Source: Bdellovibrio sp. (GTDB lineage: Bacteria; Bdellovibrionota; Bdellovibrionia; Bdellovibrionales; Bdellovibrionaceae). Taken from it: a stretch of 64,000 bases of DNA. A model generated the notes under the pieces. That model saw only the letters and a program-made list of their open reading frames with translations. It was not told where the DNA came from and searched no databases. The DNA is taken from contig JAKFCY010000003.1 of the NCBI GenBank assembly GCA_036676395.1, positions 224,001 through 288,000 on the forward strand. The letters are read 5' to 3'. Position numbers and translations under genes: made by a program. Shown piece by piece: positions 1-64,000 of the stretch (the first letter of the stretch is position 1; each line of letters starts with the position of its first letter).

Positions 1-1
1 G

Positions 2-94
2 TCTAAATTAGCTAAAGAGCTTGGTATTTCACGTGCCGGTCTTATCATGAAAGTTGAAAAATACGGTCTTGATAAGCGTAAACTTGCTCGCTAA
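2..94 (+). CDS. 3' end of an NtrC/Fis-type sigma54-dependent regulator (partial, HTH)
   Basis: Frame 2 reads SKLAKELGISRAGLIMKVEKYGLDKRKLAR*, a Fis-type HTH C-terminus. Confidence 0.8.
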   Translation, partial: SKLAKELGISRAGLIMKVEKYGLDKRKLAR

Positions 95-121
95 TACTCA
101 TACACATTAAGAAAAAAATTC

Positions 122-153
122 AACCTGAGGCTTAAAAACCTCAGGTTTTTTTT
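122..153 (+). terminator. Rho-independent terminator
   Basis: AACCTGAGG-cttaaaaa-CCTCAGGTT then T-run. Confidence 0.85.
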
Positions 154-274
154 CGTCTAAAACATTGCCACATCTTTTTTTCACTGCCCTATTCTCTTCT
201 GAAAACAGGCATTTACCCCTAGTACATAGGCTCTATAATAACTAATTCGACAGCATGCCAAGCGGAACAAATTT

Positions 275-290
275 CGGCACAACTCTTGTA
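275..290 (+). promoter_or_regulatory. Putative sigma54 (-24/-12) promoter
   Basis: CGGCAC-AACTC-TTGTA vs consensus TGGCAC-N5-TTGCW. Confidence 0.45.
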
Positions 291-363
291 TTAATTCTTT
301 GCAAGAGCGCTTTGAAAAAAGCCGGGGATAACTATTAAGCGGGGACGCCAAGTCCGTGGGGAT

Positions 364-1215
364 ATGTGTATGATGAAGGACGTTGTTGAAAATGCAGTTT
401 GGACTAAAACACAAGCTTTGATCCAAGATAAGTATGGAAAAAAGATTGCGTTTAAAACTATAGATTTAACCAATTCAGCAATGCCTTCATTTTTAGAGGG
501 TGATGATCTGATCGTGCCGTTAAATTCTAAAGCTATCTATTTAGGAGAAGTGATTGTTAACCGCGGTTCATTATTGTCAACTCAACAACGCGAAGAGATC
601 GTTGATCTTATTAAATTCTTAGTTGAGCCGCACGTTTATAATAAACATTTAAAACTTAAAGAAGAAATCGAAGCTTATAAACGCCAAGCCGCGATGGAAG
701 CTGTAAATCATGATGATACAGAAGAGACAAATGTATTTTCATTATTTAATAAAGAAGAAGACGAAACTTCATTAGTTAAACTTATTAATTCAGTTATTCA
801 TTTACGTTCTACTTCTGGTTTAATTCGCAAAAAAGTAGCTTTAAAAATTCACGATATGGCTGAACAGAACTTATTCGTGGCTTTTAGTGAAATTGCCCGT
901 CAAATGCATTCGGTTGAAGAATTCAAAACCTTTGATAAAACGACATTTTTTGTTGAAGACATCACACAATTAAATACCCAAGAGCTTGCACTTCTTGATG
1001 CAGCTTGTGCATTAAAATTAGAAGGTCTAGTTTTTATTATCGGAAGCGCAATGAGCGATAAACAAATCGACGCTTTACAAGTTTCAAAAGAACTTAGAGC
1101 AGACATGAATGCGATTTTATTTGATATTGATCGTCTGCCGTTTGCCCAACAAACTAGTACCGACGTTTTAGAACTACTGTTCTTTTCAACAAGCAATATG
1201 AGCACACAAAATTAA
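364..1215 (+). CDS. Hypothetical protein with degenerate sigma54-activator AAA-like C-terminal half
   Basis: Segments VIHLRSTSGLIRKKVALKIH, TTFFVEDITQL and ELRADMNAILFDIDRLP echo bEBP motifs but lack GKE and GAFTGA. Confidence 0.55.
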   Translation: MCMMKDVVENAVWTKTQALIQDKYGKKIAFKTIDLTNSAMPSFLEGDDLIVPLNSKAIYLGEVIVNRGSLLSTQQREEIVDLIKFLVEPHVYNKHLKLKEEIEAYKRQAAMEAVNHDDTEETNVFSLFNKEEDETSLVKLINSVIHLRSTSGLIRKKVALKIHDMAEQNLFVAFSEIARQMHSVEEFKTFDKTTFFVEDITQLNTQELALLDAACALKLEGLVFIIGSAMSDKQIDALQVSKELRADMNAILFDIDRLPFAQQTSTDVLELLFFSTSNMSTQN

Positions 1216-1251
1216 TTTGCTCGCTCGTGCGGATCATGCCAGCATTAAGGA

Positions 1252-2262
1252 ATGACCGCACAAATCGATCAGTTTTTACAAGACTATTTTACAAATTCCC
1301 TCTACAAAGTTCAGCAACTTGCGGGCGATGCTTCAGCCCGTAAATATTTTCGCGTCATTTACGAACAAGACACTTACGTCTTAATGTCGTGGGAGCCGTT
1401 CGATCCAGACAAATACCCCTTTATCAGCGTATTACGCCATTTTGAATCCTGCGGCGTAAATGTTCCTAAAATCAAAAAAATTGGCGCAGAACTGGGTTTG
1501 CTTTTATTAGAAGACTTAGGTGATCTGACTTTAGAAAGAAAGTTTTGGGAGTCAGCCAATCAAGAATACTCTTGGGATTACTACAAAAAATCTTTAGATG
1601 AAATTATTAAAATTCACACAACAGCGACACTTTCTCCAAAGCCGACAATTGCAAAAGAGATCATGTTTGATACCGCAAAATTTTTGTGGGAATTAAATTA
1701 TGCCCGCGAACATTTGATCGAAGGTGTTTTAAAATTTCAGCTGAAAGATAAAGTAGCTGCTGATCTGCAAAAAGCTTTTACGGATATCGCCGAACGCTTG
1801 CACAACGAACCCAAAGTGATTTGTCATCGTGATTACCATTCTCGTAATCTAATGATAAAGCTTGATGAAGTTTATGTGATTGATTTTCAAGATGCGCGCT
1901 TAGGCCCAATTCAGTATGACTTAGTCAGTTTATTAAAAGACTCTTATGTTGATATCAATGATGATTACGCAGATAAAATGTTAAATTATTACTTTGATAA
2001 CACCCCGTTTATACAAGACCGTAAGCTTTCAAAAGAACAGTTTAACGTAATTTATGAGTTACAAAGTGTACAACGCTGTTTTAAAGCCTGCGGTAGCTTT
2101 GCTAGCTTTATGAATACGCGCAATGACCGTCGTTACGCAAAATATTTAAATGGTACGTTAAAACGTGTAATGCGCTCTTTAACTCACTTTCCTGAATACA
2201 AAATTCTACTTGATGTTTTAATTGATGCCGGAGCCTTTGATAAAAATTATGAGCGACTCTAA
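1252..2262 (+). CDS. amgK: Anomeric MurNAc/GlcNAc kinase (APH family)
   Basis: LAGDASARKYFR, HRDYHSRNLM, IDFQDARLGP motifs; adjacent nucleotidyltransferase. Confidence 0.85.
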   Translation: MTAQIDQFLQDYFTNSLYKVQQLAGDASARKYFRVIYEQDTYVLMSWEPFDPDKYPFISVLRHFESCGVNVPKIKKIGAELGLLLLEDLGDLTLERKFWESANQEYSWDYYKKSLDEIIKIHTTATLSPKPTIAKEIMFDTAKFLWELNYAREHLIEGVLKFQLKDKVAADLQKAFTDIAERLHNEPKVICHRDYHSRNLMIKLDEVYVIDFQDARLGPIQYDLVSLLKDSYVDINDDYADKMLNYYFDNTPFIQDRKLSKEQFNVIYELQSVQRCFKACGSFASFMNTRNDRRYAKYLNGTLKRVMRSLTHFPEYKILLDVLIDAGAFDKNYERL

Positions 2263-3061
2263 AGTTAACGTTTTATTATTTGCAGCTGGCCTTGGGGCAC
2301 GCCTTCGCCCAGCTACCTTAGAAAACCCAAAACCGGTGATTCCTTTATTTGGTATTCCGATGGGGTATTATTTATTACCGTACATCATTGAACTGCCTGT
2401 GGATAAGTTTGTGGTTAATACCTTTTACTTGCCTGAAAAAATTCATGAATGTTACGATCGTTTACGTCATTCAATTAAATTTTCAGATGAAACAGCTTTT
2501 ATCAAAGGCAGCGGTGGCGGCTTAAAACAAGCCGAAAGTATTTTAGGAAATCAAAATCCGATTTTAGCCGGTAATGCTGATGAAGTTTTTTTTACGCCGG
2601 ATTCTCAGTTTTTAAAAAAAGCTTTAGACAAACATATAACTGAAAAAGCATTGGCCACTCTTATCGTGATGAACCATCCTGAAGCCGGAAAAAAATTTGG
2701 CGGCATTTGGACAGAATCACATGGTAGCGAAAAAGTTGTCTCGATTGGTAAAGAAGCACCAACACCAAACGCAAGACCATGGCATTTTATCGGTTTACAG
2801 ATTTTATCACCGGAAGTTTTTTCGATGATAGAAACTGATAAAGAATTAAATATTTTTTACGATGTACTTATTCACAAATTACCGACACATAAAGTGCAAA
2901 TCTTTCCAGTTGAAATGGATTGGTATGAATTAGGTAATTTAACAGATTACCTACACGCCAAAGCTGAAATTGCCGCGCAAAAAGATTCGAATCCTGCCTA
3001 TAAAAAGCATTTCACAAAATTGAATGCTTTGCCGCAATCAAAGCTCGGTGATTTGGCCTAG
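2249..3061 (+). CDS. murU: MurNAc-1-phosphate uridylyltransferase-like nucleotidyltransferase
   Basis: AAGLGARLRPAT..PKP N-terminal motif; overlaps amgK; likely ATG at 2249. Confidence 0.75.
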   Translation: MSDSKVNVLLFAAGLGARLRPATLENPKPVIPLFGIPMGYYLLPYIIELPVDKFVVNTFYLPEKIHECYDRLRHSIKFSDETAFIKGSGGGLKQAESILGNQNPILAGNADEVFFTPDSQFLKKALDKHITEKALATLIVMNHPEAGKKFGGIWTESHGSEKVVSIGKEAPTPNARPWHFIGLQILSPEVFSMIETDKELNIFYDVLIHKLPTHKVQIFPVEMDWYELGNLTDYLHAKAEIAAQKDSNPAYKKHFTKLNALPQSKLGDLA

Positions 3062-4135
3062 AACAACTTTTTTCTTAGCCGATGTAGCTTTCGGTAAATT
3101 TGCAGGAATCTTCCATACACAACAAGCTGCAAGCAAAGCAAAGGCAGCACCTTCGATACTTTGGGTTGGCCAGCCGTGGTCTTCGACCGTACTGACTTTA
3201 ATACTTTCTAGCTCTTCATCGATACGTTTAATTAAAAATTTATTTTTAGCGCCGCCGCCACAGAATATAATTTCGTGAGGCTGCGGACGACAAAACTGAA
3301 TGTATGATTTTGCAATTGATTGTACGGTAAATTCAGTTAAAGTTGCTACGCGATCTTCTAATGATAACTGCGCTAAAGATTTTTCAAACTTCGAATAAAA
3401 TTCTTTACCAAATTGCTCACGACCACAGCTCTTTGGTGGCTTCATCGTAAAATAAGGGTGATTCAGCATTTCAACTAAAAGCTGAACATTTACTTTACCG
3501 CGCGCTGCAAGCTTTCCTTCTTTATCGTACAATTGTGAAGAATGTGTCGACCGACGAACTTCTTCATCAATCAACATATTAGCAGGGCCCGTATCAAAAC
3601 CTAATTTTAATTCACCTTTTACAATCAAACTTAAATTGCTGATGCCACCTAAGTTATGCAGGCTTACGGTTCTTTTTTTATCGCCAAAAACTGTTTGATG
3701 AAAAAATGGAGCCAGTGGAGCACCTTCGCCGCCAGCAGCAATATCAGCTGAACGAAAATTTGAAACTACTTTTTTACCTGATGCTAAAGCTAAATAACTT
3801 GGCTCACCAATTTGCGAAGTGGCCACTTTACCTTGATGAAACACCGTCTGCCCATGTAAGCCGATAAGATCGATCATCTTTAGGGCTTTAGGCAATTGCT
3901 TGAAGCAATCAGCGTAGAAGCGCCCAAGCTCGTGATTTAGCAGCGATAGCTCTGCCACATTCATTTCATTCTGGGCAGCACGCAAAAGTTTTTTCTTTAA
4001 CATCGCCGGAAAGGTAAATGATTCCATTCCCAGATAGTCACATTGTAATCGTGTTTTATTAATTTTGATTTTTACGAAATCAACACCATCAAGGCTTGTG
4101 CCGCTCATGATGCCTAAAACTTTTAAGGTCGCCAT
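3038..4135 (-). CDS. anmK: Anhydro-N-acetylmuramic acid kinase
   Basis: GIMSGTSLDGVD, HGQTVFH, GGEGAPLAP, FDTGPANMLID, CGGG motifs. Confidence 0.95.
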   Translation of the reverse strand: MATLKVLGIMSGTSLDGVDFVKIKINKTRLQCDYLGMESFTFPAMLKKKLLRAAQNEMNVAELSLLNHELGRFYADCFKQLPKALKMIDLIGLHGQTVFHQGKVATSQIGEPSYLALASGKKVVSNFRSADIAAGGEGAPLAPFFHQTVFGDKKRTVSLHNLGGISNLSLIVKGELKLGFDTGPANMLIDEEVRRSTHSSQLYDKEGKLAARGKVNVQLLVEMLNHPYFTMKPPKSCGREQFGKEFYSKFEKSLAQLSLEDRVATLTEFTVQSIAKSYIQFCRPQPHEIIFCGGGAKNKFLIKRIDEELESIKVSTVEDHGWPTQSIEGAAFALLAACCVWKIPANLPKATSAKKKVVLGQITEL

Positions 4136-4195
4136 AACATAATTATGACGACCTTAAACATATTTGACAAAATAATTTCTAGAATCTAGATCGGA

Positions 4196-5665
4196 CTATT
4201 TTACTTCGTGCGCGATAAACGAGTCCTGCTCGTTTTTAAGTTTGTAACGACGATTCATCATTAAGAAGATATCATCACCGGCTACACCGATTAATTCGCC
4301 ATTAAATTCTTTAGCTAGACCTTCTGACGATGGCGCACGATCTTGATCAAACTTTTTACCGTCACCTTTAGCTGCTCCTAAATCATCAGTATATTTTTTA
4401 TCTGAATTTGGACCATTGTTAACATCAACAACTGTTGTTGTGCCATCCGCACCACCGAAAGATCCGCCAAGATTATCTTTATATTCTTTTTTCGCGGTTT
4501 TTGAATCAGTACCAAGCCCAGCTAATCCACCAGAACTTTGTGATAATGAATCCATCACACCTTTAGCTGCACCCGCTGGAAGACCGGCTGCAATCAACGA
4601 GTTCACGTCTTTAAAGTCGCCATCTTTATAAATTTTTCCGTTTTTTAATTTTACACTACCATCTGCTAAAGTCGTAAATGGATCAGCAATAGTTTTACCC
4701 GATGCAAAACCACTTGTTTTTAAAGCATCTTTCACTGCCGGTGGAGCTGCGCCAATACCAGGTTGCTGCTTACACTCTTCTGAACCTTCAGGTAAACATT
4801 TACCAGTCACTGGGTCATAAGAAATTGTCGTCGTGGGCTGGTTTGCACCATTTGACGTTGAAGCACAATTCGAAGGTTGCGATGATAATTGATTAAGCGA
4901 CTGACAGGCATTTGCCGCCGACTGAGCATGCTCACCCGATTGTTTTTTGGCTTTTGAGTTTAGTAAAAACATCGCTGCAGCTGTTGCAAAAAATGCTGGA
5001 GCAGCAGCACAACATCCGTACGGGCATGAAGAAGCACACGCTGTACCTTTAATTGTTGCGGCTATACCTAACCCCATAGTAATTGCTGCTGTCACATCGA
5101 AGCTCTTTTTGCCTTTGTCATTTTTTTCTTTGATTTCAGCTAAAGTTGCCGTCGCTGTTTTATTTTTTTGATCTTCGATAGCTTTTAATTCAGCTGCATT
5201 CTGAGCTGTACCCTGCGCCGAATTAGCTTGGTTATAAACAGATAAATCTTTTTGATATTGGGCATTGGCCGCGTTGTAAGAACTTTGGCACGATTGAAAT
5301 GCTGATGAATGCGGATCAAGACTTCCACAACTGTACGTCGGAGCTTTTGGTGCCACTAATTGCGTACCATCGCCCGTACTAGAACGAGCAGCTTGCGCTT
5401 GCACACCGGCCATTTGGTTTCGAACATTCGCACGTCTATTATTTTCCGCAACACAGGCTGGATCATCAACTAACGGGCGATCGCCACCCATGTTGTCATT
5501 CCAGTAAGGTGAAGGAACTTTTTTACAAACTAACGGCTGAAGTTCAGCTGCCGAATTTGCTTCGTTATTGGTCTGTTGACCAAAGTTTTCGCCAGCAAAG
5601 GCAAATTGCGATTGAAAGAAAAGGGCCGCTAAAATAATTTTTGCTAAGCTTGAATTTCGTTTCAT
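4196..5665 (-). CDS. Secreted Cys-rich hypothetical protein (489 aa)
   Basis: Signal peptide ending AFA; central hydrophobic Cys-containing segment; Gly-rich region; C-terminal IGVAGDDIFLMMNRRY. Confidence 0.85.
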   Translation of the reverse strand: MKRNSSLAKIILAALFFQSQFAFAGENFGQQTNNEANSAAELQPLVCKKVPSPYWNDNMGGDRPLVDDPACVAENNRRANVRNQMAGVQAQAARSSTGDGTQLVAPKAPTYSCGSLDPHSSAFQSCQSSYNAANAQYQKDLSVYNQANSAQGTAQNAAELKAIEDQKNKTATATLAEIKEKNDKGKKSFDVTAAITMGLGIAATIKGTACASSCPYGCCAAAPAFFATAAAMFLLNSKAKKQSGEHAQSAANACQSLNQLSSQPSNCASTSNGANQPTTTISYDPVTGKCLPEGSEECKQQPGIGAAPPAVKDALKTSGFASGKTIADPFTTLADGSVKLKNGKIYKDGDFKDVNSLIAAGLPAGAAKGVMDSLSQSSGGLAGLGTDSKTAKKEYKDNLGGSFGGADGTTTVVDVNNGPNSDKKYTDDLGAAKGDGKKFDQDRAPSSEGLAKEFNGELIGVAGDDIFLMMNRRYKLKNEQDSFIAHEVK

Positions 5666-5682
5666 GTATCCCCCGATACCTA

Positions 5683-8037
5683 TTATTGCTCGAAGCTAGC
5701 AGCATTTTGCTGATAGCGACTTCTAATTTTATCAAAGTTTGATTTACCAGATGCCGTAGAAATTTCAGCGCGCACTTGATCCGACGCTAACTTACGCTTA
5801 ATGGCCTGGTCTTGTTCATATTTACGAATTGTTGCTTTTGCAGCGTGATCTGGTTTTTTACCACCACTCAGCATATTGCCAAGGCTTGAGAAAAATCCAA
5901 ATTTTGGTTTTTCGTCTTCTTTTAGTTTACCTTTTTTTGCAGCTTCAGCATTTGAACCTGTAGCCATACCCGCTGCAGCACCGCCACCGGCAGAATCAGC
6001 AACAGCGCTACCCATTCCTAAAGCTTCGCGAGCCGCTTCACTTAAGTTAGCTCCTGGAGGAAGCTCTTCACCCGTAGTTGGATCTTTACTCATAGAGTTA
6101 AGCGAACCTAATCCATTTTGACCAGCACTTGCAAAAGCAGAAGCTCCGCCGTTATTACCAATTTTACCAATGTTAACACCTGATTTAGCTAACGAACCCA
6201 TGCAGCCATCTGCATTTGGATCAGTAGTACATTTACAAGTAATGCTCGCTGCATTGTTTGGCATACTACAGTATTCAGCTGTCGTCATATTCGGACCAGC
6301 TAATCCCGAAGTTGATTTTCCCGCTCCGCCATCACCACCAGCAGCAAGTTGTTTTTTACATGCTTGCGCATCCTGGAAGGCCGATAAAAATCCAAGGGCT
6401 GAAAGACCCATTATAGCAATATCTGCTTTATGTTTTATACATTGAGCAATCGCCGTCGGAACTGATTTATCTGGATTTAATTCTTGGCTAAGAAGCTTTT
6501 CAAGCTCAGAAAGATCTCTATCAACGTTTTGACCAGTCAATTTTGCCGGTTCAATTTTGCTGGCGCCACACTTTAATGCCGCAGCTACGCTTGTTTTCAT
6601 AGATTCAACTTTTTTCTTAGCTCCTGCACAACTGAAATCACAACGATATTTCATTGCTGTACAAGAACCTTGAGCTAATAACATACCACCCTGAGCAACT
6701 TTACTTAAATCAGAAGTTGTACCGCAAGCGTCAGAGGCAGCAGTTATTTTTGATAATACAGTGGCCCCCACTGACATTAATTTTTGTACGTTTTGTGCTT
6801 TTTCACTTCTAACCATTGAACACAGTTTTTCAGCTTGTGCTGAGGTGTTAGAGCACGATTCTTTGTTTGTTTTTAATTCAGGTGCATCTTTTTCAACTTG
6901 TGCAAAATTGGTATCAATACAAGAAATAACTTGTTGTGGTGTTCCGGCAGTACACTCGCCTTCCATTTTTGTATTGTCTGTCGTCGTTCCGTAATTCTTA
7001 GCTCTTGTAGCTTCATTTTTTGTACAATCTGCTACGGCATCTGGGCCAATCTGTTTAATAGCTGCATTAAGCCTAGTTCTAAAAGTTTGAAGTTTTGTCA
7101 TTAGCGCTTCGTCTTCAGCTTTTGATTTTGCATGACGAGCTTCGTATTCAGGATCTATTTCTTCAGGTTTTGCAGGTTTATCTGCTTCCTCAGCAGCAGC
7201 TCCCGCTTCAGGATTCTTAGCAGCCAGCTGTTTTTTAGCTTGATCAATTTTAGGTTGTTCACCAGCTTTTATAGTCTCTGCATCGCCTGGTTGTCCATTA
7301 CCTGTAGTATCTAGTTTCTGTTCGGCAGGGGCTTTTCCATCGCCAGCAACTACAGGAGTATCAGTAGTTACAGGGGTTTTCGCAGGACCCCAATCGTCCT
7401 TGCTACTACTATTATTTCCACTAGAATTTGCAGCGGTTTTTAGATCAGGACTCGTAGTCGAAGCTGTTGCTGATTCTGAACTTTCTTTAGTGGCTTTTTC
7501 TTGCGCTGCTTTTTCTTCAGCTTCTGCTTTAGTTTTATTTCGTTTAAAATCTCTTGAGCTAATATCATTAAAAAGTTTTAAGCCTTGCGACGCCTGCTTT
7601 AATGCTTGGCCTGCCCCACCACTACCACCACCACCGCCAGCAGCTTTTTTTGCTTCTGCTTGTCTTGCTGCTTCTGCTGTTGCTTGCTGTTGTTTTACTG
7701 CAGCTTGATCAGCTTTAAATGCAGTGTTTTCACAAAGTGCATTTACTTGGGTATCAACCGCAGTTTTTACTGAAGCTTCACTACACCCAGATTTGACTCC
7801 GCTAATGTATGAGCCCTCGGGTTGAACCGTTCGAATTAAACATTTAGGTTCAATTTCAGAAAGGATACGAGTTTTAGTCATATCGTCAACGGAACACTTC
7901 GGCGAAGCTCCCACATGAAGCTTTTTAAAATACGCCACTAATACTTGGTCTACCCCGCCTGCAGCTTTCGCTGTAGGTGATAACATTAGTAATACACCAA
8001 GCGCGATACTCTTTATAAGAATATGATTTTTAGTCAC
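5683..8037 (-). CDS. Secreted Cys-rich hypothetical protein (784 aa)
   Basis: GTG start with GGGGA SD; signal peptide ending AKA; many Cys; C-terminal ISTASGKSNFDKIRSRY. Confidence 0.85.
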   Translation of the reverse strand: MTKNHILIKSIALGVLLMLSPTAKAAGGVDQVLVAYFKKLHVGASPKCSVDDMTKTRILSEIEPKCLIRTVQPEGSYISGVKSGCSEASVKTAVDTQVNALCENTAFKADQAAVKQQQATAEAARQAEAKKAAGGGGGSGGAGQALKQASQGLKLFNDISSRDFKRNKTKAEAEEKAAQEKATKESSESATASTTSPDLKTAANSSGNNSSSKDDWGPAKTPVTTDTPVVAGDGKAPAEQKLDTTGNGQPGDAETIKAGEQPKIDQAKKQLAAKNPEAGAAAEEADKPAKPEEIDPEYEARHAKSKAEDEALMTKLQTFRTRLNAAIKQIGPDAVADCTKNEATRAKNYGTTTDNTKMEGECTAGTPQQVISCIDTNFAQVEKDAPELKTNKESCSNTSAQAEKLCSMVRSEKAQNVQKLMSVGATVLSKITAASDACGTTSDLSKVAQGGMLLAQGSCTAMKYRCDFSCAGAKKKVESMKTSVAAALKCGASKIEPAKLTGQNVDRDLSELEKLLSQELNPDKSVPTAIAQCIKHKADIAIMGLSALGFLSAFQDAQACKKQLAAGGDGGAGKSTSGLAGPNMTTAEYCSMPNNAASITCKCTTDPNADGCMGSLAKSGVNIGKIGNNGGASAFASAGQNGLGSLNSMSKDPTTGEELPPGANLSEAAREALGMGSAVADSAGGGAAAGMATGSNAEAAKKGKLKEDEKPKFGFFSSLGNMLSGGKKPDHAAKATIRKYEQDQAIKRKLASDQVRAEISTASGKSNFDKIRSRYQQNAASFEQ

Positions 8038-8058
8038 AGTTCCCCCTGACTGATCTTA

Positions 8059-8086
8059 ATATCGGTACAAAAGTCTAGAAACTTGA
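8059..8086 (-). promoter_or_regulatory. Sigma28 (FliA)-type promoter
   Basis: Minus strand TCAAGTTT-N12-ACCGATAT, about 20 nt before the GTG at 8037. Confidence 0.7.
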
Positions 8087-8164
8087 ATTTGTTGTGAACA
8101 GTTTTCAAACCTTAATCGTGGCAGACTTGAGTGTCTTATTTTGAGAAAATTTAAAAAATAACTT

Positions 8165-10639
8165 TTAGAATTGTAGAAAATCTTCAGGCACCGGATTTTT
8201 AATCTGGCCGGTTGTGCCTTCGCCGCCTAGATTATTAAAGATTTTACCAGGGCGTAAAAGTTCGCTTGAAATAAGCTTCACTGAATAACCCGTACGACCA
8301 CCAGTCACACAGTTTCCAGGCACCGGAGGAAGTGCCCCGTCGATCTCGTAGGGAGCTTGAAAATTATCTGTCCAGGGATTTAGTGCAGTATCACCATCGC
8401 ATGTGCCAAATAGCATACTGTATTTTCCACCACCTGCATCTGGCGCAGGAAATGCGCCATAACCCACACTTGATAAGTTTAAAAATGTCCAACCAGTTAA
8501 TAATGAAGATGGTTTGGTGGCCAAGACATCAAGTCCAAATTTTACCGCACTGTCGCCGTTGCCGAACAAACTAACGATATCATTTGCAGCATTTTTGAAA
8601 AGATCATGGGTCACTTGCATTTGATGTCGCACGCTAAATCTTGCTGGTATACCAGCAAAATCAGTAGCTCGGCGATTTCCAAAATCGACCGGAAATATTG
8701 GAGGCGTCGACATACCTGCATTGCTCGCCATATTTTGAATTACAGGAACAGTTAACTTAGAAGAATAATTTGTCAAAAAATCAGGTTCAATCGAATAGTA
8801 AGTAGCATCAAATTGATTAGGTGACACGACAGTCAGTTCAATATCCCGCATATAACTATTTTTTGGAGCAGTGGTATTAGTACGATCAACAGCCAATGGA
8901 TCGTAAGCTGGATCAGTGACATCACTAGAAAGGTGATACCATTCTCTATACATTGGCCATCGCTGCGGTTTCTGATATGTGCCTTCTGTTGTTTCTCTAG
9001 TCTTGTTACTCGAAGAAGGTGAATCTTGGCGACCATATTTATTAGCTAGCAAAGTATGATATAGCCCGACAATTTTAGTATTGGCTAAACCGCCTTTATT
9101 TGCTGGATCGCGATTGGGAGCATCATTTGAATAAGTGTCTCCAACATGAGTCGAATAATTAAAAATAAATTCGCGGGCATCTTTTAAAGTAGGCGTTGCG
9201 GTAAGGCCTGATAAATTTCGGCGTGGTAAATTAAAATCCGTGCGATTTTCCCAGTCAGCACGACCTTTGTTATCATCAGTTCCTGAATCCCAGGTTTTAA
9301 AATACCAGGGGCCGATGGTTCCTCCGAAAGGTTTTGCAAATGACACCGCACTCAGCTTAATTTTCGCCAATGGTAAAAACGGAATCTTCGGTTCACTTGT
9401 TGCTTTAACTCCGTAATAAACCTGGATCCACGGATTTTTTTCATAACCTAGAATATTTGATGCATCCGAGTTTTGATTAAAAAGATTTTGAATTGCAGCT
9501 ACGCCAGCAGTATCCATAATGCCGTTCAATTGACTTAAAATTCTTGCGTCTATGTCACCAGCAGCACCTTGATAAAGTGATTTTAAGCCGATATCTGAAT
9601 TGCCACTTATAACTTCGCAATCAATCATAAAGAAAAGTAACCGTTGAAAATTAATTTCTTTCATCATTGCTTCGGCAAAGCTACTGCCTCCACCTAAACT
9701 TTTAACACCGTTCAGTGTAGAAATCGAATTTCCTGTCATTGAAGTTAAATTAGCTTCTGTAAGATTATTTTGCAGAGTATTTTGTACCCCAGTTAAAATG
9801 CTTTTACCTTCAATATCTAACATTTTATTTTCAGGCTGCCCAAGATTTTTTGTTAACATGTAGATGAAGTTACGACGATTTTGCGTATCTTTAATATAAT
9901 TACCGTAATACAAAGCCAGCATTTGCGTTGTAATCGGACCTAATGAATTACAAGTTTTATGAACAATGTCATTAGCCTTGCCGATGGCTGCATTCACCGA
10001 TGCACCCATTGAGTTTCCAAAAATTGAACTAGTACCTACACCCGGAATTTTACTGATCGAAAAAGCTCTCATTTGTTCAATAGCATTACATTCAACTTTG
10101 CAAAAAGTTTCTCGATCGTTAGGTGCTGAAATCCAATCCCCAAAGCCGATATGGCCCAAACACATAAAAGGTACGTCAGTGATAGTTACACCATCGGATT
10201 TTGGCCCGGCTCCATTGCAAGCAAATGTTCGCGAAGCTGAATTATATCGCGGAAGATAACTAGGTCCAGGCCACTTCGCCGGAAACTGAATTTCTATGGG
10301 GGATGCACCACCTGCTGCCCGGTTATTATGTTCTAACCCAAATGTTCCAAGCACACGATAACGCCAAGTCATTAGCTTCCACGCCTGACGAATCTGAAAA
10401 TTCACATGCGCCATCACATTCATGATTTCAGCTTGTTTCATCGCCCCGTAATAAGCAGCCAAGTCTGTCGATTGCTGTAAATTAATTTTATGGTGAACTA
10501 CCAAACCCACATTCACCAGCATCGCAAAAAACACAAAGACGACTTGAAAAATCAAAGCCACAAAAATGCCGACTTGGCCTTTTTCATTTCGCATGGTTAA
10601 TACGAATCGTTTTTTATGTGTTTTCTGCCCTTGATTCAT
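8165..10639 (-). CDS. Tad-domain (TadG/TadE-like) pseudopilin with large C-terminal domain
   Basis: NEKGQ followed by hydrophobic helix, then NVGLVVHHKINLQQSTDLAAYYGA, typical of TadG-like N-termini. Confidence 0.8.
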   Translation of the reverse strand: MNQGQKTHKKRFVLTMRNEKGQVGIFVALIFQVVFVFFAMLVNVGLVVHHKINLQQSTDLAAYYGAMKQAEIMNVMAHVNFQIRQAWKLMTWRYRVLGTFGLEHNNRAAGGASPIEIQFPAKWPGPSYLPRYNSASRTFACNGAGPKSDGVTITDVPFMCLGHIGFGDWISAPNDRETFCKVECNAIEQMRAFSISKIPGVGTSSIFGNSMGASVNAAIGKANDIVHKTCNSLGPITTQMLALYYGNYIKDTQNRRNFIYMLTKNLGQPENKMLDIEGKSILTGVQNTLQNNLTEANLTSMTGNSISTLNGVKSLGGGSSFAEAMMKEINFQRLLFFMIDCEVISGNSDIGLKSLYQGAAGDIDARILSQLNGIMDTAGVAAIQNLFNQNSDASNILGYEKNPWIQVYYGVKATSEPKIPFLPLAKIKLSAVSFAKPFGGTIGPWYFKTWDSGTDDNKGRADWENRTDFNLPRRNLSGLTATPTLKDAREFIFNYSTHVGDTYSNDAPNRDPANKGGLANTKIVGLYHTLLANKYGRQDSPSSSNKTRETTEGTYQKPQRWPMYREWYHLSSDVTDPAYDPLAVDRTNTTAPKNSYMRDIELTVVSPNQFDATYYSIEPDFLTNYSSKLTVPVIQNMASNAGMSTPPIFPVDFGNRRATDFAGIPARFSVRHQMQVTHDLFKNAANDIVSLFGNGDSAVKFGLDVLATKPSSLLTGWTFLNLSSVGYGAFPAPDAGGGKYSMLFGTCDGDTALNPWTDNFQAPYEIDGALPPVPGNCVTGGRTGYSVKLISSELLRPGKIFNNLGGEGTTGQIKNPVPEDFLQF

Positions 10640-10788
10640 GAACTAAAAGCGTAGCTGGTTTTCTCTATCGCGTCCAGTCCAGACCTAGGTCATAATGTTG
10701 TAGTCAGGTTGATAGCGAGATGATGTCAACAGTGAGACAATCATTTAGATTAGAGAGACGTTTTTATTAGAAGAAAGGTTCCTGCTTT

Positions 10789-11553
10789 ATGTTTATTCGC
10801 GCGCTTTTAGTTATTTTGGTTCAAATTGCATTTTTAAATTTTTCACAGGCCGAGGTTTTATTCGAAGGTTATTATAAAGTGACCCAGTTTAAAAAACATG
10901 TGGGCTTTTTCATTTTACGTAATGAAATGGATGCCAAAACTAAACAATTTAAAACTACAACATTTTTACGTTTAGGCAAAAACGGCTTTAACATGACCGA
11001 ATCACTTAATGCCGTTTCAACCACTGACTTTACCCCGGTTAGTTACTCTTATATGGCTATTGATGGCAGCAAAAGCAAAACGATCGACATGACCTTCAAA
11101 GGCGATACGATGTCGGGTTTAGTTTTAGATAACGGTGAAAAAGCTAAAATCTCAAAAAAAGTTCCAAAAGGAACATTCTTATCCAGTTCGCTTTATTACA
11201 TGATGCTTAAAAGTAAAGAAGGCCTAAAAACAGGAACTAAATTTGAATTTACGGCAGTGGCCGAAGAACTTGGTGATGTAACAAAAGGAACTTCAAGCAT
11301 CGAAAAAAAGATGGTCTCGCGTGGAATCATGCAGCTATTAAAGGCCAACAATACGTTTGCTGGTATGGAATACGAAAACTACATCACAAACCAAGGCCAA
11401 AACATTTCTGCGTTAACACCTGCAACAGGTATAGAAACAGAATTAATGAAAAATTCTGAAGAAGCCGTGCAAGGAGTTAAAGTTTCTGCTGGTACTTTAG
11501 AAAAAGTTTTTGGTAACATACCTAAAGGTAAAACTAACGTTTTAAACAACTAA
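10789..11553 (+). CDS. Secreted hypothetical protein
   Basis: SD AAAGG, signal peptide ending SQA, beta-rich. Confidence 0.8.
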   Translation: MFIRALLVILVQIAFLNFSQAEVLFEGYYKVTQFKKHVGFFILRNEMDAKTKQFKTTTFLRLGKNGFNMTESLNAVSTTDFTPVSYSYMAIDGSKSKTIDMTFKGDTMSGLVLDNGEKAKISKKVPKGTFLSSSLYYMMLKSKEGLKTGTKFEFTAVAEELGDVTKGTSSIEKKMVSRGIMQLLKANNTFAGMEYENYITNQGQNISALTPATGIETELMKNSEEAVQGVKVSAGTLEKVFGNIPKGKTNVLNN

Positions 11554-11562
11554 GGCGACACA

Positions 11563-12687
11563 ATGAAATTAAATGAACTTATCGGCCAACACATGTTGAT
11601 TGGCGTTTCTGGACTAACTCTAACTGAATCTGAAAAAAGATTTATCGTTGAAAATAATATTTCGGGTGTTGTGTTATTTGCCCGCAATCTTTCTACGCCT
11701 GAACAAATTCGCGATCTTTGCGCAGAGATTCAATCACTACGTCACAAAATGGCTTCAAAAGCTCCTTTGTTTATCGGCATCGATATGGAAGGCGGACGTG
11801 TTCATCGTTTAAAAGCACCTTTCACACAATGGCCACCACTTAAAACAGTTGGTGATTTAGATGCTCCTACAATAGCTTTTCATTTCGCTCACCGCATGGG
11901 ATTAGAGATGATGGCTGTGGGTATTAATTTAGACTTCGCACCTTGCGTAGATGTATTTACTAATCCATTAAACACAGTCATTGGTGATCGTGCAGTCAGT
12001 ACAGATCCACACCAAGTTGAAAAAATGGCCTCTGCATTAGTTCGTGGTTACATTAAGTCTGGCATTTTATCTTGTGCAAAACATTTTCCAGGTCACGGTC
12101 ACACGGTGATTGATTCACACGAAGAATTACCAGTTGAAGAAGCAGATTTAAAACGCCTACATGAAGTAGAATTAGTCCCGTTTAAAAAAGCCTTACGCAG
12201 CCGTGTTGACATGGTGATGACTGGGCATATTTTATTTAAATCAGTTGATAAAGATTGGCCTGTCACTTTATCAGAATTCTTTCTTAAAAAAATGTTACGT
12301 GATGAATTAAAATATAAAGGCTTAGTGATCACTGATGATTTAGACATGAAAGCCATGGCTAAACATTACGATAAAGGTTTTATTCCGGTTCGTTCATTAC
12401 AAGCCGGCGCTGATTTATTGCTTTACTGTAATGAACCAGAATCTCCTCCGGTAGCGATTGAAACCATCATGAATGCTGTAGCCCAGGGTCAACATTCTAA
12501 AGCTGAACTTGAATACACTTTAGGTCGCATTTTAGATGTGAAAAAAATCAAAATGTTAAATCCAGATCCAAAACCCATCGCCGAAGCGATGGAAATCGTG
12601 GGTCACCCTGATCACCAGTATTTGGCCGATTGTTTACGTAAACAAATCATGCCCGAAGGTTTACTCGACGCTCAAGACGGCGAGTAA
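11563..12687 (+). CDS. nagZ: Beta-N-acetylhexosaminidase (GH3)
   Basis: IDMEGGRVHRL, KHFPGHG..DSH, TDDLDM motifs. Confidence 0.93.
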   Translation: MKLNELIGQHMLIGVSGLTLTESEKRFIVENNISGVVLFARNLSTPEQIRDLCAEIQSLRHKMASKAPLFIGIDMEGGRVHRLKAPFTQWPPLKTVGDLDAPTIAFHFAHRMGLEMMAVGINLDFAPCVDVFTNPLNTVIGDRAVSTDPHQVEKMASALVRGYIKSGILSCAKHFPGHGHTVIDSHEELPVEEADLKRLHEVELVPFKKALRSRVDMVMTGHILFKSVDKDWPVTLSEFFLKKMLRDELKYKGLVITDDLDMKAMAKHYDKGFIPVRSLQAGADLLLYCNEPESPPVAIETIMNAVAQGQHSKAELEYTLGRILDVKKIKMLNPDPKPIAEAMEIVGHPDHQYLADCLRKQIMPEGLLDAQDGE

Positions 12688-12769
12688 ACGCCTACGCTGA
12701 CAAAAGGTAACACACCCCTGTAAAAACTTCTCGAAGTGCCAGTTCAAGCCGAATCCATTGGTTTAAAAC

Positions 12770-12785
12770 TGGCGCAAGACTTGAA
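12770..12785 (+). promoter_or_regulatory. Putative sigma54 promoter
   Basis: TGGCGC-AAGAC-TTGAA about 65 nt before the TonB-family ATG. Confidence 0.45.
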
Positions 12786-12848
12786 TCAACCTGTTTGAAT
12801 TCTTTTATTTTGCTGAAAGCAAATATTTTACTTTCGCAGGGGTGATTT

Positions 12849-14057
12849 ATGTCAGGGACTTACGATTATTATTTCGATGATTCAAGTTATCGCAATCAAG
12901 ATTCTTCAAAATACTTTGGAGTGTCTGTTATCATCCATATGGCCTTAGCGATTGGCGCATTATTCGTGACTGTTCCGGTCATGGAAAAACTAAAATCAGA
13001 ACCCATTGTTGTCGAATTCGAAGCCATTCAAACATTGCCACCAATACCTGTAAAACCAATCCAGCCAAAAATCGCTAAAGGCGAAAAAGTAAAACCAACT
13101 CGTGGTGGAAAAACCGCACATTCACCGTCACCGTCAGCTCCATTAAATGCGAAAGACGATGTGATTGTTAAAGGCCCTGCGAAAACTTCTAAAGTCTCTA
13201 AAGCAAAAATCGCGACAGTTAAAACTAAAACTTCTGGTGGCTTAGCAAAGGCTGCGACTTATGCTCCATCGCGCGCCGGGGTTCCAGAAACGTTAGAAGA
13301 TATTCCAGCACCAAAATTAGATTTTGATGGCGTTGCCGCAGAACAAACTGGCAATCTAGGTGACGATGAATTCGAAAATGAATTTAAAAATATCGATCAT
13401 GCCAACGAAGCATCGATTCGCGCTGAAAAAGCACGTATGGATAATGAAGCTCGATTAATCGGTGATCAACAAGATCAATCCTTAAAAGCCTTAGAAGATA
13501 AAATCGCAGCTGATGCCCGCGTAATGAATGACGATCTTATGGCAACACGCACGAAAAATGCGGCAGCGGTGGCTCGTTTAAAAGCGTCTGAAAATGCAGC
13601 TCTGGCAGAACGTGCAGCTCGCGAAAAAGCTGAAGCAATAGCAGCCGCTTCGCGCGCTCGTGGCACAGGCGATACAGGCGCAGGCCGTGGATCAAGTGGC
13701 ACCAATGCAGACGCAAAAGCCGCAGCAGGAGCCCCAACTGGCGTTCGTTCGATTGACCAACTTCGCCAAATTCCGGGAAACCCAAAACCAAGTTATTCGA
13801 TGGAAGAACGTTTAAACCGCCAACAAGGCCGTGTGATCTTTCAAGCTTATGTAACTAAAGAAGGCGGCTTAACAAGTTTTCGCTTGTTAACATCAACTGG
13901 TTATAAAAATTTAGATGGTAAAACTTTGGGAGCTCTTAAAAAATGGAGATTCTATCCGGGCCAACAAGGTTGGGTTGAGATTCCTCAAATTTGGACATTA
14001 AAAGGTGACGTTGAACAAATGCCTGCAACACTTCGCCGAAAACAATCGTTCAGATAA
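12849..14057 (+). CDS. TonB/TolA-family energy transducer
   Basis: N-terminal TM (SVIIHMALA), Pro/Lys-rich and Ala-rich linkers, TonB_C-like end (QGRVIFQAYV..G, STGYKNLD, WRFYP). Confidence 0.85.
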   Translation: MSGTYDYYFDDSSYRNQDSSKYFGVSVIIHMALAIGALFVTVPVMEKLKSEPIVVEFEAIQTLPPIPVKPIQPKIAKGEKVKPTRGGKTAHSPSPSAPLNAKDDVIVKGPAKTSKVSKAKIATVKTKTSGGLAKAATYAPSRAGVPETLEDIPAPKLDFDGVAAEQTGNLGDDEFENEFKNIDHANEASIRAEKARMDNEARLIGDQQDQSLKALEDKIAADARVMNDDLMATRTKNAAAVARLKASENAALAERAAREKAEAIAAASRARGTGDTGAGRGSSGTNADAKAAAGAPTGVRSIDQLRQIPGNPKPSYSMEERLNRQQGRVIFQAYVTKEGGLTSFRLLTSTGYKNLDGKTLGALKKWRFYPGQQGWVEIPQIWTLKGDVEQMPATLRRKQSFR

Positions 14058-14078
14058 TTAAACACAAACAGCACAAAC

Positions 14079-14111
14079 AAAAAAAGCCGAATTAAATATT
14101 CGGCTTTTTTT
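14079..14111. terminator. Bidirectional terminator
   Basis: A-run/GCCGAAT-taaat-ATTCGGC/T-run between convergent genes. Confidence 0.8.
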
Positions 14112-14152
14112 ATTTTAGATAACGAAAAGTTCTAGAAAGAACTTCGGAGAAA

Positions 14153-14281
14153 TTAATCGCCGAATAATTCTTTTTTAGCTTTAGTAGAACCTTTTGTCTT
14201 GATGCTAGCTTTTCTTTTTTTGCCAGCAGACGATTTTTTACGTTCACGGATGAACTCAAGTTTTTTTGTTTTAGAAGCCAT
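14153..14281 (-). CDS. Small basic protein, 42 aa (not in ORF track)
   Basis: MASKTKKLEFIRERKKSSAGKKRKASIKTKGSTKAKKELFGD*, SD AAGGTAGGA, downstream terminator. Confidence 0.75.
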   Translation of the reverse strand: MASKTKKLEFIRERKKSSAGKKRKASIKTKGSTKAKKELFGD

Positions 14282-14330
14282 GTAATCCTACCTTGTTAAT
14301 TAAATAAGCAAATTTAGAGAAATAGGATTA

Positions 14331-15146
14331 TCAAAACGGAACTGCTAAGTCAATTGAGTGATGAACTTCTTTTTCAAATGCAGACTCTTTTACGTAAGCA
14401 TAATGAAGCCCAAATTGCGGGCCTCCAAAGCCTAAACCTGCCGTAAAATAGTTCTGAGAGATAATATTGTTATTTTGGTAGCCCAAACGCAGCTGAGTCC
14501 ACTCGTTTAGTATAATTTCTAGGCCGCCCTTAACTATCATTTTTTGCTCAGAAACTGCATTTTTACCAGCCTCGATTTCACCGCGAAGATTCACTAAATC
14601 ATCATATTTAGACTCAAAACCCAAAGCTTGAGTCGGCCGATCATCCATCGTGTTCGGTAAATCGGTATCATTTAGCGGTTGGTTTTTAATCACGGCCCCT
14701 ACTGAAAACCAAGTGTTTGGGCGAAAGATTACCCCTACATCAGCTAAGTTTTGTCTGTATTTATCGTCAGTTCCAGGCAATTGAGTTTCTTGAAAAGCCA
14801 GGTTTGCGCCAAAAGATAATTTTGCGCTGAATGGATAGGCTAAGCCAAAATAGAAAGCTTTTGTTCTTAAACCTTCAAGATCAGTTTGAGTGTAACCTAA
14901 TAAGGCCGGAAACAAGGCCTCCGCGCCGTTATCTGCCAGCGAAGCACGAAATGCTTTTTTTGCAAAACTTAAATCCATTGCGCGATTTTCAAAGAGTGCA
15001 AATGTCGCCGGATTATTAAATGCCCCATCAACTAAATTAATTGCGCCAACGCCAGCACCACCTAAAGAGGTTGAGACTGATCCCAAATTTTCAAATGTTT
15101 GTGACCAAGCCGAACATGACACTAATAAAATGAATAAGTATTTCAT
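14331..15146 (-). CDS. Outer-membrane beta-barrel protein (FadL/PorV-like)
   Basis: Signal peptide, LGGAGVG..NPA motif, alternating strands, terminal F. Confidence 0.7.
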   Translation of the reverse strand: MKYLFILLVSCSAWSQTFENLGSVSTSLGGAGVGAINLVDGAFNNPATFALFENRAMDLSFAKKAFRASLADNGAEALFPALLGYTQTDLEGLRTKAFYFGLAYPFSAKLSFGANLAFQETQLPGTDDKYRQNLADVGVIFRPNTWFSVGAVIKNQPLNDTDLPNTMDDRPTQALGFESKYDDLVNLRGEIEAGKNAVSEQKMIVKGGLEIILNEWTQLRLGYQNNNIISQNYFTAGLGFGGPQFGLHYAYVKESAFEKEVHHSIDLAVPF

Positions 15147-15179
15147 GAGAATTAGACTAAACGTGAAATTTTAAAAAAT

Positions 15180-16733
15180 CTAGAAATTCGTGCTTGAACG
15201 CGTACACACACTTAAATAATTGGCGCAGCGGCCTAGAAGGCGCTTAGCATCCGGTGTCACTGCGTTGGTATAATTAGCACCCATAAGATTGAATGCTGTT
15301 AAATAACACTCTTTGCTTGTGTCATACTGAATTCCTGCATCTGCGCTTGCATTTTCTGACGAACTAAAAATTTGTGTCGTAGGTAAATAACAACTGCTTT
15401 TACGAGGCGCCACGCAAATCTGGTAATTTAAACGATTCGCGATACGATCTGCCACGGTCACACCGAGCGCCTGATCTTTAGGAATAAATAATCCAATATT
15501 CCAATCACGTGCAGAATGTTGGCGACGAATTTTTTTAACTGCCAACTGACGAGCTTCGGTCATATCTGTTGAAACTAATGGGCTGCACGTAGGTTCAGTC
15601 AATTTTTTATTGTCATAATGAGCAGGCAAAACGATTACAAAATTTTCACAAGTCCACTGCGCACCTTGCACTGTTGTTCCGGTGGCCAAATCAAATTCTG
15701 TTACTGCAGTTCCTGATAAAACATTACTTACCCAACCGGCAACATTGCTTACTTTCGGAGTAAATTTTAAACCATACCCGCGGCCAAAAGCCTTCGATAC
15801 ATCGGTCGTCTGGCGACGAATTTGACTGATCGATTCTTCTGTTGAACCTTGCGATCCAAAACCTGCATCCAAGGCTTTACCGCCGAAAACAGCAGTTAAA
15901 ATAACACGGTCATTTGTCGTCGAATTAAATTTTTTACGAACAATGTCTGAATAATATTCACCTACGCCAAATTTAATTTCTGGATTATTAGTTGTTGTAT
16001 CAGTTGACGGCGGCAAAGTTTCATCGGCTGTTTGATTAATACCAAACGAAGCCTGAATCGGCACTGGATCAGGAGTATCTGATAAATTATATGTGCGTGG
16101 GCCTTCTGATAACACCGTACCAGAAGCCGTATACTTAACATCTTTTGTTAACATGTGGCCAACAAATCCACCGGTTAGGTCTTTCAGAAAAACAATCGCA
16201 TCACGGTTGGGTTGCGGCACTAAAGTATTTAAATTATTATTTGCACCCGGAGAAATCAGATCAATATTCAAAGTTAAATCAGTTTTTTTTCTGATTGAAA
16301 ATTGCATAAAAGCAGCGGCATTAGCTGTAGAGTTTTGCAACACTCTTTGCACTTGTTCAGGAGTTATTGTTGATGAAGGCGCTTGCGGTTTAATATAACG
16401 GCCAATGTGCTGTAAAAACTGAGTGCGTAATTTTAATCCGCCCTTAACAGCACCATTACCATTGTTCGTTACAAAACCTTCATTCACGCCAATAATTAAA
16501 CCCGGAACCGGATTATTTGTTGATGAAGCATCGGCAACAAAATTTACGCATGAATTGTAAGAGATTGTATCTGCGGCAATATCGTAAGCAAACGGAGCTT
16601 GTTTGGTGGCATTGTCGATCGTTTCTGCAAACGAACTTTTATTGTTTAAAATACCTTCACCTTTTGGTGTGCATGAGAACACCAATACCGAGAATGCTAA
16701 CAATAAAATTTGAATTATAGACGCCAAGCTCAT
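15180..16733 (-). CDS. Putative lipoprotein, Cys-rich C-terminus
   Basis: Hydrophobic N-terminus with VFSC lipobox. Confidence 0.75.
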   Translation of the reverse strand: MSLASIIQILLLAFSVLVFSCTPKGEGILNNKSSFAETIDNATKQAPFAYDIAADTISYNSCVNFVADASSTNNPVPGLIIGVNEGFVTNNGNGAVKGGLKLRTQFLQHIGRYIKPQAPSSTITPEQVQRVLQNSTANAAAFMQFSIRKKTDLTLNIDLISPGANNNLNTLVPQPNRDAIVFLKDLTGGFVGHMLTKDVKYTASGTVLSEGPRTYNLSDTPDPVPIQASFGINQTADETLPPSTDTTTNNPEIKFGVGEYYSDIVRKKFNSTTNDRVILTAVFGGKALDAGFGSQGSTEESISQIRRQTTDVSKAFGRGYGLKFTPKVSNVAGWVSNVLSGTAVTEFDLATGTTVQGAQWTCENFVIVLPAHYDNKKLTEPTCSPLVSTDMTEARQLAVKKIRRQHSARDWNIGLFIPKDQALGVTVADRIANRLNYQICVAPRKSSCYLPTTQIFSSSENASADAGIQYDTSKECYLTAFNLMGANYTNAVTPDAKRLLGRCANYLSVCTRSSTNF

Positions 16734-16822
16734 CTCACTCCATTATAGCAGATAACGTAACACGGATCGTTACTTATCTTATTCTGACTAAACTTCTCGT
16801 CTCATTATGATATATTTTTCGT

Positions 16823-17623
16823 ATGAAATCAGCTGTACGCCTGACTTTGGTCACAACATTATTTGTTTTTTCTTTATTATCTGCTTCAACGGGCTGGACT
16901 TACGTTCTGCCTTTGGATTTCGTCGTCAAAAAAAGTGTAGGCAAAACAGGCCGCACCTCTATTTCTATTGATCAGGAAGTCACTTTTAAGATCGGTAAAG
17001 ACACTTTAAAAACTCAGGAAAACTGGCAAATCGAAGGCGATCGCAATTTAAAAGTTTCAGCAAATGGTTTAGAGCCTTATAAAGAAAATATAAAAGTAAA
17101 TTCATTGTTTAATTCGAAACACAAAACCCAAGTGCTTGGAAAAACAAAATCCCAAACAGCCGTTGGAAATGATTTCTATCAACGTCTAATGTTTATCAGA
17201 TCCAGTGATTCTTTCATGCAATACATTCGTGATTTAGGCATCAGTGAAAAAACCAGACTATCAAAAGCCGAAGGCCGTATCTGTATCGCGATCGGCGAAC
17301 CTTCACAGGACGATAACAAAAGCCCGCAAATCTGGATCGATCAGGATGATTTTTTGATTCGCAAAATTAGAATGCCTTCTGGAACAGAAATTAATCTTTC
17401 TGATTATGTAAAAGTGACTGATGATTTTTGGATTGCGAAAACTCAAACCATCAAATGGGCCGGAGCCACAGCAACCATCAAAGTTAAAAACTTTTCGATA
17501 AAAAATGCAGCCACTCTTGCACAGTTTTATCCACAAAATTTTGAACTGCCGACAGAACTAGCTTTCAACGAATCTAGTGGCATTGCCCAAGTCGTCGAAG
17601 ACTTTTACAAGAGGTTTCGATGA
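16823..17623 (+). CDS. Periplasmic hypothetical protein, possibly LolA-like fold
   Basis: Signal peptide; QIWIDQDDFLIRKI resembles LolA-like strand; ATGA overlap with priA. Confidence 0.6.
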   Translation: MKSAVRLTLVTTLFVFSLLSASTGWTYVLPLDFVVKKSVGKTGRTSISIDQEVTFKIGKDTLKTQENWQIEGDRNLKVSANGLEPYKENIKVNSLFNSKHKTQVLGKTKSQTAVGNDFYQRLMFIRSSDSFMQYIRDLGISEKTRLSKAEGRICIAIGEPSQDDNKSPQIWIDQDDFLIRKIRMPSGTEINLSDYVKVTDDFWIAKTQTIKWAGATATIKVKNFSIKNAATLAQFYPQNFELPTELAFNESSGIAQVVEDFYKRFR

Positions 17624-19665
17624 ATGTAGTTAAAGTCGCAGTCGATGCGCCTTTACTAGATCCTTTAACCTATTTGCAAAACCCTGAGTTTACTGTTTCG
17701 CGCGGTGATATTGTTAATGTCACTCTCGGAAACAGAAAAATAAAAGGCTTTGTATTATCCGCATTTACAACAACCCAGGAAGACATCAATAAAGAATTCG
17801 GCAAAGAAATTAAACTTAAAGCCGTAGTTTCTATTGATGAAGACTCGATTAAGCTTAAAGATCCTTATTTAACCTGGCTTGAATGGGTGGCTGATTATTA
17901 TATTCATCCTATCGGGCAAGTAATTCAGTTAGCTTTTCCTCCACTCGGAAAACAAACTAAAGCACGCGCTTCGAAACGCCCGCCGGTGATCCCAAATCTT
18001 GCGCCAAAACCAAAACCAGAATTAACACCTGAACAAAAAAAGTGTGTTGATGGCATTAGTCTTAATAACGGCTTTCGCACGCATCTGGTTCACGGAGTTA
18101 CTGGATCTGGAAAAACTGAAATTTACTTGCGACTTTTTGAACAGTGTTTAGAAAAAAAACAAAAAGGTTTATTTCTATTGCCAGAAATTTCTTTAACACC
18201 GCAATTAGTGAATCGTTTTGTTGAACGTTTTGGTGATCAAGTTGCCGTACTTCATTCACAATTAACTGATCGAGAACGCACCAACCAGTGGTGGGAAATC
18301 ATTCATGGTGAAAAAAGTATTCTGATCGGCGCACGCTCTGCGCTTTTTTGTCCGGTCGAAAATATTGGTTTAATTGTTGTCGATGAAGAACATGAAACCA
18401 GCTTTAAACAAGATGAAAAATTAAAATACAATGGCCGCGATTGCGCAATTATGCTGGCAAAACACAATGCCTGCGCGGTGATCCTGGGTTCGGCTACACC
18501 AAGTCTAGAATCTTGGAAGAACGCCATCGAAAATAAATATCAATTGCATTCACTAGTATCTCGCGTTGAAGATCGTCCGCTACCAGGCATTACTATTGCG
18601 GATATGCGTTTAGAAAAAGAAAACATGGATCGTTCGATTATGACGCCGTTTTGGTTATCTAAAGAACTTTTTGAAAAAATTAAAATTTCTTTAGCTAACA
18701 AAGAACAAGTGGCTTTGCTGTTGAATCGTCGTGGTATGGCCCAAGTTGTGTTCTGTCAAAAGTGTGGTTATACCGCAGACTGTCCGAATTGCGATATCAG
18801 TTTAACATTACATGCGCGCCATCACTTAGTTTGTCATTACTGCGATTATCATCAAAATTTTGAAGTGAAGTGTCCTGACTGCGCTGAGGGTGAATTATCT
18901 CCTCTTGGGCTTGGCACTGAACGCGTGGAAGAAGATTTAAAAACGCTATTTCCAGATAAAGTGATTGCCCGCGCTGATCGCGACGAAATCACTAACCGTG
19001 TTGAGATGGAAGAGCTCATCAACAACATGGAAAACGGTGAAATCGATATTTTGATCGGCACGCAAATGATCGCCAAGGGCTTAGATTTTCCAAAGTTAAA
19101 ACTTGTGGGTTTGCTGTTAGCTGATGTGGGATTTAATCTTCCTGATTTTAGATCGAGTGAAAAAAGTTTTCAGTTAATCACGCAGATGTCAGGCCGTGCT
19201 GGTCGTCACGTCACCGGAGATGAGTCGCCGGGGTCTGTAGTTATTCAGGCTTACAATACCGAGCATGAATCATTAATGTTCGCACAAAAACATGATTACG
19301 TCGGGTTTGCTGAACATGAACTTTTAAATCGTTCACCGTTAAATTATCCTCCTTATCAAAAAATGTTGTCTTTTCGAATTCAGTCTATGGATCAAGAAAA
19401 ATCACAAACGACAGCAAAATATATTTTAGCGCGGGCGCAAGCACTGAAAGAAAAATATCCCCAGTTTTATTCACAAATCGAAGTCCTTGGTCCAGCTGCT
19501 TCACCGCTAGCGCGAATAAAGAACCAATACAGATATCATTTGATTTTAAAAGGGTCTAAAGCCGTCGAATTAAACCAACTTGCGCGCCAAATTATTTCAG
19601 ATGAAAAATGGATTCCTAGCCAAGTGAAGGTCCTGATCGATGTTGACCCCATGAGCCTATTGTAA
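17620..19665 (+). CDS. priA: Primosomal protein N' (replication restart helicase)
   Basis: GVTGSGKT, DEEH, four CxxC pairs, GTQMIAKGLDFP, QMSGRAGR. Confidence 0.97.
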   Translation: MNVVKVAVDAPLLDPLTYLQNPEFTVSRGDIVNVTLGNRKIKGFVLSAFTTTQEDINKEFGKEIKLKAVVSIDEDSIKLKDPYLTWLEWVADYYIHPIGQVIQLAFPPLGKQTKARASKRPPVIPNLAPKPKPELTPEQKKCVDGISLNNGFRTHLVHGVTGSGKTEIYLRLFEQCLEKKQKGLFLLPEISLTPQLVNRFVERFGDQVAVLHSQLTDRERTNQWWEIIHGEKSILIGARSALFCPVENIGLIVVDEEHETSFKQDEKLKYNGRDCAIMLAKHNACAVILGSATPSLESWKNAIENKYQLHSLVSRVEDRPLPGITIADMRLEKENMDRSIMTPFWLSKELFEKIKISLANKEQVALLLNRRGMAQVVFCQKCGYTADCPNCDISLTLHARHHLVCHYCDYHQNFEVKCPDCAEGELSPLGLGTERVEEDLKTLFPDKVIARADRDEITNRVEMEELINNMENGEIDILIGTQMIAKGLDFPKLKLVGLLLADVGFNLPDFRSSEKSFQLITQMSGRAGRHVTGDESPGSVVIQAYNTEHESLMFAQKHDYVGFAEHELLNRSPLNYPPYQKMLSFRIQSMDQEKSQTTAKYILARAQALKEKYPQFYSQIEVLGPAASPLARIKNQYRYHLILKGSKAVELNQLARQIISDEKWIPSQVKVLIDVDPMSLL

Positions 19666-19677
19666 AATAATTAAGAT

Positions 19678-20373
19678 GTGAGTGATAACAAGCGCAATCC
19701 AAATTCAAAACTTTCGCTGATTGAAAAAGCCGAACTGGATCGCAAATCCAAAATGTGGGATATGCGTATGGCATTTATTCAACGTGGTCACCGCGCTATG
19801 CAAGTTAAACAATACGGCGAAGCTGCCATTAATTATGAAAAATACGTTCGCACGTTAGAATTAGTTTTTAATGTACCCCCCGGAAATTTAACTCCCGAAG
19901 TTTTCAAAGAATCATCACGAACCTCTGAAATGTCGATCTTGGCCGGAGCTTACTGGGATTTAATTCGTATTTACGATACCAGTCCACAATACGGCGACCG
20001 CCAGGCCAAATGCGCAGCCCAATTAGCGAAATTTGCACCGGTAACTCCGATTTACAACGACATTGTAAAACAAGCCCAAGAATTTAGTAAAAACGCCCGT
20101 CATCCAGAACGCGTAAAAATCTTTTTAGCAGCGGTCGGAAAATCTTCGCGCTGCTTTATTGCAAGCTCAGCGTACCAGTCTCCTACTCACACTGATGTTA
20201 TGATCCTACGCAATTACCGTGATTCTGTTCTAAAACAGTCATTTTTAGGCAGAAAATTTATTTATTTCTACTACCGCTGCTCCCCAAAAGTGGCCTGCAT
20301 TCTTGATCAGCACGAGTACCTGAAAGCCCCAACCCGCTGGGCTTTAAAGCTTGTGATCAATTGCGTTAGATAA
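19678..20373 (+). CDS. CFI-box-CTERM domain protein with helical N-terminus
   Basis: CFIASSAY...LRNYRD..L..SFLGRKFIYFYYRCSP at C-terminus. Confidence 0.75.
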   Translation: MSDNKRNPNSKLSLIEKAELDRKSKMWDMRMAFIQRGHRAMQVKQYGEAAINYEKYVRTLELVFNVPPGNLTPEVFKESSRTSEMSILAGAYWDLIRIYDTSPQYGDRQAKCAAQLAKFAPVTPIYNDIVKQAQEFSKNARHPERVKIFLAAVGKSSRCFIASSAYQSPTHTDVMILRNYRDSVLKQSFLGRKFIYFYYRCSPKVACILDQHEYLKAPTRWALKLVINCVR

Positions 20374-20438
20374 AAAAAGAAATCACCGTATACCGCTTTT
20401 TAGTTGCATCAAATCGAAACTTTTTTGATCGTAGTAGT

Positions 20439-21626
20439 ATGCACATCTACGATTATATCATCATTGGAAGCGGCTTAACCGGCCAAACAATTGCAACTCA
20501 GTTATCTCAAGAAACACAAAACGTGTTGTTGATCGAAGCCGAAGCTTTCACCGGCGGGTCAAATCGCCAAGCACACCTTAGCGGAAACATCCTTGATTCA
20601 GGTTTACGTTTTTTACCAGCAACAGAACTTTCAATTAAAGCGGTGCAAAACTTAGAAAATCTTTTAGGTATGAAATTAATTAAATCTGAAATTGAAAACC
20701 ACCCAGAAACTTACGATGCTTCTGGTTTTAAAGCGTTTGTTGGTTTTGGCGATAAGTCTCCGGCCTTCTATGATCAGTTTTCGTATTTTTTAAATCCTAA
20801 AGAATTAGAATTAACGTTACCGATTCACCAAATTATGGATTTACTAAAAGCTAAATACCAGGGTGAAACACTACTTCGTTCACACGTGACTAAATTTGGT
20901 TTCGAAGAACAAGAAGAAGGCTCGAAAGCAGATCCGCATTTAACTCACGTGATTGTGAATGGATCTAAAACTTATTACGCTAATAATTTTATCTTTGCCG
21001 GACCAGTTCGCGATCTAGCTTTAATTGTGCCTGACGAAGTTTTAAATATTCGTGCAAAAGCTAAACTTAAAAAAGACACCTATTGGATGGCTTTATGTTT
21101 AGATTTATTTCACCAGGATTTAACAGTCGATAAAACTAATTTATTCGTTCTTGATGGAACAACTGATGATGGCATTGGCCCATGTATCGGCCGTTTTTTA
21201 CCGGCAGTTGCTGCTGATGTGTCACCGACACAAAAAGCTCAGCAAGTTTCGCAATGGTTAAGCTTTATTGATTATTCAACAGCTGAAGAAACTGAAAACA
21301 TCGGTGAAGTGTTAAAGAAAATGAAACGCCAGATTAAGCGTGCTTTTCCTGAAATGAGCGAAGCAGTTAAGGCTGAAAGAATTTTCATGAGCCCACCGTT
21401 ATCAGGTGGCGAATTAAAATTGAACGCGAACGGCACTTTACATAAAGTGAAAAACCTTTGGATTGCTTCAGCACAAATGAGCAAGTATCCAAATCTTTTA
21501 GGTTCATTAACTCAATCACAAATGACTTTAGCAGCTTTAGGTTTCGGCGAATTTACGATGGCGCATGCTGAATTTGCTGAAGATGAACAAGCACAAACAG
21601 AAATGCATACAGAGGCGGAGTTATAA
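20439..21626 (+). CDS. FAD/NAD(P)-binding oxidoreductase
   Basis: YDYIIIGSGLTG..LLIEA..TGG Rossmann motif. Confidence 0.8.
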   Translation: MHIYDYIIIGSGLTGQTIATQLSQETQNVLLIEAEAFTGGSNRQAHLSGNILDSGLRFLPATELSIKAVQNLENLLGMKLIKSEIENHPETYDASGFKAFVGFGDKSPAFYDQFSYFLNPKELELTLPIHQIMDLLKAKYQGETLLRSHVTKFGFEEQEEGSKADPHLTHVIVNGSKTYYANNFIFAGPVRDLALIVPDEVLNIRAKAKLKKDTYWMALCLDLFHQDLTVDKTNLFVLDGTTDDGIGPCIGRFLPAVAADVSPTQKAQQVSQWLSFIDYSTAEETENIGEVLKKMKRQIKRAFPEMSEAVKAERIFMSPPLSGGELKLNANGTLHKVKNLWIASAQMSKYPNLLGSLTQSQMTLAALGFGEFTMAHAEFAEDEQAQTEMHTEAEL

Positions 21627-21982
21627 ACACACTTATTCAAGCCCTAGTATTACTAATCGCCTCTTTGCACATTTATTTTCTAGTTCTTGAAATGTTTATG
21701 TGGACTAAGCCATTAGGTCTTAAAACCTTCCGCTTAACGCCAGAATTCGCTCAAGCATCAAAAGGTCTGGCTGCCAACCAAGGTCTTTATAACGGCTTTT
21801 TAGCAGCAGGATTATTGTGGGCATTTTTTCACCCACAACCAGAAATCGCTCAGCAATTAAGATTATTTTTCTTAGGCTGTGTGATCGTAGCCGGCGCATA
21901 CGGCGCAGCTACTGTTGCAAAAAAGATTTTCTTTGTTCAAGCCATGCCAGCGATCATCGCTACTATTTTTTGTCTGATCTAA
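21623..21982 (+). CDS. DUF1304 family membrane protein (apparent ATA start)
   Basis: LHIYFLVLEMFMW and LAANQGLYNGFLAAG motifs; first TM extends back to an in-frame ATA at 21623. Confidence 0.8.
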   Translation: MNTLIQALVLLIASLHIYFLVLEMFMWTKPLGLKTFRLTPEFAQASKGLAANQGLYNGFLAAGLLWAFFHPQPEIAQQLRLFFLGCVIVAGAYGAATVAKKIFFVQAMPAIIATIFCLI

Positions 21983-23474
21983 AAGCTTCATCAAGCACGC
22001 GACCGCTAGCTTTGGCTGGCGGCAATACTCCTGAAATAAATGATAACGTCGGCGCAATATCTACGATTTTAGAACCGGCGTAAACTCCCGCAGAAAACCA
22101 TTTTGGCCCCCACATGATTACCGGCACTGAATTATCATAACTCCAGTTGGTCATGTGATTAACTGTAGCCCCAGTTTTTTGCGCAAAGAATGGTTCAGGA
22201 ATTAACATTAAATCCCCGGCTACATCAGCCACAAAACTATTTTCAACGGGAAAACGTAAATCAAAATAAGGAATTTGTGATTTTAAAACTTGTTCGCGGG
22301 TGATTACTTTATAAATTCCCGGAAGCTGCTCGAAAACTTCTTTCGCGATATCTTGTGCTTTCGCCGGATCAATATTTTTCTCGACCAATCGAGTGCGGTT
22401 TAAATAAACATGAGACGCAAAAACACCTTCAATCCAACCGTCTTTGCCGCTTGAACCTAATTCTTTAGTTAATTTTTCATTTGCTTGTTTAATCGCACTT
22501 AAAAAATCAAGTTCACCTGTTGCGATCTTGCCTCGTAATAATTCAGGAGCTGGCGGAATACCATGATCGGCTGTTAATACGACAACAGTTTTATCTAAAA
22601 GATTTTTTTCTTTTAATGCCTTAAATAATTTAGCGAGCATTTTATCTTCTAATAAAGTCAGCTTTTTTAAATTCGCAGAATCAGGCCCTTCTTTATGCCC
22701 CAGAATATCGTGATTAGACATACTGACACCTAAAATATCTGGGCCGTTGGTGTTTCGTTGTCCAAGCTTTTCTTCAGTTAAAGCCGTGATTGCGATTTCC
22801 ATCGTTGCTTCCGTTCCACGAATGGCGGCTTCAATATTTTTCGCTTCTAAATCTCCGTGTGTCTTTTGTTTGGCATTGATTTTATCTAACCAAGCAGGAG
22901 TTTTACCACCGTTATAATATTTAGTTGTGCTCCACGCATTCGGTTTATCTTCATACCACAAAGCCATGTCTGCTCTGTGCCCACCAAGAAAAATCGCTGA
23001 ACGATCTTTTAACGAAACAGTAAAAACTTTGCTATCAGGATAAATATTTTTTACTTCATCACCATATGTAGTGGTTTTTAATCTGCGCGGAGAAAAACCA
23101 AACTCTTCATCATCAGCACAGTACGCACGTTTTTTATTTTTAATGTCATACCATTCATTAATTTGAATGCTCGTTTGCGCCGGATACGCTCCTGATAAAA
23201 TCATGGCATGCCCCGGACACGTCATCGCTTGTAGAATCCCGTAAGTGCTTTGCGCGAAATAGGCACCCGTGCTCATCATATGATTAAAACCCAGAGATGA
23301 TGCCGGCATAAAATCTTTTTGATAGCGAGTTAGAAAGTCAGAACGGAATTGGTCGATCACTACAACCACCACTAATTTGGGCTTTTGTTTGTAAGTTTCA
23401 AAGTTAAGGCTTTTGGCTGAAACTGAAGACAAAACTAACATGACACATAATTTGATAAACAAAGTCATTTTCAT
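21963..23474 (-). CDS. Alkaline phosphatase family protein (PafA-like)
   Basis: VVIDQFRSD, TCPGHA, SLKDRSAI..GGH, TADHG motifs; signal peptide. Confidence 0.9.
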   Translation of the reverse strand: MKMTLFIKLCVMLVLSSVSAKSLNFETYKQKPKLVVVVVIDQFRSDFLTRYQKDFMPASSLGFNHMMSTGAYFAQSTYGILQAMTCPGHAMILSGAYPAQTSIQINEWYDIKNKKRAYCADDEEFGFSPRRLKTTTYGDEVKNIYPDSKVFTVSLKDRSAIFLGGHRADMALWYEDKPNAWSTTKYYNGGKTPAWLDKINAKQKTHGDLEAKNIEAAIRGTEATMEIAITALTEEKLGQRNTNGPDILGVSMSNHDILGHKEGPDSANLKKLTLLEDKMLAKLFKALKEKNLLDKTVVVLTADHGIPPAPELLRGKIATGELDFLSAIKQANEKLTKELGSSGKDGWIEGVFASHVYLNRTRLVEKNIDPAKAQDIAKEVFEQLPGIYKVITREQVLKSQIPYFDLRFPVENSFVADVAGDLMLIPEPFFAQKTGATVNHMTNWSYDNSVPVIMWGPKWFSAGVYAGSKIVDIAPTLSFISGVLPPAKASGRVLDEAFRSDKK

Positions 23475-23533
23475 AGACCTACATCTTGAACGCTTTATCT
23501 ATTAATTTCAATAACTTAGTCTATCGCTATACA

Positions 23534-23647
23534 CGTCTTATTATCGAACCAGTGGGTAAATCTCAAATTTCCACGAAAAATATTCGCGCCTCTGCTGAAA
23601 AAATTATGAAAAAGCACGATTCCACATTTAGAAAGCTGACAAAGTGA
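23534..23647 (+). pseudogene. Possible remnant of AbrB/MazE-type antitoxin C-terminus
   Basis: RLIIEPVGKSQISTKNIRASAEKIMKKHDSTFRKLTK* with no recognisable N-terminal GNS motif. Confidence 0.35.
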
Positions 23648-23761
23648 TACCTTTCGAACCAACAGATCTGGCTATGCTCTTTCAAAAAATTAACGATTTG
23701 ATAAAATGTTCAACACAAAGCCTGCGCTTTCGAGACAGGCTTCATATCGAAAACAAGAGGT

Positions 23762-24268
23762 TTATTTACAGGTAATGTAGTCGAATACATAAGTTGCGCC
23801 GGAGTCACGCCAACCTTGGATTCGATGCCTCTTAAACAAATTCTCCAAGCCGTTTGCTATTGTTAAATCTTTTGTGATCTTGGATTTGAAGATTTTAATA
23901 TTATCGATGCCCTTGTATAAATCAACTACAGGTGCCCCTACTTCAGATGAGGTGACACTGTAAGAATTAATGTACGACTTTCCAATACCAGAATGACCCA
24001 TTAACCTACAAAACTGAAGCGCTGCAGGTGAGATGGCGTCATGTTCATAGCTATTACGTTCTGATGCTAAAACTTTCAGTGGCATTTTGCCGACTCTGTA
24101 GGTGACGTTCTCACGGTCTGATTCGATAACAGCAAAATTTCTGACTACCTCAACATATTCGGCAGGTGAAATAGTATTTTCGTCTACATTTGCAACCGAT
24201 CGGGAACCGGTATTTGTAGATGCACAACCTACAGTAAGAAAAAAACTTATTATAACTAAATATTTCAT
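23762..24268 (-). CDS. Putative lipoprotein
   Basis: SD AAGGAG, LTVGC lipobox. Confidence 0.8.
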   Translation of the reverse strand: MKYLVIISFFLTVGCASTNTGSRSVANVDENTISPAEYVEVVRNFAVIESDRENVTYRVGKMPLKVLASERNSYEHDAISPAALQFCRLMGHSGIGKSYINSYSVTSSEVGAPVVDLYKGIDNIKIFKSKITKDLTIANGLENLFKRHRIQGWRDSGATYVFDYITCK

Positions 24269-24451
24269 ATAACTCCTTATTTATTTGCTAAGTTTACCCC
24301 CCCTACGGAAAATCATAGTCCAATTTTTTGTGAACAAGACATAATGGTTTTGACACAGGCCCTAAGCCTTCATGGCATTCCAAAACTATTAGTTTAATAC
24401 GCGCTTGGCTTTTTTTTAGTTTTAAGATAAAAAAATGCAGCAGGAATTCAT

Positions 24452-24703
24452 ATGAAAACATTATTTATACTAGCGATACTTTGTTCTACATCAACTATGG
24501 CAGAAACAATGATAGTCGTTGAAGGTCGTGGAAGAAATTGGGGCAACATAGCCGAGGATGATGCCAAAAATAATGCACTTCAATTGGCTAAAGAAAAATG
24601 TAATGGAGAAGCCGAGCAAATTGGTGAATGGGATGTTCAAATCCTAAACCGTAAAGAAGGAATGTTTTACGTTTCAGCAATATCACAATTTAAATGTCTT
24701 TAG
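24452..24703 (+). CDS. Small secreted protein
   Basis: SD AGGA, signal peptide, two mature Cys. Confidence 0.7.
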   Translation: MKTLFILAILCSTSTMAETMIVVEGRGRNWGNIAEDDAKNNALQLAKEKCNGEAEQIGEWDVQILNRKEGMFYVSAISQFKCL

Positions 24704-24722
24704 AATCAGGCTCTGGTCCATT

Positions 24723-25502
24723 TTACTTCACGCCTTTTTTATTTACTGACCGAGAACTTTCTGTATGGACTGAATTAGTCATCTTCAGTACACGCTGAGG
24801 TCCCATAGGGGTGTTCATAGTCGCATACCACTCATCAGGACCGCAATTATCCAAAGAGCTAATAGCGATCTGCATGGTATTGCCTACTCCTGATTCAACA
24901 AAGAGCTTTTGTTCAGCCATGAGACTCATAGCACGTTGATTTAAAGCAGCCGATGCTTTTACTAATAAATCATGACACTGATCAAAAGAAGCTTTGCCCA
25001 TTTCTTTCATGAGGCCAGAAACTGACTCGCAGTATTTGCTATCTTGATTAACCACCTCAGTCGGTTTTTCAGAATTATTTTTCATCAGTGTAGAAAACTG
25101 CTCTAAGCTGCATGTACCAGAGTCGTTGCGTTTCACAGTGGCTTTTTGGCCGAGCATCCCCGGCGGCGAAGCCTTCGCATCAGTCATATAGTTTACAACA
25201 TAGCCCTCGTCGTTCGTCAGGAACCGCACGGTTTCCTTTATCTCTGTGATAACGCCGTTGATAGGAATTTGTCGGTTAAAAGTAACGACGACTTCCTTAC
25301 CTTCCGTTTTGAAAGATCTGATTCGACTCGAAGATTTATTCAACTCAGCTTTTCCATTTTTGATAGTAAGAATTTGATCAAATCCACCCATCCCAAAGTT
25401 TGCATTTGCAATCAAAGAGTTACCCAGAGAGTCACAATCTGCGGCAGGCATTGCAGCCGATACGAAAGGGTAAATTAAGAATAACGCCAATAAATGCTTC
25501 AT
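24723..25502 (-). CDS. Secreted hypothetical protein
   Basis: MKHLLALFLIYPFVSAA signal peptide (start likely 25502). Confidence 0.75.
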   Translation of the reverse strand: MKHLLALFLIYPFVSAAMPAADCDSLGNSLIANANFGMGGFDQILTIKNGKAELNKSSSRIRSFKTEGKEVVVTFNRQIPINGVITEIKETVRFLTNDEGYVVNYMTDAKASPPGMLGQKATVKRNDSGTCSLEQFSTLMKNNSEKPTEVVNQDSKYCESVSGLMKEMGKASFDQCHDLLVKASAALNQRAMSLMAEQKLFVESGVGNTMQIAISSLDNCGPDEWYATMNTPMGPQRVLKMTNSVHTESSRSVNKKGVK

Positions 25503-25647
25503 AAGTAGGTTCTCCAACAATGTTTATGATATCAGAAGAACGAGGAGTGATCTCCAGGTTTATGAAGATCGCGACCTGGCCACAACCCCCAAACAATTTT
25601 ATCTCCGCCAAACACCCCTAAAAAGGCCAATTTTCATAACTCAAGGC

Positions 25648-25676
25648 TTGCCTAACACATCTCGGTTTGCTATCTC
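25648..25676 (+). promoter_or_regulatory. Sigma70 promoter of rpsB operon
   Basis: TTGCCT-N17-TATCTC with TG at the extended -10 position. Confidence 0.55.
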
Positions 25677-25683
25677 TGATCCT

Positions 25684-25793
25684 CACTAAAACACACGGGA
25701 TGGTAATACCTGGTCTGATGCTTAAATTGGTTGCATCGGAAACTCTCGCTGGAGATCAAACTTCAGCAAGCTCTGCCCCCCGGAGGCTTAACC
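25684..25793 (+). promoter_or_regulatory. rpsB (S2) autoregulatory leader
   Basis: Begins ACACACGGG and ends CCCGGAGGCTTAACC, like the conserved ends of proteobacterial rpsB leaders. Confidence 0.6.
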
Positions 25794-25814
25794 AGAAAAA
25801 AAGGAAGTAATCAC

Positions 25815-26753
25815 ATGGCACAAGTTACCATGAAAGAAATGTTAGACGCTGGCGTACACTTTGGTCACCAAACACAACGCTGGAACCCAAAAATGAAACC
25901 GTATGTATACACTGCACGCGGCGGAATCCACATCATCGACTTACAAAAAACTGTAGTTCGTGCAAACCAAGCTGCTGAATTCGTAAAAGAAATCGCATCT
26001 CAAGGTGGAACAATGATTATGGTTGGTACTAAAAAGCAAGCTATCGAACCTGTTCAAGAAGCTGCTAAAAAATCTGGTCAATATTTCGTAACTAAACGTT
26101 GGTTAGGCGGAATGTTAACAAATTTCGAAACGATCAAAGCTTCTATCGATCGTTTACGTAAAATCGACAAAATGAAAGAATCAGGCGATTTCAATTTATT
26201 AACTAAAAAAGAGCGCGCTGGTTTAGATAACGAATACATCCGTTTAACTGAATACTTAGAAGGTATCCGCGACATGAAAACGCTTCCAGCGGTTATGTTC
26301 GTAGTTGATCTTCCTAAAGAACACATCGCGGTTCTTGAAGCGAAAAAATTAGGTATCAAAGTTGTAGCTATTGCAGATACAAACTCTGATCCTGAATTAG
26401 TTGATTACCCAATTCCAGGTAACGACGATGCTATCCGTTCTATCAAATTATTCTCTAACTTAGTTGCGGATGCTTTCATGGAAGGCGCTAAAGTTTGGGA
26501 ACAAAAAGCTCGCACTATGACTGACAAAGCTTCTGACAACAAACCTGAAGCAGCTACTGAGACTAAACGCACGGCTCCTCGCACTCCAGGTGCTAAAGGC
26601 GACGCGAAACCTGCGGCTCCTGCAGCTAAACCTGCTGGTCCACAAGTTGTTAAGTCAGCAAAATCTCGTAAATTAGTTGCTGCAGGAACTGCAGACCTAG
26701 TTGAGATCGAAGCAGAATTAAACGAAGAGAAAAAGGATGATTCAGCTGAGTAA
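25815..26753 (+). CDS. rpsB: 30S ribosomal protein S2 with C-terminal extension
   Basis: AGVHFGHQTQRWNPKM, RWLGGMLTN, PGNDDAIRS; ATG at 25815 after SD AAGGA. Confidence 0.98.
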   Translation: MAQVTMKEMLDAGVHFGHQTQRWNPKMKPYVYTARGGIHIIDLQKTVVRANQAAEFVKEIASQGGTMIMVGTKKQAIEPVQEAAKKSGQYFVTKRWLGGMLTNFETIKASIDRLRKIDKMKESGDFNLLTKKERAGLDNEYIRLTEYLEGIRDMKTLPAVMFVVDLPKEHIAVLEAKKLGIKVVAIADTNSDPELVDYPIPGNDDAIRSIKLFSNLVADAFMEGAKVWEQKARTMTDKASDNKPEAATETKRTAPRTPGAKGDAKPAAPAAKPAGPQVVKSAKSRKLVAAGTADLVEIEAELNEEKKDDSAE

Positions 26754-26785
26754 TCTCAGTTGAATTCATTAAAGGGAGAACAACC

Positions 26786-27709
26786 ATGTCTATCTCTGCA
26801 TCAATGGTAAAAGAACTGCGCGAAAAAACTAGCGCAGGTATGATGGATTGTAAAAAAGCTTTAGAAGAATCAAAAGGTGATTTTGAAGCTGCTGTTGAGT
26901 GGTTACGCGTAAAAGGTTTATCTGCAGCTGCAAAAAAATCTGATCGCATTGCCGCTGAAGGCACTGTTTCTGCAAAAACTGACGGTAAAACTGCAGTTGT
27001 TGTTGAAATCAATTCTGAAACAGATTTCGTAGCTCGTAATGATGGTTTTAAAGCTTTCGTAGCTGATGTTGTTGATCACGTATTAACAGCGGCTTCTACA
27101 AATGATTTATTAACTCAACCGTTTGCTAAAACTCCAGGTAAAACTGTAGGCGATAAACTTAAAGAAAGTATCGCAACTATCGGTGAAAACTTAGTTATCC
27201 GCCGTACTGAAAAGTACACGACTAACGAAACTGGTTTAGTTCACACATACATCCACGGTGAAGGCAAAATCGGCGTAATGATTGAAGTGCAAACTCCATC
27301 TGCTGCTGTTGCTTCATCTGCTGACGCAAAAACTTTTGCTTCTGACGTTTGTTTACATATCGCTGCGATGAACCCAATGGCTTTATCGTCTTCTGAGATG
27401 TCTCCAGAAACAGTTGCTAAAGAAAAAGAAATTTTAAAACAAAAGAATTTAGAATCAGGCAAAAAACCAGAAATGATCGAAAAAATCGTTGAAGGTCAAA
27501 TCCGTAAATTCTTAGCTGAAAACTGCTTAGTTGATCAACCGTTCGTTAAGAACCCAGATTTAACTATTACTGCTTACTCAAAAGAAGCTGGTAAAAAAGC
27601 GGGTGGCGATCTAACTATCAAACGTTTTGTACGTTTTGAATTAGGCGCTGGTATCGAGAAAAAAGTAAACGACTTCGCAGCTGAAGTTGCTTCAATGCAA
27701 GGGCACTAA
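26786..27709 (+). CDS. tsf: Elongation factor Ts
   Basis: VKELREKTSAGMMDCKKAL, EINSETDFVA. Confidence 0.98.
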   Translation: MSISASMVKELREKTSAGMMDCKKALEESKGDFEAAVEWLRVKGLSAAAKKSDRIAAEGTVSAKTDGKTAVVVEINSETDFVARNDGFKAFVADVVDHVLTAASTNDLLTQPFAKTPGKTVGDKLKESIATIGENLVIRRTEKYTTNETGLVHTYIHGEGKIGVMIEVQTPSAAVASSADAKTFASDVCLHIAAMNPMALSSSEMSPETVAKEKEILKQKNLESGKKPEMIEKIVEGQIRKFLAENCLVDQPFVKNPDLTITAYSKEAGKKAGGDLTIKRFVRFELGAGIEKKVNDFAAEVASMQGH

Positions 27710-27716
27710 GCCTTAG

Positions 27717-28505
<789 letters not shown>

Positions 28506-28585
28506 AGAGTGAATCTAATTTAGTTTATTGTTTAAAATATCAAGTTGAAGCGAAGCTTCACAGGAAAAGAAGAGACGGAGAATTT

Positions 28586-29143
28586 ATGATCGAAACTTCA
28601 AAAACAAATGCAAAAGCAAAAATGGAAAAAGCAACTACTGCGCTAGTTGAAGATTTAAAAAAGGTTCGTACCGGTAAAGCACAGGTATCTATGCTTGATG
28701 CTGTTCGCATTAATTACTACGGCCAATTAGCTCCATTAAATCAAGTAGCGTCAGTTTCTACACCAGATGCGACGACTTTCTTAATCGCACCTTGGGAATC
28801 TGCAATTTTAAAAGAAATCGAAATGGGCATCGTTAAATCTGATATCGGTATGGCGCCAATCAATGACGGTAAAGTAATCCGTTTAAAAGTGCCAAGCTTA
28901 ACTGAAGAACGTCGTAAAGACTTAGCTAAACAAGTTAAAAAAATCGCTGAAGATGCTCGCGTAGCCGTTCGTTTAATTCGCCGTGATGCCAATGAAGAAG
29001 TTAAAAAGCTTTTAAAAGATAAAGCTGTTAGCGAAGACGAAGCTAAAAAAGGCGAAGCAGACATTCAGAAATTAACTGACGAAACTATCAAAAAAGTTGA
29101 TCAGTTAGCTGAAGAAAAAGAAAAATCAATCCTTACAATCTAA
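28586..29143 (+). CDS. frr: Ribosome recycling factor
   Basis: VRTGKA, LTEERRKDL; ATG at 28586 after GGAG. Confidence 0.96.
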   Translation: MIETSKTNAKAKMEKATTALVEDLKKVRTGKAQVSMLDAVRINYYGQLAPLNQVASVSTPDATTFLIAPWESAILKEIEMGIVKSDIGMAPINDGKVIRLKVPSLTEERRKDLAKQVKKIAEDARVAVRLIRRDANEEVKKLLKDKAVSEDEAKKGEADIQKLTDETIKKVDQLAEEKEKSILTI

Positions 29144-29901
29144 TGTCGCAGATAAAACATGTCGCAATCATTATGGATGGAAACGGCCGTTGGGCGCAAA
29201 TGCGCGGCCGTCCCCGTACGTTCGGACATGTTAAAGGTGTGCGTGTAGCGAAAAAAATTATCACTCACACTTCAAACCTTGGTTTAAATCACTTAACTTT
29301 ATACGCGTTCAGCTCTGAAAATTGGTTTCGTCCACAGGAAGAAGTTTCTGTATTGATGAAATTAATGGAACGCTATTTAATTCGTGAAACTGAAAACCTA
29401 GTTAAAAAAAATATTCAGTTTCACACGATTGGCGATTTATCTAAAGTTCCAATCAATGTGCGTAAGTTAATTCTAAATGCCCAAACTAAGACGGCTCATT
29501 GCTCAGGTTTAAAATTAACCTTCGCCATCAGTTATGGCTCACGCCAAGAGTTAATTAATGCCGTTCAATCCATTGCCACTGATCTTAAAGATGGTGTGAT
29601 CAGCTTAAATGAAATCAATGAAGACATGGTCAGCAAAAAACTAATGACATCACACTGCCCTGATCCGGATTTAATTATTCGCACCAGTGGTGAATATCGC
29701 TTATCGAATTTCTTAATGTGGCAAGCCGCTTACAGCGAATTATACTTCACAAACATTCTATGGCCCGATTTCAAAGAAGATGATTTGAACAAAGCCCTTA
29801 CTGATTTCAAAAACCGTTCACGCCGCTTTGGCCGCATCGAAGGCGTTTTAAAGACGCTATTCACTAAAAAAGAAAAAAATCATGCCGAACTTAACTTCTA
29901 G
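29143..29901 (+). CDS. uppS: Undecaprenyl diphosphate synthase
   Basis: HVAIIMDGNGRWA, FSSENWFRP, IRTSGEYRLSNFLMWQ. Confidence 0.97.
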   Translation: MSQIKHVAIIMDGNGRWAQMRGRPRTFGHVKGVRVAKKIITHTSNLGLNHLTLYAFSSENWFRPQEEVSVLMKLMERYLIRETENLVKKNIQFHTIGDLSKVPINVRKLILNAQTKTAHCSGLKLTFAISYGSRQELINAVQSIATDLKDGVISLNEINEDMVSKKLMTSHCPDPDLIIRTSGEYRLSNFLMWQAAYSELYFTNILWPDFKEDDLNKALTDFKNRSRRFGRIEGVLKTLFTKKEKNHAELNF

Positions 29902-30706
29902 AATTATTTCGGCGCTGGTTGCCTTAGCTATCTTAGTTTCAACAGTATATTTTTTCGCTGAAAAAGGCATGTATGCCTGTATCGCATTTGCCTCTGTTCG
30001 ATGTTCTTATGAAATCGCACGAATGGTTTTTAAAGCACATTACCCAAAATTTGCGACTTATGCTTTTGTTTTAATTAATTTTGCGACATTTTTATTGTTA
30101 ACTTTAGAACCTACAAAAAACTTTGCGATGTTTTTTATCTTATTAAGTTTTGTTGCAAGTGTTGTTGTTGGAATTTTATTTCATAAAAAATTCAATGATC
30201 TACAAACGATCTTTGATTACGTTTCACAATCGGCCTTTGGAACACTTTACGCCACTGTGATTCCTGCTATCGTAACTTGGCTTGTGTATTCACAACAAGG
30301 TATGAACTGGTTTTACTGTTTATTAGCCGTGATCTTTGCAGGCGATATAGGCGCTTATTTATTTGGCGTTACTATAGGCACAACTAAAGTCGCCCCCACC
30401 CTATCACCAAAGAAAAGCCTGCAAGGGGCTATTGGTGGTTTATTATTTTCAACCTTAGCAGCTTATGTTTTCTCATTCATTCTAACTGATGTGGCGTTAC
30501 CAGTCTTATTAGCTTGTGGATTCTTTGGTGGCTTACTGGGTCAAATAGGTGATTTTTTCGAATCCTTAATTAAACGAGTTTCTGGTGTAAAAGATTCGGG
30601 AACAATCATGCCAGGCCATGGTGGTGTCTTAGATCGAATCGATGGCGTCCTATTAGCTGCCCCTTTGTTTTATTTTGCTGCGAATTATCATAGTCTTTGG
30701 TCTTAG
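29882..30706 (+). CDS. cdsA: Phosphatidate cytidylyltransferase
   Basis: SPKKS, GDFFESLIKR..GVKDSG..PGHGGVLDRID. Confidence 0.95.
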   Translation: MPNLTSRIISALVALAILVSTVYFFAEKGMYACIAFASVRCSYEIARMVFKAHYPKFATYAFVLINFATFLLLTLEPTKNFAMFFILLSFVASVVVGILFHKKFNDLQTIFDYVSQSAFGTLYATVIPAIVTWLVYSQQGMNWFYCLLAVIFAGDIGAYLFGVTIGTTKVAPTLSPKKSLQGAIGGLLFSTLAAYVFSFILTDVALPVLLACGFFGGLLGQIGDFFESLIKRVSGVKDSGTIMPGHGGVLDRIDGVLLAAPLFYFAANYHSLWS

Positions 30707-30776
30707 TTACCAGCTACCTAGTTACTTAATAGTTTAAAAATGCTAAAATATTGTTTTAAACCACGAGGGTTTTTGC

Positions 30777-32438
30777 ATGACTTATATTTTCTCATCATTG
30801 GGTTACCTTTATTCAAATGTTGTTCCTTTTGTTATTCTTTTGGGAATTCTAGTTTTTGTTCACGAACTAGGTCATTTTTTAGTAGCCCGCGCCTGCGGCG
30901 TACGTGTTGAAGTTTTCTCGCTAGGCTTCGGTAAAAAAATCTTAAGCTTTAAAAGAGGCTACACCACTTATTGCATTTCAATCGTGCCACTTGGTGGCTA
31001 CGTAAAAATGTTCGGTGAACAATCTACTGATGCTACGGCCATTGCTCCCGAAGATCGTGCGGTTTCTTACACTCACAAAACTGTATGGCAACGTATCGCG
31101 ATCGTGTTTGCTGGCCCTTTGATGAATTTCTTATTTGCGATTTTGGTTTTCGGTTTTATTGCTTACAGTGGTGAAGAAACCCGCGCTGCTCGCATTGCTG
31201 AAGTGACTCCAGGTTCAATCGCTGAAACTGCCGGTCTTAAATCACAAGACATGGTGTTAGCCGTAAATAGCCAGCCTGTAAGAAGTTATGAAGAATTTCA
31301 ATTAGCTTTAAATCGCGTGCAAAATCAAAGTGCCGAAATTCAGGTGCAACAAGAGGGTGAACAACCGCGCACGATCACGGCCCAAGTTGCAAGTGCAGAT
31401 AATCCAAATATTTTTGCTGGCCACAAAACAATCGGCAGTATCACCGGCGTAATGCCTTACACGAAAGGCACATTAGTTGCCGTTCAACCGGATTCACAAG
31501 CTTTTAAAGCAGGACTACGCACTGGCGATGAGATCACTCAGATTGCTGGCCGCAAAGTTCAATCGTGGAATGATTTAAACCGCTTAACCCAAAATCAGAC
31601 AACTGAAATAACTGTTGATCGCGTATCTGCTGACGACAAAAAAGAAATTCTTAAATTACAATTAAACTTACCGGTTTATAAAAAAGCACCTGAACTTGCT
31701 GAAATTGGTTTAGAAAATCCCGAACTTTATTTAGAACAAGTTGTTCCGGGGTCACCGGCGGCACTAGCTGACTTACAAAGACATGACAAACTGGTTTCAA
31801 TCAACGGACAGCCAATGCTTGTTTGGGAAAACGTTTTAAACACAATTAAATCTTACGATGGCAAAGATGCTTTAGAAGTTAAAATCATGCGCGATGGCAC
31901 AGAGATGATTAAAAAAATCACTCCGCAAGTGACTTCACAAATGACCTTTCAGGGTAAAGAAGACAAACGCTACACGATTGGTATTATGCCAATGGCTAAT
32001 ATCTCTCAGCCTGAATTAGTTAAAGTGGCCGAAAGCAATATTTTTGCTGCTGCAGCAAAAGGTTTTGACCGTTCATATGATATTTCAGTGATGACGGTGA
32101 TGTCGTTTGTACGTTTATTTCAAGGTGAAGTATCCCATAAAAACATTGGTGGTATGATCTCGATCGGTAAAGCCGCAAAAGATTCATATGCGATGGGCTT
32201 GCAGTCATTTTTGATGACGATGGGTATCTTATCAATCAGCTTATTTATTTTAAATTTATTGCCGGTTCCGGTTTTAGATGGCGGACACTTAGTGTTTTAT
32301 GCTATTGAAATCGTGAAAGGTTCTCCGCTAAGTGGCAGAAAATTAGAGATCGCCCACCAAATCGGTTTTGCCCTGTTAATGGGTCTGATGGTATTGGCGT
32401 TATTTAACGACTTCACTAAGTTTATTTTTAAAACATAA
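30777..32438 (+). CDS. rseP: RIP metalloprotease with three PDZ domains
   Basis: HELGH, AGPLMN, NLLPVPVLDGGH. Confidence 0.95.
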   Translation: MTYIFSSLGYLYSNVVPFVILLGILVFVHELGHFLVARACGVRVEVFSLGFGKKILSFKRGYTTYCISIVPLGGYVKMFGEQSTDATAIAPEDRAVSYTHKTVWQRIAIVFAGPLMNFLFAILVFGFIAYSGEETRAARIAEVTPGSIAETAGLKSQDMVLAVNSQPVRSYEEFQLALNRVQNQSAEIQVQQEGEQPRTITAQVASADNPNIFAGHKTIGSITGVMPYTKGTLVAVQPDSQAFKAGLRTGDEITQIAGRKVQSWNDLNRLTQNQTTEITVDRVSADDKKEILKLQLNLPVYKKAPELAEIGLENPELYLEQVVPGSPAALADLQRHDKLVSINGQPMLVWENVLNTIKSYDGKDALEVKIMRDGTEMIKKITPQVTSQMTFQGKEDKRYTIGIMPMANISQPELVKVAESNIFAAAAKGFDRSYDISVMTVMSFVRLFQGEVSHKNIGGMISIGKAAKDSYAMGLQSFLMTMGILSISLFILNLLPVPVLDGGHLVFYAIEIVKGSPLSGRKLEIAHQIGFALLMGLMVLALFNDFTKFIFKT

Positions 32439-32441
32439 TCT

Positions 32442-33134
32442 ATGATCATATTATCCAGCGACACCAGCACTTTACTTGGAAGTGTGGCCATTCATAAAGA
32501 TGGCCAGCTTCTGGTTGAAAAGTCACTGATGCGCCAAGGATCTCACTCTGACGCCCTAAATCTTTTAATCAAAGACTGTCTTGAACAAGCCAAACTTACT
32601 TTAAATGATATCGATGTTTTTGCCACAGGCCTTGGTCCGGGCAGTTTTACCGGTATTCGCATTAGTTTCAATACGATGAAAACTTTTTCTTCTACTTTTG
32701 CTAAACCAATGGCTGGGATTGATAGCTTAAAAAGCTTAGCTTATCTTAATCGACATGGCGCTAAAGAAATTTGTTGCGCGATTAATGCCTTTAAAAACAT
32801 GGTGTACATCGCGACATACAAAATCGACGGCGATTCCGTTATTGAAACAAGACCACCACAAGTTGTGCGCGTTCAAGAATTACACAATTTCTTAACATCG
32901 CCAGTTTTATTTGTAGGCGATGGTTTTGCAGCTTACGAAAATTATTTACAAAAACATTGTGGTGAAAAATTAATTCGTAACTCTGGTATTCACGACTATC
33001 CGACAGCGGTTGCAGTGGGCCACCTTGCGAGTCTAGAAAATAAATTTTTTCACTGGTCACAACTTTTACCTCTTTATTTAAGAGCGTCCGAAGCCGAAGA
33101 GAACCTCAGCGGAATAAAGTATCAACCTCTGTAG
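32442..33134 (+). CDS. tsaB: tRNA threonylcarbamoyladenosine biosynthesis protein
   Basis: DTST, GPGSFTGIRI, PLYLR. Confidence 0.92.
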   Translation: MIILSSDTSTLLGSVAIHKDGQLLVEKSLMRQGSHSDALNLLIKDCLEQAKLTLNDIDVFATGLGPGSFTGIRISFNTMKTFSSTFAKPMAGIDSLKSLAYLNRHGAKEICCAINAFKNMVYIATYKIDGDSVIETRPPQVVRVQELHNFLTSPVLFVGDGFAAYENYLQKHCGEKLIRNSGIHDYPTAVAVGHLASLENKFFHWSQLLPLYLRASEAEENLSGIKYQPL

Positions 33135-33152
33135 TATCATCGGGAGTTCAGC

Positions 33153-33923
33153 ATGTCGGAAATTTGGTGTGTCGCTAGCGGAAAAGGTGGCGTTGGAAAA
33201 ACGTTCGTCGCCTCAGGCCTGGGAATCAGTTTAGCAAAATTAAGAAAAAAAGTTTTGTTGGTTGATTTCGATATTTCGGGCGCAAATCTTCACACCGTTT
33301 TAGGATTAAAAGACTTTAAAAAATCAATCGTTGATGGCTTAAATGCAAATTCTAATGGTGTAGACATGGTGATGCGTTCAAGTTTTCCAAATTTAGATTT
33401 TATTCCCGGTTTTATCGTACCGCAATTAGGCCAAGAACTTTGCACTTTTAAAGTTGATGCTTTGTTACAGCAGCTTAAAAGTTTGAAATATGATGTAATT
33501 ATTTTCGATTTAGGCCCTGGTGCGCAAAAAGCAAATTTTAGTTTAATGAATTATGCTGACCGCAATTTTGTGATTACAAACTGTGAACCAACATCGATTG
33601 AAAAAACATATTCATTTATCGAACAGTACATTGCGGGCGATTACCCGGCGAAAAATTTACATATTTTGGTGAATTTTTGCCGTTCGCAGCAACATCAAAC
33701 CCTAGGAAAATCATTTGAATCCGTTTTGTTCAAAAAACATGACGTGAATGTTAGATTTTCGGCAGGTATTCGTTTTGATAACGCCGTGTGGCAGTCGACT
33801 TTTATGGCATCTTCAAATTTGCAAAATGTTTTTGCATTAATGCCATATTCCGAAGTCTGTCACGATTTTTACAAAATCTGCAAACAATTGATTGATCCAA
33901 GTGATCTACGGGCCGTATCATAA
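33153..33923 (+). CDS. MinD/FlhG-like P-loop ATPase
   Basis: SGKGGVGKT, DFDISGANLH, EPTSIE. Confidence 0.85.
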   Translation: MSEIWCVASGKGGVGKTFVASGLGISLAKLRKKVLLVDFDISGANLHTVLGLKDFKKSIVDGLNANSNGVDMVMRSSFPNLDFIPGFIVPQLGQELCTFKVDALLQQLKSLKYDVIIFDLGPGAQKANFSLMNYADRNFVITNCEPTSIEKTYSFIEQYIAGDYPAKNLHILVNFCRSQQHQTLGKSFESVLFKKHDVNVRFSAGIRFDNAVWQSTFMASSNLQNVFALMPYSEVCHDFYKICKQLIDPSDLRAVS

Positions 33924-33929
33924 TTTAAG

Positions 33930-34595
33930 ATGAGCACAGATTTTAAAAATAATTATTACGAAATTCTGGAAGTTGCCAACACAGCAACTCAACATGAAAT
34001 CACCGTAGCCTACGAAAAGGCTAAAAGAACCTATTCTGCTCAAAATGCGGCTTTGTACAGTGTCTTTACGGAAGCTGAAGCCTCTGCATTACGTGATTTA
34101 ATTGAAGAAGCTTATTCGGTTCTAAGCAATCAGAATTACCGCAATATTTACGAAAAACGTCTGTTATCAAAATCTTATTCTGCTTCAGATTTATCTTTAG
34201 ATGCTGTTAAAAAAGCCAGCACTGAACTATTCAACGAAAACAGTTTGTTACAAGCTGCTCCGACTGAAATTGCTGAAAATGAAAAACCTTCTTACGAAAA
34301 AAATCAGACTTTAGAGTCTGAGATCGAAACTTGTAATGAATGGGATGGCGATTTCTTAAAAAAAGTGCGCGAATATAAGCAGTACTCTTTAGAATTATTG
34401 CATGAAAAAACTAAAGTAAACCCTTGGTATTTGTCAGCGCTTGAAAAAATGGAGCCACAAAACCTACCAGCACCGGTATTTGTTCGTGGTTACGTCACTC
34501 AATTTGCAAAAACATTAGGTTTAAACGAGAAACAAGTTGCTGAATCGTATATGAAAATCTACAAGTCTAAACTTGAGCAAACAAAAACAAAATAA
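33930..34595 (+). CDS. J-like domain plus RodZ-type HTH protein
   Basis: NYYEILEV..IEEAYSVLSN..R..YE; C-terminal LKKVRE...LPAPVFVRGYV. Confidence 0.8.
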   Translation: MSTDFKNNYYEILEVANTATQHEITVAYEKAKRTYSAQNAALYSVFTEAEASALRDLIEEAYSVLSNQNYRNIYEKRLLSKSYSASDLSLDAVKKASTELFNENSLLQAAPTEIAENEKPSYEKNQTLESEIETCNEWDGDFLKKVREYKQYSLELLHEKTKVNPWYLSALEKMEPQNLPAPVFVRGYVTQFAKTLGLNEKQVAESYMKIYKSKLEQTKTK

Positions 34596-35562
34596 AATTA
34601 CCTTTCCAGTTCCCACTCAATACGCCGGCCTAAGACTTGATAAAGTTTTAGTCGATGAAGAATCTTTCAAAGAGGTTATCTCTACGCGCAGTTATGCGCA
34701 GAATATGATTGAAAAAGGATACATCAGCATTAACGGTGAACGCACCAAAGCTTCGTACGCACTTAAAGCGTCAGACATTATTGATATTATTATTCCTGAA
34801 GTAAAACCGACTGAACTGGTTCCTTACGATTTAAAATTAGATATTATTTTTGAAGACAATGATTTGATCGTTATTAATAAACCTGCAGGTTTAGTTGTGC
34901 ACCCTTCAGCAGGGCACGAACAAAACACGTTAGTGAATGCTCTTTTACACCATACAAAAAATCTTTCGATGAAGAATGAAGAGCGCCCAGGCATTGTTCA
35001 CCGTATCGACAAAGAAACAAGTGGTTTGCTAGTTGTGGCTAAAAACGATAAGGCCCACGAACATTTATCTCTTCAATTTAAAAACAAAACCACACATAGA
35101 ATTTATTATGCTGTAGTTGAAGGCCGTCCGCGTTTGGGTAAAGCAACTATCAGTAGTTACTTAGCCCGCCATCCGAATGATCGCAAAAAATTTGCTTCAG
35201 TTCGAATTCACAATCGCATTTTGACTGAATTCGAAGAAGGTTTCGAAAAAGGCAAATGGGCTGTTACGCATTATCAAACTATTCAAAGCTCGCAATCCAA
35301 ATCATTAGTGCGGGTGCAACTTGAAACCGGACGCACCCACCAAATTCGCGTGCACATGTCTGAAATGGGTCACATGTTGGTTGGTGATATGACTTATGGA
35401 TTCTCTGCAAAAAAAGCTAAAGAACTAGGTATTTCAAGATTTTATCTACATGCCGCCGAACTTGGATTTATTCACCCGAAAACTAAAGAACCTATGAAAT
35501 TTTTAATTGATTGGCCACGCGCTGATTTCGAAAAAATTAAATCCTGGGGTTTTATCTTATGA
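34573..35562 (+). CDS. rluD: RluA-family 23S rRNA pseudouridine synthase
   Basis: S4 domain, NKPAGLVVHP, HRIDKETSGL, TGRTHQIRVH. Confidence 0.93.
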   Translation: MSKQKQNKITFPVPTQYAGLRLDKVLVDEESFKEVISTRSYAQNMIEKGYISINGERTKASYALKASDIIDIIIPEVKPTELVPYDLKLDIIFEDNDLIVINKPAGLVVHPSAGHEQNTLVNALLHHTKNLSMKNEERPGIVHRIDKETSGLLVVAKNDKAHEHLSLQFKNKTTHRIYYAVVEGRPRLGKATISSYLARHPNDRKKFASVRIHNRILTEFEEGFEKGKWAVTHYQTIQSSQSKSLVRVQLETGRTHQIRVHMSEMGHMLVGDMTYGFSAKKAKELGISRFYLHAAELGFIHPKTKEPMKFLIDWPRADFEKIKSWGFIL

Positions 35563-36236
35563 GTTTTACTGAAACCGATTTAGGTTTTATTAAAGAACAA
35601 GATCAACATCTTATATTTTTCGGTAAAAATTCAGCAACTTTAGATCAATTAAAACAAGCTTATCCCGATTTAACTTTTCGCAGTATTCAGCAAAAACACA
35701 CTGACATTTGTGTGCCGTCAGCTACAGCGAGTAACGACACCATTGCAGATGCGCACTTTACGACTGAAAATAAAATTGCTCTGGTTGTGAAAACTGCCGA
35801 TTGTCAGCCGATCTTAGCGTATAATAAAAGTAAAAGTTTAATACTGGCAATTCATGCTGGCTGGCGCGGAGTAGAAAATCAAATCACTTCAAAATCATTG
35901 TTACAATGCGGGCTGCAACAAGCTGATATTTTTATCGGGCCATGTATTCAACAAGAAAGTTTTGAAGTCGATTTAGAGGTAAAAGACCTTTTAGAAAAAA
36001 TTTGTAAAATTGATCCCGCCACTAATGATTTTAAAAAAACATTTATCCAAAAAAGTATTAAATATCATATTGATCTAACGAAGATAGTGGTCGCTGATAT
36101 CAAAGCAGTGGGCGTCGATGCGAAGATTTCATTATTACCTTTTGACACAGTCACTGACCTAAGATTTCATTCATACCGCCGCGATAAACTAAATAATGGT
36201 CGTAATCTTAGCTTCATTACCCGACTTAGGTCTTAA
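35559..36236 (+). CDS. pgeF: Peptidoglycan editing factor / YfiH family
   Basis: TADCQPI, HAGWRG, IGPCI, FHSYRR; follows rluD. Confidence 0.9.
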   Translation: MSFTETDLGFIKEQDQHLIFFGKNSATLDQLKQAYPDLTFRSIQQKHTDICVPSATASNDTIADAHFTTENKIALVVKTADCQPILAYNKSKSLILAIHAGWRGVENQITSKSLLQCGLQQADIFIGPCIQQESFEVDLEVKDLLEKICKIDPATNDFKKTFIQKSIKYHIDLTKIVVADIKAVGVDAKISLLPFDTVTDLRFHSYRRDKLNNGRNLSFITRLRS

Positions 36237-36290
36237 GACTTTTTCGAACCTAGTCTTTCAATTTTTAGCGTGTTTACAGATACTAACAGT

Positions 36291-37748
36291 ATGAAAAAAC
36301 TCATTCTTTTAGTTAGCGTTCTGATGTCGGCGTGTGCCTCGTTTAATAATTTAGACCGTCTACCGACCAATGCAGGCCAATGTGCGATTTCTGATAAAAA
36401 CCCCCCGCTTTTTAACGTGCTTCAAGCCACTTCAGATCGCATTGTTATTCGCTTAGATAATTTTGAAAAATATTTTAATTTAGGATCTTCAGATTACGAT
36501 TTCAAAGTAACGTACTCTGAAACTAAAATTTTAGATCGCGAAGGCAAAAAAGCTATTATCAATCACGAAGTGATGGATGGCTCGGTCGATCGCGAACCAT
36601 ACACTTTGCAAATACCGGTAAATTATGGCGGCCTCTATCACGTCGAACTTTCAAAAGATGGAAAAATTTTTTGGAAACAAAAAGTATTCGCTCTTCACAA
36701 ATCTGAAAATACAATTTCAGCAGCAGAACGTGAAGCTTTGGCTGCACAGTATGCTCCGATCATCGAAATGAGCCCTGATGAAATGTATTGGCCATCTTCA
36801 TTAGAATATATTTTTAATAAAGTTGAAGTAGACCCACAAATGGCAGCCGAGCCATTTCGCTTGACGACTTTAAACACGAACATCAGTAAAAATTCTTCGG
36901 GTTTAATGGGCAGTCTATTTGGCAAAAAGTATGGCGTAAATCATGAGTTTAATTTCTCTGAAATCGATCAGATATTTCCGTACTACGGCCATGCTGAATC
37001 AGTGTTAAAATCAAACTTAGCCGATGACACTCAAACTCGCCTTAGAATGCGTACCAGCAAAAATCATTTAACGATTTATTATTCGGTTTTTGAAAACAAA
37101 CAATGGAATGAAATTTATATTAACTATCACATGTTTTATGCTTTCGATTCTAAAAATGGCACGAAAGATAAGGCTGTTATGGCAGCTCATATCTTCGACC
37201 GTGAAAGTTTAACAGTTGTGTTGCGTGGAACTTCTAAAAAACCACTATATACTTTCTACGGAGCACACTTACCTTCGCAGACAATGGCACAGCTAGATTC
37301 AAACGGTGATGTCGTGCAAAGCTGGGCCACTGGGCGGGTATTTGTAAACTGGAATAAAATCATCACTGAAAATAATCGTTTAAAAGCGGTAGCCGCCAAA
37401 GGCTCACACGGAATCTATCCAATTAAGGGCCTTTATGCAGTTATGGCCAATCATAAATATCCGCTATTACTTGAACCTGCTGGTGGGGGTGAAAAACTTT
37501 ATCCCGAATTTGAACCTGCTGCGGTAAATAATCTGAAGTATAAATTAAGACCGTTGAATCTTGATAACGTGTCTTCTGACTGTAACAGCCCAAACCGCAT
37601 GTTAGCTTTCTCGGGATCTACCGTAGACGTATTAGGTCCAGTGAATGCGACTTTCCCGCCTTTTACTGACCGCGAAGGTGATTATAAGAATTACGCTGAT
37701 CCTAATGCTCCGTTATTCGATATGGATTTAGGCGCGAAAGCTAAATAA
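36291..37748 (+). CDS. Lipoprotein with Vps62/NPP1-like domain
   Basis: MSAC lipobox; YAP...DEMYWPSS, YHMFYAFD..HIFDRE, AKGSHGIY motifs. Confidence 0.6.
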   Translation: MKKLILLVSVLMSACASFNNLDRLPTNAGQCAISDKNPPLFNVLQATSDRIVIRLDNFEKYFNLGSSDYDFKVTYSETKILDREGKKAIINHEVMDGSVDREPYTLQIPVNYGGLYHVELSKDGKIFWKQKVFALHKSENTISAAEREALAAQYAPIIEMSPDEMYWPSSLEYIFNKVEVDPQMAAEPFRLTTLNTNISKNSSGLMGSLFGKKYGVNHEFNFSEIDQIFPYYGHAESVLKSNLADDTQTRLRMRTSKNHLTIYYSVFENKQWNEIYINYHMFYAFDSKNGTKDKAVMAAHIFDRESLTVVLRGTSKKPLYTFYGAHLPSQTMAQLDSNGDVVQSWATGRVFVNWNKIITENNRLKAVAAKGSHGIYPIKGLYAVMANHKYPLLLEPAGGGEKLYPEFEPAAVNNLKYKLRPLNLDNVSSDCNSPNRMLAFSGSTVDVLGPVNATFPPFTDREGDYKNYADPNAPLFDMDLGAKAK

Positions 37749-38941
37749 TGTTTAAGCAAAAGAAGATCCTTACATTTATTGTTTTGTTTTCTTTTGCGCT
37801 GACTGCCCAAGCTCAATATGACTCACCCTTTGATACGGCTTCGGTTGCACGGGGCCTTTCTAAAGTCACAACACTTAAAGATGACATGACTAAACTCAAT
37901 GTGCCATCGCGCTGTCAGCCTTTTAATAAAAGTGACCCCAATACTATGGTCGCTTGCAGCGCACCTGCTGAAGATATTGATAACAGCATCATCACAAAAG
38001 TTGAATTTGAACCAGGAAAAATCGATCCGCGCTTAAATGATGTAATTCCAGAAGAGTTTCGCAAAGACACTAAAGATAAAAAAACAGCCTGTATCATTCG
38101 CTTTAAAATGATGAACGATAATAAAGAAATGATCGGAATGAACCAAGAACAAGGCAGCGGCGACGATGTCGGACGCACCCACTCTTTAGGTTTAAGTGTT
38201 AGCTGTACTTCAGACGACGGGCTGTCAAAAACTTTTTCTTACGATACAGAGCTATACACGAACCCGCAAATGGCTAACGGTAAGTATGTTCGCGATTCTG
38301 AAAATCGCATAAAGCAAAAATTTATTTCTGAAACCGTTTTTGCTTTTGTTCAAGATAATATTAACCAGGGTAAAGCCACTTACTGGAAGCGCGGATTTGG
38401 TTTCATCAATAAAACCGATAAAAAAACATTTGGTCCGTTATCGTCAGCGAATCAGCAAGAATGGTTTCACGCTACCCTTAACAAAATCAGCGGTGAAGGC
38501 AGCGCCGTTACTTATAATTACGAACAAGGCTCGATGAATAAATGGGGCGGCTTTGTGACGATGAGTGTAGGTTTGCAAGAGCATGCCAATTTAGGCAATC
38601 GCTGTCGCGTAAGTCTTTCTGCTGAAACGGGTTTTCGTGCCGGATCTATTAAAGATTCATCCTACTGGAATGCGAGTGCCAATGCGCAGGTTTCTTATGA
38701 CATCACTAAAGGTAATGCCATCTACTTGCGTGGTCGCTATGATGCCACCGATAGACCCGGTTCAAGCTTTGTTCGTGAACAATCAGTAGCCGTAGGCTTT
38801 CAGCGTAATAAATCAGGAACCTATGTTGAAGTTGGTACTATGAAACAGCAAGGTAACCGCACCGATGTTCACGATATTCCGAATGTACATACGGGTAAAA
38901 ACGATTCTATGATCTTCTTACGTCTTGGCTATGGCTTCTAA
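37748..38941 (+). CDS. Outer-membrane barrel, possibly LpxR (lipid A deacylase)-like
   Basis: Signal peptide, NDN...DDVGRTHS, QQEWFH, ends RLGYGF. Confidence 0.5.
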   Translation: MFKQKKILTFIVLFSFALTAQAQYDSPFDTASVARGLSKVTTLKDDMTKLNVPSRCQPFNKSDPNTMVACSAPAEDIDNSIITKVEFEPGKIDPRLNDVIPEEFRKDTKDKKTACIIRFKMMNDNKEMIGMNQEQGSGDDVGRTHSLGLSVSCTSDDGLSKTFSYDTELYTNPQMANGKYVRDSENRIKQKFISETVFAFVQDNINQGKATYWKRGFGFINKTDKKTFGPLSSANQQEWFHATLNKISGEGSAVTYNYEQGSMNKWGGFVTMSVGLQEHANLGNRCRVSLSAETGFRAGSIKDSSYWNASANAQVSYDITKGNAIYLRGRYDATDRPGSSFVREQSVAVGFQRNKSGTYVEVGTMKQQGNRTDVHDIPNVHTGKNDSMIFLRLGYGF

Positions 38942-39042
38942 CGCTGTTTCCCATATTTATTGAATCAATTACATATTGTTTTTTCACAGTGAAATCAGCT
39001 ATTTTTACTCTATAGAGTTTTTTGGAATTCATGGGGTGTACA

Positions 39043-39570
39043 ATGTTAAAAAATTTAGTGATCACAGCGGCTATTTTGATTTCGGCAGCAACAGTTCAAG
39101 CCTTACCAACTGCGGTGTCTGACATTTTACCGAATGGCTCAGTGGCACGCTGTAAAGAAGGTGGCGATGCTGGGTCTCGCGCATTTCGTTTAACTATTAA
39201 AGATTTGTCAGCGGCTTCATTAACTTTACAAGTAGACACCTTAGTATGCCTTCGCCTTGAAGGAAAAATGACTTTAGTTCATTACGCTTTATCTGAAAAA
39301 CAAGTTTATAAAAATAACGGTCATGTTATTAGTTATGAATATGGTAATGCCAGTTTAGCAGTTATGAACACGGATGCGACTCATTTATTTGACCGCATAA
39401 ATTTAGATTCAACTAAATTTACTCAAGACGTCACTTTGAATATTCAAGCCGTACCATCTCATGTTTTTGATGTGGGCTTACAAATGTTAGAAGTCATCAA
39501 GATCGATGATAAAATCGTTGATCAAGGTATGAAAGCCAGCGGTTCATACCGTATCAACCTCCAAGATTAA
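39043..39570 (+). CDS. Secreted hypothetical protein
   Basis: Signal peptide ending VQA; two Cys. Confidence 0.75.
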   Translation: MLKNLVITAAILISAATVQALPTAVSDILPNGSVARCKEGGDAGSRAFRLTIKDLSAASLTLQVDTLVCLRLEGKMTLVHYALSEKQVYKNNGHVISYEYGNASLAVMNTDATHLFDRINLDSTKFTQDVTLNIQAVPSHVFDVGLQMLEVIKIDDKIVDQGMKASGSYRINLQD

Positions 39571-39980
39571 TTATTAGATTTTACGCCAGAACTTCCGCCC
39601 GTTGTTCCAGTTCTAACGGCAATCGGGTTAACACAAGTATTTGCGATAACCTGATCGCTTTCTAAATACGAACAGCGATGTGCTGTTGTGCGCGGAATAC
39701 ATTCTGCACGCTCTGGTTCTGGATCAACCTGAGCACTGACTTGATAATCATTCGGATCGTCTCCTAAGACAGAACTTGGCAAAACCGCGTCGTTCGTTGA
39801 AACGGCATCTTGTGTTTGTTCTGTAGGTACGCGCGGTGGTGTATTTGATCTGAAAATATTAACAAAAATTAAACCGATCGCGGCTAACTGCATTTTAAAT
39901 GCATCAAAAAATCCTGCCTGCGCAATGGGTGCTTGTAACAATGACAATGAAAACAACACGACCATAATTTTCTTATTCAT
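39567..39980 (-). CDS. Small secreted protein
   Basis: SD GGAG, signal peptide ending AQA, overlaps end of upstream YD-repeat gene. Confidence 0.7.
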   Translation of the reverse strand: MNKKIMVVLFSLSLLQAPIAQAGFFDAFKMQLAAIGLIFVNIFRSNTPPRVPTEQTQDAVSTNDAVLPSSVLGDDPNDYQVSAQVDPEPERAECIPRTTAHRCSYLESDQVIANTCVNPIAVRTGTTGGSSGVKSNN

Positions 39981-41250
39981 TGTTTGCTCCATTTTTCGTC
40001 AGTAAAAATTCTGTGAACAAATCAAAAGCCGCATAACCAGAATTTTTACGCTTCGACTCAGAAGATTCCATCGCATCTAGTTTGCCATTTTTATATTTGA
40101 AAACTACTTTGCCACTGCCGACTAATTCTAATTCAACTAACCGTTGATGTTTATATTTTGTATTGATTGTTTTTTTGCGTTTATTCGCTAATCGGGTTTG
40201 TTTAATCTGAGTGATGTTTCCTAAAGAATCTTCAATATAATCCCAACGCACGCCTTTAGCAGTTATCGTTTGCCAGCCTTTAGAAGTTTTAATCAGGTTG
40301 CCATTGATACTAACTGGCGTACGAAACAAAGCATCTTTATCCATGCGGTGCTTTTGAAACAAAGGCGAACTTGCAGAAGTAAATTCTTGAGTTGTTTTTT
40401 CACAAATATTTTTAACAGTCGATTTCAGCGATGCCGTGTTTACATCCATGAAATATGAAAAATCAAAACCGCAGTTGTTTGGATGACTGACTTTACTGAC
40501 AACATCTAGTTTTGAATCATAAGTTACAGTATGTCTTTCACCACTTGGAACCGTAAATCCATTTACACGACCTTTTGAATCGTAAGAATAAGTCATTTTT
40601 TTATTCCAGGCGTTTTCAACACTCACGAGGTTATTATCTTTGTCATAACTATACGTGACTTGAATTTTTTTTGGTCCAGTTATTTTTTCTAAAACTTTTT
40701 CAGTTTTTGCAAAACTAAAAAAATAGTGATCACCGCCATTGTGAACAATACGATCAATCATGTTGTGCTTGTTAAAATAAATACGAATAAATGGCTTTTC
40801 AGGATTATTCTTGCGCGAGATCAAACTTAACTGGCCTTGTTCATTATACACGATAATATTTTCAGAGCCGACACGCATATAACCAGAACCATTTGGAAGT
40901 TCCTGAATTATTTCTGTGCCGGCGTTGTTGGCATAACCACCTTCTGTCTTTGAAAAAACACTGGCTGTAGTTTGCCCGCATTTTCTGATTTCAAATCCAG
41001 AATTTGCCCGCACAATCGTTTCTTCTAATTGCGAGCACCAATTGTTGCCAAACATGCCATAGCTTTTTCGTTTATGATTATATTGGCGTTGAATTTTAAA
41101 TGGAGTTAAAACTTCTTTGGTGATTATATCTATTGTGTCTAATGACAGCTCACCACTGATTGGATTTACTTCTGCAAAAGACGTAAACCCTACGAATAAG
41201 ATTATTAAAGGTAATATTTTCTTCACTCTTATTATTTTAAACTTGTTCAA
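39973..41250 (-). CDS. Secreted DUF6531/YD-repeat (RHS-like) protein, short
   Basis: VNPISGEL, RQYN..GMFGNNW, YSYDKDNNL, YSYDSKGRV repeats. Confidence 0.75.
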   Translation of the reverse strand: MNKFKIIRVKKILPLIILFVGFTSFAEVNPISGELSLDTIDIITKEVLTPFKIQRQYNHKRKSYGMFGNNWCSQLEETIVRANSGFEIRKCGQTTASVFSKTEGGYANNAGTEIIQELPNGSGYMRVGSENIIVYNEQGQLSLISRKNNPEKPFIRIYFNKHNMIDRIVHNGGDHYFFSFAKTEKVLEKITGPKKIQVTYSYDKDNNLVSVENAWNKKMTYSYDSKGRVNGFTVPSGERHTVTYDSKLDVVSKVSHPNNCGFDFSYFMDVNTASLKSTVKNICEKTTQEFTSASSPLFQKHRMDKDALFRTPVSINGNLIKTSKGWQTITAKGVRWDYIEDSLGNITQIKQTRLANKRKKTINTKYKHQRLVELELVGSGKVVFKYKNGKLDAMESSESKRKNSGYAAFDLFTEFLLTKNGANNE

Positions 41251-41348
41251 AAATATTGATAGAGCTACGGGTCATTCTTTTTATTTCTGGTCTGATGTCG
41301 AGCCTTGGATTTGTTCTCTTTTGCAGTGATTAATGTAAAATTAAAAAC

Positions 41349-41756
41349 ATGAAAATACTTATCGGATTTTTATTAGTGTTAACTGCAGTAAATGCCTTGG
41401 CTGAACCAACTACCGATTGCGGAACCGCAAAATTAAATTACAAAAACGGCAAAGTAGCTGTTTCTGAAGAGGTTGAAATTTGTAAAAATGAATACAGTCA
41501 GTTTTATGCTAAAAAATGCGCTGATGGTTGTGAATTTATAAAAGCTTTAAAAAAACAAGGCGATATCGAATTAGAAGATTCAACTGTCGGAAGCCCTGGC
41601 GGACAAATTTGCCAACAGCTGGGCTTTGAATCTCGTTTAGTTGAAGTAGAATTTAAAAAAATTAAAACCCCGCACGTTGATTTGTGTTTTGGTGATGACA
41701 CAGACTCATTTGTCTCTTCAGGATTTTTACGTGATTTACAAGGTAGTCTTGAATGA
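41349..41756 (+). CDS. Secreted Cys-rich small protein
   Basis: Signal peptide, six Cys, GSPGGQICQQLG. Confidence 0.75.
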   Translation: MKILIGFLLVLTAVNALAEPTTDCGTAKLNYKNGKVAVSEEVEICKNEYSQFYAKKCADGCEFIKALKKQGDIELEDSTVGSPGGQICQQLGFESRLVEVEFKKIKTPHVDLCFGDDTDSFVSSGFLRDLQGSLE

Positions 41757-42718
41757 AATGGTTAACGTTTGTTATTTTCGCCTTCTTTGCACACAACTCA
41801 TTCGCTGCGGGCTCATGTGAAAATATCGATTTGCGCGATCAACTTGGCCCTGTGCTAAACCAAGATGGTACAGGATTATGTTATGCCTACACCGCTAGTG
41901 ACATCGTTTCTCATAAATTGGGTCGCAAGGTTTCTCCGGTAGACATTGCTCTTCAATACACTAAACATCGAGATGAATTAATGGTGCGTGGTGCGGGCAG
42001 TAAATATTTAAATCAAGTCACTGATGAGCGCAAAAGAGACATCTTTCACGGTGGCTGGGTTAGGTATGCTTTACAATATTCTAATCAAGTAGGATTTTGC
42101 GCCGACGAAAAAATTAATTCGAATGATTTCACAACTAATCGTGGCTTATTCAAAGGCTTAGTTAACTTGAATCAATTGAGTTTGCATCAATATAGTTTAG
42201 ATAGTTCTACTGGCGAATCTTGCGGAAAATTTGCTGAAATTCAAAAAGTTTTTCCAGGCGTAAGTATCCGTGAAATACAGGATATTGCCAATCGAAGCGA
42301 CATAACAAATGTTGGGGCTAACTTAACTGATAAAGCTTGCGAACCTCGCATTAAATCAACCACACCAATGAAGTTTAAAAATCTGCATAACGAAAGCAGT
42401 AGATCTGAAATTTTGCGCAGTTCTGATTTTAACGAAATCGACCGTGTTCTTAGCAAAAAACAACCTGTATCGGTTTCAATTTTTATGGATAAAATCTATA
42501 GTTTTGGTAAATCAAGTATCGCAAAACAACCCCGCCACGCTATTACATTGGCCGGAAGAAAATATAATCCGGCGACTGGCAAATGTGAATATATCTTAAA
42601 AAACTCTTGGGGACCAGAATGTGATCGCTATTACAAAGTACGTTGTGAAAATGGCTATTTATTCGTGCCTGAAGAAACGTTTAAATCAATTGTCTATGGG
42701 GCTGATTACATCGAATAA
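41753..42718 (+). CDS. Secreted papain-like (C1) cysteine peptidase
   Basis: IDLR, NQDGTGLCYAY (Gln/Cys), HAITLAG (His), KNSWG (Asn). Confidence 0.88.
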   Translation: MKWLTFVIFAFFAHNSFAAGSCENIDLRDQLGPVLNQDGTGLCYAYTASDIVSHKLGRKVSPVDIALQYTKHRDELMVRGAGSKYLNQVTDERKRDIFHGGWVRYALQYSNQVGFCADEKINSNDFTTNRGLFKGLVNLNQLSLHQYSLDSSTGESCGKFAEIQKVFPGVSIREIQDIANRSDITNVGANLTDKACEPRIKSTTPMKFKNLHNESSRSEILRSSDFNEIDRVLSKKQPVSVSIFMDKIYSFGKSSIAKQPRHAITLAGRKYNPATGKCEYILKNSWGPECDRYYKVRCENGYLFVPEETFKSIVYGADYIE

Positions 42719-42725
42719 TTAAAAT

Positions 42726-43805
42726 TTAGCCGCGCGAACGAAATAAACAAAAGTTTCCGTAACTGAACACTTGCGGCGCCGACCAGTTTTTCTTTTCAGC
42801 AACTGTCATAAACTGTTCGCGAGCATTGCCTTTAGTGATGATCATAATTTTTTTAGTCGCTGCAATCGCATTAAGTTGCGCAATCACATGCATATATGTT
42901 TCTGCCGTAAAGGGATCAAACATATAATAAACTTCAGCTTCAGGAATTTTAAAATCCGCTAACGAAAGATCTTGATGAAAAAACTGAGTTTTCTTCTGAA
43001 TACCTAATTTATAAGCAGCAGCATTTGCTAAATCAACACGGTTACTTACAAACTCATAGCCCTTGAAATCGATATCTGGACGTAACAAGCTCACGACTAA
43101 GCCTACCCGGCCATAGCCAGAACCTAAATCAACAAAGCGTGCGTTTAATGGTATACGCAGATAATTAAGTGCAATGATGATCGTATTATAAGTCGATTGA
43201 ACACCTACGCCAGAGCCTTGATAAATTCGCTCTAGAGTTTCATCTGCAGCTTCTGTAGATTGCATTTCAATTTTATAATCCAGATTAAAAACATGATCTA
43301 AAATATCAAAAGTGCGATCTAAAGAAAAGCTGACTGGTTCTTTTTTATCATCGTATTGATTGTGAAGCTCTTGTTCGAATTCAAAAATTTCCAACATTAA
43401 TTTTAAACATTGAATAGTAAATACAGAATGCTCGCTATTTTCTAAATGAGTAATCTCAACTAAAAATGTTTTTAGGATCAACGTCACGTTACGACGCATG
43501 ACTTCGATTTCTGCAATATCTGCAGACTCAAGTGTCGAATGTAAAAATAGAATTAAGCTAAGTTCTTGCTTGAAAAACTTTTTAACAAAGTTTCCGAAAT
43601 GGGCTGGTTCTGATTTTTCTTTATTGTAAATCCAGTACTGCTCTTGGATAAATCGAAAGATCGTAATTAGAAATGCAGTATCAATAAATAGAGAGGCACG
43701 CTCGCGTACGGGCAATGAGCGCCATAGCGAGGTGATATCATTTTCACAGAGGCTTAAATTTTTATTTTTTAATAGAAGTATAAAGCTCTGTTGGTGGGTT
43801 CTCAT
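42726..43805 (-). CDS. Class I SAM-dependent methyltransferase (DOT1-like) with helical N-terminal domain
   Basis: FVDLGSGYGRV, GYEFVSNR, QDL, YYMFDPF. Confidence 0.8.
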   Translation of the reverse strand: MRTHQQSFILLLKNKNLSLCENDITSLWRSLPVRERASLFIDTAFLITIFRFIQEQYWIYNKEKSEPAHFGNFVKKFFKQELSLILFLHSTLESADIAEIEVMRRNVTLILKTFLVEITHLENSEHSVFTIQCLKLMLEIFEFEQELHNQYDDKKEPVSFSLDRTFDILDHVFNLDYKIEMQSTEAADETLERIYQGSGVGVQSTYNTIIIALNYLRIPLNARFVDLGSGYGRVGLVVSLLRPDIDFKGYEFVSNRVDLANAAAYKLGIQKKTQFFHQDLSLADFKIPEAEVYYMFDPFTAETYMHVIAQLNAIAATKKIMIITKGNAREQFMTVAEKKNWSAPQVFSYGNFCLFRSRG

Positions 43806-44035
43806 TACCTACCAACGTTTTTGTGTCGGTGAGTTATTAGTCCGTGCGTTGGATCATACGGAGATAATCCAACGTCAACAGAGTCACCTACAACAACCTT
43901 GATATTAAACTTTTTCATTTTACCACACAATCTAGCTTGGACTTTTACGCCATTATCTAGAGTGATGTGGTAAACGCCGCCCCCTGAAAGGTCATGTATT
44001 TTGCCTTTCAGAGTAACCAGGTCGTCTTTAGCCAC
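43805..44035 (-). CDS. infA: Translation initiation factor IF-1
   Basis: MAKDD..G, LDNG..V.A.LCGKMKKFNIKVVVGDSV.V.LSPYD..GLITHR. Confidence 0.92.
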   Translation of the reverse strand: MAKDDLVTLKGKIHDLSGGGVYHITLDNGVKVQARLCGKMKKFNIKVVVGDSVDVGLSPYDPTHGLITHRHKNVGR

Positions 44036-44352
44036 TAGTAACGACCGCCGCCGCCACCACCGCGAGATCCGCCGCCGAAGCCGCCACCGCGATTAGTTTT
44101 AGGTTCCATTGGTTTAGCTACAGTAACAGTCATAGCACGTTGTAATTGCTCAGAACCGTTTAATTTTTGGATAGCGTCGTTAGCTTCAGCTTCAGTAGAC
44201 ATTTCTACGAATGCGAAACCTTTAGAGCGACCAGATTCACGGTCCATGATGATTTTTGTAGATTGAACGTTACCAACTTCAGAAAATAAGTTAGTTAGAG
44301 TTTGTTCATCCATTTTAAAAGATAAGTTTCCAACGTATAGTTTGTTGTTCAT
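44035..44352 (-). CDS. RRM RNA-binding protein with Gly/RGG tail
   Basis: RNP2 LYVGNL, RNP1 KGFAFVEM, tail NRGGGFGGGSRGGGGGGRY. Confidence 0.95.
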   Translation of the reverse strand: MNNKLYVGNLSFKMDEQTLTNLFSEVGNVQSTKIIMDRESGRSKGFAFVEMSTEAEANDAIQKLNGSEQLQRAMTVTVAKPMEPKTNRGGGFGGGSRGGGGGGRY

Positions 44353-44556
44353 AATTCCTCCTCAGGAATAAAGTGTTCGCCTAAGAAGAAAGAGCTTAAT
44401 GCTTTTGATCGATAGTACAGAACGGTTGAGACTTAGATTTAAACTATTTTTGCGTCTTTACCTAGCAAATAATGCTTTTTCTTTCAGAAGCTATTCTATT
44501 CGATATAAAGGGAATTTTTACCCCATTTGCTCAACTTTTAATTGTTGAGGGCTAGT

Positions 44557-45027
44557 TTAATGCAGAAGCTTTGTGCCCACCGTGTTAACAGAGGCATTCA
44601 CCTCGGCGCTAGTCGCATCGCGGACTTCAAGGGCTTCGATTTCGAATACCAGATCCTGACCAGCTAACGGATGGTTTCCATCCAGTCTAATAAAGTCATT
44701 TTGAAACTCTACTACTTTGTAGGTTCTAGAGTTTCCGCTTTTTCCGATAATCGAAATAATTTGGCCAATGCGAAGATCTTTTCCGAGCTTTTTAACAGGA
44801 TAAAGAATAATTTTTTGCAGGTCATAAAAACCGTAGGCCTCGCTGGCAGTGATACTAATTTTTCGGTGTTCGCCTTTTTTTAGATTTTGCAAACCTTGAG
44901 TAAGCCCAACTAACATGGTGTCAGCCGGATTAACTGAAGTTAAAACATCACGATTGTAGGTAGTACTAATTAACTGACCAGCTGTATTTTTTAGAATGCA
45001 GTTAAATGAAATAATTTGCGAATTCAT
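44557..45027 (-). CDS. FKBP-type peptidyl-prolyl isomerase (SlyD/SlpA-like, no His tail)
   Basis: EAYG, LDGNHPLAGQDLVFEIE. Confidence 0.85.
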   Translation of the reverse strand: MNSQIISFNCILKNTAGQLISTTYNRDVLTSVNPADTMLVGLTQGLQNLKKGEHRKISITASEAYGFYDLQKIILYPVKKLGKDLRIGQIISIIGKSGNSRTYKVVEFQNDFIRLDGNHPLAGQDLVFEIEALEVRDATSAEVNASVNTVGTKLLH

Positions 45028-45043
45028 CAGTTCCCCTATCGCG

Positions 45044-45074
45044 AAAATAAAAACCGACCTATTACGGTCGGTTT
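45044..45074 (-). terminator. Terminator after upstream RRM gene
   Basis: AAACCGACC-N6-GGTCGGTTT with U-tract on minus strand. Confidence 0.75.
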
Positions 45075-45096
45075 AATTAATTTTTAACTAAAAAAA

Positions 45097-45366
45097 TTAG
45101 TATGAATTAGTACGAGGAGCCATTGGTTTAGCTTCTGAAACATTCATAGCGCGACCATCAAAATCAGTTCCGTTAAAACGGCTGATAGTTGTCGTAGCTT
45201 CTGCAGAAGTAGACATTTCTACGAATGCAAAACCTTTAGAGCGACCAGAATCGCGATCCATAATGATTTTAACTGATTGAACAGTTCCACACTCAGAAAA
45301 TTTATCACCTAATGATTGATCAGTTGCAGAATATGGCAAATTGCCAACGTATAATTTATTACTCAT
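45097..45366 (-). CDS. RRM RNA-binding protein (no Gly tail)
   Basis: LYVGNL, KGFAFVEM; close paralog of 44035..44352. Confidence 0.95.
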   Translation of the reverse strand: MSNKLYVGNLPYSATDQSLGDKFSECGTVQSVKIIMDRDSGRSKGFAFVEMSTSAEATTTISRFNGTDFDGRAMNVSEAKPMAPRTNSY

Positions 45367-45647
45367 AAAAACCTCCTAAAGGCTTGAGCGCTACTTCGGA
45401 GGAATTGAACAGAATGAACAAGGTCTCTAACTTAGCTATTTACTTATCGGCACTTTACCACGAATAAAAAAATCGACCTAATTTATAATTGGTTCAGATC
45501 GTTGCAGTCGCATTTGAACTAGATAGTTTGTGTTCGACCTCTAAGTGGCTCAGAACGATTAGAGGTCTTTTATTGAAAATTTAATGGTCATTAACTTTAT
45601 AGATTGAATTTCTTTTAGCGCAGTTTCGCGCGAATATTACGATTCTT

Positions 45648-45854
45648 TTAACATTTGTTCGGCTCCAGAAAGTCGAAACCAAAAATCATTAACTGCAAAG
45701 TAAAAAACACAAGCAAGCCGATGATAATACTTCGACGCGTAGCTTGAAGCATCTTTAGATAAATTAAGATGGCTTTTTTCTTAACCTGACCAAACGCATA
45801 TTTATACGCCATTTGACTTAAAAAAAATGAGAAAATCTTTCGCATCCAATTCAT
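45648..45854 (-). pseudogene. Short membrane ORF, possibly a truncated gene
   Basis: Protein-like N-terminus and one TM segment, then an abrupt end. Confidence 0.35.
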
Positions 45855-46164
45855 TGTTTTTTCACACTAATCTTGTTTGCGCTGACCGAAAATCCAACCG
45901 ACAACAAATGCAATTAGCCACCACTGTTGCTATTCAGCGGCAAACATACCGTTTATACAATTATGATACTGATTACCTATCAATCGAAAAAACTGTGTTA
46001 GCTTTCACAGTTCGACAAAAACTGGGCCACAATTTTAAAGAAAAATATTTTCATTCAACTACCCAAACACGTAAAGATGATAAACAATTAATAAAAAAGA
46101 ACTCAGAAAATTTTATCGAACTCAGTTTATCGTACGGAAAAAATTGACCGCCGAAGGATGAATA

Positions 46165-46863
46165 ATGAACTGGCACGCCCAACACGAAAAACACAAAACG
46201 ACAAATATAGGATGGATAAGAGCCGCGGTTTTAGGGGCCAATGATGGCATAGTTTCTACAGCCAGTTTAATAGTTGGTGTCGCTTCAGCAAATGCCACTT
46301 ACCAAAATATTTTAATCAGCGGAGTTGCCGGATTAGCTGCCGGAGCCCTATCGATGGCGGCCGGAGAATACGTTTCTGTCAGCTCACAATCTGATACTGA
46401 AAAAGCTGATCTTGCTCGCGAGGCGCTAGAGCTGGAAGCCGACCCTGAATTTGAACTTAAAGAACTTCAACAAATTTATATCGGGCGCGGACTCTCGCCT
46501 GATCTTGCGAAACAAGTTGCCATAGAACTCACAAAACACGATGCCTTAGGCAGTCATGCGCGCGATGAACTCGGCATCACAGAAATTCATAAAGCACGAC
46601 CCATCCAGGCGGCCTTTGCATCTGCTATTACATTTGCTACTGGTGCTGCATTACCGTTGCTGGTCGTAGTTATATCGCCAACGTCTCATCTACCTCTCAC
46701 TGTATCCATAGCATCGATTCTTTTTTTATTTTTTCTCGGAGTTCTTTCAGCTATTGCAGGCGGAGCTAACATTAGAAGAGCTGCTCTTCGTATTTCCTTT
46801 TGGGGAGCTTTTGCAATGGCTATAACCGCTGCTATCGGCCATGTATTCGGCACAATTCTATAA
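46165..46863 (+). CDS. VIT1/CCC1 family Fe/Mn transporter
   Basis: RAAVLGANDGIVST, SMAAGEYVSVSSQ, HARDELGI. Confidence 0.93.
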   Translation: MNWHAQHEKHKTTNIGWIRAAVLGANDGIVSTASLIVGVASANATYQNILISGVAGLAAGALSMAAGEYVSVSSQSDTEKADLAREALELEADPEFELKELQQIYIGRGLSPDLAKQVAIELTKHDALGSHARDELGITEIHKARPIQAAFASAITFATGAALPLLVVVISPTSHLPLTVSIASILFLFFLGVLSAIAGGANIRRAALRISFWGAFAMAITAAIGHVFGTIL

Positions 46864-46886
46864 ATTTAAAAATTGTGTTAGAAGAA

Positions 46887-46962
46887 TGGTGGCCAAGGAC
46901 GGAATTGAACCGCCGACACGATGATTTTCAGTCATCTGCTCTACCGACTGAGCTACTTGGCC
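46887..46962 (-). tRNA. tRNA-Phe (GAA)
   Basis: GGCCAAG acceptor stem, D-loop, anticodon loop CTGAAAA, GTTCAATTC T-loop, encoded CCA; 76 nt. Confidence 0.97.
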
Positions 46963-47138
46963 GATCTAAAAAGTGAACTTGGAAATTATCTATTCAGCCT
47001 AATCAAGTCAACTATTTAGCCAGCCCTTTCAGAATTCATTCTGGTTTGTGATTAATAAATAATCATAAATAGGCTGTGCCCGTTAATTTAGCCCGGGCAG
47101 CGTTTGATTTTTGCTCAAAATCATTAAAAGATAACGTC

Positions 47139-48311
47139 TTGAAGTCATATTTAGCCCTACTTATTTTCAGCGCCTCATCATTCTTGGCTATTTCTGCACA
47201 GGCCTATCCACATTTTATCGGTTACGGCTATTCTTCGTGTATTACCTGCCATTACAGCGGTTCAGGTGGTGGTGCATTGAATGATTATGGTCGCGCATTA
47301 TTTGCGAATGAAATTGCCGCCCGCGATTTCATCGATGATCAAGTTTCGGATGAAGAGCTATCTGAGCGCTCAGGATTTTTAGGTAAAAAACCGTTACCGT
47401 GGTGGTTGCGCCCGGGTTTTAAATACCGTGGCTTATGGATGCGCAGCAATCCGGGTTCTGCGCAAACGCAAGTTGATCGTCACATCAACATGCAAACTGA
47501 TTTAAACTTAAATTTCTTTTTTGATAAAAAGCAAAAATTCACTTTAGTTACAACATCAACTTACACTGACCGCTACCCTCCATATCCAGATATTCAAAAG
47601 TGGAGCACATTCACAAAAGAATATTACTTACGTTGGAAAATCGCGAATACTTACTGGTTGTATATCGGCCAAATGGATAAAACATTTGGCATTCGCGATG
47701 CCGATCATACAGCAGTAAACCGTAAAGTATTACGATTAGGCCAGTACGATCAATCTTTAGGTGCGATCTTTCATGTGACTTATCCTGAGTGGGATGTGGC
47801 TTTAAATTATTTCACGGGTAACGCTAAAGAACCGACTGTGGATAAACAACAGGGTTTAGCAGTAACCGGAGAATACCAGTTCATTGAAAAACTTAAAGTC
47901 GGCGCTTCTTATTTAAATTCAAGCAGCGAAAGTGTGACGTGGAATATTTTTGCTCTGCATACTCGTATTGGCTTGGTTAAAGGTTCATCGTTTTTGGTCG
48001 AAGTTGGTTTAAAAGAAAAAAAGAATAAAACAATCGTTACGACTGATAAAACCCCGCTGGGCTCTTATGTTTGGTTAAGTTCGATGATTAATTTACGCCG
48101 TGGTTATAATTTATTATCAAATATTGAATTTAGCCGCAGTGATATGAATAAAACCAGTGATGAATATTATCGCTGGAGTTTGGGAACGATTTTTTTTCCG
48201 ATTCCACGCACTGAAGTTCGTTTAATGGCGATCAATGGTAAATCTTTTTCTGAGGGAGGCGCAAGTGAAGACAGCTGGATGTTGCAATCACAATTTCACC
48301 TTTCATATTAG
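47139..48311 (+). CDS. Outer-membrane beta-barrel with N-terminal CxxCH
   Basis: TTG start gives clean signal peptide; YPHF..GY..CITCH..GGG.LNDYGR; terminal FHLSY. Confidence 0.75.
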   Translation: MKSYLALLIFSASSFLAISAQAYPHFIGYGYSSCITCHYSGSGGGALNDYGRALFANEIAARDFIDDQVSDEELSERSGFLGKKPLPWWLRPGFKYRGLWMRSNPGSAQTQVDRHINMQTDLNLNFFFDKKQKFTLVTTSTYTDRYPPYPDIQKWSTFTKEYYLRWKIANTYWLYIGQMDKTFGIRDADHTAVNRKVLRLGQYDQSLGAIFHVTYPEWDVALNYFTGNAKEPTVDKQQGLAVTGEYQFIEKLKVGASYLNSSSESVTWNIFALHTRIGLVKGSSFLVEVGLKEKKNKTIVTTDKTPLGSYVWLSSMINLRRGYNLLSNIEFSRSDMNKTSDEYYRWSLGTIFFPIPRTEVRLMAINGKSFSEGGASEDSWMLQSQFHLSY

Positions 48312-48858
48312 TTTTATTTTTGTATTTTTATTTTCAGTTTCAGCTTTTACGCAAACTAAAGTTTACACTTATCACAGCATCGGCATCGCGCAAATTCAGT
48401 TTCAGGAAGATCTAAAGCTTGAAAAAACTATTTCTCGCGATACAGATTTTGCAAATTACCGCGGCACCGTCATCCAAATTCAAAAGCAAAGTTCGATTCA
48501 GGGGCTTGGGTTTAGCATGGGGGCTCTGGTTGGAACAGGGCGCGCCGTAGCGGCAGGCTTTGGCGAAACTTTGACGTATACAGGTGGAACAAATTGGTTC
48601 TTACTCGGAATTACACCCAAAGGATATTACCGCTTAACTAAGCCAATATCTTTTGGACTTCAGGGCTTAGCTTTTTTTAAAAGCGTTAAATGGCCAGATC
48701 ATAATTCAATCGAGGCTACCGGAAAGCACAATTTTAATTTTGCTATTCTTGGCGATTTATCAATGCAGTTAACTGATGATATCGAATTCGTTCAAAGCGT
48801 AGGATCAATCAATGGCGATTCTACACTTTGGAAAATAGGTTTGAACTATCTATACTAA
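48235..48858 (+). CDS. Small outer-membrane beta-barrel (start uncertain)
   Basis: Amphipathic strands, ends IGLNYLY. Confidence 0.6.
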   Translation: MVNLFLREAQVKTAGCCNHNFTFHISFIFVFLFSVSAFTQTKVYTYHSIGIAQIQFQEDLKLEKTISRDTDFANYRGTVIQIQKQSSIQGLGFSMGALVGTGRAVAAGFGETLTYTGGTNWFLLGITPKGYYRLTKPISFGLQGLAFFKSVKWPDHNSIEATGKHNFNFAILGDLSMQLTDDIEFVQSVGSINGDSTLWKIGLNYLY

Positions 48859-49365
48859 TTATTTTTTTACTGGAGCCGCCGCAGATGCTGGCACGCCAAT
48901 CGGAATCACAACCTGGATTTTGACTTCATCTTCAACACCAACACCCATGTAATTGATATCGGTGATTTTAAAATCTGGTAAGTTTAAAGAAAAATCAGCC
49001 TGTAAATTTTTACCCACAATTTTGTAGGTTCCTTTGATTTCTTTTTCTTCGCCGTTAATTTTAATACGACCAATGCCTTTACCATTTTTACCTTTAGCGA
49101 TGCTTAAAATCGCTTCTGGATGTTTATCAGTGCGCAAATGTTTTTGCGTATGCTTATCACGCAGTTCGATCCCCGTTTTTAATGTGCGCAAATCAACTTT
49201 TATATTTTGTGCACTGACATCAGTTCCAGTAACTATGGCATTTCCTGAAATGCTTTCAGTTTTTGCTTTAAAGTTTCCCATAGGGTTCAAGACAACGTCT
49301 ACTGTGACCTGTGCCCATAGATTAAATGAAAATAGTAACGCTGTTATAAAAGTAATTTTATTCAT
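48859..49365 (-). CDS. YceI family protein
   Basis: LKTGIELRDKH..HL motif, signal peptide. Confidence 0.85.
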   Translation of the reverse strand: MNKITFITALLFSFNLWAQVTVDVVLNPMGNFKAKTESISGNAIVTGTDVSAQNIKVDLRTLKTGIELRDKHTQKHLRTDKHPEAILSIAKGKNGKGIGRIKINGEEKEIKGTYKIVGKNLQADFSLNLPDFKITDINYMGVGVEDEVKIQVVIPIGVPASAAAPVKK

Positions 49366-49385
49366 AGAAAAAGTATTTCCTGTAT

Positions 49386-50393
49386 TTATTGGATACTCAA
49401 GATCCAGGCTTCAACTGCCTGGACTTCTGATAGCGGAATTGCACCTGTGGTCGGCATATTTTTTGGACCACCTGCTGTTGATGAACCAGATAAGCGGTAA
49501 TAAAGTTTTGAATTTGATAAATCGCCGGCTGCGACCAGTTGTTTTTGGATGGCTTTTGAAGTTGTTAAAGCACGAAAGTCGCCATTGTTAGAACTGCTAT
49601 GACAAGATAAACAGCGAGCATTAATAACAGCAAACGCAGCTTGCGCTTCTGCAGTTTCAGATGCACCCCCGCTGCCAGTTCCAGTATCATCGACCACGGC
49701 GGGATCAAGAGCTACTGTTGAAAGATTATATTTTTGTGCTAAATAGCGCGACATCACATTTAGTTCTGCCGCATTTAAAGCCCGGGGATAAAAAATAACT
49801 TCTTTCACGCGATTCGTATCGTAATCAACAGATTTTGCCAATAATGAAAAATCTAAATTTGCACCGGTACTTATTGCTGTTGTTTTTTGTAAGTATCCAT
49901 CTACCAACACAATAGCATTACTAATTTTTGGCCCACTTGAAAATGCAACAATAGTTATTGGATTGAAACTTTTTGCGTTAAATTCGCTGATCGCATAATT
50001 TGAAGCATCACCAATTTGTGTTATTGATATTTTGCCGCCAGAAATACTTATAAGACTTTCTTCAGTGCCAGAACCCGAGTTAACTGAAACTATTTCTCCG
50101 TCGCTAGTATCTGTTACGACCGCAATCATCGACCAGTCAGTTGCAAAAGCCGGGGTATTATCAACCGAGACGTTCAAATCTTGTTGCCAGTAACTAATAT
50201 TATCAGAAGTTGTAAGTTGAGAAAGATACTGCAAATCAAGTTTTCTGGCGTAATCTAAAATAGTTTCTTGCGACATGATCTCTTCTTTGACGACGAAACC
50301 TTTACTGCAATTTTGAAATAAAAAAAGCAAGCAAGCCGAAATAACGGTCGCTACGAAAATTACATTTTTTCGACGTGCTTTAAATATTTTCAT
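49386..50393 (-). CDS. Lipoprotein with LamG-like middle region and C-terminal c-type cytochrome domain
   Basis: FQNC lipobox; CLSCH; SKLYYRL...MP (Met ligand)...WI. Confidence 0.75.
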   Translation of the reverse strand: MKIFKARRKNVIFVATVISACLLFLFQNCSKGFVVKEEIMSQETILDYARKLDLQYLSQLTTSDNISYWQQDLNVSVDNTPAFATDWSMIAVVTDTSDGEIVSVNSGSGTEESLISISGGKISITQIGDASNYAISEFNAKSFNPITIVAFSSGPKISNAIVLVDGYLQKTTAISTGANLDFSLLAKSVDYDTNRVKEVIFYPRALNAAELNVMSRYLAQKYNLSTVALDPAVVDDTGTGSGGASETAEAQAAFAVINARCLSCHSSSNNGDFRALTTSKAIQKQLVAAGDLSNSKLYYRLSGSSTAGGPKNMPTTGAIPLSEVQAVEAWILSIQ

Positions 50394-50544
50394 TTGTTTT
50401 AAAGATTCCCCTTTTAAAATATTAACTTTTTTCTACCTTGAAACCCTAGTGAATTTAAGAAAACGTCTAGATTTGAGATAGACCAAGGGTTGATACAGTC
50501 ATATGTGGTTGCCCGTGTGGTTGATTAAATTTAATCTGAAATCG

Positions 50545-51345
50545 GTGAAGAAAATTTACTTATTTCTCTTTATAATCACAACCTTAACAGTTTTTTCAGA
50601 ACTGGCTTTCGCGATGCAGGCCATTGTTGTTAAAGGTAACCGTGTTTTATTTTCTTTAGATAATTCAGAGGCTGCACAAATCAGTGTGAATAGTTTAGTG
50701 ATTGCCAATGATAAAACCGCCCAAGTTAAAATTATTCAAGTGCGTGGCGTACGTGCTGTGGGCCAAGTCATTAAAGGCTCTGCTAAAGTTAGTCAGAATT
50801 TTCGTATTTTATCTGGCGAAACTAAAAAAACTAATGCTCAGAGTGGTTTTTTTGCCGGACTTTCTTCGAACACCATGGATATCGCTTTAAGTTCAACAAC
50901 CACTCTGAAAATGCAGGGTTTAGGATTTAACTTAACGGGTTTTTATGACTATCCTTTCTTATCTGATTTTGTGTTACGTGGCATGGCCGGCTATGAAACA
51001 TTTAAAGCCACAGGTTCGTTATCAACTTGTCCTGGTGGTGAATGCTCTGTGAATTTAAATTATTTAACTGCTCATGGTTATGCACAGTACGATATTGCTA
51101 AGTACGATAAAGGCAGCCGCTTCTGGTTAGGATTAGGTGTTGGATTTTTATTTTTAACTTCTGGATCGAGCGAAATTATCAATACGGATTCGATGGCCAC
51201 TAATCAAATTTTTATCTTGGCCACTGGAATGGATGTCGCACTCGCGGGCGGCAAAGCTTTTCCAATTCAAATCGATTACTTTCTATACCCTGATGGCGAT
51301 ATCAAAACGCAACAGATTAATCTGCGTTTAGGCTATAAATTTTAG
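50545..51345 (+). CDS. Outer-membrane beta-barrel with N-terminal domain
   Basis: Signal peptide ending AFA; ends LRLGYKF; start uncertain. Confidence 0.7.
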   Translation: MKKIYLFLFIITTLTVFSELAFAMQAIVVKGNRVLFSLDNSEAAQISVNSLVIANDKTAQVKIIQVRGVRAVGQVIKGSAKVSQNFRILSGETKKTNAQSGFFAGLSSNTMDIALSSTTTLKMQGLGFNLTGFYDYPFLSDFVLRGMAGYETFKATGSLSTCPGGECSVNLNYLTAHGYAQYDIAKYDKGSRFWLGLGVGFLFLTSGSSEIINTDSMATNQIFILATGMDVALAGGKAFPIQIDYFLYPDGDIKTQQINLRLGYKF

Positions 51346-51438
51346 ACAGTTGTAAATGCTGTAACCAGCGATGTGTCTCATCTTGGGAATGTATTTCGCT
51401 AGGCTTTAGTATTACTAAGAATATGTCGTAACGTTTAT

Positions 51439-52992
51439 ATGGGGGATGAACGCATGCTTTCACTATTTAGTGTATTGCTGGTTTCGCTTATGGCTTTAAC
51501 AGCTCAGGCAAAACCGCTTACTGAAGCACAAGTATATCGACGTTGTTACGCCCAGCTTAGCCAAGTGGCTGTACCTATAAATGATGCGCGCTTAACTCAA
51601 ATTAATAATAAACAAATCACTGGCGCTCAAGCTTGTTCGCAGCTTTTAGCAGAAGCAGATTTTGATAGCCAGGGCCGTCTGCGCACGATTTCTCCGCTAA
51701 CAATTAAAATTGTAAAAACGTTCACTGATTTTCACCGTTCATGGTTTATTAATTCTCGCTTAGAACAATCTACCGATTATAATGCTGAACATGATTTAGC
51801 AACGATGGATGTTTTCGACGCCAGTGAGCCAGCACTTTTTATCACTCGCCAATTATTTTTACCAAATGCTCAGTACAAAAATATTTTACGTGGATCACAA
51901 GGTGTACAAGCTATCCGCCAAGAAGATCGCTCAATCAGCGCGATGTATAGTTTCTCGGCTGACATGACCGTTCCTAGTCGTGCTTACTATGGCAATAACC
52001 CTGGTATTCAGACAAACACTTTTACTTTCGCCCACACGAATGGAACTTTAACTCGCGGACCAACAGGGCGTCCGGCAGAAGAAATGGTGACACTTCCGAA
52101 AATGAACGTCGGCGATATCGTCGGAGTTCAAATGAACTCATTAGCACATATGATTCCTAATTTTTATTTGCGTCCGTTCACCAATCAAAATGCCAAGTTT
52201 TTTTACGGTGATGCTATTGATTACAATTTTGATATCTACAAAAACCGCGGCGGTGGTATTTTAGGATCATCAGCTTTCTTTTTAATGAACTCGGGTCATG
52301 GCAAAGGCCAAGTATTTAACGGTTCAACAAAAGTTCCAAGAGCTTGGACAAAAGCTTCGATGGAATCCCTTTTATGCTCGCCGTTTCCATCACTGCGCGA
52401 AAGTGATATTTCGCAATACGTAGTAGGTAATTCAAGTGCTCCATTTAGAAATTCATCAAGCTGTGTGCAATGTCACGCGACTCTTGATCCCTTTGCCTAT
52501 ACGGCAAGAAATCGTGTTGTCGGTAACGCCGATTTCGAAGTCGCTATTAAAGGAACAATGTTAGTCGGAAACTTTAAACCAACTATGGCTTCAGTCAGTG
52601 GTTGGCCAGCAGAACCCGTAGCCAATTTTCATCGCCAAGAACCAAAAGGGCGTCTGTATTATCGTTCGGCGACTGGTGCTTTAGTTGATCGTTCAGTAAA
52701 TAACGCCGAAGAATTAGGTCAGGCGATGTCTGACACTGAAGATTTTTATCAGTGCGCCGCTAAGCGCTATTTCGAATATTTTACCGGCATTAACGTATCG
52801 ATCTATGACCGCACTAATCCAGCTAACTCAGAATTAAATCGTAAATTAACTTCGATTGATAAATCAGATCGTAAATTTATCGAAAAGTTAGCTAAAGATT
52901 TACGTACAAGCCAGTCGCTACCTGCGATGGTTCGTCAAATTATTGCATCCGATTATTATAAATACCCGAATTACCGACCGGAGGAGAATTAA
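51439..52992 (+). CDS. Secreted DUF1585/DUF1588-like protein with CxxCH
   Basis: GGGILGS, CVQCHATLDP, FYQCAAKRYF, MVRQIIASDYY. Confidence 0.7.
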   Translation: MGDERMLSLFSVLLVSLMALTAQAKPLTEAQVYRRCYAQLSQVAVPINDARLTQINNKQITGAQACSQLLAEADFDSQGRLRTISPLTIKIVKTFTDFHRSWFINSRLEQSTDYNAEHDLATMDVFDASEPALFITRQLFLPNAQYKNILRGSQGVQAIRQEDRSISAMYSFSADMTVPSRAYYGNNPGIQTNTFTFAHTNGTLTRGPTGRPAEEMVTLPKMNVGDIVGVQMNSLAHMIPNFYLRPFTNQNAKFFYGDAIDYNFDIYKNRGGGILGSSAFFLMNSGHGKGQVFNGSTKVPRAWTKASMESLLCSPFPSLRESDISQYVVGNSSAPFRNSSSCVQCHATLDPFAYTARNRVVGNADFEVAIKGTMLVGNFKPTMASVSGWPAEPVANFHRQEPKGRLYYRSATGALVDRSVNNAEELGQAMSDTEDFYQCAAKRYFEYFTGINVSIYDRTNPANSELNRKLTSIDKSDRKFIEKLAKDLRTSQSLPAMVRQIIASDYYKYPNYRPEEN

Positions 52993-52993
52993 T

Positions 52994-54673
52994 ATGTATT
53001 CTCGACGACGTTTATTAACTCATCTTGGTATCGGGGGAGCTGGATTATTTCTGACTCCTTACGAAAGATTTGCAAATGGTCTCATCGATTCATTTATTAA
53101 AAAAGCTTACGCAGAAGAAGTAAATCAAGCTCCGTCACGTTATTATGTGAATGTGTTTTTTCCGGGTGGCCCGGCTCGTTTTGTTTTTGATCACTGGATG
53201 CGTACAAATAGCAATGATCCGGCAATGAATTTTAATCCAATGGTAGCCACGGCCTATACAAGTGCTGGTGGACGAGTCACCGGAACAGAATATAAAACCA
53301 TGAATTATAATGGTGTTTTAGTTCCACATTTATTCTCGCAATCTATTAATACCTCAAGCGGTTCAGTTAATTTAGCTGATATTTTACGTCATATGCTGGT
53401 GATGCGTGGTTTTGCTTCTGGTTTAGATGGTCATATTTTTAACTTAACAACACAAATGGCTCCGATCGGTGGTATTTCGTCGATGAGTGCATTAGGTGCT
53501 GATATTTCTAAACGCCCATTCGAAGTTGTGCAATTTCCGAATCGTGGCGGCTATCATAAGTTTGATTCACAAAAAGGAAAAGCCATTAACATTTTAGGTG
53601 GCGCTACGCCGCTTAAAACTTTATTTGAAGGTTTAATGCCGTCGGCTGGTGAATTACAAAGAGCTTCCAATTTAAAAGCCAGAAATATTGCCGCCTACGA
53701 GCGCGCACAATCCCAGTTAAAAGCTTTATCACAAGCGGATTCTACGGGTTCTAAAACTTTAAAAGCTTCATTAGAAAATGCACGTGTCTTACTAAAAAAA
53801 GGTGTAGGCGATATAGATTCTTATTGGAATGGAGCTGTCGCTCGTTACAGAAATATCGTCAACGCAGCTGTTAGAACTACAAATATTCCGGGCATTTCTG
53901 ATCAAGCCATTATTCCTGTAGCTAGCAATTTAAATTGGATTTATAACTTACGTGGTTCACAGCCTGATCTTCACCCAGATCAAGACTTGCGAAGCATGAT
54001 TCCGGGATTATCTATTGGTGGAATCGCAGAGAATTTAGCCCTAGCTGAATTTATGATTCGTGGCGAATATGCGTCAAGTGCCGAAGTGCATATGGATGCA
54101 GGTCTTAACGGGGTAACTTTAAAAAATGCTGCTGGTGCCATGGTATCTGGTTCGCACGAACCTGATATGCATACGACCGGATCAATGCCTGCATTATTAA
54201 TGATGAATTGTTTTTATCGCGGTGTTTTAGCCGGAGTTTTAGAACTAAAACAAAGTTTACAAGCGCAACAGACAAGCCTTGGCACAAATGCCTGGGAAGA
54301 AACTGTTATGCATTTCGTCGGTGATTTTACCCGCATTGCGCGTCTTGATGGCGCAGGCTCTGATCATGGCTTTCATCAATTAGGCACAAGCGTAATTTCA
54401 GGAGCTTTTGAAAACGGACCTTTTGTAACTGGTAATATTTTAAAAGGAGCTACTAGCGGTCACTACGGTGGAACCGTTGGAACGGCGACACAAATCGATG
54501 ATTACAATATCAAAGGCGCACCGGGACCGGTGTTTGCGTCTTCGCAAATCGCCGAACTATTACGTCTGCATGAAAATCCCTTTAGAAATTTAGCTAATCC
54601 AGTCGTTAAACTCGAAGGTTCTAATCTGAATTACGTCAGTTCGCAATTCAGAGGAAAGATTGTTGGGAGTTAA
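52994..54673 (+). CDS. Tat-exported DUF1501-like protein
   Basis: SRRRLL twin-arginine, FFPGG, DGH, DMH, ETVMHFVGDFTR, GSDHG. Confidence 0.75.
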   Translation: MYSRRRLLTHLGIGGAGLFLTPYERFANGLIDSFIKKAYAEEVNQAPSRYYVNVFFPGGPARFVFDHWMRTNSNDPAMNFNPMVATAYTSAGGRVTGTEYKTMNYNGVLVPHLFSQSINTSSGSVNLADILRHMLVMRGFASGLDGHIFNLTTQMAPIGGISSMSALGADISKRPFEVVQFPNRGGYHKFDSQKGKAINILGGATPLKTLFEGLMPSAGELQRASNLKARNIAAYERAQSQLKALSQADSTGSKTLKASLENARVLLKKGVGDIDSYWNGAVARYRNIVNAAVRTTNIPGISDQAIIPVASNLNWIYNLRGSQPDLHPDQDLRSMIPGLSIGGIAENLALAEFMIRGEYASSAEVHMDAGLNGVTLKNAAGAMVSGSHEPDMHTTGSMPALLMMNCFYRGVLAGVLELKQSLQAQQTSLGTNAWEETVMHFVGDFTRIARLDGAGSDHGFHQLGTSVISGAFENGPFVTGNILKGATSGHYGGTVGTATQIDDYNIKGAPGPVFASSQIAELLRLHENPFRNLANPVVKLEGSNLNYVSSQFRGKIVGS

Positions 54674-54674
54674 G

Positions 54675-55379
54675 ATGCGTCTGAAAAAAAGAACTCTTAA
54701 AATTGCCAGTATTCTTACGCTTTCTTTTATTTTCTTACCTTTGGCATTTACTAACTGCGGGGCTCAGCCATTTCAAATGGTGGATGTAACTAGTTTAATT
54801 CCCGGCGATGAACCCACTACTCCTATGCACCCACCGACTGAAAAAGCACAAGTTTCTACCCAAAAGCCTGTGATCGGTAATCGCCTCTATGCGGCAAGTG
54901 TGCTTCGTGATGTCTTTACAAATCAAAGTGGCGTTTTACTTCCGGGTTTAGAAGCCGAAATTAACAAATGGATTTTATCGCGCCTACCGCAATTTGGTGG
55001 CGGTTGTGATTTGTATTCATCAGCATCGGGCCGCGATTGTGGCGGCGATGGTTCAGGGGTAAATATTGCTCCGCGTGTAGATACAACAACGGTTCGTCAA
55101 ACTTACACCATTAAAATTTGTGAAAATGCGACAAGCCTTAATAATTCAATGAGCTATGTAATGTCGAGATTAGGAATTGCCCCAGGAACCGAACCTAGCG
55201 GAGCGAATATTTCGCAGTTATACCTGTTGTATTACCGAACTGATTACCCAGACCCAAATATTTTACAGCTCTTAGTGCAATTAAATTATGATTTAAAATC
55301 TAATGGTGAAAGCGTTGAAGAACGCTGGCGAGCGCTTACAAATTATATTTGTGAGCTATCGGATTGGCAAAACATCTAA
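54675..55379 (+). CDS. Putative lipoprotein
   Basis: AFTNC lipobox; same operon as DUF1501 gene. Confidence 0.7.
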   Translation: MRLKKRTLKIASILTLSFIFLPLAFTNCGAQPFQMVDVTSLIPGDEPTTPMHPPTEKAQVSTQKPVIGNRLYAASVLRDVFTNQSGVLLPGLEAEINKWILSRLPQFGGGCDLYSSASGRDCGGDGSGVNIAPRVDTTTVRQTYTIKICENATSLNNSMSYVMSRLGIAPGTEPSGANISQLYLLYYRTDYPDPNILQLLVQLNYDLKSNGESVEERWRALTNYICELSDWQNI

Positions 55380-55386
55380 GGTGTAA

Positions 55387-56556
55387 TTACACCTTAGCGT
55401 TCTTAAATGCTTGTTCTAAATCTTGTAAAAGATCATCTACGTCTTCTACACCAACTGATAAACGAATTAATGAATCATCAATTCCCAAAGCTTTGCGCTG
55501 TTCAGCGGGAACAGATGCATGAGTCATAATTGCAGGATGTTCGACTAACGACTCAACCCCGCCTAATGATTCTGCTAGGGCAAAAACTTCAACTGATTCT
55601 AAAAATTTACGAGCTGCCGTCATGCCGCCTTTGATAAAGAAAGTAATCATTCCGCCAAAACCGCTCATTTGTTCTTTTGCTAAAGCATGTTGTGGATGCG
55701 ATGCAAGACCCGGGTAAATGATTTTTTCTACTTGCGGATGTTTTTCTAAGAATTGAGCCACTTTAATTGCGTTTTCAGCATGAGCTTTCATACGTAATGG
55801 TAAAGTTTTAAGACTGCGTAATGCTAAGAAAGAATCAAAAGCGCCTTGAATTCCACCCATAGAATTAGTTAAAAATTGTAATCTTTCAGCGATCGCTTTG
55901 TCGCTCGTTACTGCAACTCCACCAACCACGTCACTGTGGCCACCAAGATATTTAGTTGCTGAGTGAACTACGATATTTGCACCTAATTCTAAAGGACGTT
56001 GAAAATACGGAGACATAAATGTGTTATCAACGACCACCAAAATATTTTTCGCCGCAGCAATTGCTGAGATTTTCTTAATATCAGCTAATTTTAGGGTTGG
56101 ATTTGTCGGTGTTTCGATCCAAATCATTTTTGTATTCGGTTTAAGAGCTTTTTCAACATTTTCAACCTTAGTTAAATCTGTGTATGAAAATTCTAGGCCG
56201 TGATGACGTAAAACTTTGTCAAATAAGCGAAAAGTGCCGCCGTACATGTCATCCATAGCGATGACATGATCGCCTGAAGTTAATAAATGCATCACTGTCG
56301 TTGTTGCCGCGCAGCCGCTAGAAAAAGCAAAACCGTATTTTCCTGATTCTAAACTTGCGATGCAATCTTCGTAAGCTTTGCGAGTTGGATTATGGGTGCG
56401 AGAGTATTCCCAACCTTTATGTACGCCCGGAGATTCTTGCACATAAGTTGAAGTTAAATACACCGGCGTCATAATCGCGCCAGTTGTTGGATCTGGAGAT
56501 TGGCCCGCATGAATAGCGCGCGTATTAAATTTTGTGTTTTTACTGTCTGTTTTCAT
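55387..56556 (-). CDS. Cystathionine gamma-lyase/synthase (PLP)
   Basis: YSRTHNPT, ETPTNP, DNTF, HSATKYLGGHSD, AESLGGVESL. Confidence 0.92.
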   Translation of the reverse strand: MKTDSKNTKFNTRAIHAGQSPDPTTGAIMTPVYLTSTYVQESPGVHKGWEYSRTHNPTRKAYEDCIASLESGKYGFAFSSGCAATTTVMHLLTSGDHVIAMDDMYGGTFRLFDKVLRHHGLEFSYTDLTKVENVEKALKPNTKMIWIETPTNPTLKLADIKKISAIAAAKNILVVVDNTFMSPYFQRPLELGANIVVHSATKYLGGHSDVVGGVAVTSDKAIAERLQFLTNSMGGIQGAFDSFLALRSLKTLPLRMKAHAENAIKVAQFLEKHPQVEKIIYPGLASHPQHALAKEQMSGFGGMITFFIKGGMTAARKFLESVEVFALAESLGGVESLVEHPAIMTHASVPAEQRKALGIDDSLIRLSVGVEDVDDLLQDLEQAFKNAKV

Positions 56557-56567
56557 AAATATCCTAA

Positions 56568-57614
56568 TTATGTGTATTGTTTTAAATGTTCTTCAGCTTT
56601 TACTTCAGTGTTGAATACGGCTTTTACTGAATCTGCATCCATTAAGCCATTTTCAATCATCCATTTGTCGTTAAATACTTTACTTAAGTACGCTTTTCCA
56701 GAATCTGGCATAAAAGCTACGATTTTTGATGGTTTATCTAATTTTTTCGAATACTCGATCGCACCCGCTAAAATTAATCCGCTTGATGGCCCAACACAAA
56801 GACCTTCTTCGATCACTAAACGACGAGTCAGCTGAAAAGCTTCTTTATCTGTTACTTTTACGCAATCATCATAAAGTTTTAATTTGCAGTTATCAGGAAG
56901 CATATCTTCGCCGACACCTTCAACCTTCCAAGGGCCAGGAGGATCAACAATTTTACCGTGGTAAAATAGATCGTAAATGATACTGCCTACCGGATCAGTC
57001 ACCAAAACTTTTACGTTTGGATTTTTTTCTTTTAAAAATTTACCAACACCAGAAATTGTGCCGCCGGTTCCTACGCCGCCGACAATACAATCGATTTGAC
57101 CTTTGGTTTGCTCCCAAAGTTCAGGCCCAGTTACATTATAATGATAATCGAAGTTATCCATATTGTGATACTGATTCGCATAGAAACAGTTTGGCGTGTT
57201 TTCAGCAATTTTTTTCGCTACCGAATAATGGCTTAATGGATGTTCAGGCTCTAATCCATTTGGAGTTAAAACGACTTTTGCGCCGTAAGCGCGAAGCATC
57301 GCTCTTTTTTCTTCGCTCATTTTTTCTGGAAGCACAAAAATACATTTGTAACCTTTAACCGCGGCCACAAGCGCTAAGCCCATACCTGTATTTCCGGCAG
57401 TGGCTTCAACAATTGTTCCGCCGGCTTTGATTTCGCCGCGTTTTTCTGCCGCCTCAACCATATATTTGGCGATTCTGTCTTTAATTGAGCCGCCTGGATT
57501 AAAATATTCAACTTTGGCGTAGAATTCATGTTTTGAATTGCTAACAACTTTGTTTAAACGCACTAACGGCGTGTTTCCGATTGTATCTAAGATGCTATTA
57601 GAGATTGATATCAT
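56568..57614 (-). CDS. Cystathionine beta-synthase / cysteine synthase family (PLP)
   Basis: IGNTPLV, NPGGSIKDR, GVGTGGT, VEGVG, PDSG..YLSKVFNDKWM. Confidence 0.9.
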   Translation of the reverse strand: MISISNSILDTIGNTPLVRLNKVVSNSKHEFYAKVEYFNPGGSIKDRIAKYMVEAAEKRGEIKAGGTIVEATAGNTGMGLALVAAVKGYKCIFVLPEKMSEEKRAMLRAYGAKVVLTPNGLEPEHPLSHYSVAKKIAENTPNCFYANQYHNMDNFDYHYNVTGPELWEQTKGQIDCIVGGVGTGGTISGVGKFLKEKNPNVKVLVTDPVGSIIYDLFYHGKIVDPPGPWKVEGVGEDMLPDNCKLKLYDDCVKVTDKEAFQLTRRLVIEEGLCVGPSSGLILAGAIEYSKKLDKPSKIVAFMPDSGKAYLSKVFNDKWMIENGLMDADSVKAVFNTEVKAEEHLKQYT

Positions 57615-57810
57615 GATTCGTCTTCTTTGTTTTAGAGTGTGCTTTATTATTTGAAATCATTCCCGAACCGAGCATAAAAGTCATAAGTTCGACTTGATCC
57701 CCGTTGTAGGGAATTTTTAGTCTTTCACATAACTGTTGGACTTTTTTGGATTGAACATTTTTTTTCGTCAATTCAGCTACTAGTTCTAGGCATAATTCAT
57801 TGTTTGTCAT
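57598..57810 (-). CDS. Hypothetical 70-aa protein
   Basis: Overlaps the start of the CBS-like gene. Confidence 0.55.
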   Translation of the reverse strand: MTNNELCLELVAELTKKNVQSKKVQQLCERLKIPYNGDQVELMTFMLGSGMISNNKAHSKTKKTNHDINL

Positions 57811-57873
57811 ACACCCGAAATTATCGTTTTACGGGCTGCAAAACAAGGTGAAAAACCTAGCCGGTCGCACCTT

Positions 57874-58311
57874 TTAAAAAGCCAGCTGGCTCAGAGTTGG
57901 AACTAACAGCAAAATGCAAATCGCCGGAAACACCAGAAAAATCAGGGGAATTTGCAACAGAAGCGGAAGTTTTGCCGCGTGTTCTTGAATATCGGCATCG
58001 CACATTTCAATAAAATCAGCCTCCAGAGCTTTTAACGGTTCGTAAATTGATTGTCCGCGCAGCCCATTTTCTAACAAAGTGATGATGGCTCTATGTTGTG
58101 CGTTAAAATGAGAAAGTTCGCTGACTTGAGTTTTCTGCCGTATTTGCCACCATTGTGCGAAATTTTTTGCGAATTGATCGTTCGAACTATAATGTTGCGT
58201 CATTCTTTGTGAAAATTTTTGTAAACCTTGTTGAAGCGACAGATTTTTTTCGATCGTGCGCTTAATTTCCCAAATTAAAAGTAAACTGCTCGGCAAATTT
58301 AGATTGTCCAT
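57874..58311 (-). CDS. TadC-like (T2SSF) membrane protein, short
   Basis: G.SIYEPL..L..D, AAKLPLLLQIPLIFLVFPA..LLLVP. Confidence 0.65.
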   Translation of the reverse strand: MDNLNLPSSLLLIWEIKRTIEKNLSLQQGLQKFSQRMTQHYSSNDQFAKNFAQWWQIRQKTQVSELSHFNAQHRAIITLLENGLRGQSIYEPLKALEADFIEMCDADIQEHAAKLPLLLQIPLIFLVFPAICILLLVPTLSQLAF

Positions 58312-59075
58312 TTGATCTTACTTCCTATCTTTAAGATGACTGTAAGGCCCGCCAGCATTAGAAAAAACGAAATACCAATCACTGACGGGTAATTCGCTAG
58401 TTGAAGCTCAGCGATGGCAAAGAAAAGCAAAAACACATAAATAAAAGTCGCCACCACAGCCTGCGCGCGCACTTGTAGCGCTGATAGTCTCGACTTATGT
58501 CGCAAACTATTTTGAATGCGCAATCCGCGCTTAAATTGATCAATTTGATCAGAAACTCGTGTTGAAGAACGCAAAATAAAATACATTTCTTCGAAAAAAT
58601 GAGCCGAAAAGTTCTTTCGCGCGTAAATTGGCACTGCATTTGCGACCTTTTCACAACAGCTATCAACTTCGATGTAGTTCAGTGGTTCAAACACAATTTT
58701 TTCAACATGAGTGAGTGTGTGAAAGACTATTTTTGCAGATTTTATCGGTGATTGACCGCCTTTAATATGCAAATTTATCGCTTCAAGAACCTTGATTTGC
58801 CCTCTGAAAAACGTCTTTTTCAAAAATAATTCAAAATATATGTTCAAAAAGATCAAGCTCACAAGAATTAAGCCGATATAAATATAGAACAAGATCAGAT
58901 GTTCTTTGAAAAATAGAAAATAAAGACTCGGAATATTCAAAATGATGAACAACACTTTCCGAATTTTCGGAAAAATGATGTGAAAGTTCTCAAGCCGATA
59001 CACGAATCGATCCGAAATGAATAATCCGAATATCGAAATCAGTAAAAAAAGCATCCAAACCTCGCTTTCACGCAA
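58299..59075 (-). CDS. TadB-like (T2SSF) membrane protein
   Basis: N-terminal TMs, IKGGQS, LRHKSRLSALQVRAQA, C-terminal LMLAGL..I.KI. Confidence 0.65.
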   Translation of the reverse strand: MRESEVWMLFLLISIFGLFISDRFVYRLENFHIIFPKIRKVLFIILNIPSLYFLFFKEHLILFYIYIGLILVSLIFLNIYFELFLKKTFFRGQIKVLEAINLHIKGGQSPIKSAKIVFHTLTHVEKIVFEPLNYIEVDSCCEKVANAVPIYARKNFSAHFFEEMYFILRSSTRVSDQIDQFKRGLRIQNSLRHKSRLSALQVRAQAVVATFIYVFLLFFAIAELQLANYPSVIGISFFLMLAGLTVILKIGSKIKWTI

Positions 59076-59112
59076 AGTTGGGATTGCAAAATAAATGCAA
59101 GAATTTTTTTTG

Positions 59113-59141
59113 TTGACGGATTAAATCAATTTGTTAACAAT
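59113..59141 (+). promoter_or_regulatory. Sigma70 promoter for Lys-rich peptide
   Basis: TTGACG-N17-AACAAT preceded by a T-tract. Confidence 0.55.
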
Positions 59142-59221
59142 TTTAATAAGGGAGACTGAAAAGTCCAACAACAACAACAACGGTGATTCGTAGAAATACG
59201 TTCACTTCGAAGGAGCAACCC

Positions 59222-59305
59222 ATGGCTAAGAAAAAAGCAAAAAAAGCTACTAAAAAAGCTGCTAAAAAAACTACAAAAAAAGCTACTAAAAAGAAAAAAA
59301 AGTAG
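59222..59305 (+). CDS. 27-aa Lys/Ala/Thr histone-H1-like peptide (not in ORF track)
   Basis: MAKKKAKKATKKAAKKTTKKATKKKKK*; SD AAGGAG; own promoter and terminator. Confidence 0.8.
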   Translation: MAKKKAKKATKKAAKKTTKKATKKKKK

Positions 59306-59331
59306 TTGTTTTTGTAAAGCAGAAGCTTTGG

Positions 59332-59362
59332 AAGGGCTAACGTAAGTTGGTCCTTTTTTTTT
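59332..59362 (+). terminator. Rho-independent terminator
   Basis: AAGGGCTAAC-GTAA-GTTGGTCCTT then T-run. Confidence 0.8.
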
Positions 59363-59407
59363 GCGCAAAATGAATCGGGATATAAATCATCTGTGAGATC
59401 CCAAATA

Positions 59408-59434
59408 AAAATAGGCCCCAAGAGGGCCTATTTT
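59408..59434 (-). terminator. Terminator for the 59473..60075 gene
   Basis: AAAATAGGCCC-caaga-GGGCCTATTTT. Confidence 0.75.
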
Positions 59435-59472
59435 ACGTTTAAAGCTGTTTTGTTAAGAAAAGTATAAAGAGC

Positions 59473-60075
59473 TTAGTAAAAGTAAGTTAAGCCTAAGCCA
59501 GCCGTTGGAAGATAAACTGAACTGTTTAATTCGCCCAACACCATCAACTCACCGTAAAAATTTACGCCGGCTAATTCGCCTTCAAGCTGGTTGTATTCTA
59601 AACCCATTCCCGCCGCCAAAAAGTTTGCAGAGAATTTGTTCTCTTTGATCTGATTTTCAGAAAGAACTCTATTTAAGATATCTGAACTTGAAGCGTCCGC
59701 TGATGAACTGTTTGAATTAAACCAGTTAGAATAGCCGACCTTAGTATATGGAGATAAGTAAGCAGCTTCATAATTATGTTTCCACGCGATATGAAACGAA
59801 TTATAGGCTTTGCCTCCGCCGATTCCAAACTCTAGAGCATCTTCTGGCTGAAGGTTAACTTCTAAATTAAAACCTAAACCACCAGTTAAACCGCCTGTAG
59901 AGACTCCTAAGCCGATTTTTTTATACTTCTTAAGCTCATAATTTGAATCGTAAAGTTCTACGCCTTCGTTATCAAATTTTTGGCTTTTAGAAAAAACTGA
60001 CTGATTTGTTGGTTCTGTTTGTGCGAAAGTAGCTGTCGAAGACAAAAAAGCTAATGCGATAATAAGTAATTTCAT
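59473..60075 (-). CDS. Small outer-membrane beta-barrel protein
   Basis: Signal peptide, Gly/aromatic strands, ends GLGLTYFY. Confidence 0.75.
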   Translation of the reverse strand: MKLLIIALAFLSSTATFAQTEPTNQSVFSKSQKFDNEGVELYDSNYELKKYKKIGLGVSTGGLTGGLGFNLEVNLQPEDALEFGIGGGKAYNSFHIAWKHNYEAAYLSPYTKVGYSNWFNSNSSSADASSSDILNRVLSENQIKENKFSANFLAAGMGLEYNQLEGELAGVNFYGELMVLGELNSSVYLPTAGLGLTYFY

Positions 60076-60593
60076 GCTGTAGGCCTCTCTTTTTTTAGCT
60101 TAGTTTAATCATTTTTGTCTGAATAGGAAACGAATTCTGCGAATCACTCATTGCAAATGCTATTGAACGTTTCAAAAGATTTTTTGAAAACCATTTTTAC
60201 CGACAGCCTTTAATAGGCAAATATTGCCTATTAAAGCTAAAACTTAATACCCGCCTAACAAGACTTAAATATTCGAAATATCTAGCAAACTTATAATCTA
60301 TATCTTGATATTTACAATTTGCCCGCTACTTAAACATCATGATCACTTGCACGACTTATAATAAGTCGTTCTGTGTTTATTTTTTATCGTTTTTAATAAT
60401 TCTTTTTTGTTATGCCTTCAATAATGGCGCTGAAGAATTTTTCACGACTTTTAGAGCGGAAATTTCGTTCACTTTATAAGTCCTGCAACTGGCCAAAACT
60501 TATCTGGGCTTGAGCTTTAAGGCGTTAAGTATTAAACCTGTTAAGTATTTAAATTCTATTATTTTTTTAATAAATCAAAAAGGGAGATTTCAC

Positions 60594-61538
60594 ATGGCAC
60601 ACGCAAGAAAAAAAATCGCCGTTATTGGCGCAGGTTTCGTAGGATCAACAACTGCTCACTGGGCAGCTCAAAAAGAATTAGGTGATGTAGTTCTTTTAGA
60701 TGTTAACGAAGGCGCAGCTATCGGAAAATCTTTAGACTTAGCTCAAGCAGCTACTATGGAAATGTTTGATACAAAAATCAAAGGCACTTCTAATTATGCT
60801 GATATCGCCAATTCAGATATCGTGATCGTTACGGCTGGTATGCCACGTAAACCAGGCATGAGCCGTGATGAATTAATCGGGATCAATGCAAAAATCGTAA
60901 AAGATGTTTGCGCTGGCATCAAACAACACGCTCCAAATTCAATCGTTATCGTAGTTTGTAACCCAATGGATGTTATGGCCCTTTATGCCAAGCAACAATT
61001 AGGTTTTCCACGTGAGCGCGTTTTAGGTATGGGCGGATGTTTAGATTCAGCTCGCTTCCGTACATTCATCGCCGAAGAGTGCGGTGTTTCATATAAAGAC
61101 GTAACTGGCGTTGTTGTTGGTAACCACGGTGATGCCATGGTTCCATTAGTTCGCACAGCTTCTGTTGGTTCAGTTCCTTTAATGGATATGTTACCGGCTG
61201 ACAAAATTGCTGCAATCGTTGCTCGCACAAAATCTGCAGGTGCCGAAATCGGTGGCCACTTAAAAACTGGTTCAGCATATTACGCTCCTTCTCGTGGTGC
61301 TGTTGAAATGGCTGAAGCGATTTTAAAAGATCAAAAACGCGTATTACCTGTAGCTGTTGAGCTAAAAGGCGAATTCGGCGTTAACGACGGCATGATGGTT
61401 GGTGTTATGTGCGTTATCGGCGGTAAAGGTTTAGAAAAAATCATCGATTACAAATTCAATGCTGACGAAAAAGCTGAATTTGAAAAATCAGTAAACGCAG
61501 TTCGCACATTATGCGAAGGCTTGAAAGCAGTTCAATAA
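60594..61538 (+). CDS. mdh: Malate dehydrogenase (LDH-like)
   Basis: [35 protein letters not shown] at 60594 after GGGAG. Confidence 0.95.
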
Positions 61539-62698
61539 TGAATATTCATGAGTATCAAGCGAAAGAAGTTTTAAGAGACTTCGGAGTAGCGACTTTAAAA
61601 GGTAAATTAGCATTCACTCCTGAAGAAGCCGTAACTGCAGCTAAAGAAATCGGTGGATCAGTTTGGGTTGTTAAAGCCCAGATCCACGCTGGTGGCCGCG
61701 GTAAAGGTGGCGGCGTTAAAGTTGCAAAATCATTAGATGAAGTTCGCGACTACGCTCAAAAAATTCTTGGTATGACTTTAGTCACTCACCAAACAGGCCC
61801 TGAAGGTAAACAAGTTCAAAAAGTGTTTATCGAACAAGGCTGTAATATCGCTAAAGAATACTACGTGGCTTGCTTAATCGACCGTGAAACTGGTCGCGTA
61901 GCAATGATGGCGTCTTCTGAAGGTGGCATGGACATCGAAGAAGTAGCAGAACACAATCCAAATGCGATTGTTAAAGTTGATATCGATCCGGTAACTGGTT
62001 TAGGCGCATGGCAAGCTCGCGAGCTATGCTTCAAAATCGGCATGGGTCCAACAACAGTAAATAAAGCTGTTAAATTCATGATGGGCTTATACGAAGCTTT
62101 CATTAAACACGATTGCTCGATCGCAGAAATCAATCCTTTAGTTGTAACTAAAGAAGATGATGTTATCTGTTTAGATGCAAAAATGAATTTCGATTCAAAT
62201 GCATTATACCGTCAGCCTAGAATTTTAGAAATGCGCGATTTAAACGAAGAAGAAGCCACTGAAATCGAAGCTTCTAAATTTGATTTAGCTTTCATTAAAT
62301 TAGATGGAAACATCGGCTGTTTAGTTAACGGTGCAGGTTTAGCAATGGCTACTCTAGATATCATTAAACTTCACGGTGCGGCTCCTGCGAACTTCTTAGA
62401 TGTTGGCGGCGGCGCAAATAAAGAAAAAGTAACAAACGCATTTAAAATCATCCTTAAAGACAAAAACGTTAAGGGAATTTTAGTAAATATTTTCGGTGGT
62501 ATCATGAAATGTGATGTGATCGCTGAAGGTGTTATCGCCGCTTCTAAAGAAGTTGGTTTAAAAGTTCCTTTAGTGGTTCGTTTAGAAGGTACTAACGTTG
62601 AACTTGGTAAAAAAATCTTAGCTGACAGTGGTTTAAACATCATTCCTGCAAACGATTTAACAGATGCTGCGAAAAAAATTACCGCAGCCATTAAGTAG
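61538..62698 (+). CDS. sucC: Succinyl-CoA ligase beta subunit
   Basis: [32 protein letters not shown]. Confidence 0.97.
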
Positions 62699-62706
62699 GA
62701 TTTAAA

Positions 62707-63576
62707 ATGGCGATTTTAATTAATAAAAATACAAAAGTTATGTGCCAAGGTCTTACAGGATCTCAAGGTTCATTTCACTCTTTACAATGTAAAGCTTACG
62801 GAACACAAATGGTTGCAGGCGTTACACCTGGTAAAGGTGGAACGACTCACGAAGGTATTCCTGTATTCAACACTGTAAAAGAAGCTAAAGAAAAAACTGG
62901 CGCGACTGTGTCGATGGTATTCGTACCTCCTCCATTCGCTGCTGATTCTATCTTAGAAGCAGTTGATGCTGATTTAGATTTAGTGATCTGTATCACTGAA
63001 GGTATTCCAGTATTAGACATGGTTAAGGTTAAGAAATACATGCAAGGCAAACGCACTCGTTTAATCGGTCCGAACTGCCCTGGCGTTATCACTCCAGAAG
63101 CTTGTAAAATCGGAATCATGCCTGGTCACATTCACAAAGCTGGCCGTATCGGCGTTTTATCACGCTCTGGCACATTAACTTACGAAGCTGTAGGTCAACT
63201 TTCAGCTTTAGGTTTAGGCCAATCAACTTGTGTTGGTATCGGCGGAGACCCGGTTAACGGAACAAACTTTATCGATATGTTAAAACTATTCAACGCAGAT
63301 CCAGACACTGATGCAGTGATCATGATCGGTGAAATCGGCGGAACAGCTGAAGAAGAAGCTGCTGAATACATCAAAAAAGAATTCAAAAAACCAGTAGCGG
63401 TTTTCATCGCAGGTGCTTCGGCTCCTCCGGGAAAACGTATGGGTCATGCCGGAGCTATCATCAGCGGCGGTAAAGGCACAGCAGAAGCTAAATTCGCTGC
63501 TTTAGAGGCAGCTGGTTGTAAGATTTCTCGTTCTCCGGCTGATATGGGAACGACTCTTAAATCGATGTTAAAGTAA
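62707..63576 (+). CDS. sucD: Succinyl-CoA ligase alpha subunit
   Basis: [21 protein letters not shown]. Confidence 0.97.
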
Positions 63577-63600
63577 TTAAGTCATTAAATGCTTAATATG

Positions 63601-63631
63601 AAAGGCTCTGTAGCAATACAGGGCCTTTTTT
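63601..63631 (+). terminator. Terminator after sucD
   Basis: AAAGGCTCTGTA-GCAA-TACAGGGCCTTT plus T-run. Confidence 0.85.
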
Positions 63632-63701
63632 ATTGCCATTTTTTACCCCTCGGTTTACACCTAATCCCGTAACCAAAAACCTCATAAACAAGGAGCCTCA
63701 A

Positions 63702-64000
63702 ATGGCAATCGAAAGAACATTTTCAATCATCAAACCTAACGCTGTTAAAAAGAACGTAATCGGCGATATCATCAACACTTTTGAAACTAAAGGTTTACGC
63801 ATCGGCGGAGCTAAATTAGGAATGTTATCTCGTGAAAAATGCGAATTATTTTACGCTGAACACGCAGCTCGTCCTTTTTTCGGTGAATTAGTTTCTTTCA
63901 TGACTTCTGGTCCTGTTGTAATGATGTGCTTAGTTGGTGAAAACGCAGTTTTAAAAAACCGCGAAATCATGGGTGCAACTGATCCTAAAAAAGCTGATCC
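63702..64000 (+). CDS. ndk: Nucleoside diphosphate kinase (partial, runs off window)
   Basis: [57 protein letters not shown]. Confidence 0.95.

Follow-up and report, generated by a model that had tools for sequence, protein, structure and literature searches.

A family of DOT1-like methyltransferases is linked to genes for RNA chaperones, and the linkage outlasts both gene rearrangement and a change in the fold of the partner; it is mostly a property of a subfamily of short proteins, and the methyltransferase of the locus described here shares it loosely. The link is genuine and apparently unreported: our literature search, in which most subscription papers were out of reach, returned no report of it. 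Tentatively, we favour the view that this enzyme is a predicted protein-lysine methyltransferase, co-expressed with stress RNA chaperones, that would act on a protein of translation.

Layout of the locus

The locus lies in a 64,000-nt stretch of DNA (the window, within which all coordinates are counted) from a 99%-complete assembly of a predatory, Bdellovibrio-like member of the Bdellovibrionota. Five ORFs occupy 42726..45366 of the minus strand in the order RRM1-FKBP-RRM2-IF1-MTase (Table 1), confirming the coordinates and shared orientation given in an initial annotation; also present are the TAGTG and TAATG stop/start overlaps of 1 nt, the methyltransferase motifs DLGSGYGR and YMFDPF, and the RGG/Gly tail that it described on one RRM protein.

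Table 1 Features of the locus in the window, listed in the direction of transcription
Feature	Position	Strand	Evidence
RRM1, single-RRM RNA-binding protein, 89 aa, without Gly tail	45097..45366	-	PF00076 E 7.5e-21; NF058537 over cut-off; RNA-library contigs in 3/4 runs
RRM1 5' leader, ~65 nt, predicted SD-sequestering hairpin	45367..45431	-	RNA contig ends 45431, 45424, 45431 (weak hint, no DNA control); SD pairing probability 1.0
Intrinsic-terminator-like hairpin, RRM1/FKBP gap	45051..45074	-	9-bp stem and T tail; -14.5 kcal/mol, z -4.0; equally stable shuffles 0/200
SlyD-type FKBP paralogue, 156 aa, without His-rich tail	44557..45027	-	PF00254, PRK10737; 34% identity to core copy on C2
RRM2 5' leader, ~63 nt, predicted SD-sequestering hairpin	44353..44415	-	RNA contig ends 44415, 44414 in two studies (weak hint, no DNA control); fold
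RRM2, single RRM, Gly/Arg tail with two RGG, 105 aa	44035..44352	-	PF00076 and NF058537 over cut-off
infA2 (second IF1 paralogue), 76 aa, GTG start	43805..44035	-	PF01176, TIGR00008 over cut-off; 1-nt overlap on either side; 64% identity to C2 copy
Hairpin spanning IF1 stop and MTase start	43789..43817	-	z -2.2 in window, z -3.8 in L002; absent in L178 (z -0.3)
Class I SAM-dependent MTase, DOT1-like, 359 aa	42726..43805	-	AlphaFold pLDDT 90; VIA 9ne1 Z 15.9; family alignment

Both RRM proteins pass the cut-off of NF058537, a family of single-RRM RNA-binding regulators (105.5 and 101.7 bits against 100), and like Bacteroides RbpA-C have leaders predicted to be structured; unlike RbpA-C, they are accompanied by a SlyD paralogue, the additional infA and a methyltransferase. 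The window infA2 scores 68.6 bits against the TIGR00008 cut-off of 61.15. The genome as a whole holds two infA, three RRM and two SlyD-like FKBP genes and one copy of the window's methyltransferase; its core FKBP copy, on C2, also sits upstream of an RRM gene. A PF00313 search of the genome found no cold-shock-domain genes. The sole above-threshold Rfam match was a neighbouring tRNA, and a promoter scan stayed at chance level (11 against 9.5).

Bacterial IF1 is often cold-induced. We read the locus as an accessory RNA-chaperone cluster that probably responds to stress or cold. The RRM proteins would substitute for CspA, of which the genome yielded none, and the part of infA2 would be to raise initiation capacity or to melt RNA.

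Linkage of the methyltransferase family to RNA chaperones

Full-length orthologues of the window methyltransferase, which make up its own, long subfamily, are found in 28 of 251 genomes of the phylum. Of these genomes, 6 have an RRM or CspA gene within 2 kb of the orthologue, 14 within 5 kb and 16 within 8 kb, where random placement would give 0.14, 0.29 and 0.45; the enrichment is overstated because the 28 genomes are kin. The arrangements number about six, over four genera besides the window's own. The other 14 genomes have no RRM or CspA gene inside 5 kb, and 8 of the 16 methyltransferases of the window's genus stand away from the cluster. Eight of the 28 have a DEAD-box helicase gene inside 5 kb (no null was computed for this count), and in three of those eight neither RRM nor CspA accompanies it. 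Of the 16 metagenome loci of long methyltransferases with full 6-kb flanks, only 3 show RRM or CspA inside those flanks, and IF1 occurs in none of the 53 metagenome loci. The neighbouring gene is convergent to the methyltransferase in G228, G141 and five g3 genomes, so the two are not co-transcribed there. The link of the long subfamily to RNA chaperones is thus real but loose.

That of the short subfamily is tight. Relatives of 213-293 aa form a well-supported clade of their own, divided from the long clade by starred branches (a second tree held 75 of the 115 rows), and 15 of the 16 short members in the tree adjoin an RRM or CspA gene. A profile built on those 16 found matches in 56 of the 201 genomes of family f18; of the 42 matches outside the profile, the best 36 included 28 with RRM or CspA within 1.5 kb, the chaperone gene being upstream, downstream or divergent. 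The partner swaps between RRM and CspA, two unrelated folds. Long and short genes occur in tandem or close together in five cases (G221, G179, G401, G200 and L243).

By analogy only, this interchange would fit what is described for Bacteroides in the available text of PMC13370968, in which cold-shock proteins of the RRM-1 kind are redundant with Csp and a B. thetaiotaomicron operon combines Csp, a DEAD-box helicase and RbpB.

Conservation of the cluster and the second infA

The five-gene module is lineage-restricted and is no conserved operon. Its exact order recurs in 3 of 52 genomes of the genus, 16 of which carry a full-length methyltransferase and three more of which have partial matches. 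The methyltransferase adjoins part of the cluster in 8 of those 16 (of the remaining eight, three are on contigs shorter than 6 kb), with IF1 directly upstream in 4 of the 16. The variants range from the window order with five ORFs inserted (G251) through RRM-FKBP-MTase (G258), RRM-MTase (G286) and RRM-FKBP convergent on the methyltransferase (G228 and G141) to RRM-FKBP-RRM-IF1 kept with no methyltransferase match (G023). Where infA2 and the methyltransferase do overlap by start and stop, the overlap persists under different spellings, of which there are three: TAATG, TAGTG and ATGA.

RRM and infA2, by contrast with the five-gene order, are a conserved pair: an RRM gene immediately precedes infA2 at 28 of the 34 loci examined, two of the six misses being contig ends, and three further infA matches fell outside the 34. 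What persists of the neighbourhood is this pair. The translation-stress module proposed in the initial annotation survives only in part, in that the association of the methyltransferase family with RNA chaperones is beyond chance and the five-gene arrangement is not general.

The suggested second infA paralogue is borne out by the copy count, and 23 of the 52 genus genomes have two infA genes. Its distance from the ribosomal-protein operon, which had been offered as the mark of a paralogue, was correctly observed but is no mark by itself, since the other infA, the C2 copy, likewise lies outside that operon. In 26 of 27 loci that copy follows an ORF rich in Lys and Ala, and in 25 of 27 it is followed by a large conserved gene that looks like tex by a motif. 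We assign the window infA as the accessory copy from its context and sequence. Lys-for-Arg changes in infA2 are seen in genomes lacking a methyltransferase match too.

The same data bear on a somewhat unlikely account in which the methyltransferase, an accessory enzyme, has lodged in a variable region among RNA-chaperone paralogues, its linkage being inherited synteny and clustering with its short paralogue and its job unrelated to translation. The lack of a chaperone neighbour in at least half of the orthologues, the frequent convergent orientations, the G023 cluster that persists without the gene and its presence in only 16 of 52 genus genomes would all follow; a link that recurs with different partners in two families, an infA2 overlap retained through three spellings and the tight linkage of the short subfamily would not.

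Transcript units and leaders

A single transcript of the five genes is not supported. The T-tailed hairpin after RRM1, together with separate RNA contigs (the weaker sign), suggests that RRM1 and RRM2-infA2-MTase are separate units, two at the least, with FKBP between them. The RNA data are contigs of four soil metatranscriptomes and record presence only. RRM1 and RRM2 appear in them as separate pieces with ends 58-65 nt upstream of the starts, a weak hint given that there is no DNA control; one contig bridges RRM2 and infA2, which is no proof of a single transcript. No RNA-library contig covered FKBP or the body of the methyltransferase in any of the four runs, and from presence-only data we conclude nothing on this point.

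We infer that RRM2, infA2 and the methyltransferase are coupled in translation as one unit headed by a structured leader, and the modelled hairpin across the IF1 stop and the methyltransferase start may possibly take part in translational coupling.

The leaders of rbp genes, folded singly as 62-nt sequences, pair their GGAG core at a probability of at least 0.8 in 30 of 35, against 94 of 367 control genes of the genome that holds the window (the set numbers 36 and is partly kin; one leader lacks GGAG). RNAalifold on 19 of the leaders gave 3 pairs only and did not recover the stem, so the predicted hairpin rests on single-sequence folds, not covariation. Feedback through rbp leaders is reported for Bacteroides in the available text of PMC13370968; leaders there are 122-155 nt long, against ~63 nt here.

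Fold and family of the methyltransferase

The AlphaFold model (pLDDT 90) consists of a helical N-domain of ~155 residues and a class I domain of seven strands. Folded alone, the N-domain found no structure match at Z>=8 (best 6.8) and is therefore uninformative. For the whole model, the first-ranked VIA match was a bacterial DOT1L-like enzyme (9ne1, LpDot1; Z 15.9, rmsd 3.0, 177 residues aligned), tied with the tRNA m1A58 methyltransferase TrmI (3lga; Z 15.7, rmsd 2.4, 166 aligned) and followed by Trm14 (Z 15.0), TrmN (14.8) and yeast Dot1p (1u2z; 13.3). Foldseek, which had been proposed as a check, placed the enzyme in class I and went no further towards DOT1: its rows are undifferentiated ties, the top ones including small-molecule methyltransferases such as BchU.

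In Pfam the window methyltransferase has only sub-cut-off class I matches, DOT1 (PF08123) among them at 14.2 bits against a cut-off of 23, a level cleared by more remote homologues within its main branch. Across 64 orthologues, 30 match PF08123 at E<=0.01 and 61 match MTS; RsmG/GidB is matched by 21 of the 64 long members and by 12 of 19 in a mostly short alignment. Searching solved structures by sequence, whether with this one protein or with its profile, returned only weak generic class I matches. In the Atlas, ranks 2-4 are clusters in which 73-90% of members carry DOT1, a borderline recognition whose value of 2299 is just below threshold. The family is of modest size: a threshold of E<=1e-30 gathers 127 clusters from 1.84 billion representatives.

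The DOT1-type label of the initial annotation holds as a resemblance, given the VIA top match, the Atlas clusters and the PF08123 matches. The enzyme has the DxGxGxG motif and the seven-strand class I fold of DOT1 and, as in LpDot1 and yeast Dot1p, an Asp/Asn residue at the end of strand 4. It differs from that family in falling below the Pfam cut-off, in a helical N-domain of its own that has no fold match, and in reading VQS where LpDot1 has YGE (inferred register). It differs too in its setting, a free-living lineage and an RNA-chaperone neighbourhood. The available portion of PMC3417536 places bacterial Dot1 among endosymbiont effectors, and 10.64898/2026.01.11.698932 has the 9ne1 enzyme methylating a lysine of a non-histone protein. 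For free-living bacterial DOT1-like methyltransferases, our search of the literature, most subscription papers being out of reach, found no assigned substrate.

The short-subfamily profile extends the likeness to archaeal aKMT and the FAM173 enzymes (ANT-KMT and ATPSc-KMT), matching 5fa8 (E 8.6e-4) and the protein-lysine N-methyltransferase 5jwj (E 0.035), although these matches are limited to the SAM-binding region, are no better than those to RsmG and PrmC, and do not imply orthology. FAM173-type enzymes methylate lysine, not arginine, according to the available text of PMC5828452, which concerns FAM173B.

Chemistry and substrate

Strand 4 ends in Asp297 (Post II). Among 140 aligned homologues the position holds D in 104 and N in 31, a pattern that is not specific to lysine methyltransferases. 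RNA amino-methyltransferases typically have a similar Asp/Asn after strand 4. Methylation of an amine, on a lysine or a base, is therefore likely. In PrmA and DOT1L this residue positions the target lysine, according to the available text of PMC10238732, and in the window enzyme Asp297 would position the amine for methyl transfer.

That the amine is a base nitrogen of tRNA, rRNA or mRNA, unfolded for the enzyme by the chaperones, we consider unlikely. The near-tied folds of TrmI, Trm14 and TrmN and the RsmG/GidB profile matches speak for it, as do neighbours that all bind RNA and a conserved basic N-terminal helix in the short subfamily. Yet the Pfam matches to RNA methyltransferases lie mostly over the SAM-binding strands, the genome already has three RsmG-family genes, and unlike TrmI, Trm14/TrmN and RsmG the window enzyme is acidic and shows no THUMP or other RNA-binding domain; a scan of 25 homologues turned up no RNA-binding domain either. 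Its net charge is -5, the long-family median is -6 and only 3 of 64 orthologues are positive; this acidity and the absence of RNA-binding fusions lean weakly towards a protein substrate.

A small molecule or lipid as substrate, within the same stress regulon, is decidedly improbable: the BchU-type rows at the top of Foldseek and one distant homologue fused to an LPG-synthase domain would suit it, but biosynthetic neighbours do not recur and the nearest Atlas clusters are rich in DOT1.

The initial annotation had the enzyme modify the RRM tail, IF1 or another translation component. PRMTs methylate RGG arginines, and RRM2, two genes upstream of an acidic enzyme, carries two RGG; still, arginine methylation of the tail is scarcely credible, and we did not keep it as the leading explanation. 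These RRM proteins have Gly/Arg tails in general, and RGG does not follow the methyltransferase, being found in 5 of 10 infA2-linked RRM proteins from genomes with a methyltransferase match and in 9 of 15 from genomes without. None of seven short-subfamily RRM partners has RGG, and many partners are CspA. DOT1-type enzymes, moreover, are lysine and not arginine methyltransferases in the available text of PMC10238732. IF1 is a weak candidate, as it adjoins the methyltransferase in few of the genus genomes that have one and its paralogue is common where no methyltransferase was found.

It is doubtful, too, that a DOT1-like lysine methyltransferase acts directly on cold-shock chaperones, RRM and CspA interchangeably with IF1 added in the window lineage, through a post-translational switch that arose in two subfamilies and followed its partner across the fold swap.

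No lysine is common to all partners (the RNP1 position is K in four and R in three of seven short-subfamily RRM partners), and for this reason our first guess at the substrate of the predicted protein-lysine methyltransferase is a third protein of translation. That guess is somewhat better than a chaperone because the partner folds swap and seven-β-strand (7BS) lysine methyltransferases mostly recognise folded surfaces. The available text of PMC10238732 describes this preference for folded features and lists translation, mitochondrial and chaperone proteins as most targets of the human 7BS enzymes. The third protein would be one common to RRM and CspA settings: a ribosomal protein, a translation factor or a helicase.

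Significance

A methyltransferase that is only a passenger would make the locus an ordinary paralogue cluster; the RRM-infA2 pair and the rbp leaders predicted to hide their Shine-Dalgarno sequences are of separate interest. A linkage that survives the swap between RRM and CspA points to a pathway, and it offers small soluble proteins for direct assay. Should the enzyme prove to methylate an RNA chaperone or some protein of translation, a layer of modification would be added to the bacterial response to cold or translation stress.

Predicted leader hairpins of the RRM genes

A predicted hairpin masks the Shine-Dalgarno (SD) site in 30 of 35 Bdellovibrionota leaders of rbp genes, which encode single-RRM RNA-binding proteins, compared with 94 of 367 controls; the rbp leaders concerned are the window pair and those at loci L040, L044, L139 and L177-L210. 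A small extra hairpin is often predicted 5' of the masking one, and Rfam gives no match to the leader element. On these predicted folds, the hairpin is a candidate autoregulatory or temperature-sensing element.

Features of the cluster, its surroundings and related genes (G000, genome containing the window; C2 and C3, its contigs)
Feature	Coordinates	Strand	Remark
tRNA gene	window 46890-46962	-	1.5 kb upstream of cluster
68-aa ORF	window 45648-45854	-	
RRM1 rbp leader	window 45367-45431	-	predicted SD-hiding hairpin
SlyD paralogue	window 44557-45027	-	
RRM2 rbp leader	window 44353-44415	-	predicted SD-hiding hairpin
Accessory IF1	window 43805-44035	-	
RHS/DUF6531 protein and papain-like peptidase genes	window 39973-42718		
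Housekeeping IF1	G000:C2:505756-505977		
Core slyD, then RRM gene	G000:C2:2690820-2692004		RRM with long Gly-rich tail
RsmG/GidB family, three genes	G000:C2:1195464, C3:94157, C3:378261		above cut-off

SlyD and IF1 paralogues

The window SlyD paralogue lacks the His-rich tail of the core copy and carries Cys in the first strand where the core copy has Tyr, a residue with a role in isomerase activity; judged from its sequence, the paralogue may have lowered isomerase activity. Because an RRM gene likewise follows core slyD, the window FKBP-RRM2 pair may be an old duplicate of the core pair. Up to three Arg positions in the basic segment of the housekeeping IF1 are occupied by Lys in the accessory copy, a substitution seen genus-wide, including in genomes in which no methyltransferase was found.

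Neighbouring genes and methyltransferase relatives

The tRNA gene is a possible integration site for the variable region that holds the cluster. The 68-aa ORF departs at its end from its 119-120-aa counterparts in L001, L002 and L035, and its shortening is likely a frameshift or assembly error. The RHS/DUF6531 and papain-like peptidase genes recur jointly near the methyltransferase locus in L001, L035, L177 and L178.

Distant homologues of the methyltransferase include proteins with two tandem methyltransferase domains (P0226, P0228, P0229, P0230 and P0232; the three of these inspected have signal-peptide-like N-termini), a fusion of the domain with TPR repeats plus a HATPase domain (P0245), and one with an LPG-synthase domain (P0261). 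In family f18 (loci L293-L342), the short DOT1-like subfamily is closely paired with RRM or CspA, at 28 of 36 held-out loci; for experiments, this subfamily is a better target than the window methyltransferase gene.
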